Part shown: positions 1 through 32,000 of the stretch, one piece after another | How positions within the stretch are numbered: the stretch's first letter is position 1 | Layout: every line of letters starts with the position of its first letter | Assembly (NCBI RefSeq): GCF_000148385.1 | Contig: NC_014537.1 | Span: 1,560,001-1,592,000 of the forward strand | DNA length: 32,000 nucleotides | Direction of reading: 5' to 3' | DNA from: Vulcanisaeta distributa DSM 14429 | GTDB lineage: Archaea; Thermoproteota; Thermoprotei; Thermoproteales; Thermocladiaceae | Program-made: the position numbers and the translations under genes | The notes under the pieces: generated by a model | Seen by the model: the letters and a program-made list of their open reading frames with translations, nothing else | The model's database searches: none | Told to the model about the DNA's origin: nothing

Positions 1-1
1 G

Positions 2-1183
2 GATATAGAGATATACTCAGTCAGTGACCTGGCGACCGCTAAGGCATCGCCGTGGGCTTCTGTCTCGATAATTGTTAGGGTTGTCACAAGTGATGGACAG
101 GTTGGTTATGGGGAGGCCGTGCCCACCCTCAGGGTTAACCAAGTCGTTAAGGCCATTGAGGAGGTTAGGAGGTTCATGATTGGTAAAGATCCATTTAGGA
201 TTGAATATTTATTCAGAGAATGGTATAAGCATGAGTTCTACATTAGCCGTTCGTTTGAGGCAGCTACTGCGTATAGCGCTGTTGACATAGCACTACACGA
301 CCTACTGGGTAAGTACCTCGGTGCGCCCATATATCAATTCCTCGGCGGCCTTGTTAATGAGAAGATTAAGGCTTATGCAAATGGTTGGTATAGTGACTGC
401 GTAACACCTGACGACTTTGCGAAGAGGGCTAAGGAGGTTGTGTCCATGGGTTTTAAGGCTATGAAATTCGACCCATTCGGGCCGTACTTCGATCATATGG
501 ATGAGGAGGGCCTTGAGGAGGCTGTGGAGAGGGTTAGGGCTGTTAGGGAGGCTGTGGGTAAGTACGTGGACATATTAATAGAGGTTCATGGCCGCTTCAA
601 TGTTAATACGGCTATTAAGATGGTTAAGGCCATGGAGCAATTCGACCCATTGTTCATCGAGGAGCCAGTACACCCTGACCTGAACTTTGAAGGTCTCGCC
701 AAGATAAAGGCTGCGGTGCCCGGCGTCCGAATTGCGGTTGGTGAGAGGATAATCAGTGTTGAGGAGGCACTGCAGCTCCTGGAGAGGGGTTTGGTGGATG
801 TTCTTCAGCCTGACATAACCAATGCCCTGGGTTTCACGGGTATGAGCAGGATTAGGGCTTTAACCGAGGCATATGGGGTCGAGTTGGCGCCGCACAACGC
901 CTTTGGCCCTGTGCAGCACGTCGCGACTCTACAGTTTGATGCAAGTGCATATAACCTGCTAATTCAGGAGAGCTTCTACGAATTCTGGCCTCAGTGGAAG
1001 AGGGATATCATCAACAATGCCATTAGGCTCGAGGATGGTTATTACAGGGTGCCCAACAGACCTGGCCTTGGTGTTGACGTTAATGAGAAGGTTCTTGCCG
1101 AGATGAGGTTTGAGGGTATGGAGCCATTCCATGAGGAGGAGCCTGTCTGGGTCATAAAGGGCACATGGAAGAGGTATAGGTAA
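2..1183 (+). CDS. gnaD: D-gluconate/galactonate dehydratase (enolase superfamily, mandelate racemase/muconate-lactonizing family); 5' end lies outside the window
   Basis: The frame is open from nt 2 (DIEIYSVSDLATAKASPWASVSIIVRVVTSDGQVGYGEAVPTLRV...), so the GTG at 119 in the ORF track is internal. By recollection it is collinear with Sulfolobus gluconate dehydratase (GYGEAVPTLRV, YANGWY, KFDPFGPY, EEPVHP, GERI, LQPD, EEPVWVIKGTWK). Confidence 0.88.
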   Translation, partial: DIEIYSVSDLATAKASPWASVSIIVRVVTSDGQVGYGEAVPTLRVNQVVKAIEEVRRFMIGKDPFRIEYLFREWYKHEFYISRSFEAATAYSAVDIALHDLLGKYLGAPIYQFLGGLVNEKIKAYANGWYSDCVTPDDFAKRAKEVVSMGFKAMKFDPFGPYFDHMDEEGLEEAVERVRAVREAVGKYVDILIEVHGRFNVNTAIKMVKAMEQFDPLFIEEPVHPDLNFEGLAKIKAAVPGVRIAVGERIISVEEALQLLERGLVDVLQPDITNALGFTGMSRIRALTEAYGVELAPHNAFGPVQHVATLQFDASAYNLLIQESFYEFWPQWKRDIINNAIRLEDGYYRVPNRPGLGVDVNEKVLAEMRFEGMEPFHEEEPVWVIKGTWKRYR

Positions 1184-1197
1184 TCCCGAGTTATTGA

Positions 1198-1205
1198 TTT
1201 AAATT
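1198..1205 (+). promoter_or_regulatory. TATA-like box (TTTAAATT) 25-32 nt upstream of ATG 1230; suggests a leaderless transcript
   Basis: A/T box at the canonical archaeal distance from the start codon, with no Shine-Dalgarno-like purine run between them. Confidence 0.4.
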
Positions 1206-1229
1206 AGACATTAAATATCAATATTTATA

Positions 1230-1625
1230 ATGTCGAACGATATAAACGCAATAATAAGTCAGCTCACGGACTTGGAGAAGAAGATACTTGCCCACATATA
1301 CCATTATGGGCCAGACACGCCCTGGTTACTGGCGAGAAGACTACTTGGTGCTGCTGGCTGGAGACCAGTAGTGCCTGAGGATGAGGTTGAGAGGGCTGTC
1401 CAACGCCTGGTTCAGCTTGGTTTATTGCAGGAGTTTAGGGGTTCGCTTAAGGGTAAGGTTACATCATCGGTTAAGCCCTGGCTGAAGGTTAAGCAGCGTA
1501 ACCCTGAGAGACGTGGTAGGGGCATTTACTATGACCTAACGAAGATCGGTAAGAAGGTGGCTGGTGAGGTTTGGAAGAACTATGTTAGGCCGAATATTAA
1601 GAAGATGCGTAATAATCAATCATAG
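1230..1625 (+). CDS. small basic protein, putative winged-helix DNA-binding protein
   Basis: 131-aa ORF with ATG start. The N-terminal half (LTDLEKKILAHIYHYGP...VERAVQRLVQLGLLQE) resembles a wHTH recognition-helix/wing layout, and the tail is Lys/Arg-rich. The family was not identified with certainty. Confidence 0.4.
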   Translation: MSNDINAIISQLTDLEKKILAHIYHYGPDTPWLLARRLLGAAGWRPVVPEDEVERAVQRLVQLGLLQEFRGSLKGKVTSSVKPWLKVKQRNPERRGRGIYYDLTKIGKKVAGEVWKNYVRPNIKKMRNNQS

Positions 1626-2438
1626 GTAGGGCTTGTACCAGGGATCGCCGAGGCTTGGTCTTACAATACTTGAAGTGTTCTTTACAAATTTCTCCTTGTT
1701 TTTAATGGTGTTAATTAGTAATTGAATGTCAAGTGGAAGACTTGGACCAAAGTGTGCAAGGACATCATTCGGCGTATGTATTGTTGGTCTGTTTATCCAA
1801 TTCGTTTCCTGTGGTCTGTAATCCTTTGTCTTTCCCTCATAAATCACTAGTTGCGGGTTAACTCTGTTAATTATGTTTAAAGCGCCATCCTTATTTGTGA
1901 TAAGCTCAACGCATTTAAGGCCTCTTACGTACTTAATACCAACTCTTTCAAGTGTTGATGCTATGTATGATGTCTCACAGGGTATTACGTAATCACCGAG
2001 GGACAGAACGACTATCACATTCTCCACATCAATGGAGTGCTTCAATAGGTCCATGTATATACCCATTACCCTCTGTGCCTCTTCGTCTAAGTCAAGTAAT
2101 TTACCTATCATCTCGAAGGAGCTTATGATGGCGTTTAAATTCACGGGCATTGGGACTGCGAGTACGGGAGCAATGCCGCTTAATGGCTCGACTAAATGTC
2201 TCTGTACTGGGTATGAGAGTATTATTAGGTCGGGGCTTAGCCTTTTAATTGTCTCGATATCGGCTGACGTGAATGACCCTATCTTGACTGTTTTCATAGC
2301 CTCCCTGGGCCTGTAACTCCAGACGTCAGTGCCAATCACCCTATTACCTGCACCAATTATGAATAGGAATTCCGTTATTGATGGGTTGAGACTTACTATC
2401 CTGCGTGGTGTGCCGTCTAATGCCTTTGTTAGTAACAC
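1620..2438 (-). CDS. periplasmic-binding-protein fold protein (FecB/BtuF-type, ABC Fe3+-siderophore/cobalamin binding family)
   Basis: N-terminus RRIVSLNPSITEFLFIIGAGNRVIGTD....IGSF...DIETIKRLSPDLIILS is the typical PBP type-2 (PF01497-like) signature. No obvious signal peptide. Its 3' end overlaps the convergent gene by 6 nt. Confidence 0.72.
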   Translation of the reverse strand: MLLTKALDGTPRRIVSLNPSITEFLFIIGAGNRVIGTDVWSYRPREAMKTVKIGSFTSADIETIKRLSPDLIILSYPVQRHLVEPLSGIAPVLAVPMPVNLNAIISSFEMIGKLLDLDEEAQRVMGIYMDLLKHSIDVENVIVVLSLGDYVIPCETSYIASTLERVGIKYVRGLKCVELITNKDGALNIINRVNPQLVIYEGKTKDYRPQETNWINRPTIHTPNDVLAHFGPSLPLDIQLLINTIKNKEKFVKNTSSIVRPSLGDPWYKPYL

Positions 2439-2648
2439 GGTTTTAATGATGCATTAAAGTTAATTTTAGTTTAATGCTTACCCCTTACTTGGTGATGAAC
2501 CAGGACTTATATGAGCCGTGATTGGGTCTTCTCGCCACTGATGGTCAGCTGGCTCATAATTAATCATCAAATCATTGACTTAGCCGTCATCACCAGGTAA
2601 TGTTTAAGGGAAAGGTTTATTAGCCCTTTGGCTTTCCGTGGCTTGATA

Positions 2649-3581
2649 ATGTCATTTGACAAAGTAGGTAAATCGATAAAGGAGACCAATCAATTAATTA
2701 CTCCGTATTATGAAAACGATGATTATCCAAGAAAAATCATCAGTAAATTATCGAGGCTAAGCACGGGCACCAAGACCATTTTCTGCCGGTGGCTTAAGTA
2801 TGGCTTCATAGAGAGTGTGCAGGCGGAGGTCCTACCAACAGGCACGGTAATAATCACTGACTGGGCCTCTGAGGTTGATTCATTGATTCATGAGCTTATA
2901 AGCAATGGAATAGCACTCCTAAGTAATAATGGCTATGCCGAGATACCCTTAATGATGTCGCTGGCGGACCAGATAGACTTAGGCTTGGTTTGTGATGGTG
3001 ATGATGGTTACTTAATCAGTGATAGCGAGGTAATATACCCAAGTCCGATGATTATGAGAGTTCCGCATTCTAAGGAAATTATTGAGGAGCCCTATGATGA
3101 TTTAACCCGGTCTATGGCATCGGTCATTAGGAGATTTGATTATTACTTGGGTGGTAAGATAGTTCATGTTGGGGTTAATGTTAAGTCCATTGGTATAATG
3201 AACACCATTGTTTTTAGGAATCCGATCGACATCCTCGTGATAACAAATAACCACTCATCAATAGCCCATAAAATACTGGATCCAAGTAGGACCGTTCACA
3301 GAGGCTTATCGGCATTAGAGAGTTACTTAATGGATGGCGTGGACTACGCCGTGCTTATACATAAGTATACTTACTACGAGGTCCATGTAGAGACATTCAA
3401 CAAAATAATGAGTAGGCAGTACATCAGAGATTCAGGCTTTGCGATTGTTCCTAATGAGCTTGATTACATAATATTCCTCAAATGGCCAAGGATGAATTCA
3501 TTAATGATGAGGTCCCAGAGCGTTGCAAGTAGGCATTCATTAATTAATGGCGCGGTTAATTTCATGCTCAATGCCCGTTAA
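2649..3581 (+). CDS. hypothetical protein (orphan, low-GC)
   Basis: The long ORF opens at TTG 2628. The first ATG is at 2649, with an A/T box (GGTTTATTAG) about 30 nt upstream. No motif recognised. Confidence 0.5.
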   Translation: MSFDKVGKSIKETNQLITPYYENDDYPRKIISKLSRLSTGTKTIFCRWLKYGFIESVQAEVLPTGTVIITDWASEVDSLIHELISNGIALLSNNGYAEIPLMMSLADQIDLGLVCDGDDGYLISDSEVIYPSPMIMRVPHSKEIIEEPYDDLTRSMASVIRRFDYYLGGKIVHVGVNVKSIGIMNTIVFRNPIDILVITNNHSSIAHKILDPSRTVHRGLSALESYLMDGVDYAVLIHKYTYYEVHVETFNKIMSRQYIRDSGFAIVPNELDYIIFLKWPRMNSLMMRSQSVASRHSLINGAVNFMLNAR

Positions 3582-3614
3582 GCATTTATTTTACTAGTCA
3601 TTAAGGCTGAGTCA

Positions 3615-3950
3615 ATGTCCCTGGTTTGGGTTTATCATGGTAATGAGTATAGGAGAGTTTCGGACCTAGATCCTAACCAGGTAATGCTAATGATAAATAG
3701 TGGGTGTGATGGTGTTAGTCAATTAATTAATTACGTAATTAATAATGTGCTCCCAGTAAGTAATTATCGGAGTATAACTGCGAGGGTCTATCGAGGCAAT
3801 GATGAGCATTTAGTACACTTTCTAATCAACTTATCGAGTGGTTCCGAGGAAGTTATTATTTTAGTGTCGAGGAATCCAGCTGATACTTTGTTCAATTACT
3901 ATACATCAGCATTATCGGAAAATATTATTGAATGTAATTATGGTAAATAA
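3615..3950 (+). CDS. hypothetical protein (orphan, low-GC)
   Basis: 111-aa ORF 33 nt downstream of the previous gene on the same strand. No motif recognised. Confidence 0.4.
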   Translation: MSLVWVYHGNEYRRVSDLDPNQVMLMINSGCDGVSQLINYVINNVLPVSNYRSITARVYRGNDEHLVHFLINLSSGSEEVIILVSRNPADTLFNYYTSALSENIIECNYGK

Positions 3951-3991
3951 TGAATTAATTGTTTGAATTTTACGTTTATAATTGATAAATG

Positions 3992-4003
3992 TTATATATA
4001 AAA
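3992..4003 (+). promoter_or_regulatory. TATA-like box (TTATATATAAAA) 19-30 nt upstream of ATG 4022
   Basis: Strong A/T box. Its position favours ATG 4022 rather than the internal ATG 4073 as a leaderless start for the aldehyde dehydrogenase. Confidence 0.45.
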
Positions 4004-4021
4004 TCACTAAATCATTAAATA

Positions 4022-5614
4022 ATGGGCATTAAAAGGCAATACTTATTAATAGGTGTGTTATTGAGTATTCTGATGCCAACGGTATCCTATGGGAAGTTCA
4101 CCATAGAAATACCCGTTAGAGTCAAATTGTTCATAGATGGCGAAGAGGTATCCTCAAGCAAGGGCAAGACATTTACCAGGGAGAACCCTGCGCAGTTTGA
4201 CCAAACGATCGCCGTTATTGAGGAGGCCTCCACAGACGACCTTAACAGGGCTGTTGACCTGGCTAGGGAGGTCTTTGATAAGGATAAGTATGGCTGGGTT
4301 ACGAACTATAGGCAGAGGCTTAGGATTTTATATAAAACGGCTGAGATACTTAGGGAGGAGGCCGAGAGGATAGCCGTTACGGTGGCGCTGGAGAATGGAA
4401 TGCCCATTAGGCAGGCTAGGGCCCATGTACTCGCCGCAGCCGAAATTTTCGAATTCTACGCAGGCCTTGCCGATAAGGTCTATGGTGACTCCATCGTACT
4501 CAGCAATGGTAATGTGTCATTGATATTTAAGGAGCCTGTTGGGGTAGTTGCTGCCGTATCGCCATGGAACTTCCCGATGACTCAGGCGGCTAGGAAGATA
4601 GCGCCCGCCTTGGCTGCGGGCTGCACGGTGGTTTGGAAGCCAGCCAGTTACACACCTATGAGTGCCATGGAGATTTACAGAGCATTGGCTAAGGCTGGTC
4701 TTCCCAAGGGCGTTGTTAATGTAATCTATGGGCCTGGAGCCACTGTTGGTAATGAGTTGGTTAGGCACCCAAGGATTGATTACGTCAGCTTTACTGGAGA
4801 GACCACGACAGGTAAATTAATCATGCAGCAGGCGGCGGCCAGTATTAAGAGGATTGGGCTTGAGCTCGGTGGTAAGAACCCAGGTATTGTGTTTGATGAT
4901 GCAAGTATTGAGGAGGCCGTTAGGGCTATTGTGTTTGGCGGTCTCAGGAATACCGGACAGGCCTGCGGCGCCATTAGTAGGGTATTGGTTCATGAGAGCG
5001 TGCATGAGAAGCTAGTCAATAGGTTGGCCGAGGTTGCTAAGGGCTTAGTCATTGGTTATCCACTTGATGATAACACGGACATGGGGCCACTCGTGTCCAA
5101 GGCCCAGGAGGAGAAGGTGCTTGGCTACATAGACTTCGGTAAGAAGGCTGGGTTCAAGGTGGCGCTTGACGGAGGTAAACTAAGCGGTGGCATATATGAC
5201 AAGGGATACTTCGTGAGTCCCGTGATCTTTGACGATGTTGATCCAAAGAGTAGACTTGCCCAGGAGGAGATATTTGGGCCGGTCATAGCAGTCATACCAT
5301 TTAAGACCGAGCAGGAGGCCATCGAGATAGCGAATAACGTGATTTACGGACTCACAGCATCCATATTCACCAAAGACCCAGCAAGGGCCCTAAGGGTGGC
5401 CAGGAAGCTCCAGGCAGGCACAGTATGGATTAACGACGCCTACACACAACCAACAGAAGGCATCTGGGGCGGCTATAAGCAGTCAGGCATTGGACGTGAA
5501 CTAGGCCTATACGGCCTTGAGGAATTCCTAGAGATCAAGCAGGTCTACGTAGACACCACGGGCAGCCTTGATAGGCCGCACTGGAGGACCGTGATGAAGA
5601 TTGATAAGCTATGA
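4022..5614 (+). CDS. NAD(P)+-dependent aldehyde dehydrogenase (ALDH superfamily)
   Basis: Contains KLFIDGEEV...F.RENP, SPWNFP, the catalytic Glu motif LELGGKNP, the catalytic Cys motif NTGQACGAISR, and EEIFGPV. An alternative in-frame start at ATG 4073 would remove a hydrophobic 17-aa N-terminal extension. Confidence 0.95.
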   Translation: MGIKRQYLLIGVLLSILMPTVSYGKFTIEIPVRVKLFIDGEEVSSSKGKTFTRENPAQFDQTIAVIEEASTDDLNRAVDLAREVFDKDKYGWVTNYRQRLRILYKTAEILREEAERIAVTVALENGMPIRQARAHVLAAAEIFEFYAGLADKVYGDSIVLSNGNVSLIFKEPVGVVAAVSPWNFPMTQAARKIAPALAAGCTVVWKPASYTPMSAMEIYRALAKAGLPKGVVNVIYGPGATVGNELVRHPRIDYVSFTGETTTGKLIMQQAAASIKRIGLELGGKNPGIVFDDASIEEAVRAIVFGGLRNTGQACGAISRVLVHESVHEKLVNRLAEVAKGLVIGYPLDDNTDMGPLVSKAQEEKVLGYIDFGKKAGFKVALDGGKLSGGIYDKGYFVSPVIFDDVDPKSRLAQEEIFGPVIAVIPFKTEQEAIEIANNVIYGLTASIFTKDPARALRVARKLQAGTVWINDAYTQPTEGIWGGYKQSGIGRELGLYGLEEFLEIKQVYVDTTGSLDRPHWRTVMKIDKL

Positions 5615-5863
5615 GCAAGTCCCCATTAAATAAGCTGTAAAACTAATCATTACCTCTCACCTTACTTAACAGAGCTGGTGAAGTAATGTATTACCCATGG
5701 CTATAACGCCTTGAAGAATATCGAGATCAGAGAGTCCATATGGGATCACGATCACCTAGCATTACATGCTAGTTACGGTTAAATCGAAATATTATTAATT
5801 TTCAATTCTGCTCGACTCACTTTTTGTGAATAGCCAAAGCAAAGGGTTTAGTGTGGAGCATTA

Positions 5864-7540
5864 TTGATGATGATGAGTCCTAAGTTTAAGTTGATTACTA
5901 TCGCCTTGATAGTTATGGTTGTGACTGCCGTTACCATGCTTATTGCGTACTCACCGAGACTCTTTACCTGGCATAAAGCTATGAGTAAGGTAGGTAATAC
6001 CGTGATTAACGAATCCGTGATAGCTAATGGGCGATCAACAATAAGCCTAAACATGCCAATCTATGTGGTTGGACCATCAACGTTGATCCAGAAATTGATT
6101 GACACTGGTATCAATCAGTCACTTATCAAGTCCATAAGCCTTAATCAACTCCCTGAGCTACCCAATGATAGTATTGTCGTTATTGATTGGTCCCTAATTA
6201 AGTCAAGCCTAGTCATCGGCGATCCGATGAGTAAAGTAACCATTAACCTAACCAGCCCTATCACTCGTGAACTAGCTGACTCTATTGCTAAGGGGGACAT
6301 CGTAGGTATTTACGCAAATGGAAGTGATGAGGGTATCATCGAGTTCGTGCTAGCCTATTCATGGGCGGTGGCCACGAATCACAGGTTAATATTCACTAAT
6401 GGGGAGCCAAGTAATGACTACCTACTAGCCTACCCAATAATACCAGTTAACATGCACCAACCAATGATAATTATTGCTAAACGTATTGGGGTTGAAGGGC
6501 TGGTGATAGGTCCCGTGTACCTGAACCAATTACCAGTGGTCATAATGAACATGATGATGCCAGCAATCGTGATTGGTGAGATTGCGGATCCATGCTATGT
6601 CGAGTTTGCTAAATTCCAAGGTAAAGGTTATGCCAGCTTAGCGCCTGGAATATATGTTAATAATGGTACGTTGGTGTGGACGACCCCCATGTTCCTTTCT
6701 AAAACATTTAGTGATTATGGCATAGAGGCCTACGTGGATGGTAATGGGACATATTACTGGGATACCTGCCTTGCAACGTTTAACCCTCTTGGAAACACCG
6801 GTGTTAGGCTATACTATCCTCCTGCGTACTATTTCCTTATTAATGTTCTTGGTTTTGAAGCCTATACCGAGAGTACGGCAATGTATGATAATTATGGCTA
6901 TATAAATGATCAAGTTGGCGCTATTGATTACTACTCTGGTTATCAATTATTTAAGGAGGGCATAACCAACGCATTAGTTGGTGATGTGCTTGGTGGCTTT
7001 AACACTGAATCGTGGAATCCACCGCCAATAAGCACGAGCAGTTACGATGCATTCTTTGGCGTGTATTTAGGGGGAGTGCCGTCTGTCACGGTTGGAATGG
7101 ATCTTCCTCTCGGTGCCAGTGAGACCATTATTGCTTCATTTAATCCTCAGGCAGCTCCGGAGTTATTTGGCATGATGATACAGGTACCCAATATTACGTG
7201 GATATTCGATATAGGCTATGGTGCTAATGGTGCAATATTCCCAAACTCCTTTGAAGACATATCACCGGCTAGCGTATTTATGCCAAACTTGTCATTTTCT
7301 ATTGCGCAATTTAATGTTGATTTTGAAAATAGCGTCATTACGGCTCAATACCCATGTGCCTATGAGATTTATCAGATAATTTGGGTCGATACCACCTGGG
7401 ACATTGTTGTGGTTCCACAGTCAGGTGGTACGGTGAGTCTCTCTCAATCAAGTCTCTTGCTAAATAGTGCAAATGCACCACCAGGTACGTACATAACTGG
7501 TATTACGTCGTATTACATGCCAATAATATGTAGCGGTTAA
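5864..7540 (+). CDS. N-terminally membrane-anchored, probably extracellular protein of unknown function
   Basis: 558-aa ORF (TTG 5864, ATG 5867). It has one N-terminal hydrophobic helix (LITIALIVMVVTAVTMLIAY) followed by an aromatic and Asn/Ser/Thr-rich body with many N-x-S/T sequons. No family recognised. Confidence 0.6.
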   Translation: MMMMSPKFKLITIALIVMVVTAVTMLIAYSPRLFTWHKAMSKVGNTVINESVIANGRSTISLNMPIYVVGPSTLIQKLIDTGINQSLIKSISLNQLPELPNDSIVVIDWSLIKSSLVIGDPMSKVTINLTSPITRELADSIAKGDIVGIYANGSDEGIIEFVLAYSWAVATNHRLIFTNGEPSNDYLLAYPIIPVNMHQPMIIIAKRIGVEGLVIGPVYLNQLPVVIMNMMMPAIVIGEIADPCYVEFAKFQGKGYASLAPGIYVNNGTLVWTTPMFLSKTFSDYGIEAYVDGNGTYYWDTCLATFNPLGNTGVRLYYPPAYYFLINVLGFEAYTESTAMYDNYGYINDQVGAIDYYSGYQLFKEGITNALVGDVLGGFNTESWNPPPISTSSYDAFFGVYLGGVPSVTVGMDLPLGASETIIASFNPQAAPELFGMMIQVPNITWIFDIGYGANGAIFPNSFEDISPASVFMPNLSFSIAQFNVDFENSVITAQYPCAYEIYQIIWVDTTWDIVVVPQSGGTVSLSQSSLLLNSANAPPGTYITGITSYYMPIICSG

Positions 7541-7689
7541 TGGGTCGGTGATTAACGGCCTTTCTATCATAATTATCAGTAACCTAAAATTATTATCATT
7601 TATTTACGGGTATTTATTGAGTATATTTTATTAATTTATTCATTGAATGATCAGTAAGATTTTTAAGTTGGACATCAACATGCGGGAAT

Positions 7690-8070
7690 GTGTTGAATGT
7701 AAGTGTTGAGTTTGGGGATGATGTTAAGGAATTGATTAAAAATATGAAGGAGAAGTACGGCGATATCATTATAATCCTTGGACACGGATGCTGCTCACCA
7801 ACGGAACCGCAGATATATAGGGCTAGTGATTTCATCGTTGGTAGTGATTATGTTGAGGTTGGTAGGGTTGATGACGTGCCGTTTTACATAGAGCGTAATT
7901 TGGCGGAGTCCTACAATGGTTGGGTACTCACGCTTAGGGTTGAGCCGCTTAATGGGGCTGTTGATGATTCATTCTCGCTTGATGTGCTTGAGGGTGTTAG
8001 GTTGAGGCTTGGTTTTAAGGCTATGAAGGTTTCATTATCGAAGAACCTAAGTATGAAGCTTCCTCAATAA
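7690..8070 (+). CDS. DUF779 family protein
   Basis: GHGCCSPTEPQIY...DF.VG..YVEVGRVDDVPFYIE......W.LTL.V.....DSFSLD..EGVR matches the remembered DUF779 pattern (SGGCCDGSSPMCYP.GEF.VG...LG...G.PFYM...W.HTQLIIDVV...FSLE.PEG.RF). GTG start, with A/T box GATTTTTAAG at 7658-7667. Confidence 0.72.
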   Translation: MLNVSVEFGDDVKELIKNMKEKYGDIIIILGHGCCSPTEPQIYRASDFIVGSDYVEVGRVDDVPFYIERNLAESYNGWVLTLRVEPLNGAVDDSFSLDVLEGVRLRLGFKAMKVSLSKNLSMKLPQ

Positions 8071-8103
8071 TGGGCTTGATTATTGGGTGGGAAGGGTTAT
8101 TAG

Positions 8104-8775
<672 letters not shown>

Positions 8776-8809
8776 TGCTTTTAATCCGATATTGAAAAAT
8801 AAGTTGGTT

Positions 8810-10216
8810 ATGATAAAGTTAAGCAGTGGTAGGAAGAAATTGATATTGTTTACGACGTCCCTAGCCGCCTTCCAAACGCCCTATAACTCAACCGTTCTCT
8901 CCTTCATAACGCCGGTATTGGGTAGGTACTTCCATGTACCACTGGATGTTCTAATTTACGTACCAATAATATACCTTATACCATTACCAACATTAATGAT
9001 AACCCTGGGCAGGTTAAGCGATATATACGGTAGGGTCAGAATGTTTAGGGTGGGCTTCATACTGTTCCTAATAGGTTCAATACTCGGCTCATTAGCGCCC
9101 AACATTTACGTATTAATAATTGCGTCATTAATAATGGGTTTTGGTTCATCAATACTATCACCAGGCTCCGCCGCCATTGTGAGCCAGGTATTTCCTGAGG
9201 GTGAGCGTGGATTTGCCCTTGGTATAAACGCGATGGCTGTTTACCTGGGCTTAACGTCGGCCCCATTCTTTGGCGGGTTAATAACGCAATTCCTTGGTTG
9301 GAGGTTTGTCTTGATAATAACTACTGTGTTAACGGCGGTTGGTCTGGCGATATCCTGGCTCTCGATGGAGGGTATTGAACTTCCTAGGCGTGTTGTGAGG
9401 GTTGATTACTTGGGTGCCCTTACCTTCACTTTAGCAATTTTGTCCATTGTGATGTACTTAATATTGTCGGCCGTGAGTGGGTGGCTGCGTTACCTATACC
9501 TATTAATTATTGGCATCGCGTCTCTTACGGCATTTATAGTGATTGAGAGGAAGGTCGTGAATCCAATGCTTGACCTTAACCTATTCACTAGGAATGTTTC
9601 GTTTATGGCTGGGAACATAACCGCACTGCTTAACTACATTAGTACGTACTCGGTACCATTCCTATTCTCACTATACCTGCAGGTCGTCCTTGGTTATAAC
9701 CCATTCATTGCCGGGTTGATCCTAGTCTCGGAGCCCGTGTTCATGGCGGCATTATCGCCCGTCAGCGGCAAGCTCTCTGATAAGTATGGCTCTAGGGAGA
9801 TAGCGGCATTGGGCATGGGCTTAATAGGCCTGGCCTTCGTAATGCTCCTACTCCTGAATATTAAGTATGCCATCTACATAGCCATCTCCCTAATGGTCCT
9901 GGGGATAGGCTTCGGCTTCTTCTCAGCGCCTAACACGAACTCGGTCATGGGCTCAGTCACCCCTGATAAGTACGGAGTTGCCTCCGGCGTCCTAGGCACA
10001 ATGCGTTTCATGGGTCAGTTACTGAGCATTACCGTGGCCAGCGCAATACTGGTTAGTTACCTGGGTAGGTACGCAGGCCTTTACCTATTCACGGGCATAA
10101 TGATGGGTAATATCACGGTATACCAATCATTCATTACTGGGTTGAGAATAGTGCTGGTGATATCGGCCGTGCTAAGCTTCTTAGGCGTATACACATCATT
10201 ACTGCGTGAGAAATAA
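8810..10216 (+). CDS. MFS transporter, DHA2/EmrB-like (about 14 TM segments)
   Basis: Highly hydrophobic and about 470 aa long. It has the MFS loop motif GRLSDIYGRVRMF and a second-half motif SGKLSDKYGSRE. The ORF opens at TTG 8792; the first ATG is at 8810. Confidence 0.85.
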   Translation: MIKLSSGRKKLILFTTSLAAFQTPYNSTVLSFITPVLGRYFHVPLDVLIYVPIIYLIPLPTLMITLGRLSDIYGRVRMFRVGFILFLIGSILGSLAPNIYVLIIASLIMGFGSSILSPGSAAIVSQVFPEGERGFALGINAMAVYLGLTSAPFFGGLITQFLGWRFVLIITTVLTAVGLAISWLSMEGIELPRRVVRVDYLGALTFTLAILSIVMYLILSAVSGWLRYLYLLIIGIASLTAFIVIERKVVNPMLDLNLFTRNVSFMAGNITALLNYISTYSVPFLFSLYLQVVLGYNPFIAGLILVSEPVFMAALSPVSGKLSDKYGSREIAALGMGLIGLAFVMLLLLNIKYAIYIAISLMVLGIGFGFFSAPNTNSVMGSVTPDKYGVASGVLGTMRFMGQLLSITVASAILVSYLGRYAGLYLFTGIMMGNITVYQSFITGLRIVLVISAVLSFLGVYTSLLREK

Positions 10217-10247
10217 ATAATTACTATTACTGGTAATGACTTGACCT

Positions 10248-11408
10248 ATGAGGTCACGCGTATTAGTGATGCTTGGCGTGTTAATACCATTCTTAATGAG
10301 TGCGTATTGTGTATTCTCAATAACGTACCTATTCCCTGAAATTGCGAGGGTAATGCATGTAAGTATATCTGCATTATCATTTACAGTCACCTTATCATTC
10401 ATTGGCGGCGCGGTGGGTGGTGTTATCATCGGGATGATTGCGGACGCTTACGGTCGTAGGGTTGGACTGGCAGTGTCCATTATATTATTCTCCATAGCGA
10501 CGTTAACCGCGGGTTTTGCAATGAACATATGGGTATTATACATAACCTGGTTTCTCGTTGGCTTTGGCGTTAATCCTGAGAATGGAATTACATACTCAGT
10601 GATCGCTGAAAACTGGTCCAGGGGCAGGGGGTTAATTGGTGGTGTTGTTCAGGGCCTTTACTTTGTGGGGTTGATGATAGACGCCATAGTGACTAGTCTA
10701 GTGGCAGAATGGAGACTCGCCCTCATGCTTATTGGTATTACTAGCTTATTGGTCTCACTTCCCTGGGTTTTTATAATTCCTGAGACGGTCAGGAAGGTCG
10801 GAATCACTAGGGTCAATTACAGCGAATTATTCAGTGGTAATTACCTGTTGATAACGATATTCGGCACAATACTGGTGGCCTCCGCATTCCTACTAACGGT
10901 GCCCCTAGCCAGTTTAGCGCCGACATACATGAGGATCATTGGAATCGAACCACTAAGCACCTGGTTAATAGTCCTACCCATAATTGGTGCTGTGGCCTAT
11001 GGATTGGCTGGCTACCTATCAGATGTGATTGGTAGGGATAGGACATTGATAATACTCTCCATAGTTGCCCTAATAGCCTCAATACTGCTCATTATAGTAT
11101 CAACCACGGCTCCATTAATGCACGTGGTACCCTACTCATTAGCTCTGGCGTACTTCTCAAGCTCAGTATTTGCATACTTAGGTGTTTGGATGAGTGAATT
11201 ATACCCAATTAGGATTAGGGCTACTGCTTCGAATTTCATATTTACCCTAGGCAGGTTATTGGGTGGTATTGGACCGGCCTTGGTCGCTATGGCATTCAGT
11301 AATGACTTAGGGCTGGGCATTGGCATTGTAATGGCAATATGCTCAGTACTGGCATTGATATCTACGGTAAACCTAAGAAGCGTTACACACAGAGTTATGT
11401 TTGATTAA
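10248..11408 (+). CDS. MFS transporter (12-TM type)
   Basis: Contains GMIADAYGRRVGL (the D-x-x-G-R-R loop 2-3 motif) and multiple TM segments in two halves separated by a charged loop (PETVRKVG). Confidence 0.8.
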   Translation: MRSRVLVMLGVLIPFLMSAYCVFSITYLFPEIARVMHVSISALSFTVTLSFIGGAVGGVIIGMIADAYGRRVGLAVSIILFSIATLTAGFAMNIWVLYITWFLVGFGVNPENGITYSVIAENWSRGRGLIGGVVQGLYFVGLMIDAIVTSLVAEWRLALMLIGITSLLVSLPWVFIIPETVRKVGITRVNYSELFSGNYLLITIFGTILVASAFLLTVPLASLAPTYMRIIGIEPLSTWLIVLPIIGAVAYGLAGYLSDVIGRDRTLIILSIVALIASILLIIVSTTAPLMHVVPYSLALAYFSSSVFAYLGVWMSELYPIRIRATASNFIFTLGRLLGGIGPALVAMAFSNDLGLGIGIVMAICSVLALISTVNLRSVTHRVMFD

Positions 11409-11458
11409 CCCTTAGACCCAACCTAAAGTTTCAACAATAGTAAAAATCCCCTAGCAAT

Positions 11459-12292
11459 TCACCTTTTAACCCACTCCTTAATTACGTTCATTGTTAAGTA
11501 CTTAAGCCCCATGTTAGACTTGATGGTATCCCACTCGTAGAGTATCCTAACGGCTTCATTAGCCACCTTTATCGCATCTTCGACTCCGGCATCTGGCACA
11601 AATTCGTTAGTCTTTCTATTAGCTATTACTGCCATGATGCCCCCAGCCCTTGCTCCATGTATGTTGGCTATTGTGTATATGGTTGCGGCCTCCATCTCGA
11701 AGTTTAGCACGTTCATTGAGGATAATGTATCAACAATATCTCTTGACCAGGGTGGTTGATAGTCCCTGAATCCTGGTCTGCCCTGGCCCACGTAGAAGTC
11801 CGCCGTGGATGCTGTTAATCCAACGTGATATTTAACGCCAAGCATCTCTGCAGCTGTTATAAGGGCTAGAACCACGTCGTAGCTGGCCACTGCCGGGTAT
11901 TCAGGCATTGCGTAGGCATTGCTTGCTCCGTCAAATCTAACGGCACCGGTATTAATGATGACGTCACCAACCCTAATCCACTCATGTAGTGCCCCAGTCG
12001 TGCCAACCCTAATGAAGGTATTTGCGCCGAGAGTAAGTAATTCCTCGATGGCTATTGCCGCCGCAGGCCCACCAATCCCAGTGGATACAGCCGATATTGG
12101 GGCGCCCTTGTAAGTGCCTGTGTAGGTTACGTACTCCCTATGCGTTGCCACGGCGCGGGCAGAATCCCAGTACCTGGCGATCCTGGGTACCCTGTCAGGG
12201 TCGCCTGGTGTTAATACGTATGGTGCTATGTCACCGGGACCAGCCATTAAGTGGTATACCTTTGTACCCACTGTTGGTCTTAGTGCGGACAT
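11459..12292 (-). CDS. udp: uridine phosphorylase / nucleoside phosphorylase (PNP_UDP_1 family)
   Basis: Contains GDPDRV..IA...D........REY..YTG.YKG..IS..STGIGGP.AAIA.EEL...GA..FIRVGT.G, and FEME later in the protein. Confidence 0.85.
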   Translation of the reverse strand: MSALRPTVGTKVYHLMAGPGDIAPYVLTPGDPDRVPRIARYWDSARAVATHREYVTYTGTYKGAPISAVSTGIGGPAAAIAIEELLTLGANTFIRVGTTGALHEWIRVGDVIINTGAVRFDGASNAYAMPEYPAVASYDVVLALITAAEMLGVKYHVGLTASTADFYVGQGRPGFRDYQPPWSRDIVDTLSSMNVLNFEMEAATIYTIANIHGARAGGIMAVIANRKTNEFVPDAGVEDAIKVANEAVRILYEWDTIKSNMGLKYLTMNVIKEWVKR

Positions 12293-12304
12293 TGGCCAAT
12301 TGGC

Positions 12305-12331
12305 GATGGTATTTTTTAAAGAATTACCATC
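12305..12331. promoter_or_regulatory. perfect 7-bp inverted repeat (GATGGTA-N13-TACCATC) enclosing the udp TATA box
   Basis: The 13-nt spacer TTTTTTAAAGAAT reads TTCTTTAAAAAA on the minus strand, about 20-30 nt upstream of the udp ATG (12292). This is the geometry of an operator overlapping a TATA box. Confidence 0.45.
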
Positions 12332-12527
12332 ACATAAGTAAAACGGGTCAGGAATTAGTGCTTCGACTTGGAACAGATGGCGTGCGTGGCATAATCTATG
12401 AGGGCTTTAACGTGAAGTTCACGGCTGTTCCCACTAGGTCAGTCTTTCATTATTGGTTTGGTAAATCCCTGGGTTGAGGTCAAGTACTAAGAGCAAGGTT
12501 AATAATGATGAGAACTAGACCCGCAAT

Positions 12528-13403
12528 GTGAGGGTATTCATTAAGTGGTGTGGACTGCCCTGGTGCATGTTTGTCGGCTCATGGCTATTTGAGGGATTGG
12601 AGGTTGTTAAGTACGTTAGGGATGCCACGCCGGTAGCACCGCCTGAACCCATAGTTGAGTTGGGCAGTGTTAGTGGTGATGTACTTAGGCAGTTATTGAG
12701 TAGGCTTAGGCAGTTGATATCGTTGGCGAGCGTGGTTGCGTGGATCAAGAGGGTTGGTCTTAGGGTCTTTATCCATGGTTCAGCAATTCCCGAACCAATG
12801 AATGACTTTATCAGGGCGGCATTGGCTGGTGGTGCGGATGGAGTGTTTGTAGATGACATTGTAAATGTTAATAGTGACCTCATAGATACTGTGCACGTTA
12901 ATCAGAGGGTTGGTGAGAATTCTGTGAATTACATAGTCATAAGCCCTGATATGCCTCATCAGCATTCAATTAGGGCATACGGCATCATCATTAAGGATGC
13001 CGTCATTGACAGGAACTGGCTATTACGCGTTAGGGATATGCTTAGGTCGGTCTATGGTAATAAAGAGTTCTTAGTAATGCTCGATAATTCATCACTGAGG
13101 AGGGAAGTTATTGAGGAATTGCAGGATGTAGTCGATGGTGTGGTGGTTATGGAGATACCAAGCCTGGTCTCACTGGGCTTTGATGACCACAGGGCGCTTA
13201 ATGTGTTTAGGTGCGTTAGTTGCTACATTGATTTTGAGACCGAGGGCGAAATGAGGAAGTGCCCGAGGTGCGGTAATAGGCTAAGACCCGTTATTAAGCG
13301 TTGGGATAAGTTTACGGTAATCGAGCCAAAGGTACTGAGGCTTAAGGCGAGTGATGAGATTAAGTATATGCGGTTAAGCCCACCCAAAGTTATTAATTAC
13401 TGA
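12528..13403 (+). CDS. hypothetical protein with C-terminal zinc ribbon
   Basis: 291-aa ORF. GTG 12528 has an A/T box (TTAATAAT) about 29 nt upstream, and ATG 12567 is an alternative start. The C-terminal CVSC-x17-CPRC motif looks like a four-Cys zinc ribbon. It ends 27 nt before the helicase gene on the same strand. Confidence 0.55.
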   Translation: MRVFIKWCGLPWCMFVGSWLFEGLEVVKYVRDATPVAPPEPIVELGSVSGDVLRQLLSRLRQLISLASVVAWIKRVGLRVFIHGSAIPEPMNDFIRAALAGGADGVFVDDIVNVNSDLIDTVHVNQRVGENSVNYIVISPDMPHQHSIRAYGIIIKDAVIDRNWLLRVRDMLRSVYGNKEFLVMLDNSSLRREVIEELQDVVDGVVVMEIPSLVSLGFDDHRALNVFRCVSCYIDFETEGEMRKCPRCGNRLRPVIKRWDKFTVIEPKVLRLKASDEIKYMRLSPPKVINY

Positions 13404-13430
13404 GACATTTCATGTTGTTAGTATAGTATA

Positions 13431-15713
13431 ATGATTAGAGGCGATAGGTTAACAGTCGCTAAGTACATGCTTGAGGACGAATTCATCGGTGAATTAGGTA
13501 GTGATAGGGCTAGGATGATCCTTTACGTTCATGAGGACAAACCCTCAGAGCCGAGTTATGGCCCACCAATTGATAGTTTAGACCTGCCGAAGGAATTAAT
13601 AGACAAGTTGAGGAGTTTTGGGATTGATAGACTTTACGACTTTCAGTGGGAGGCTTATCAATCAATTATTAATGGGAATAATACGGTAATAATGGCAGGG
13701 ACTGGCGTTGGTAAGACCGAGGCATTCCTACTACCGTTAATAACGATGATTGGTAGGGAGGGCATTAAGGCAATGATTATGTACCCAACAAAGGCCCTCG
13801 CCAGGGATCAACTACTCAGGATGCAGAGGTACTTCACGGCCATCAACGTGTCCGTGATGCCTTATGATGGTGATACGCCAAGCGACATTAGGTCTAAGAT
13901 ATATTCCTCACCACCCGACATACTTATCACAAACCCTGACATGGTTAGTGAGGCCTTAACTCACGTTGGTAAGTTCAGGGATTTACTACGTAATTATGGC
14001 GTGGTCGTACTAGATGATTTCCATGTATATAATGGCGTTTTTGGAGCCCATGTTCATTACGTGCTCAAGAGGATGAGGAGGTTCATGAGGAATTATCAGT
14101 TCGTTGTTTCCACAGCCACGGTTGGCAACCCAGTTGATTTTGCCCGGGAGTTGCTCGGTGTTGATGATGTTAGGTTAATTAGGGGTCCAGAGGGTAGGAG
14201 GGGCTTAGTTAGGCACGTACTGGTTAGCCCGATAAGCAGGGGTAGGCTTGCTGAGGCTGCTGAGTTGGCTAGGGTGTGTGTTAGGAGGGGTATGAAGTGC
14301 CTGGTCTTTGCTGATAGCCATAGGTTTGTGGAGTTGATTAAGAGATTTGTCGACAAGGCCGGGTTTGGTGATAGGGTTAGGGTTCATAGGGCTGGGCTCA
14401 CCATTGAGGAGAGGCATGAGGTTGAGGATGGGTTTAGGGAGGGCAGGTACTTAGTGCTCCTGACTACGCCGACTCTAGAAATGGGTATTGACGTTGGCGA
14501 TGCGGATGTGGCCGTCATGGCGACAATACCACCCAGCTACTCAAAGTACCTGCAGAGGAGTGGTAGAGTTGGTAGGAGGGGTCAGAGGGCTTACGTGATT
14601 CAGGTCCTTGGGGATGACCCAATGAGCACCTACTATAGTTCAAATCCACGTGAGTTCTACATGAGGAAGCCAGAGGATCTGTACGTTGAGTGGAGGAATG
14701 ACGAGATTGCCAAGAGGCACTGCCTATTGATGGCTTATGAAAGGCCTGTGAGGAGCAGCTCAGTGGATCTTTACTGTGAGGAGGTGCTTAAGTCCTTGGT
14801 CAGTGAGGGTTTAGTTGAGGTTAGGGGTAATTACTATGTAGTGAGTAGTAAGGGTCGTGAGGTCGCTAAGGCAATGCATGGCATTAGGGGTATTGGCGAT
14901 GTTGTTAAGATAGTCGAGGGTAGGAGGGTAATCGGCCATAGAGAATTACCGATGGCACTAAGGGAGCTTCATGACGGTGCCATTTATCTTCATGGTGGTA
15001 GGGTCTACGAGGTCTATAAACTCGACCTTGGAAGCAGAACAGCCCACGTGAGAAGGTTACCGAACGACTACGATCTTTACACAACGGCGCTCTACATCTC
15101 TGAACCTAAGATTGATGAAGTACTTGAGGAGGGTTTCATAAAGTCCGTGCCCTATCAATACGTTCGGTTAACAATTAAGGAGGTGGTTCATGGTTACGTG
15201 GTTAAGAGATTCGGTAGTGGTGAGGTTGTGGAGAGGAGGGAATTCAATGAGTCATTCACGTATGAGTTCAGAACAAAGGGCATAATCATCTACGCGCCCT
15301 TCATAACCTTCAGTCCATTTGAGAATGTGGACGTCGTTGAGAGAGGCAGGGCTTACCATGCGGCTGAGCACATAATGATCATGGTTGGGGAGAATGTGGT
15401 TGGGGCAGGGCCCACGGATCTAGGTGGTATCTCATACCCAACTGGGCATATAATAATTTATGATTCATACCCAGGCGGTTCAGGCACCGCTAAAATGCTC
15501 CTTAAGAATATTGATGAAGTGCTTAAGATATCCCTTAACGTATTAACACACTGCACGTGTATTGATGGTTGTCCTAAATGTGTTTACTCGCCGTATTGCG
15601 GCAATGATAATCATTACCTATCAAGGAGGAATGCCATAAGGGTTATTGACGCGATAATTAAGGGTGTATCGTCAAGAATTACTGAATTACCTAACGAGGG
15701 GTCTTATGATTAG
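13431..15713 (+). CDS. SF2 DExH-type helicase with C-terminal DUF1998 (MrfA/YprA-like zinc-binding) domain
   Basis: Motif I is AGTGVGKTEAF and Ia is YPTKALARDQ. Motif II reads VLDDFH, which is not DExH. Motif III is STAT and VI is QRSGRVGRRG. The C-terminus HAAEH...GGISYP...IYDSYPGGSG...HCTCIDGCPKCVYSPYCGNDNHYLSRRNA is the DUF1998 signature. Confidence 0.9.
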   Translation: MIRGDRLTVAKYMLEDEFIGELGSDRARMILYVHEDKPSEPSYGPPIDSLDLPKELIDKLRSFGIDRLYDFQWEAYQSIINGNNTVIMAGTGVGKTEAFLLPLITMIGREGIKAMIMYPTKALARDQLLRMQRYFTAINVSVMPYDGDTPSDIRSKIYSSPPDILITNPDMVSEALTHVGKFRDLLRNYGVVVLDDFHVYNGVFGAHVHYVLKRMRRFMRNYQFVVSTATVGNPVDFARELLGVDDVRLIRGPEGRRGLVRHVLVSPISRGRLAEAAELARVCVRRGMKCLVFADSHRFVELIKRFVDKAGFGDRVRVHRAGLTIEERHEVEDGFREGRYLVLLTTPTLEMGIDVGDADVAVMATIPPSYSKYLQRSGRVGRRGQRAYVIQVLGDDPMSTYYSSNPREFYMRKPEDLYVEWRNDEIAKRHCLLMAYERPVRSSSVDLYCEEVLKSLVSEGLVEVRGNYYVVSSKGREVAKAMHGIRGIGDVVKIVEGRRVIGHRELPMALRELHDGAIYLHGGRVYEVYKLDLGSRTAHVRRLPNDYDLYTTALYISEPKIDEVLEEGFIKSVPYQYVRLTIKEVVHGYVVKRFGSGEVVERREFNESFTYEFRTKGIIIYAPFITFSPFENVDVVERGRAYHAAEHIMIMVGENVVGAGPTDLGGISYPTGHIIIYDSYPGGSGTAKMLLKNIDEVLKISLNVLTHCTCIDGCPKCVYSPYCGNDNHYLSRRNAIRVIDAIIKGVSSRITELPNEGSYD

Positions 15714-16704
15714 TGTTAATCATTGTTAATTTCCTTGATATACTGAGAAAGGCAGGCATGAGTATTATTAATGGCACTATGTACGTAACTACCCTAAACC
15801 AAACATCATACATTAAGTAATAATTACCAAGCCCAAGGCTATTTAGTATGTATAGGTTAGCAAGTTCGCCAATACCCGCTGAGCCAGGTAATACCGATAT
15901 GTACGTAAGTACTATGTATGAGGATGAAATTAAGATCCCCGTTAATACATTTATGTGAGCACCAAAGGCATAGAATATCATCATTACGTTAAGCCCCGAC
16001 AGCACCCACTGAACAATTGATACTAGGAAAATTATTAAGTAATCAATAAGCGAGAGTTTAAGACCATAGACCTCACTAGCATTTATCAATATAAAGTTAC
16101 TCGCAATCTTTACCTGTGAATTAATAAACCTGAATAAACCCTCAATATACCTACCAAGTCTCGCACTTACTATCGCTATGAACAACACAATATATACCAG
16201 GAGCAGTATTAATGCCATTATGAACGCTATGTAGGGAACTACGGCAAGACTAAACATGTAAAACATGAGTACTATGGACGTCAATGTTATCGTATCAACT
16301 GTATAACGAAGCACTATGCCCTCCGTAGCCCTAGTCGTTGGTAACCCTTTAAGTGTTAGGTAGGCTATTGAGACAGCCTCACCACCAATGTAGAATCCAG
16401 GTATTAATAATGACGTGAACGTCTGCGCAGCGGCTATCTTAATGAGTTCTGTAGTCCCTACCCTATAGCCCATGCCCCTATTGAATATTATGCTAAGTCT
16501 AAGACCAACGAGCGATAATTGTGCCAAGTATATTATTTCAGAAATTATTAAATAGAGTGGGTATTTCGGGGCCTCATACCTACTGCTTGCCAGTCCCGAC
16601 CTTATTAATATTAATATTGTTGCTATTATTACGGCTATAGAAATGCCTATGAATGCCGCATCCCTACGCCAATCACCACCGCTAATACTATTATGCCTAA
16701 CCAA
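15691..16704 (-). CDS. polytopic integral membrane protein (possibly UPF0104/flippase-like family)
   Basis: 337 aa with about 8 hydrophobic segments. TTG start, with an A/T box (TCTTTAAAAC on the minus strand) about 28 nt upstream. The family call is tentative. The 3' end overlaps the convergent helicase gene by 23 nt. Confidence 0.55.
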   Translation of the reverse strand: MVRHNSISGGDWRRDAAFIGISIAVIIATILILIRSGLASSRYEAPKYPLYLIISEIIYLAQLSLVGLRLSIIFNRGMGYRVGTTELIKIAAAQTFTSLLIPGFYIGGEAVSIAYLTLKGLPTTRATEGIVLRYTVDTITLTSIVLMFYMFSLAVVPYIAFIMALILLLVYIVLFIAIVSARLGRYIEGLFRFINSQVKIASNFILINASEVYGLKLSLIDYLIIFLVSIVQWVLSGLNVMMIFYAFGAHINVLTGILISSSYIVLTYISVLPGSAGIGELANLYILNSLGLGNYYLMYDVWFRVVTYIVPLIILMPAFLSISRKLTMINTNHKTPR

Positions 16705-16741
16705 TCTAATCTTGGCTAATTACATACCGTTTTAAAGACTT

Positions 16742-17005
16742 TCACACAGTAATCCTAATCCCTAATATAATTCTTCTTTGCCATACCATGTCAAAGCACC
16801 CAACAAACATTAATCTAGGCACATCACTATCCAGGGACTTATTAACGCAATCAACAAAGTCAGGGAGGACTGCATTGACTGCCTCATGAATAATCTTTGT
16901 CCTCTCTCCAAAGTCAATATTTCTCAGGTAATTAATCCAGTGAGAGTCGCTGTAAAGCAGTACCTTAATTATATCCTCAATCTTAACATCGAAGTTCTGA
17001 CCCAT
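16742..17005 (-). CDS. hypothetical small protein
   Basis: 87-aa ORF with ATG start, directly upstream of the membrane protein on the same strand. No motif recognised. Confidence 0.35.
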   Translation of the reverse strand: MGQNFDVKIEDIIKVLLYSDSHWINYLRNIDFGERTKIIHEAVNAVLPDFVDCVNKSLDSDVPRLMFVGCFDMVWQRRIILGIRITV

Positions 17006-17141
17006 CTATTTATCTCTTGCTTCTCATATATTTAAATTTTTCTCAAAATGAATTACGTAAATTAAGTACATTAAATCAAAGTGATTTCTCAAAGATGATA
17101 ACAATATTAAAAATTAATTATGGGTAAGGTCAATTATAAGT

Positions 17142-17753
17142 CTATACGAATTTAATGCCATCAACCTTAGTGAGAGTGCCTGTGTATAGGAATGCTATTT
17201 GCCTAAGTGCAGCATAGTAATCGAATTCATTAAGTGCGGAGATGCCATCAATAGGCACAACCACGTTATACCAATTGAGCGCTGCGCTACCTGCCGTGTG
17301 TAGCACGCATATGTTAGCCACTGTACCCACTATTACTAAGTTCGTTGCATGGACGATATGTCTAAGTACGTAATCTAGGTCTGTGCCGAAGAATGCGTCG
17401 TACCTATGCTTCCTTATAACTATGTCATCCGGCAAGGGCTTAAGCTCATCAACTATTTCTGCACCCCACGTGCCCATGACGCAGTGCTCACCCCATATTC
17501 TAAACTCGGGGTCGTTCTTGAAGTGCCAGTCTTGGGTGTATATTACGGGTACATTGGCGTCTCTAGCTTTCGTTAGTAACTTCCTTATTGCTGGTATTGT
17601 GGCTTGTGCCGTCGGTACGTAGAGCTTACCATTTGGTTTTACGAAGTCATTCTGCATATCGACAACTATCACGGCAGTGCTTGAGGCCGGTAGTGAGACT
17701 TCCTCCTTAATTTCTATTTCAGGTACCTTAACCGTAGCCGTTATCTTTGACAT
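17142..17753 (-). CDS. isochorismatase-family hydrolase (nicotinamidase/pyrazinamidase-like)
   Basis: Contains AVIVVDMQNDF, VIYTQDWH, the K in RKHRYDAFFGTDL, and the catalytic Cys context VGTVANICVLHTA. I chose the internal ATG (MSKITAT...). The TTG/ATG-extended ORF to 17816 adds a basic, non-conserved-looking leader. Confidence 0.85.
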   Translation of the reverse strand: MSKITATVKVPEIEIKEEVSLPASSTAVIVVDMQNDFVKPNGKLYVPTAQATIPAIRKLLTKARDANVPVIYTQDWHFKNDPEFRIWGEHCVMGTWGAEIVDELKPLPDDIVIRKHRYDAFFGTDLDYVLRHIVHATNLVIVGTVANICVLHTAGSAALNWYNVVVPIDGISALNEFDYYAALRQIAFLYTGTLTKVDGIKFV

Positions 17754-17821
17754 CGGTCCAGAATTAATGATGCCCCTAATATATTTGAGGCGGCAATTTT
17801 TACCAAAATGCCGCATTGATT

Positions 17822-18241
17822 TTAAATCATTCTTTGAACCTTAAGCATAAACTGCTTGATCTTCGACATCACATTCTCAACGTGCCAAACAGGGTTTACG
17901 AAAACCATCAACCAGCCCTTGGAGCCCATTTCAAAGAAGGCGATTTTGAAGTTTGAGAAGCGAATTATGAGGTATTGATATGGACCAAGGAGGTCATCAT
18001 TGATTTTAGCGGTATGATCGACGAACTCTATGAGGGAAAGGAGGTTTTTGAGGGATTTGACGGTGAGGGTGTTTGGGATATGATAAATAAGTGGGATGCC
18101 GTTTGAATCAATAATGGCGGCGCCAATAATTACTTCGCCGTCTATCAACTCACTAAGCATTATCCGCTTAAGCTCGGTTTGAAGCGTCTTCTCAACGACC
18201 TTTTTATCGGGAGAAACATAAATTACCAAACTAATCCCCAT
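17822..18241 (-). CDS. Roadblock/LC7 (MglB-like) domain protein, putative
   Basis: 139 aa. IGAAIIDSNGIPLIYHIP followed by alternating beta/alpha propensity resembles the Roadblock/LC7 signature. An A/T box (CTTATAAAG on the minus strand) lies about 20-29 nt upstream. Confidence 0.5.
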   Translation of the reverse strand: MGISLVIYVSPDKKVVEKTLQTELKRIMLSELIDGEVIIGAAIIDSNGIPLIYHIPNTLTVKSLKNLLSLIEFVDHTAKINDDLLGPYQYLIIRFSNFKIAFFEMGSKGWLMVFVNPVWHVENVMSKIKQFMLKVQRMI

Positions 18242-18347
18242 AGAATTGCTAGCGCAACTCTTTATAAGCCTTATCGCTTCAATTTATGTACTATAGAGAG
18301 TACGTAGTAATATGTAGACAAAAAATAGATTTATAATACCTAAAACC

Positions 18348-19598
18348 CTACGTACCACTCCTCTTACCAGCCCTACCAAGCATTTCATGAGCCCTAGCCA
18401 ACTCATCCCTTGCCAAGGCAAGCACTAAATTAACCTCGCCAGCAAGTACGGCAGCTGCCACTATCTCCGCAAACTTCAGGGCATTGGTTCCAGGCGGGTT
18501 TCCAGAGCCATAAACACCAAGCATTTGAAGCATCTCTCTCTGCGTCGGCAACCCAGTACCACCACCCACAGTGCCAACCTCGAGACTCGGCAATGTAACT
18601 GATACGTAGAGGTCTCCATTATCGAGGGATTCCATCCAGGTAATACCCATGCTAGACTCAACAACCTGGGCCACATCCTGCCCAGTGGCTATGAATATCG
18701 CCGCAATTATATTAGCGAAGTGGGCGTTGAAGCCGTATGAATGAGCCAACGCAGAGCCAAGTAGGTTCTTCCTATTGTTGACCTCGGCAACGTCCTCCGC
18801 CGTGACACCCCACTTCTCCAGGGTGCTTCTTGGTATTACGGCCTCGCTAATCACGGTCTTACCCCTACCGAGTAGGAAGTTTACGGCGTTGGCCTTCTTA
18901 TCAACACACATATTACCACTAAGTGCGACTAGGCGCGCCTTTGGGAAGTTGCTAAGTATGTACTTAACGGCCTTGTCGGTGGCTATCGTCACCATGTTCA
19001 TACCCATCGCATCTCCAGTCGTGAACTTAAATCTAAGCCAAACATTATTACCAACAATAAACGGTTGAATACTCACTAACTTCGCATGCCTACTGGTTGA
19101 CTCAGCCACGCTCTTAACCTCATTGAAGTGCTCATTAACCCAATTAACAAGCTCAACAGCATCAATTACACTTGGCACCGCAATTACTGGAGCCCTGGTC
19201 ATACCATCATTAATGACCTTGCTCCTGGCACCACCTGCCTCAGTGACGATCTTAGCGCCCCTATTCACAGAGGCCACCAATGCGCCTTCCGTGGTCGCCA
19301 GTGGTATGTAGTAAAGTCCGTTGGCGTAATCGCCAATTACCCTCAACGGCCCCGCAATTCCTATTGGTACCTGCGCAGCGCCTATCGTGTTTTCTATATT
19401 CCTACCGACCACCGTGTTAAAGTCTATGACCGTCTTACTGACATTCTCGAGCTTCACATTAACCCTACTCTCGATATACCTCCTCCTGACTTCGGTTGCC
19501 TTATTCGAGTCATTAAAGAGCTTGTCTAGCTCGTGAAGTTTCAATTCACCTCTGTCAATCTTTGTGAATATGTCCTCAAGGCTTATTTCCTCAACCAT
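18348..19598 (-). CDS. hmgA: 3-hydroxy-3-methylglutaryl-CoA reductase, class I (archaeal)
   Basis: Contains TTEGALVASVNRG, GDAMGMNM, CVDKK, and LEVGTVGGGT. The length of 416 aa is typical. A T6 run on the minus strand lies about 25 nt past the stop. Confidence 0.95.
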   Translation of the reverse strand: MVEEISLEDIFTKIDRGELKLHELDKLFNDSNKATEVRRRYIESRVNVKLENVSKTVIDFNTVVGRNIENTIGAAQVPIGIAGPLRVIGDYANGLYYIPLATTEGALVASVNRGAKIVTEAGGARSKVINDGMTRAPVIAVPSVIDAVELVNWVNEHFNEVKSVAESTSRHAKLVSIQPFIVGNNVWLRFKFTTGDAMGMNMVTIATDKAVKYILSNFPKARLVALSGNMCVDKKANAVNFLLGRGKTVISEAVIPRSTLEKWGVTAEDVAEVNNRKNLLGSALAHSYGFNAHFANIIAAIFIATGQDVAQVVESSMGITWMESLDNGDLYVSVTLPSLEVGTVGGGTGLPTQREMLQMLGVYGSGNPPGTNALKFAEIVAAAVLAGEVNLVLALARDELARAHEMLGRAGKRSGT

Positions 19599-19618
19599 TA
19601 TATGGGCTATATCCAGGG

Positions 19619-19630
19619 AATATTTAAAAA
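19619..19630. promoter_or_regulatory. single shared A/T box (AATATTTAAAAA) between divergent hmgA and the thiolase-like gene
   Basis: It lies 21-32 nt from the hmgA ATG (19598, minus strand) and 24-35 nt from GTG 19654 (plus strand). The whole divergent spacer is only 55 nt. Confidence 0.45.
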
Positions 19631-19653
19631 CTTCACATTTATGGCAACTGCTG

Positions 19654-20811
19654 GTGTTTAATACGACAGAAGTATATGTCGTAGCCCACTCCCTGGTGCC
19701 AGGCGGTAGGCATTATGAGAAAGGACTGAAGGAGTTATTCGCCGATGCATTTCTGAAGGTCCTTGATCAAGTCGGTAATGCCAACCTAGGCGCAATATAC
19801 GTGGCCAACGCCTTCTCTGAGGTGCTTCAGGATCAAAGCGTTCTCGGGGCTTACCTTGCAGACTACGTTGGCCTTAGGAGGATACCGGCCATTAGGATTG
19901 AGAGTGGTGATGGGTCAAGTGGTATCGCGGTTCTGGAGGCCTATAACATGGTTAAGGCGGGGATCTACGATTGCGTTGCGGTTGTTGGTGTTGAGAAGAT
20001 GCATGACGTCGTTAATGTTAAGTTGAATAAGGCCCTATCCACAATAACCGACTACGAGTATGAGGGCTTCTTCGGAGTGACACCGGCGGCACAGGCGGCG
20101 ATGGCAATGAAGGAGTACATGATCAAGTATGGCTACGACTATGAGGACCTGGCAATATGGCCAATAAAAATGCATGAGAGAGGTAGCAAGAACCCACTTG
20201 CATACATGAAGAAGCAGGCAACGCTTAAGGACGTGCTTGAGTCAGAGGTCGTTGCGGACCCACTGAGGCTTTATGACGTCGCGCCTGCCGTGGATGGATC
20301 AGCCGCAGTAATACTGTGTAATAGGCCCATTAAGAGTGATGCTGTGATTAGGATTGATGGTATTGGCGTTGGTGCCTATGGTACTTACCTGGGCCAGAGG
20401 GATTCTTTGACGGAGCTTTACTCCGTTAGGGATGCCACAAACATGGCCCTTAGGATGGCTCACGTTTCAATAAATGACATAAACCTGGCGGAGGTTCATG
20501 ACACGTATAGCATACTTGGCATGCTGGCTCTGGAGTCGATGGGTCTCGTGAGGCTTGGTGAGACACCGAGGCTACTATCCACGGGCGCGTTGGACGCGGG
20601 TAATAAATTAATTGTTAATGCCAGCGGTGGGCTTAAAGCCATGGGATTCCCTGGCGGGGCATCGGGTATGTATGAATTAGCGTTGATGGTTATGGAGTTG
20701 ATGAATGTAAAGCCCTTTGAGTCGCTGGGTAGGGCTGAATTGGGAATTGTCCAGGATATGGCCGGTTTTGACCTGATATCAACATCGATAATACTCAGGA
20801 GGGTGAGCTGA
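19654..20811 (+). CDS. thiolase-fold protein (SCP-x/archaeal acetoacetyl-CoA thiolase-like) with substituted catalytic positions
   Basis: Collinear with remembered archaeal thiolases (VVGVEKM, ADPLRLYD..P..DGSAAVIL, AEVHD, NASGGLKA.G.P.GASG). I chose GTG 19654 as the start, giving 385 aa, the typical length. The ORF-track start at 19564 would overlap hmgA by 35 nt. Confidence 0.8.
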   Translation: MFNTTEVYVVAHSLVPGGRHYEKGLKELFADAFLKVLDQVGNANLGAIYVANAFSEVLQDQSVLGAYLADYVGLRRIPAIRIESGDGSSGIAVLEAYNMVKAGIYDCVAVVGVEKMHDVVNVKLNKALSTITDYEYEGFFGVTPAAQAAMAMKEYMIKYGYDYEDLAIWPIKMHERGSKNPLAYMKKQATLKDVLESEVVADPLRLYDVAPAVDGSAAVILCNRPIKSDAVIRIDGIGVGAYGTYLGQRDSLTELYSVRDATNMALRMAHVSINDINLAEVHDTYSILGMLALESMGLVRLGETPRLLSTGALDAGNKLIVNASGGLKAMGFPGGASGMYELALMVMELMNVKPFESLGRAELGIVQDMAGFDLISTSIILRRVS

Positions 20812-20812
20812 C

Positions 20813-21223
20813 ATGGTGGACCAGAGACTATCCATACCAAGGTACTGGAGGAGGATGCCCCAGTACTACAGGCTCGAGGGTATTCAATGCGTTAAGTGTG
20901 GTCGAATATACTTCCCACCAAGGGCCGTGTGCGAGTGCGGTTCTAGGGAGTTTAAGCCATACCCATTACCAAGCACCGGCAAGCTCCTGAACTTCACCGT
21001 GCTTTATTCAGTGCCCGTTGAGTTTGAGAAGATGAAGCCTCTGATCATAGGTGTGGTGGATCTTGGCGGCGTTAAGGTTGTTGGGCAAATAGTGGATTGC
21101 ATGAACCCCGAAAAGCTGAGTCCTGGCATTGATGTTGAGGTTGTGTTTAGGATGGTTAAGATGGATGGCACATACGGCCTAATAAACTACGGCTATAAGT
21201 TCAGACCAATCAATAATTGCTAA
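20813..21223 (+). CDS. DUF35 OB-fold/zinc-ribbon protein (thiolase-associated scaffold family)
   Basis: The N-terminal ribbon CVKCGRIYFPPRAVCECGS is followed by an OB-fold-like beta region. The ATG is 1 nt after the thiolase-like stop, which suggests translational coupling. Confidence 0.85.
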   Translation: MVDQRLSIPRYWRRMPQYYRLEGIQCVKCGRIYFPPRAVCECGSREFKPYPLPSTGKLLNFTVLYSVPVEFEKMKPLIIGVVDLGGVKVVGQIVDCMNPEKLSPGIDVEVVFRMVKMDGTYGLINYGYKFRPINNC

Positions 21224-21713
21224 ATCTCCTAAGAATCAAAACCCTCACCTTAAACGCCCTCCTAATCCAATCACAGGAGCCGCCATTACTCACGCAGAGC
21301 ATGTATGACCTAGCAATGAATGCCAAGTCCGCCAGGAAGCCTGCGGTTACGTAATCCTGAGCCTTCAATGCATGAGTCATACGGTCGACTATGTAGGAAT
21401 ATACCGTGGCAGGATTTACGAGATCATCATCAATATCCGCCAGGTAATCCCTATTTATTCGCACCTCACCTCTGACCAACCTGACGTATTGGTAATATGA
21501 CACCGCGGCGGATATCGTGTTACTTAGGTCATTACCGTTGACGACATCTAGGTAAGGCTTAGCATAATCGCCACAAGCCATTAACCTACTCACTATGCTC
21601 TCCCTATTGCCACTGCCGATTAGTGTCCATAGGAAATCCTCCATGGCACCTATTACCTCTTGACTACACTCACTCCTCTTCACTTGATCCCTGCTTACCT
21701 GCATACTCATCAA
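21210..21713 (-). CDS. hypothetical protein downstream of the KaiC-like ATPase
   Basis: 167-aa ORF. The longest form overlaps the ATPase 3' end by 44 nt, and the internal ATG at 21644 would remove the overlap. No motif recognised. Confidence 0.45.
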   Translation of the reverse strand: MMSMQVSRDQVKRSECSQEVIGAMEDFLWTLIGSGNRESIVSRLMACGDYAKPYLDVVNGNDLSNTISAAVSYYQYVRLVRGEVRINRDYLADIDDDLVNPATVYSYIVDRMTHALKAQDYVTAGFLADLAFIARSYMLCVSNGGSCDWIRRAFKVRVLILRRFSNY

Positions 21714-22545
21714 ACCACTTCTTCAACTCCTCAATACTGGGCTCTATAAGTGTTAATCCCTTGCCAGGCTCAATCTCATACTTCATAGCCTTCCTATAGT
21801 GGTTAGTGAGCCTCGCCTTCTTTATAATGAGCCAACGCTCAATCTCCTTCTTCCTCTCTGGCTGCTCAATCCACATGTGGATGATGGCATCTGCAATATG
21901 CTCGGCGCCAAACCCGAAGGTCATACCGGTGGTTGGCGCGAATTGATTCGTCATAATTACAGTGACGTTACTCCTATACAGCCTCTGCCTCAGTCGATAA
22001 GTGATTAACCTGGCCATTGCCGGGGCATGAGCCCACATTGGTGCTAGGGAGTCGATGATGACTAGGACATCCCTCGTTATCTTACCCTCCTCGCTAACGC
22101 CGAGGACCTCGTAAGCCCTCTCTATTGCTGAGATCACGACCTCCATACTCAATGGCGACTTAGCCTTAGCCTTACCCTCCTCATCCTCACCAGCCCTAAG
22201 CAACTCCCTATACTCCCTAGCCAAGCCGAAGAGGTCAATCACGACTAGGTTCGTCTTCACGTCCTTGACCTTCCCAGCCAGTACATCGGCAAGACTAACC
22301 GCATCACTTAGGTCAATATTGAATTGTTTAGCCTGCCTAACAACATCGAAGAACCTGGTCTCCGTACTCACGTAAACCACAGGCATTGCATCCACATTAG
22401 CCCCCGCAGCCTGTATCGTGAGGATGGACTTACCAACACCTGGCTCTCCAGTCACTAGAAGCCAGTTACCCCTTGGCACACCACCAAGCAGTGCATAGTC
22501 AAGCCAATTAATCCCAAGGCTAATTCTCCTTACTGCGCTGGACAT
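21670..22545 (-). CDS. single-domain RecA-superfamily ATPase, KaiC/RadA-like (COG0467-type)
   Basis: Contains LD..LLGGVPRGNWLLVTGEPGVGKS (Walker A) and VLVIIDSL (Walker B). An A/T box (TTTTTAAATT on the minus strand, 22568-22577) lies 23-32 nt upstream of the ATG. Confidence 0.8.
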   Translation of the reverse strand: MSSAVRRISLGINWLDYALLGGVPRGNWLLVTGEPGVGKSILTIQAAGANVDAMPVVYVSTETRFFDVVRQAKQFNIDLSDAVSLADVLAGKVKDVKTNLVVIDLFGLAREYRELLRAGEDEEGKAKAKSPLSMEVVISAIERAYEVLGVSEEGKITRDVLVIIDSLAPMWAHAPAMARLITYRLRQRLYRSNVTVIMTNQFAPTTGMTFGFGAEHIADAIIHMWIEQPERKKEIERWLIIKKARLTNHYRKAMKYEIEPGKGLTLIEPSIEELKKWFDEYAGKQGSSEEE

Positions 22546-22601
22546 TGGGGAAGAGAGATATTGCCGAATTTAAAAATCATTTTAATAATGACTTAGCCAT
22601 A

Positions 22602-23585
22602 TTACACTCTCATCTGCTTAATGTCTGGGAAGTCATCTTCAAAGTACTCATGCTCACCCCTAATACCCTTGCTTCTCTTCTCACGTTCAAGGCCCCTAAG
22701 TTCAACACGCCTGATCTTACCGCTGATTGTCTTAGGTAGTTCAGGCACGAACTCAATAGCTCTGGGCCTCTTATACGGCGCTATGTTAAGCCTAATGAAC
22801 TTGAATATGTCATGGGCCAAATCCTTACTTGGTGTGTAGCCTGGCTTAAGGACAATGTACGCCTTTGGTATAAAGCCCCTTATCGGGTCTGGGCTTGGGA
22901 CCACGGCAGCCTCAGCAACGGCCGGGTGCTTCAATAAGTCACTCTCCAGTTCAAACGGGCTAATCCTATAGTCGCTTGACTTGAATACGTCGTCCGCACG
23001 GCCAACGAAGTATAGGTAACCCTCCTCATCCATGAAAGCCACATCACCCGTGAAGTACAGGCCGAGCCTAAACACCTCCCTATTCTTATTTTCATCATCA
23101 TAACCAACCATTAGGCCAATCGGCCTTGGGCTAGTCCTAACGGTTATGTGCCCATCCTTATTAATACCCACGGGATTCCCATCCTCATCAACGAGGACTA
23201 CGTCATAGCCAGGGGCTGGTTTACCCATTGAGCCAGGCTTAATCTTCATGCCGGGGAAGTTACCAACCATGAGCGTGGTCTCCGTCTGCCCATAGCCATC
23301 ACGTATGTACTTACCCGTGGCCTTGTAGACACGCTCAATTACCTCTGGATTAAGCGGCTCGCCGGCGCTCACGAAGCTCTTAATCTTCTCTAAGTTATAC
23401 TTCGTTAAGTCCTCGAGAATTATCATACGCCAAACAGTTGGTGGCGCACATAGTGTGTCAACACCGTAATTCTCAAGAATCTTCAAATGATTAGCCGCAC
23501 TAAACCTACCACTATAGTCATAAACCACGGTAGTGGCACCAGCATTGAAGGCTGCGAAGAATGTCGACCAAGCCCACTTAGCCCG
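22602..23585 (-). pseudogene. C-terminal fragment of an AMP-forming (medium-chain/acetyl-type) acyl-CoA synthetase; no start codon of its own
   Basis: In-frame homology begins at (R)AKWAWSTFFAAFNAGATTVVYDYSGRF and continues through CAPPTVWR, GYGQTET, YFTGD, GRADDV and PKTISGKIRRVELR (ANL-family core motifs). Confidence 0.85.
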
Positions 23586-23591
23586 AGAATG
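23583..23591. repeat. 9-bp direct repeat CCGAGAATG (copy 1) at the lower junction of the insertion
   Basis: An identical 9-mer occurs at 25324..25332. The two copies bracket the inserted segment. Confidence 0.8.
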
Positions 23592-23598
23592 TGAGGTT

Positions 23599-25065
23599 TT
23601 AGGCCCATGGGCCCTGGGCGGGGCAATTTAGCCTCCTCATTGCCTTGGTTGCTTCTTCGCGCATTCTTTTAAGCACTTCGCAGACTTTAATGACCAGCTC
23701 TGGGTATTTCTTAATTGTACTCATGTTCATGTAGACTACGAACTTCTTGCCCTGCTTACTTAATTCGGCTTCGTAATTAGCACCTCGAAGTTTTTCCCAA
23801 ATTGCCTTAGCATCCTCGAAACTCTTACGGTTAGTCCTTAACTCCACTGAGCCGTCTTGTCTCACGTGGACGTTCATTGATATGCTATCAATTATACTAA
23901 TTGACCATCTGCCTTTTTGCTTGACTCTTATATTTGCTAGCATTATTAAATTCCTTAATTTTTCCCCATCCGGCAAAGCGCTTAAATCCTTGATTATAGT
24001 TGCAACTTCTTGGTTATTGAGCCATCTCTGAGCAAGGGCTACGGCCTTGAAGGACCTAATTTCGAAAACTTTCACGTCTTTTTTATCGTCTTCGTCAAAT
24101 CCGCATTCCCTTAACCTTTTAGTTATATTACCCCACGTCTCATATTTCGAATCGCCTATTGTAAGTCTGACTCTCCTTTTTTCAATATCGATATTGCCGT
24201 CTCCGAAAACGGCGGCCAATAAAAAGATTAGAAAGTCTTTCTCATTCATATTGAGAATCTTCCTAACAATCTTAATCTTATCTTTGACTTTATTGTTAAT
24301 GGAAACTAAGCATAATTTAACTTTAATATCATTGTTAATATTTACGTTATCTATATGTATATATACTTTATTTGACCATGCTAGCGCCCAAATAATTGAT
24401 TGCCAGAGATAAACTGTACTCATTTCTGGACGGTTTTGGATAACTGATCCATCTGTTAGTAACAGACCGTATCTTATTGCTTTGGATATGTTATTTTTCA
24501 GCGTGTTAGGCGTAATAACGTGTATACCTTTTAGTTTCTTTAATGCTATAGCCATTGTTATACCCTTCTCCTTAGCCATTTTGTGCATCCTGATTGTTAA
24601 ATGTTCCGTATATATGTATATTATAAACGATTCATTCTCGTTAAATGGCTCGCCTCGCATGATTATTGTTGCCTCACCTCTCCTTAACTTTTCAATCAAT
24701 TCCTCAAGCTCTCTTCGATAAGTCCTCAGCCACTTTTCTCGTGCTTGCCTCACGAGCTCAATCATCTTCTTGGCTGCCTCGATCATTGCCTTCCTCAGTT
24801 CGGCGATGGTTGGGTCATTGTTCTCCTTGGCCTTCTCCTCCATGCTCGTTAGCCAAGTATCTAGTTCGTTGATTGTTTTATCGAACGGCGTTACCGACTC
24901 ACTTAATAGCACGCCTTTGTGCTTCTCCACCCTCCTAAGGAACTCATTGATTAACTTCATTACTTCCTCGATTGTTTTTGGGTCGTTGACGGACTCACCG
25001 CATTGAAGCCGCTTATTACCCCTTACCTTCACGCCCCAGCAAATCCTCAAGCCGTTAAGAGCCAT
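23599..25065 (-). CDS. double-LAGLIDADG-like homing-endonuclease-family protein with long N- and C-terminal extensions
   Basis: Two dodecapeptide-like motifs lie about 85 aa apart: AIRYGLLLTDGSV and FLIFLLAAVFGDGNI. The region after motif 2 (RVRLTIGDS...ALAQRWLNN) resembles the I-DmoI C-terminal half (RLRIWNKNK...IVSRWLNN) as I remember it. The N-terminal ~190 aa is helical and charged, with a conserved CWGVKV.G.KR..CGE.VNDP start. Confidence 0.78.
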   Translation of the reverse strand: MALNGLRICWGVKVRGNKRLQCGESVNDPKTIEEVMKLINEFLRRVEKHKGVLLSESVTPFDKTINELDTWLTSMEEKAKENNDPTIAELRKAMIEAAKKMIELVRQAREKWLRTYRRELEELIEKLRRGEATIIMRGEPFNENESFIIYIYTEHLTIRMHKMAKEKGITMAIALKKLKGIHVITPNTLKNNISKAIRYGLLLTDGSVIQNRPEMSTVYLWQSIIWALAWSNKVYIHIDNVNINNDIKVKLCLVSINNKVKDKIKIVRKILNMNEKDFLIFLLAAVFGDGNIDIEKRRVRLTIGDSKYETWGNITKRLRECGFDEDDKKDVKVFEIRSFKAVALAQRWLNNQEVATIIKDLSALPDGEKLRNLIMLANIRVKQKGRWSISIIDSISMNVHVRQDGSVELRTNRKSFEDAKAIWEKLRGANYEAELSKQGKKFVVYMNMSTIKKYPELVIKVCEVLKRMREEATKAMRRLNCPAQGPWA

Positions 25066-25148
25066 GGTACATCCATGGGACTAATCCCAACAAGGCTAAT
25101 AAGTCACTACCGACCCAGTGCTGAATTGAGTTAAGCACATAATTGAAA
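25066..25148 (-). repeat. 83-nt conserved leader immediately upstream of the LAGLIDADG-type ORF (copy 1)
   Basis: In element orientation it aligns by hand, with two single-nt indels, to 31405..31487 at roughly three quarters identity. It starts TTTCAATTAT and ends ATGGATGT(A/T)(C/T)C before the ATG. Confidence 0.7.
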
Positions 25149-25323
25149 GAAACCAAGCACCTAAGGGCGTAAGGTCATGCACGGAGCACAACCAATCCAC
25201 AGTCAGCACCCACATAAGCAATAAACTAAAAGCAGCAAGGCAAAAACAAAATGTAATAAATCGTGAGGATAATGAGGGGAAAATACCTTCTTATTTATTG
25301 ATTTTCACGAACCACTGAGATAA

Positions 25324-25332
25324 CCGAGAATG
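25324..25332. repeat. 9-bp direct repeat CCGAGAATG (copy 2) at the upper junction of the insertion
   Basis: Identical to 23583..23591. Confidence 0.8.
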
Positions 25333-26099
25333 CCAGGGCTTGAGATGTTCATGTGTCTATAACCGGGCTTGGCACCCACCCAGTACATCGTTGTTAGGTG
25401 GCCGATTGGGTAGCTTGAGTGGGTGTGCATTACCATCTTCGGCTTAGCCGTCGTACCAGACGTGAAATAGACAAGTAACAATTCATCGGTTTTAGTCCTA
25501 ACTCCCTGGAAGTTCTCAGACTTACCACTCGTTAATTCGTAATAGTCGAGCCAACCAGGGCCTGGCTTACCGAGGGTTATGAAATACTTAACACCAAGCT
25601 TCTCAAGCCTATCCCTAACCTGGTTAATCTTGTTAACAACCTCTGGGTCGGCGATTATTGCCTTGAAGTGCGCCCTCGCAGCCCTATCCTCAATATCCGC
25701 CGGTAATAACAGTGTGGTGGCTGGCGCAATCACGGCGCCCATCTTCATGAGCGCCAGGAAGGTCTCAAAGAGCTCAGGTCTGTTGTTGAGCATCACCATG
25801 ACGACATCTCCACGGCCAATGCCCAGCTCGGTGAGTGCGTTGGCTAGTCTGTTAGATCTGGCCCTAAGCTCGGGGTAACTAAAGATCCTGGAATCACCGG
25901 TCTTAAATAGCTCATCATTTATGTATACGAGGGCGGGGTTTGTGGCTGTCTCTGCAAGATGCTTATCGAAGTAATCCACAGCCCAATTAAACTCGCCAGG
26001 CGGTGGCCACCGGAAGTTCGCCTTAGCCTCCTCATAACTACCCGCATTTAAGAGCATGTTTCTCTGTTTAAGGAACTCGTCAAGAACTACGCTAGCCAT
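25332..26099 (-). pseudogene. N-terminal fragment of the AMP-forming acyl-CoA synthetase
   Basis: 256 codons with the P-loop-like motif YFTSGTTAKPKMV, ending ...HMNISSPG. The reading frame then runs 8 codons (ILGYLSGS) into the insertion and stops at 25305. An A/T box lies upstream of ATG 26099. Confidence 0.85.
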
Positions 26100-26302
26100 T
26101 ATAACTTAGTGGTTCTTGATATTAATAAATTTTATCTTATTATCTTAATAGTATATTCATTAAGTGAATTAGCATATTAGATCAATAAGTGCTGTAGTAT
26201 GTTAAAAATAAAAATTATTAATCAGCTCGTCTCTTCCTAAATCACCGGTCATCCATATCATCGACCCATCATCACTAGAGTAATTATTTTTATTCGGGAA
26301 TT

Positions 26303-27145
26303 TTAAGCTTGAAGGCCGATTAATGATGCAATTATTATGCCCGTTATGACGGCTACAAAGCCCAGCGTTGATTTTAGGTTCAGTTTCTCCTTAAGCTTGG
26401 TTATTGCCAGGACCTCGGTGATTACGGGTGATAGTGCCGTTATTAACGTTGGTACCGCAATCCCTGCGTAATCCACGGATAGTACGTATAGGGGACCTCC
26501 AACGCCGTAACTAATTAATCCGGCGAGGAAAACCTTACCGCTGATTTTAACTTTGAAGCCCTCAATAGCCATCTTCAGCATTAATGCGCCAATCATTAGG
26601 GTGACGCCTCTGACGAATATTATGCCCCAGGGACTCGTGTATTCATAGGCCCTGTACAGGGCTAGGAAGGAGAAGGCGTAGAGTATGGCTGAGAGGAGGG
26701 CCATGAAGTACCCGTAAAAGGTTCCTTTGCCGGAGCCCATTATTAAGTAGAGACCGATCATTATTAGTATGGCGGGCCACGCGTACGTTAGGTATGATGG
26801 GCTAATCACGAGTAGTATTATTGGGAGTAGAACTACGTAAGCGTAGGAGATTACGTTTGCAATACCGACATCAGCATACCTAAGTGAGATTAGGAATGCG
26901 TATGTTCCAAGTACAGGCCCGAGCACCGCAAAGAGGGTCCCATAGAGCCAGGCGCCATAGTTTAATGGTGGTCTGAGTAGTATAAATGGCACGGCAAGTA
27001 CGAATGCGCCTAGTGAATTCGATATTAAGTCATCGAGTGCGCTGTCCGTTGCGCCTACCCTGTAAAGTATTGGTGATACTGCCCAGGCTAGTGATGCTGC
27101 CACGGCTAATGCAATGCCGAGTAGGTAGACTAACATATTCTTCAT
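26303..27145 (-). CDS. EamA/DMT-superfamily transporter (10 TM)
   Basis: Two repeated 5-TM halves and very hydrophobic. The ORF opens at TTG 27163; the first ATG is at 27145. Confidence 0.78.
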   Translation of the reverse strand: MKNMLVYLLGIALAVAASLAWAVSPILYRVGATDSALDDLISNSLGAFVLAVPFILLRPPLNYGAWLYGTLFAVLGPVLGTYAFLISLRYADVGIANVISYAYVVLLPIILLVISPSYLTYAWPAILIMIGLYLIMGSGKGTFYGYFMALLSAILYAFSFLALYRAYEYTSPWGIIFVRGVTLMIGALMLKMAIEGFKVKISGKVFLAGLISYGVGGPLYVLSVDYAGIAVPTLITALSPVITEVLAITKLKEKLNLKSTLGFVAVITGIIIASLIGLQA

Positions 27146-27245
27146 CACGGGTGTAAAGCCCAAGCATTAAAAGGCATACTCCTAATTCATTAATTGAACG
27201 TTGGGTTAGATAAAGTATTAAAGTTTCTCGTGATCCTAATAATCA

Positions 27246-29159
27246 ATGAATTGGAGAATAGTCTTCCTAATCCTTGGAATCGCATTATTAATTATTGGCG
27301 CACTGGTAATCGTGCTGTCAATAACTCAACGGCAGGTCGTAATTCAGATACCGGCGAATTCATCATCACCCGCCTACCTATTGCTGAGTAATTGGAGGAA
27401 TCTGAGCATATACGTATCCACTGGCTACCCAATACCAAAACCAGTATTAAATGGCGAATCCTCTAAGCCACCGTCAATCCTCCAGGTATTTTACGGGCAA
27501 TATGGACTACTTAGTATTAATGTGACCATCACGAACTTAGGAAACACCAGTGAAGCCTACCTAGCGCTCAACAATACGGTCATTATCAGGGGCAGTAATG
27601 GCGAGGTGTCGGTATTCATACCACCAAACTACACAACCATAGCCATTATTACCAGGTCGAGAAACCCACTGGCCATTGAGGTATTTATACCGGCTTCTTA
27701 CATGTACCAGGTAATTAATGCTACATTCGTGATCATAAAATCACCGCTTACAATCAGTATATACTCAGGTAGTGGGATTACGGTAAGCAATGTGGATGGG
27801 TGGACCGTGCTCAGTATTAGTGGTAACTACACATACGTGGTTCTAAACCTCGGTGGTACATCGATAATTCCAATTAATGAATTAATGAATATCAACAATA
27901 ACGAGGTCAGTAATTGGCTGGGGTTGGCGAGGAAGCCCAGGTTAAGTGGTGCACTGCTCACTGAGTACTACCTGAGCCTCCTACTGCTTATGGACGACCA
28001 AAACCCAGTCACTGGGGAATTCGCCGCATCACCGGAGCCCGTGTACTTTTATACCTGGGTTAGGGATTCATCATTCGCAGCCATGGCACTGCAGGCAGCC
28101 GGTTATTACGGACCAGCAATGAAGTACTGGTTATGGATGTGCAACGCCCAAAACTCAAGCGGCACTTGGTACACGCGTTACAACTTCTGGTACGGAACAC
28201 TGGACAAGACCTTCGGCATTCCTGAGTATGACGGTATTGGGCTGTTCCAAATCGGTGTTTGGCAGTTTTATGAGTATACGCACAATAAGTCATTCCTACT
28301 GGCGGTGCTACCCTGCATCAATAAGTCCCTAGGTTGGGAGTTAGAGAGCATTGAGGAGAATGATGGTTTAATACCTAAGGACCTAAGCATTTGGGAGGGC
28401 AATTACGCCTATAACTTCTGGACGCAGGCAATTGATGACCTAGGCCTATACGCCTCAGCACAGATATATAGGGTATTGGGTCTTAACAACACGGAGATAC
28501 TTAGGGCCGCCAATGAATTAAACGCCACAATACAGAGGTACTTCTACACTGGCAAGTTCTATTCACAGGCAATCACGAGCACCGTGGTATACACAAGCGG
28601 CGGTTCGCAGGTGACCTACGTACCTAATGGAATACCCGACTCATCAGTAATCCTACCCATAGCCATGGGACTGGTAAACCCACGTGGTGTTAGGGCTGTA
28701 AGCACGGTCGAAACCATAACACGTGTATTGACGGTTAATGGAGGGTTAGCGAGGTTCCCAGGCGATGATTATCACTACGATTCAAGCCTTTATGACAGTA
28801 CGGCGCCAGACCCACCATGGTTGATAACCACGTTATTCCTGGCCATGTACTATGATGATGTTGGAAACTACACGGGTGTGTACAATATATTGGCATGGTG
28901 TATTGAACATTCGCAACATGGCCTATTGCCTGAGGCAATTGACCCAAGACTTGGCTATCCACTACCTACGACATCCCCATTAACTTGGTCGGCCGCGATG
29001 TACGTGCTCACGGCCCTCAATTATAGGCCACAGCATAAGCCCGTGATCACGACTATGGTCTTGGTGGCCGTGGTAATAATTTTACTCGCCATAGTGATGT
29101 TCGCGGTCTATGGCAGGGCCGGCCCTAGACAAGCCTTATGGTCTCGCCATTATTCATGA
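27246..29159 (+). CDS. glycoside hydrolase family 15 (glucoamylase/trehalase-like) with N- and C-terminal membrane anchors
   Basis: The catalytic (alpha/alpha)6 region has the motifs YTWVRDSSFAAMAL, GLFQ, DLSIWEGNYAYNFWTQA, ARFPGDDY and PLTWSAAMYV. There is an N-terminal TM (IVFLILGIALLIIGALVIVL) and a C-terminal TM (MVLVAVVIILLAIVMFAV). Confidence 0.85.
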   Translation: MNWRIVFLILGIALLIIGALVIVLSITQRQVVIQIPANSSSPAYLLLSNWRNLSIYVSTGYPIPKPVLNGESSKPPSILQVFYGQYGLLSINVTITNLGNTSEAYLALNNTVIIRGSNGEVSVFIPPNYTTIAIITRSRNPLAIEVFIPASYMYQVINATFVIIKSPLTISIYSGSGITVSNVDGWTVLSISGNYTYVVLNLGGTSIIPINELMNINNNEVSNWLGLARKPRLSGALLTEYYLSLLLLMDDQNPVTGEFAASPEPVYFYTWVRDSSFAAMALQAAGYYGPAMKYWLWMCNAQNSSGTWYTRYNFWYGTLDKTFGIPEYDGIGLFQIGVWQFYEYTHNKSFLLAVLPCINKSLGWELESIEENDGLIPKDLSIWEGNYAYNFWTQAIDDLGLYASAQIYRVLGLNNTEILRAANELNATIQRYFYTGKFYSQAITSTVVYTSGGSQVTYVPNGIPDSSVILPIAMGLVNPRGVRAVSTVETITRVLTVNGGLARFPGDDYHYDSSLYDSTAPDPPWLITTLFLAMYYDDVGNYTGVYNILAWCIEHSQHGLLPEAIDPRLGYPLPTTSPLTWSAAMYVLTALNYRPQHKPVITTMVLVAVVIILLAIVMFAVYGRAGPRQALWSRHYS

Positions 29160-31056
29160 ACACGGTCGGTATCTTAAGCTGGAGCTCCAGGGTTAGGGCT
29201 AGGTTCATTATCTTACTTGGCTCTCCGTGAACTAGCATTATCTTATGGGGCTTGGGCTCCATATTCCTCACATAATTAATCAATTGCCTCCTATCACTAT
29301 GCCCCGAGAACCCAGGTATTGACTCGACCTTCATCTTAATATCAAGCGTGACCCTATCCGAGTAGTACCTAACCGTTAACTTCCTCTCTCCCTGCTGAAT
29401 CCTCCTACCAATCGTGTTTTCCGCCTGATAAGACACGAAGATCAGCATGTTCCTCTCATCCTCGGCAGCATGCACGAAGTAGTCCATTATTGGGCCTCCA
29501 TTAAGCATGCCGTGCGGAGCCAATATGACGGCTGGCGGCCCCTGGAGTATCTCCATGACTTGCTCCTTACGCTTCTCAGGGTCTCTGGCCCTCTCGATTG
29601 GCTTAACGTACTCGCTCAGGAATGGGTTTACTCCATCATAAATCATCTCCCTAAGCGCTCTGTTTAGGTAGTCCGGGAACATTAGGTGAACGTTCAGCGT
29701 CTCTAGGACCATCCCATCGACGTAAATCGGGATTTTGGGCAATTGCTTATTATTAATGGCTTCATTAAGCACCAGGAGTATTTCCTGGGCCCTACCCGTG
29801 CTAAACACGGGGATTAACACCTTACCCTCATGCTCAACAGTGTGCTTGACTAAGTCAATGAGTTTCTGCTCACTTTCCTGCCTTGGTGGCTGAACATCCT
29901 CCTTACCACCGTAGGTGCTCTCCATAATTAATAGCTCGGCTCTCTTGAACTTGTTATGTGCTGGGTTCAAAAGCCTGGTCGGTCCATACTTCATGTCGCC
30001 AGTGTAAATAATGTTGTAAAGACCATTACCAATGTGTAGGTGTACCACGGCTGAGCCAACCTCATGCCCGCCATCAAATAGCATGAGCTTTGTGTCCGGG
30101 GATATGTCCGTTGGGTGGTCGGCGTAGTTTAGGGTTATCGTGTGGTAGAGGGCCTGGGCAAGGTCCTGCCTGCTGTAGGGTGGTACCCTACCCTCGGACT
30201 CCGCCTGCTCAATATAGTCAGTGAGTAGTACCTCCATTAAGTACTTAGTGGGCTCCGTCATGTAGACCGGGCCCTTATAACCATACTTGAATAGGTACGG
30301 TACATAGCCAATGTGATCCATGTGCGCGTGGGTTATCACCACGGCATCCAGGGTATCTAGGTCCACCTCATCAAGCAGTGGCGCCTCATCGCCTGAGCTC
30401 GAAGGCTTAACACCGCAGTCAAGTAGTATTGAGCTCTCCTTCGTCCTAACGAGTATGGCGCTCCTACCAACCTCCATCTGAGCGCCCAGCCCTGTAACGG
30501 TTATCCTAGCGTCCTTATACACGGGCTCCCTATGAATCCTCATTCCAAGCCTCCTAAGGAACTCAAGCCTATCCTTGGCTGTGGCTATTTGTATCTGCTT
30601 AACGGCATCTATGTCCGACCTGGGCAATCCAGCGCCCATCTCCAGCGCCGTGGGTATTATCCAGGGCTTCCAACCAGTCTCAGCCAATATCTCCTTCTCC
30701 AACTTACTCCTCTCCCTAACGGGCCTCTTCAAATAAACATACACCTCACCAGTTGGTTCATCAACCACTATGTCATCGATTATATTCGAGCCAACACTCT
30801 TCGTAACCATGTCTGTAATGACCCTCTTCAACTTATCAACCTCCTTAATCCTAACCTTCGGATCACCCCTAATGATTATGTACTTCTTCAACTCCTTAGC
30901 GAGGGTCTTTATATACTCGCTATGCTCCATCACGTACCTTGGGTTCATCACGTAAATGATTACGTTGGGGCCCTCAAAGTCCACCCTAGAAAACTTGGCT
31001 TCGGGCGGTAGGATCTCCATAATCTTCTTCTCCATCTCCTCCTTCAAGGATGCCAT
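29125..31056 (-). CDS. aCPSF1-type KH-domain / metallo-beta-lactamase / beta-CASP ribonuclease
   Basis: N-terminal KH-like repeats are followed by the HxHxDH motif (ITHAHMDHIG) and the beta-CASP region through to LVHGEP. I chose ATG 31056 (MASLKEEMEKK...). The TTG extension to 31149 looks spurious. The 3' end overlaps the convergent GH15 gene by 35 nt. Confidence 0.92.
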   Translation of the reverse strand: MASLKEEMEKKIMEILPPEAKFSRVDFEGPNVIIYVMNPRYVMEHSEYIKTLAKELKKYIIIRGDPKVRIKEVDKLKRVITDMVTKSVGSNIIDDIVVDEPTGEVYVYLKRPVRERSKLEKEILAETGWKPWIIPTALEMGAGLPRSDIDAVKQIQIATAKDRLEFLRRLGMRIHREPVYKDARITVTGLGAQMEVGRSAILVRTKESSILLDCGVKPSSSGDEAPLLDEVDLDTLDAVVITHAHMDHIGYVPYLFKYGYKGPVYMTEPTKYLMEVLLTDYIEQAESEGRVPPYSRQDLAQALYHTITLNYADHPTDISPDTKLMLFDGGHEVGSAVVHLHIGNGLYNIIYTGDMKYGPTRLLNPAHNKFKRAELLIMESTYGGKEDVQPPRQESEQKLIDLVKHTVEHEGKVLIPVFSTGRAQEILLVLNEAINNKQLPKIPIYVDGMVLETLNVHLMFPDYLNRALREMIYDGVNPFLSEYVKPIERARDPEKRKEQVMEILQGPPAVILAPHGMLNGGPIMDYFVHAAEDERNMLIFVSYQAENTIGRRIQQGERKLTVRYYSDRVTLDIKMKVESIPGFSGHSDRRQLINYVRNMEPKPHKIMLVHGEPSKIMNLALTLELQLKIPTVFMNNGETIRLV

Positions 31057-31404
31057 ACTCAAAACCTCAAGAACTGAGGAACGAATACCGCAGGCACTTA
31101 AAAAATTATCTCTAAAGGAGCATGGGAAATAACAAGTAGCGCGTTTCAAAAATCCGATAACGAAAACCTAATAAGACAGCAGGCAACGTAAAGAGTACAT
31201 ACAAGACGGGTAGATGCTAGGGCTGATGGTGAGACTGTCTCAACATATTTGCTGAGGTTATGATATTCATTAGGGGTGCGAGCGATAAACTAATGTGTGA
31301 AATTATCCGTTGGACCTATTGTTGATATATTTTTATTCTTTTCATGATATATCGCATATTATTTTGTTTTCCTGGGTTTGTGTTTTGTTCTTTGTTTTAT
31401 TGTT

Positions 31405-31487
31405 TTTCAATTATATACTTAATTAAATTTAGCACTAGATCGATAGTGATTTATTAGTCTTACTGGGGATTAGCTTATGGATGTTTC
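31405..31487 (+). repeat. 83-nt conserved leader upstream of the second LAGLIDADG-family ORF (copy 2)
   Basis: Hand alignment to the reverse complement of 25066..25148. Confidence 0.7.
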
Positions 31488-32000
31488 ATGGCTCTTGAGA
31501 TTGCTAAGCCATTGAGGGTTTGTTGGGGCGTTAAGGTTAAGGGCTCAAAGAGAATTGTGTGCGGTGAGACTGTCAATGATCCAAGGATAATTGAGGAGAC
31601 CATGAAATTGATAGGCGAGTTCTTAACCCGAGTCGAGAAGCACAAAAGTGTACTATTAAGTGGTTTAGCGACGCCGTTTGACGACGTAATCAATGACTTA
31701 AGTAATTGGTTATGGTCGATTAGGGAGAAAATCAAGGGAGGCAATGATGAAAATATCGCAAAGCTAAGGATGGCAATGCTCAAGGTAAGCGAGAAAATGT
31801 TAATGCTCGTGAGGCAAGCTAAGGAAAATTGGCTAAGCATATTCAAACCAGAGCTCGAGGAACTAATCGAGGAGCTAAGGAAGGGAAAAGTTGAGGTAAT
31901 AATAACGGGAGAGCCGTTTAATGAGGATAAGAGCTTCATGGTGCATCTATACACAGGACACCTGGCGATTGGGGTGAGTAGGGTTAGGCGAAGTGTGACT
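31488..32000 (+). CDS. paralogue of the 488-aa LAGLIDADG-type protein; N-terminal 171 codons only, truncated by the window edge
   Basis: My own translation from ATG 31488 is open to nt 32000: MALEIAKPLRVCWGVKVKGSKRIVCGETVNDPRIIEETMKLIGEFLTRVEKHKSVLL...ITGEPFNEDKSFMVHLYTGHL. It is collinear with the N-terminus of the 23599..25065 product and roughly half the residues are identical. It is absent from the ORF track because it has no stop codon in the window. Confidence 0.82.
   Translation, partial: MALEIAKPLRVCWGVKVKGSKRIVCGETVNDPRIIEETMKLIGEFLTRVEKHKSVLLSGLATPFDDVINDLSNWLWSIREKIKGGNDENIAKLRMAMLKVSEKMLMLVRQAKENWLSIFKPELEELIEELRKGKVEVIITGEPFNEDKSFMVHLYTGHLAIGVSRVRRSVT

Follow-up and report, generated by a model that had tools for sequence, protein, structure and literature searches.

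An acyl-CoA synthetase gene of Vulcanisaeta distributa interrupted by a cassette with a predicted LAGLIDADG-type gene

Introduction

Free-standing homing-endonuclease genes of phages split protein-coding genes, as exemplified by mobE in nrdA and by the seg and mob genes of T4. In Aeromonas phage Aeh1, the nrdA gene split by mobE reportedly remains functional. In archaea, the LAGLIDADG nucleases known to us are passengers of rRNA- and tRNA-type introns and of inteins, elements that conceal the insertion from the host.

Crenarchaeal rRNA introns carry the endonucleases I-DmoI, I-PorI, I-Tsp061I, and I-Vdi141I, the last two from Thermoproteales (PMC2602781, PMC4496867). These are single-chain enzymes with a double-motif LAGLIDADG fold, inserted at highly conserved sequences. 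LAGLIDADG inteins (PI-PfuI, PI-SceI, Tli VMA) place a nuclease within protein-coding genes at conserved motifs. Crenarchaeal protein-coding genes are also interrupted by introns with bulge-helix-bulge (BHB) motifs, as in cbf5, whose mRNA introns are short, contain no ORF, and have a proper frame-restoring motif (PMC2738675). Archaeal insertion sequences are multi-copy and gene-disrupting, are flanked by direct repeats, and often break assemblies.

Here we describe a locus from a 32,000-nt stretch of the V. distributa DSM 14429 chromosome (hereafter, the window), where a naked LAGLIDADG-type gene resides in a protein-coding gene without an intron or intein.

Results and Discussion

The acyl-CoA synthetase gene is split at a conserved tryptophan codon

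Two minus-strand ORFs, 25305..26099 and 22602..23528, correspond collinearly to the two halves of a single AMP-forming acyl-CoA synthetase (ACS). The former covers positions 1-187 of the 384 positions of the Pfam AMP-binding domain, and the open frame 22602..23600 on the same strand covers positions 220-383 followed by AMP-binding_C. The presence of the AMP-binding N-domain and AMP-binding_C, collinear with full-length orthologs, places the gene in the ANL superfamily, as was originally predicted. Its closest solved homolog is 4-hydroxybutyrate-CoA ligase 8BIQ (E 4e-155), with MacS 3ETC being the second-best. In other Vulcanisaeta, intact orthologs of 583-585 aa (83-90% amino acid identity) occupy the same gene neighborhood, and one more allele (P0006), which is truncated, shows 94% identity at the amino acid level. 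Thus, in these relatives the two ORFs form a single uninterrupted gene rather than a pair of separate ones.

At the break, the intact orthologs read HMNISSPGWAKWAWSTFF (...SSPG-W-AKWAWS), and the split gene lacks exactly one residue, the Trp, in line with what had been deduced from the DNA sequence; this residue is also present in 8BIQ. A DNA alignment with three uninterrupted alleles (L001/L022, L002, and L024) places the final base of exon 1 at 25332 (codon GGC) and the initial base of exon 2 at 23584 (GG GCT AAG). The 1747 nt between them (23585..25331, minus strand), close to the predicted 1.75 kb, occupy the place of the single T of the TGG codon in the empty alleles; the reconstructed empty site reads ...CATCTCAAGCCCTGGCTGGGCTAAGTGGGC... 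(written also as ...CACATGAACATCTCAAGCCCTGGCTGGGCTAAGTGGGCTTGGTCGAC...). The insert is absent from all three empty alleles in conserved synteny, approximately 18.5 kb surrounding the ACS gene are collinear with L022, and the empty ACS loci contain no homolog of the ORF found in the insert.

Homology of the 5' part to the intact orthologs spans 25333..26099 (minus strand), with 80% nucleotide identity to positions 1-767 of L001; the 3' part, 22602..23584 (minus strand), is 87.6% identical to positions 770-1752 of the same allele. The 5'-half ORF extends past the break to a stop at 25305, adding eight foreign residues, ILGYLSGS. The same truncated N-terminal half of 264 aa is called in an independent assembly, the reads of which apparently come from the genome project of this strain. 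In the 3' half, homology restarts at GG GCT AAG (..AKWAWSTFF), and no in-frame start codon precedes the GTG at 23528.

The split ACS is almost certainly a pseudogene in two open pieces, with an inferred loss of the host function, and both ORFs should be annotated as one disrupted gene. In the host lineage, dN/dS is 0.03-0.045 with no excess of non-synonymous changes, and both halves bear strong signatures of purifying selection. Because neither half has decayed, the insertion seems young compared with the split from the relatives that were sampled.

Layout and junctions of the insert

The insert begins with an AT-rich part of about 180 nt (25153..25331, minus strand) that is poorly conserved between copies of the cassette. 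It is followed by a leader of about 85 nt (25066..25152, minus strand) conserved across the family copies (TTTCAAT..GCTTAA..ATTCAGCAC..AGTGACTTATTAG..TGGATG). This leader is probably a promoter or a 5'UTR; its consensus fold of just -2.4 kcal/mol reveals no conserved RNA structure. The sole long ORF, 23599..25065, encodes a 488-aa protein in the orientation of the host gene. The ORF is bracketed by a 12-nt inverted repeat (25084-25073 / 23610-23599), which was rejected as a functional stem, being neither conserved nor co-varying in paralogs.

The insertion did not leave a clean junction: TGG has lost its T, and the insert is flanked by a 9-nt non-target direct repeat CATTCTCGG, with the 5' copy at 25324..25332 and the 3' copy at 23583..23591 (both on the minus strand). 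The former lengthens, with two mismatches, to the 14-nt CCTGGCATTCTCGG, the initial 6 nt of which belong to exon 1. Ahead of the 3' copy lies AAAACCTCA, which several family copies share as a 3'-terminal motif. The repeat occurs in no empty allele and thus is not target-derived. This excludes a classical target-site duplication, as does the fact that collapsing the repeat leaves 7 extra nt and a frameshift. We also rejected the 5' part of the insert as a decayed copy of the exon-2 start, since the extension past the 9-mer lacks significance (p = 0.2-0.6). Exactly one cassette was inserted, and it is accompanied by no other rearranged DNA.

The insert differs from inteins, introns, and insertion sequences

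Like inteins, the cassette brings a nuclease-type gene into a protein-coding gene at one of its conserved motifs. However, the host frame stops 8 codons past the break, the ORF lies in another frame after a non-coding leader of about 265 nt, and neither a Hint or intein Pfam match nor splice-junction residues are present. Group I and group II introns, like any other known RNA, were rejected by the absence of Rfam matches at the gathering score in the window and at E <= 1 in the region 23450-25450.

All pairs of splice sites were scanned for a BHB intron. The strongest BHB-like fold (h8/H4/h'2, 25330/23576) would not join the exons in frame, its long helix exists in uninterrupted orthologs as well, and no join rebuilds the TGG codon. 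These observations bear on another reading of the locus, in which the ACS is still functional, either by removal of the insert from mRNA through a relaxed BHB or some other route, or by assembly of the two polypeptides. We find this very unlikely. It agrees with the openness and purifying-selection signatures of both halves, the host orientation of the cassette, the position of the ORF stop codon 15 nt ahead of exon 2, and the precedent of the reportedly functional split nrdA in Aeh1. One in-frame relaxed hBH candidate does exist (exon 1 ending at 25323 and exon 2 starting at 23579), but in 13% of shuffles a candidate of this kind appears by chance, and this one would put Ile-Leu-Gly in place of Trp-Ala. 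The lack of Rfam intron matches also argues against splicing. In addition, the C-terminal half has no start before the GTG at 23528, and 18 core residues would go missing. The cassette has none of the features of the cbf5 introns, that is, the short length, the absence of an ORF, and the proper frame-restoring BHB motif, and shares with them only the interruption of a crenarchaeal protein-coding gene.

With archaeal insertion sequences the cassette shares multiple copies, disruption of a gene, a flanking direct repeat, and frequent assembly breaks. Insertion sequences and other DNA transposons were rejected as well: the insert has no match to a transposase family, lacks terminal inverted repeats, and shows no duplication derived from the target, and copies of the cassette are 35-58% identical, unlike the near-identical copies of archaeal insertion sequences. 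It was thus correctly predicted to be neither an intein nor an insertion sequence.

The 488-aa protein has a predicted LAGLIDADG fold

The 488-aa protein has no match in Pfam or NCBIfam at E <= 1, whereas among 26 family members four match LAGLIDADG_3 (best E 1.2e-4) and five match LAGLIDADG_WhiA (best E 0.015), none of them seen to reach the curated cut-off. In the AlphaFold (AF2) model (pLDDT 88.3), the tandem alpha-beta-beta-alpha-beta-beta-alpha order is matched at residues 191-380. A Foldseek search of the PDB and BFVD yielded significant matches that are nearly all LAGLIDADG enzymes, with probability 1.0. PI-PfuI ranks first, the best matches also include I-DmoI and I-Tsp061I, the target-normalized TM is about 0.5, and the LAGLIDADG domain of WhiA is also present.

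The predicted layout comprises an N-terminal beta-hairpin with long helices (1-130), a small beta-sheet domain (133-185), the double LAGLIDADG core (approximately 190-380), and a C-terminal alpha/beta domain (388-478). Among the 26 sequences, D205 of the core motif YGLLLTD205GS never varies, and the conservation of D289 in LAAVFGD289GN is at least 90%. Thus, the model shows a LAGLIDADG fold with conserved acidic residues at both catalytic positions, in agreement with the original assignment of the ORF; nuclease activity and a target site are predicted. The nuclease core of the ACS-site copy is unusually AT-rich and divergent and therefore may be inactive.

The enzymes of the crenarchaeal rRNA introns are among the closest described systems; they share with the cassette the double-motif fold, a crenarchaeal source, and insertion at a highly conserved sequence. 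In contrast to them, the cassette has no BHB intron, resides in a protein-coding host gene, and has its own conserved 85-nt leader, whereas the protein is about 2.5 times larger, has three extra domains, and has no Pfam match to the LAGLIDADG families at E <= 1.

The cassette family in Vulcanisaeta

The protein family comprises about 200 clusters at 50% identity with no significant Pfam or NCBIfam match. All named members that we checked come from Vulcanisaeta, except for one MAG fragment labeled Infirmifilum. V. distributa DSM 14429 alone has at least nine loci, the products of which are 35-58% identical to each other. Literature searches gave no description of the family, and an exact-protein look-up of three DSM 14429 paralogs (P0123-P0125) returned no record. 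Hence we have found a previously undescribed family with many copies per genome that is almost restricted to Vulcanisaeta. Because it matches neither Pfam nor NCBIfam, forms so many clusters, and occupies at least nine loci per genome, it accounts for a sizeable share of the "hypothetical proteins" and assembly breaks in this genus.

The window contains a second, diverged copy (31406..32000, plus strand), cut by the window end and 58% identical at the amino acid level over residues 6-165. Its leader starts at 31406 and the ATG is at 31489; the protein is identical to P0129. This copy is complete in L023 and missing at the syntenic locus in L022. Presence/absence polymorphism of the whole cassette is thus observed at two sites. 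No ortholog of the ACS-site endonuclease above 58% identity was found, at the ACS site or elsewhere, and scans of JGI metagenomes yielded no closer relatives.

The paralogs are found at many unrelated sites, mostly intergenic or tRNA-adjacent. The 3'-terminal motif AAAACC(N)CA is common to several copies; k-mer and repeat searches detected no significant general terminal repeat or left-end motif. In other strains, many copies carry frameshifts or lie at the ends of contigs, a pattern consistent with selfish endonuclease genes that first invade and then decay.

Could these proteins be a domesticated host family, for example, WhiA-like DNA-binding regulators, with the ACS break caused by an unrelated rearrangement that carried a paralog? 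The paralogs are old and diverged, some of them share a locus in several strains (L010, L012, and L016), the leader resembles a conserved promoter or operator, and WhiA is among the structural matches. However, unlike in WhiA, both motif aspartates are conserved, and the clean presence or absence of whole cassettes, the frequent frameshifts and contig-end positions, and the insertion of exactly one cassette without other rearranged DNA all speak against domestication, making it improbable in our view.

Origin of the insertion

Probably, the insert is a free-standing homing-endonuclease cassette that comprises a leader of its own and a single large LAGLIDADG enzyme, with neither an intron nor an intein around it. 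In the lineage of V. distributa DSM 14429, it would have entered the ACS gene where Ser-Pro-Gly-Trp-Ala is conserved. The most likely sequence of events starts with a LAGLIDADG-made double-strand break in or near GCCCNGGNTGGGC, which is pseudo-palindromic in two empty alleles (L001 and L002). Repair of the break would then copy in the cassette of a donor, and an imprecise right-hand seal would lead to the loss of the T of TGG and repetition of a few bases of the cassette start.

In favor of this origin are the exact collinear split with intact orthologs in conserved synteny, the LAGLIDADG structural matches and conserved aspartates, the absence of the second copy from L022, the multi-copy and partly degenerate family, the low dN/dS, and the lack of Rfam intron matches. 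Several observations count against it. The junction repeat is not predicted by classical homing; the paralogs reside at many unrelated sites, mostly between genes or near tRNAs; the AT-rich, divergent nuclease core of the ACS-site copy may be inactive; and the intact halves could mean that the ACS gene is still in use. Nor was homing between alleles observed, because no sufficiently close ortholog of the ACS-site endonuclease was found.

In another scenario, the cassette is an integrative or transposon-like element whose insertion takes place next to sequences similar to its own 3' end, perhaps via a circular or tandem intermediate with the expected junction ..AAAACCTCAC-ATTCTCGGTTATC.. (also written as ...GGGCCTAAAACCTCAC joined to ATTCTCGGTTATCTCAG...). 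The LAGLIDADG-fold protein with its extra domains would then be the mobilizing enzyme or cargo, not an allele-to-allele homing enzyme. Flanking direct repeats are seen in three copies: 9-14 nt at the ACS site, where the left junction resembles the cassette 3' end fused to its own 5' end; 12 nt in the second copy (AAAACCTA[A/C]TAA), where the empty allele already contains the left repeat; and about 60 nt in the L005 copy, extending into a tRNA 3' end, although the latter may reflect tRNA-to-tRNA similarity. Three copies abut tRNA genes, and the many sites per genome and the shared 3' motif point in the same direction. On the other hand, the cassette matches no integrase or transposase, whether by fold or by family, and lacks terminal inverted repeats, most copies have no significant flanking repeat, the 9-mer is not target-derived, and the paralogs are too diverged for recently transposing insertion sequences. 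We regard this scenario as unlikely; if true, it would provide a new mechanism for the archaeal mobilome. It is likewise doubtful that the cassettes constitute an undescribed class of archaeal mobile elements, i.e., autonomous units of 1.75-1.9 kb composed of a variable leader, the 85-nt conserved leader, and an enzyme of about 500 aa with additional N- and C-terminal domains that, beyond homing between alleles, spreads to many sites, including coding sequence, as a transposase does.

The homing-cassette origin has its closest parallel in the free-standing endonuclease genes of phages, which have their own expression signals, lack an intron or intein, are inserted in the host orientation in a conserved region, leave two open ORFs, and show presence/absence polymorphism between relatives. 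By this analogy, the shape of the cassette would be a variant within a known category rather than a category of its own. The initial remark that no described archaeal element class of this shape was known thus meets a close conceptual precedent outside archaea. The differences are that the phage enzymes are HNH or GIY-YIG, whereas the Vulcanisaeta enzyme is predicted to be LAGLIDADG, and that the phage genes are replaced here by an archaeal chromosomal cassette with at least nine diverged copies per genome, a 9-nt junction repeat, and a split enzyme presumed non-working. If active, the family would represent a thermostable, naturally diversified set of meganucleases with an unusual three-domain extension, for which one candidate target, the ACS Trp-motif sequence, is exactly reconstructable.

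The Split Gene and Its Orthologs

The two minus-strand ORFs that had been described as halves of one acyl-CoA synthetase (ACS) are both present, and they are homologous to a full-length single ACS in other Vulcanisaeta. The 5' half (25305..26099) matches positions 1-187 of 384 in the Pfam AMP-binding model, and the 3' half (22602..23528, extended to 23600) matches positions 220-383 of 384 followed by AMP-binding_C. The full-length orthologs (583-585 aa, 83-90% identity) have the same neighbors, namely GH15, EamA, ACS, KaiC-like ATPase, a 167-aa ORF, ChsH2, and thiolase, and all of them read HMNISSPGWAKWAWSTFF across the break site. Among solved structures, the nearest are those of 4-hydroxybutyrate-CoA ligase (8BIQ) and MacS (3ETC). 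The former has an identical Gly-Trp-Ala-Lys at the break point; thus, the motif used in the original prediction is sound. The dN/dS values of the ACS halves against the orthologs are 0.03-0.045, with no excess of dN on the host branch; because synonymous sites are saturated, they show only that the halves are not visibly decayed. The gap between EamA and ACS (26079-26214) is only ~136 nt in the window, whereas in other Vulcanisaeta it holds a 171-172-aa ORF without a Pfam family (L022, 9296-10021; L024, 2352-2870).

Insertion Point and Junctions

DNA alignment to three uninterrupted ACS alleles located the exact empty site. The last base of exon 1 is 25332 (...AAGCCCTGGC), and exon 2 restarts at 23584 with GGGCTAAGTGG, where the empty alleles read GG(T/A/C) TGG GCT. 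The segment in between (23585-25331) is 1747 nt long, close to the ~1.75 kb predicted at the conserved Trp codon, and occupies the place of the single T of TGG. L022, a locus from a Vulcanisaeta MAG, is collinear with the window over ~18.5 kb around the gene, and no homolog of the 488-aa ORF is present in the empty ACS loci. A separate read assembly, apparently from the genome project of the same strain, has an identical truncated 264-aa N-terminal ACS half. The insertion is real in the DSM 14429 lineage. Because C precedes GGGCT, no possible exon join rebuilds TGG. It is unlikely that the host ACS is rescued through RNA splicing or through association of its two pieces.

Known classes of inserts were considered separately. 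An intein is rejected, as the host reading frame meets a stop after 8 codons, and a leader of ~265 nt precedes the ORF, which is in another frame. Rfam gives no match to group I or group II introns, even at E <= 1. The best bulge-helix-bulge (BHB) motif for an archaeal intron (25330/23576; h8, H4, h'2) is out of frame at any bulge cut position, and its long helix is also found in uninterrupted orthologs; the sole in-frame relaxed candidate (25323/23579) would yield SSPG-ILG-KWAWS and occurs by chance in 13% of shuffles. Finally, a classical IS is rejected in the absence of a transposase and terminal inverted repeats and with a flanking repeat that is not target-derived.

The sequence CATTCTCGG is found at both junctions of the cassette (25332-25324 and 23591-23583) and extends to 14 nt with two mismatches; in the left copy, the initial six bases belong to exon 1, and the repeat is absent from the empty ACS alleles. 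Thus, the left junction resembles the cassette 3' end (..AAAACCTCAC ATTCTCGG) joined to the 5' end (TTATCTCAG..). In one reading, the donor would have been circular or tandem, with slightly over one unit captured, and the right join may have been sealed on GG microhomology with the loss of T.

The putative target site GCCCN-GGN-TGGGC (window 25341-25333 / 23584-23570) is pseudo-palindromic in L001 and L002, and across it CAAGCCC and GGGCTTG are able to pair as a hairpin. Both features derive from the Ser-Pro-Gly-Trp-Ala-Lys-Trp-Ala-Trp codons and are also present in uninterrupted alleles. The closest empty allele, P0006 (L024, 3760-3775; Logan DRR017688; 94% aa identity), shows what appear to be homopolymer sequencing errors (SSPPGW, GRGGDVV), and its 3' end is frameshifted, so its exact junction bases need caution.

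The LAGLIDADG-Type Protein

The insert ORF (23599..25065, minus strand) is carried as a hypothetical protein (100% identity) in V. distributa DSM 14429 and is recognized by neither Pfam nor NCBIfam; four members of its family give weak matches to Pfam LAGLIDADG_3 (best E 1.2e-4). The structure prediction agrees with the LAGLIDADG assignment. In the AlphaFold model (alignment of 26 homologs, mean pLDDT 88.3), residues 191-380 form two successive alpha-beta-beta-alpha-beta-beta-alpha units. Foldseek matches in the PDB are nearly all LAGLIDADG proteins (PI-PfuI, Tli VMA intein, E-DreI, I-Tsp061I, I-DmoI, bI3 maturase, and WhiA), with probability 1.0 and target-normalized TM of ~0.5 for I-DmoI and I-Tsp061I; a viral library gives the same picture. 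Both motifs, YGLLLTD205GS and LAAVFGD289GN, retain the acidic metal-binding residue of characterized enzymes; D205 is invariant and D289 at least 90% conserved in the alignment of 26 family sequences. The protein is ~2.5 times the size of I-DmoI, and in the model the core is preceded by an N-terminal hairpin with long helices and then a small beta-sheet domain, and is followed by an alpha/beta domain at the C-terminus.

The nuclease core (window 24050-24650, residues ~131-380) has 31-35% GC in this copy vs. 40-48% in paralogs, and is 35-45% identical to them, while they are ~52% identical among themselves there; the N- and C-terminal parts show nothing unusual. Relaxed selection or a specificity shift could account for this divergence. 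C22, C462, and C481 are invariant in eight full-length sequences, and C9 is largely conserved. These cysteines, which sit in the hairpin at the N-terminus and in the tail at the C-terminus (..LNCPAQGP), may form a putative metal site linking the two ends of the protein.

Taken together, the split-gene observation is confirmed and its interpretation is supported overall: a free-standing LAGLIDADG homing-endonuclease cassette has probably disrupted ACS recently. The closest precedent is provided by free-standing endonuclease genes of phages, which likewise split a host gene, as mobE does in nrdA of phage Aeh1. The disruption itself is ordinary in consequence; what makes the case interesting is the enzyme family.

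The Cassette Family in Vulcanisaeta

A word-indexed search yielded 26 homologs, all from Vulcanisaeta, and an exhaustive profile search yielded 200 clusters (50% identity level), of which 144 have E <= 1e-10; the distant full-length named members checked are all from Vulcanisaeta, except for one Infirmifilum-labeled MAG fragment. In DSM 14429 alone, the family occupies at least nine loci, 35-58% identical to this copy. No description of this archaeal family was found in the literature searched. The cassettes share a leader of ~85 nt starting from TTTCAAT, which has no conserved RNA fold, and many share the 3' end AAAACC(N)CA right after the stop codon; the 180-250 nt upstream of the leader are variable among copies.

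A genome scan retrieved 15 loci in other strains, where most full-length copies have frameshifts and several are at contig ends. Three copies directly adjoin tRNA genes: L005 (5516-5591, Asp), L012 (5561-5663, intron-containing tRNA), and L015 (3618-3705, Ser). The L005 copy has a ~60-nt flanking repeat extending into a tRNA. A transposon-like or integrative mode of movement is a real, if distinctly less probable, alternative for the family; beyond L005, this copy, and the second copy in the window, flanking repeats of the remaining copies revealed nothing significant. The left boundary of L005 contains a 5'-truncated tRNA-like sequence.

The second, diverged copy (window 31406-32000, plus strand) is identical to the paralog P0129 and complete in L023 (5918-7560). 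This copy, located upstream of the aCPSF1 (beta-CASP) gene, is 5.4 kb away from the first one, runs in the opposite direction, and is missing from the syntenic site of L022. A 12-nt repeat, AAAACCTA(A/C)TAA, borders it on both sides, and the left repeat is already present in the empty allele.

In L018 (5529-6509), the copy P0126 is followed after ~40 nt by a same-orientation 307-aa ORF with MoCoBD_2 as the sole domain. This domain is the C-terminal part of the aldehyde-oxidoreductase large subunit, the N-terminal part of which is absent upstream; the locus may represent a second gene disruption plus rearrangement.

Follow-up and report, generated by a model that had tools for sequence, protein, structure and literature searches.

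A probable free-standing, homing-endonuclease-like mobile gene with its own promoter-like block in the archaeal genus Vulcanisaeta

The window analyzed here, a stretch of 32,000 nt from Vulcanisaeta distributa DSM 14429 (contig NC_014537.1, positions 1,560,001 to 1,592,000), contains two diverged copies of a gene that we consider to be, with better than even probability, a free-standing, self-promoted, homing-endonuclease-like mobile gene whose conserved upstream block is mainly promoter and operator DNA. Such a gene would stand alone, outside any intron or intein, and would bring its own expression signals with it. The unit would be selfish mobile DNA, present in some strains and missing at the same site in syntenic relatives, that lands inside protein-coding genes and breaks them. 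Our literature search found no paper on this family, whose members are annotated only as hypothetical.

We started with the coding sequences of the two copies, which are located as follows.

23599..25065, minus strand: copy 1 ORF, 488 aa, with a predicted double LAGLIDADG core at about residues 190-350
31488..32000, plus strand: first 171 codons of the copy 2 ORF (P0009, L019 6001-7518), which continues 1,005 nt past the window end
31475..31954, minus strand: antisense "shadow" ORF of 159 aa over copy 2, not a gene

An earlier note on this DNA, made from the letters alone, had proposed that the plus strand is open for 171 codons from the ATG at 31488 and encodes a paralogue of the 488-aa protein of copy 1, and that the ORF predicted on the minus strand is only its shadow. 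Both proposals hold: the two proteins share 93 of 158 residues (59%, E 2e-67), and the minus-strand ORF can be dismissed since the homology and the codon-position pattern lie in the plus-strand frame. A longer contig (L019), 100% identical to the window over the overlap, carries the gene past nt 32000 without truncation, as an intact 505-aa protein. Copy 2 is therefore a real, diverged, full-length paralogue of copy 1.

The insertion of copy 1 was delimited by comparison with uninterrupted sites, which gave the following features.

25332..26099, minus strand: N-terminal half of an acyl-CoA synthetase (AMP-binding) gene, broken by copy 1
22602..23584, minus strand: C-terminal half of the same broken gene
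25151..25331, minus strand: 5' part of the copy 1 insert, with no detectable homologue in any other copy
23585..23598, minus strand: copy 1 3' tail (AAACCTCACATTCTC), homologous to the conserved tail ..AAAACCACACACCTGG of other copies
25324..25332, minus strand: left copy of a 9-nt direct repeat (CATTCTCGG) at the copy 1 insertion junction
23583..23591, minus strand: right copy of the same repeat (CATTCTCGG) at the copy 1 insertion junction

Copy 1 is a 1,747-bp insertion in which the 488-aa ORF is the sole ORF, with stops and a gap of 266 nt between it and the host frame. The syntenic locus L022 carries an intact 585-aa AMP-binding gene at this site, which is also uninterrupted in L023 and L025, giving three relatives with an empty site. 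The empty-site sequence is TCAAGCCCNGGNTGGGCTAAGTGGGC, and all three contain ...ATCTCAAGCCCNGGNTGGGCTAAGTGGGCTTGG... The 9-nt repeat was tried as a target-site duplication and rejected, since CATTCTCGG is missing from the three empty sites (GGN TGG GCT) and one target base was lost instead. With a lost base and a flanking repeat that is not a duplication, the copy 1 junctions are unlike those of clean homing.

Copy 2 had been described as lying in an intergenic region next to aCPSF1, which turned out to be wrong. In L022, which is syntenic here as well, an intact dienelactone hydrolase (DLH) gene of 262 aa stands beside aCPSF1, and copy 2 takes the place of DLH codons 1-153, the 5' 60% of that gene, accompanied by a deletion of about 540 nt. 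One stretch at this locus needs separate mention.

31176..31349, no strand assigned: DNA of uncertain origin, missing from syntenic relatives, within which lies the left end of the copy 2 insert

This stretch may be a decayed 5' remnant of the DLH gene or filler. Across 31176-31404, DNA alignment to DLH was not significant, and in three frames the DLH N-terminus gave three short, co-linear peptide matches, each of them non-significant. A candidate target-site duplication of copy 2 (AAAACCTAATAA at 31164-31175, AAAACCTACTAA in the tail) was rejected, because what follows the second repeat on its right side is unlike the native intergenic sequence of L022 or L023. Other copies abut truncated MoCoBD and pdxS genes. 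Insertion contexts thus comprise positions in or beside AMP-binding, DLH, MoCoBD and pdxS genes as well as intergenic DNA, which bears out the earlier suggestion that the family is not restricted to one target gene. Presence/absence polymorphism at syntenic sites, the mark of a mobile element, was found at both loci of the window, so that insertion polymorphism and gene disruption are direct observations.

Gene breaks of this kind could be harmless if the insertions were archaeal bulge-helix-bulge (BHB) introns with a homing endonuclease, spliced out so that the host genes remain functional. LAGLIDADG genes of the Thermoproteales are normally found in rRNA introns (PMC4496867, PMC2602781), and all three copies from the source genome with known flanks have the same orientation as the broken host gene. 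The acyl-CoA synthetase halves, moreover, show no further stops or frameshifts over 582 codons and a dN/dS of 0.026-0.044, as in intact orthologues (0.041), although dS to the nearest relatives exceeds 1, which leaves dN/dS blind to recent loss of function and the insertion undatable by this measure. A BHB intron at copy 1 was scanned for and rejected, no convincing in-frame motif being obtained and Rfam returning no intron either. The best motif is made of native exon sequence and shifts the frame, while the one weak BHB-like pairing that would permit an in-frame splice (25323/23579) comprises only 4+4+1 bp and would replace a conserved Trp-Ala with Ile-Leu-Gly. One exon base is also gone at the DNA level, the copy 2 host gene has lost 153 codons, another copy is antisense to pdxS, and the element has its own promoter-like block. 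We regard the intron explanation as highly improbable.

To characterize the encoded protein, we turned to structure prediction. An AlphaFold2 model (pLDDT 89) places a double LAGLIDADG core at about residues 191-350, between an N-terminal domain modeled as a beta-sheet with a three-helix bundle and a C-terminal alpha/beta domain. Among the matches listed by Foldseek against the PDB, with target-normalised TM-scores of about 0.5, PI-PfuI, the TliVMA intein, E-DreI, I-Tsp061I, I-DmoI and I-SceI are LAGLIDADG enzymes, and the single non-enzyme among those listed is the N-terminal domain of WhiA, a degenerate LAGLIDADG fold. Single-chain LAGLIDADG proteins carry an acidic residue at the C-terminal end of each helix, D20 and E117 in I-DmoI (PMC3384342). 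The family has such residues at the ends of both LAGLIDADG helices: D205 in the first motif (YGLLLTDGS) is invariant across 26 sequences, and D289 in the second (FLLxAVLGDG) occurs in at least 90% of them. By this model, the family protein of about 500 aa is centred on a single-chain double LAGLIDADG nuclease core with conserved motifs, and it would probably act as a nuclease. The assignment rests on predicted structure and motifs, since no sequence match to Pfam, NCBIfam or the PDB reached a curated threshold; sub-threshold matches to LAGLIDADG_3 occur in 4 of the 26 sequences (best 1.2e-4), to LAGLIDADG_WhiA in 5 and to LAGLIDADG_2 in 2. Neither phmmer nor a profile search of the PDB returned anything meaningful or any LAGLIDADG chain, and PHROGs and PADLOC held nothing relevant to the family. 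An intein (Hint) origin of the N-terminal domain was considered and found to be unsupported, as its 188 residues had no structural match in the PDB (best E 0.37) and no Hint-like fold. As side observations, a lysine found in the first beta-hairpin loop of most paralogues is missing from copy 1, and the earlier note had missed the identity of the ORF as a LAGLIDADG-core protein.

The DNA upstream of the two ORFs was then compared, and its main features are listed here.

31405..31487, plus strand: copy 2 conserved upstream block, best read as promoter and control DNA
25066..25150, minus strand: copy 1 conserved upstream block, aligned to that of copy 2
31433..31448, plus strand: inverted repeat CACT(N8)AGTG, previously taken for a hairpin, kept as sequence and not as a covarying helix
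31450..31457, plus strand: TATA-like box TTTATTAG, about 31-39 nt before the ATG (-38..-31)
31477..31484, plus strand: conserved ATGGATGT, predicted transcription start region from the TATA spacing

The hand alignment of the earlier note had put the two 83-nt leaders at about three quarters identity, and the computed value for 31405-31487 against the reverse complement of 25066-25150 is 73%, with a local alignment score of 78 compared to 14 +/- 2.2 in shuffles (0 of 500 reach 78), far from the background level expected if the likeness were spurious. The block is also at least as conserved as the coding DNA, as had been claimed. Averaged over 21 pairs of intact copies, identity reaches 71% in the block, against 65.5% in the CDS (74% at codon positions 1+2 and 49% at position 3), and drops to 39.5% in the next 100 nt upstream; the block exceeds codon position 3 in all 21 pairs. 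Among the copies of four Vulcanisaeta genomes, at least 12 have retained the 83-nt block, which moves together with its ORF, as first proposed, and is under purifying selection. Homology begins about 83-85 nt before the ATG, at the same point in every paralogue with upstream DNA, yet these sharp edges may mark the limit of selection and not the physical ends of the element, given that the paralogues are so old.

The conserved parts of the block are TTCAAT, GCTTAAG, TTCAGCAC..AGTGA, TTTATTAG, GTTGGG and ATGGATGT. Seven of the eight bases of TTTATTAG are at least 90% conserved across 13 copies. In archaeal BRE/TATA promoters, an A/T-rich box lies about 26 nt upstream of the transcription start. 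The TATA-like boxes of other genes in the window end 20-24 nt before leaderless ATGs, and the AMP-binding gene of the window has TTTATTAAT at a distance similar to that of TTTATTAG in copy 2; by comparison with these genes, the spacing between TTTATTAG and ATGGATGT fits a start site in ATGGATGT. In only about half of the copies does the ATG within ATGGATGT share the reading frame of the ORF. The best reading of the block is that it is mainly promoter and operator DNA and not an RNA leader. Transcription from TTTATTAG would then start in the invariant ATGGATGT, a few nt before the ATG, and the stretch of about 45 nt preceding the TATA box would serve as an operator or in regulation; both the promoter role and the start site are inferred from these patterns. 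Should this TATA box be correctly assigned, transcripts of the ORF would leave out most of the block.

The block had originally been called either a functional RNA or a promoter module, and it is the second half of this proposal that fits. A structured RNA leader, that is, a 5' UTR controlling translation or stability, would fit with conservation beyond the needs of a basal promoter, with the 4-bp inverted repeat present in most copies and with the conserved short upstream ATG. However, the hairpin with a covarying pair that the earlier note had described did not survive comparison across 13 copies: its positions pair in 83% of cells compared to 82.5% in shuffles (253 of 500 reach 83%), the supposedly covarying fifth pair is unpaired in 6 of the 13 copies, and only one double change occurs in 65 cells. 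RNAalifold on the blocks of the same 13 copies gave -0.33 kcal/mol with no consensus structure and did not recover the hairpin, and Rfam had no match to the whole window or to the copy 2 region. Together with a TATA-like box inside the block, 31-39 nt from the ATG, these results make an RNA leader very unlikely.

A conserved, operator-like block also raises the question of whether the proteins could be domesticated regulators, an expanded set of WhiA-type host DNA-binding proteins acting on their own upstream blocks, with the gene breaks being incidental. WhiA is among the structural matches, five paralogues have weak LAGLIDADG_WhiA similarity, and both WhiA/DUF199 and the family add a further C-terminal domain to a LAGLIDADG core. 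The conserved operator-like DNA could be understood on the model of WhiA, which acts on its own promoter as a regulator (PMC3384342), and the approximately 45 nt before the TATA box are strongly conserved, with a palindrome and an inverted repeat of the sort an operator would have. The paralogues are also old and their ORFs under purifying selection. On the other hand, WhiA is a single-copy bacterial gene whose product has lost both catalytic acidic residues (PMC3384342), whereas the family keeps both metal-binding aspartates and is multi-copy and mobile. The presence/absence differences that syntenic relatives show at two loci, where coding sequence is precisely disrupted, the many copies that are fragmented or at contig ends, and the occurrence in one genus only further argue against host regulators, which we consider quite unlikely.

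Searches for relatives returned 26 close proteins, all from Vulcanisaeta, and three further genomes contributed 18 loci, many of which lie at the ends of contigs; the paralogues P0004 and P0005 were not placed on contigs. An exhaustive profile search gave 197 cluster representatives, every named one of which is from Vulcanisaeta. As far as these searches reach, the family is restricted to this genus. Several copies are present in each of the four genomes sampled, with more distant ones contributed by the superfamily. No relatives were found in viral, phage and plasmid collections or in defence and phage protein libraries. Within a genome, paralogues are old, with about 45-60% amino-acid identity and saturated third positions, and hence give no sign of a recent burst; near-identical copies within a genome were not found. 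Frameshifts occur in copies from JCM draft genomes, where they may be homopolymer sequencing errors and are not proof of decay.

Some copies have further conserved DNA beyond the block, as seen for copy 2.

31350..31404, plus strand: T/G-rich module of copy 2, homologous to a ~90-nt module in L004, L010 and L011

In those three loci, the ~90-nt module lies 360-720 nt upstream of the leader, and the copy 2 module aligns to them with scores of 35-38 compared to about 20 +/- 3 (0-5 of 1000 shuffles reach these values). The T/G-rich tract that had been noted in both window copies is thus real in copy 2, but its likeness to copy 1 is not significant (a score of 21, where shuffles give 18.5 +/- 2.7 and 82 of 500 do as well), and blastn matched the upstream tracts of copy 1 and copy 2 to no other locus. 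The shared TTATC..TGG start, which would have put the left end of copy 2 near 31303, is at chance level: the left junction of copy 1 actually falls at 25331, 8 nt ahead of its TTATC, and the left end of copy 2 can be placed only between 31176 and 31350. A divergent gene of about 81 aa stands between module and leader in L004, L009, L014 and L016, and in neither window copy.

These outer modules could be taken as the degenerate terminal inverted repeats of a transposon-like, IS-like unit that moves by cut-or-copy transposition to many sites. The left T/G module would then be the reverse complement of the right 3' end and tail, the small divergent gene an occasional partner, and the LAGLIDADG protein an unorthodox transposase, unless the unit is mobilised in trans. 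The presence of the module upstream in four copies, a few pairs of module and reverse-complemented 3' end at z 4.7-6.7, the conserved 3' tail ending in CCTGG, the 9-nt repeat exactly at both copy 1 junctions, the small gene in four loci and the many different insertion contexts are all consistent with this idea. Nevertheless, a profile of 12 true 3' ends found no opposite-strand T/G module at E<10, the 9-nt repeat is no target-site duplication, no known transposase family matched in Pfam, NCBIfam, PHROGs or PADLOC, near-identical copies within a genome are lacking, and the small gene is missing from both window copies. Transposition of this kind therefore appears unlikely. As a more speculative possibility, to which we give some credence but well short of even, the family may represent a kind of archaeal mobile element not described before, an autonomous, self-promoted cassette that has a large LAGLIDADG protein as its sole enzyme and is in effect a LAGLIDADG-driven transposon rather than a classical homing gene. 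Such a cassette would combine the conserved control region and 3' terminus with an inverted terminal module and, in some copies, a small partner gene, and would enter protein-coding genes of many kinds with no intron or intein to shelter it. For the favored homing-like gene, the most likely driver would be that the encoded nuclease cuts a specific site and repair copies the gene in, either by accurate homing between strains or by error-prone ectopic repair. This repair-based mode of movement is one we infer from the insertions.

LAGLIDADG enzymes are known from introns, inteins and a few domesticated host proteins, and hosts usually tolerate their selfish spread, the insertion being masked by splicing. 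The intron enzymes I-DmoI, I-Tsp061I and I-Vdi141I (Vulcanisaeta rRNA introns) have the single-chain double LAGLIDADG fold and acidic helix ends in common with the Vulcanisaeta family, and archaeal intron-encoded endonucleases of the same archaeal order are likewise selfish and polymorphic for presence/absence (PMC2602781, PMC4496867). However, the intron enzymes are about 170-200 aa, reside in rRNA introns and rely on host transcription and splicing, whereas the family members, of about 500 aa, carry large additional domains at both termini, have their own promoter block and break protein-coding genes; no sequence-level match between the two was found. The intein-borne PI-PfuI and TliVMA, the top structural matches, are large multi-domain proteins around a LAGLIDADG core, as are the family members, and the intein-derived yeast HO endonuclease exists as a free-standing gene (PMC3384342). 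In contrast to inteins, the family has no Hint-like N-terminal fold and no splice-junction residues, and its ORF is out of the host frame. The seg and mob nuclease genes of T4-like phages stand alone, carry signals for their own expression and pass from one related genome to another by "intronless homing"; their products are GIY-YIG or HNH enzymes, the genes occupy positions between other genes, and cleavage falls close to their own location but not within it. The family differs in its LAGLIDADG core and in being chromosomal in an archaeon and inside genes.

The family thus appears to persist as free-standing, self-promoted breakers of host genes in one hyperthermophilic archaeal genus. If the proteins are active, they would be new thermostable, long-site nucleases with unusual accessory domains and a test case for the survival of a homing endonuclease gene without a splicing host, and the 85-nt block would be a compact, portable crenarchaeal promoter with its operator. 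For annotation, the insertions explain the split or truncated acyl-CoA synthetase, dienelactone hydrolase, MoCo-binding oxidoreductase and pdxS genes of Vulcanisaeta.

The plus strand is open from ATG 31488 as far as the window end (171 codons), and its translation gives an ungapped alignment with the 488-aa ORF of 23599-25065(-), here copy 1, in which 93/158 residues are identical (E = 2e-67). This confirms the second, paralogous copy (copy 2) proposed in an earlier note. A protein search identified P0009, of 505 aa, as the complete copy 2 product. In L019, a longer contig obtained by sequencing this strain, Vulcanisaeta distributa DSM 14429, and identical to the window across the overlap, the ORF is intact rather than quickly truncated, with its stop 1,005 nt past the window end. 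The ORF-list entry at this position is indeed an antisense shadow:

31475-31954, minus strand: antisense shadow ORF opposite the plus-strand copy 2 ORF

The core of the earlier finding is thus correct, while several of its details are wrong.

Sequence searches with the family ORF returned no curated family, and Pfam LAGLIDADG matches in several paralogues were all sub-threshold. Two motifs are seen in an alignment of 26 paralogues: YGLLLTDGS, whose D205 is invariant, and FLLxAVLGDG, whose D289 is present in at least 90%. The AlphaFold2 model built from this alignment is confident (pLDDT 89.4), and its Foldseek PDB matches, among those listed, comprise the LAGLIDADG enzymes PI-PfuI, TliVMA intein, E-DreI, I-Tsp061I, I-DmoI, and I-SceI, the only other match being the WhiA N-terminal domain. 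In I-DmoI, two acidic residues bind the catalytic metals, and these are not conserved in WhiA (PMC3384342); according to the alignment, the family keeps both equivalents. The N-terminal 188 residues are predicted to form a beta-sheet and three long helices (pLDDT 86). The model of this domain had no PDB structural match, and no evidence of an intein origin was seen. An exhaustive profile search yielded 197 cluster representatives, all named ones belonging to Vulcanisaeta, and viral, plasmid, phage-family, and defence-family collections contained no relatives. More distant paralogues (about 28% identity, motif LFGGILGDGTV) were observed at two loci of other Vulcanisaeta genomes, L012 (about 1570-2040, minus strand) and L018 (4001-4704); the former lies downstream of that locus's family copy, which adjoins the 3′ end of a tRNA gene.

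The 83-nt stretch ahead of the copy 2 ATG is 73% identical to 25066-25150 (reverse complement) of copy 1, and the likeness of the two leaders is, as proposed, above background (local alignment score of 78 versus 14 ± 2.2 for shuffles, with 0/500 reaching 78). When copy 1 was compared with 18 loci belonging to three other genomes of the genus Vulcanisaeta, the onset of homology was constant, 83-85 nt before the ATG, wherever upstream DNA was available. A profile of this block gave matches with E below 1e-16 in front of 12 ORF copies and weaker ones in front of three more; in no case did it match without an ORF copy. Mean identity over 21 pairs of intact copies was 71% in the block and 65.5% in coding DNA, so the leader is conserved at least as well as the coding sequence, as previously claimed. 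The same pairs averaged 74% at codon positions 1+2, 49% at position 3, and 39.5% in the next 100 nt upstream, and block identity exceeded third-position identity in 21/21. As judged from these identities, the block is under purifying selection of about the strength acting on amino-acid-changing sites.

The earlier note suggested that the leader is a functional RNA or promoter module and described a hairpin with a covarying pair. RNAalifold on 13 block copies gave -0.33 kcal/mol, essentially no structure, without recovering this hairpin. In an explicit test, 83% of its cells were paired compared to 82.5 ± 2.1 in shuffled columns (253/500 shuffles reached this level), its fifth pair was unpaired in 6/13 copies, and an Rfam search gave zero matches. 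These results support neither the covarying hairpin nor a functional RNA; of the two options, a promoter module fits better. Conserved positions form the sequence blocks TTCAAT, GCTTAAG, TTCAGCAC..AGTGA, TTTATTAG, GTTGGG, and ATGGATGT, including the following element:

31450-31457: archaeal TATA-box-like TTTATTAG

TATA-like boxes of other window genes end 20-24 nt before the ATG, as expected for leaderless mRNAs, and the broken AMP-binding gene has TTTATTAAT at the corresponding position. The family box lies 31-38 nt before the ORF ATG and 20-27 nt before ATGGATGT, and only about half of the copies have the ATG within ATGGATGT in the reading frame of the ORF. From the box spacing, transcription is predicted to start within ATGGATGT, in which case most of the "leader" would be a promoter together with control DNA extending about 45 nt upstream of it. 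For aCPSF1/FttA, the mechanical ORF (29125-31149, minus strand) begins at TTG 31149; public-contig gene calls and alignment to relatives place the start at ATG 31056 (643 aa). With TATA-like TTTTTTAAG about 40-48 nt ahead of ATG 31056, the mRNA probably has a short 5′ UTR.

Upstream of the block, the sequence TTATC..TGG, suggested earlier as a possible beginning of both copies, is at chance level. Likewise, the T/G-rich tracts of copies 1 and 2 are not significantly alike (82/500 shuffles as high), yet the copy 2 tract is real, being homologous (0-5/1000 shuffles) to a module that precedes the leader by 360-720 nt in L004, L010, and L011. A small divergent gene lies between module and leader in L004, L009, L014, and L016.

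L004 85-177, L010 3184-3278, L011 3445-3537, window 31350-31404: T/G-rich module, about 90 nt
L004 283-577, L016 about 3621-3914, L009 about 3545-3911, L014 3479-3878: small divergent gene, opposite strand, upstream of leader

The module follows the pattern GTATATTGTTTTCTG..CCCTGGGTTTGGG..TTTGTTCTGTGGGTTGGGGGGGC and is 77-87% conserved between copies of different genomes. Its loose resemblance to the element 3′ end in reverse complement suggests a possible terminal inverted repeat that has degenerated. A transposon bounded by such repeats has some pairwise support, but the repeats failed a profile test. The small divergent gene, whose L004 version encodes 81 aa (MNMDCEGDYYLEVLDKEVKVIKQVKPMSNDLLKPRYKLTYVIVSESPKTVKVRYACGDEVDEQEVTLSKTMRYMIELLRDS), has no family match; remnants of it persist in L001, L011, and L018, and copies 1 and 2 both lack it. 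Ahead of the gene in L014 comes a CxC...CxH (SWIM-like) stretch, and the reading frame of this stretch begins inside the first conserved block of the leader. L010 carries a 106-aa P-loop ATPase (STAND/AAA-like) fragment between module and leader (3340-3660, minus strand), which makes the region preceding the leader a mosaic that differs between copies.

Orthologues retrieved for the AMP-binding gene broken by copy 1 are intact (583-585 aa, 94% identity). L022, a 13.7-kb metagenome contig syntenic with the window (DLH, aCPSF1, GH15, EamA, AMP-binding, KaiC-like, etc.), carries this acyl-CoA synthetase gene and, beside aCPSF1, the gene for a 262-aa dienelactone hydrolase (DLH), both intact. The insertion was delimited as follows:

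23585-25331 (1,747 bp): copy 1 insertion, between AGCCCTGGC and GGGCTAAGTGG, from alignment to empty sites
25324-25332 and 23583-23591: perfect 9-nt direct repeat CATTCTCGG, exactly at both copy 1 junctions

Relative to the sequence GGN TGG GCT of the three empty sites, one T (of TGG) is missing at the junction. The repeat was rejected as a target duplication, being absent from all three, and none of the standard integration mechanisms considered accounts for both CATTCTCGG and the lost T. Apart from the ORF, which is its only gene, the insert comprises the leader, 5′ DNA without a match (181 nt), and a tail of 14 nt that shares homology with the conserved ..AAAACCACACACCTGG tail found in other copies. 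Physical ends can be read from empty-site comparisons only; the sharp homology limits between copies may instead mark where selection ends, since the paralogues are old and third positions saturated. Were the insert a BHB intron in the host protein gene, the undamaged state of both gene halves (dN/dS of 0.03-0.04) would fit, although this ratio cannot date the insertion because dS to relatives exceeds 1. However, the best BHB motif at the junctions consists of native exon sequence and would shift the frame, and one weak in-frame candidate would replace a conserved Trp-Ala.

Around copy 2, homology to relatives breaks off at 31175 and is regained about 100 nt past the ORF stop, from DLH codon 154 on. 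The element has thus taken the place of about 540 nt, DLH codons 1-153 among them, and is not intergenic as first described. In the MAG L023 (GCA_049966235), a 116-nt remnant of a family ORF 3′ end (4180-4295; E = 1.8e-11), oriented opposite to copy 2, separates aCPSF1 from a 49-aa DLH fragment at a locus syntenic with about 31150-31400 of the window, so the aCPSF1/DLH locus was hit or rearranged in a second lineage. Downstream of another paralogue in the V. distributa genome lies a fragment from the 3′ part of a MoCo-binding oxidoreductase gene, and one family copy abuts a truncated pdxS. These fragments, and the comparison of copies 1 and 2 with relatives, indicate that the family is mobile on evolutionary timescales and disrupts genes. 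The predicted nuclease would trigger repair that moves the gene, through homing or error-prone ectopic repair; such repair would be the simplest driver of movement because the insert encodes only the LAGLIDADG protein. Beyond the window, a tRNA-like sequence that seems to contain an intervening sequence was also observed about 830 nt past copy 2 on its downstream side (L019 8320-8454); the contig end truncates it, and neither ARAGORN nor Rfam called it.

No paper on this Vulcanisaeta protein family was found in the literature collection searched. Phage free-standing endonuclease genes are among the closest systems, as are intein endonucleases, yeast HO, and WhiA. Archaeal intron-encoded LAGLIDADG enzymes, some of them encoded by Vulcanisaeta rRNA introns (PMC2602781, PMC4496867), also belong here. 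The family has the predicted fold and catalytic residues in common with known LAGLIDADG systems but is set apart by its size and accessory domains, by its free-standing gene with its own conserved, putative control region, and by its location inside protein-coding genes without the shelter of splicing.
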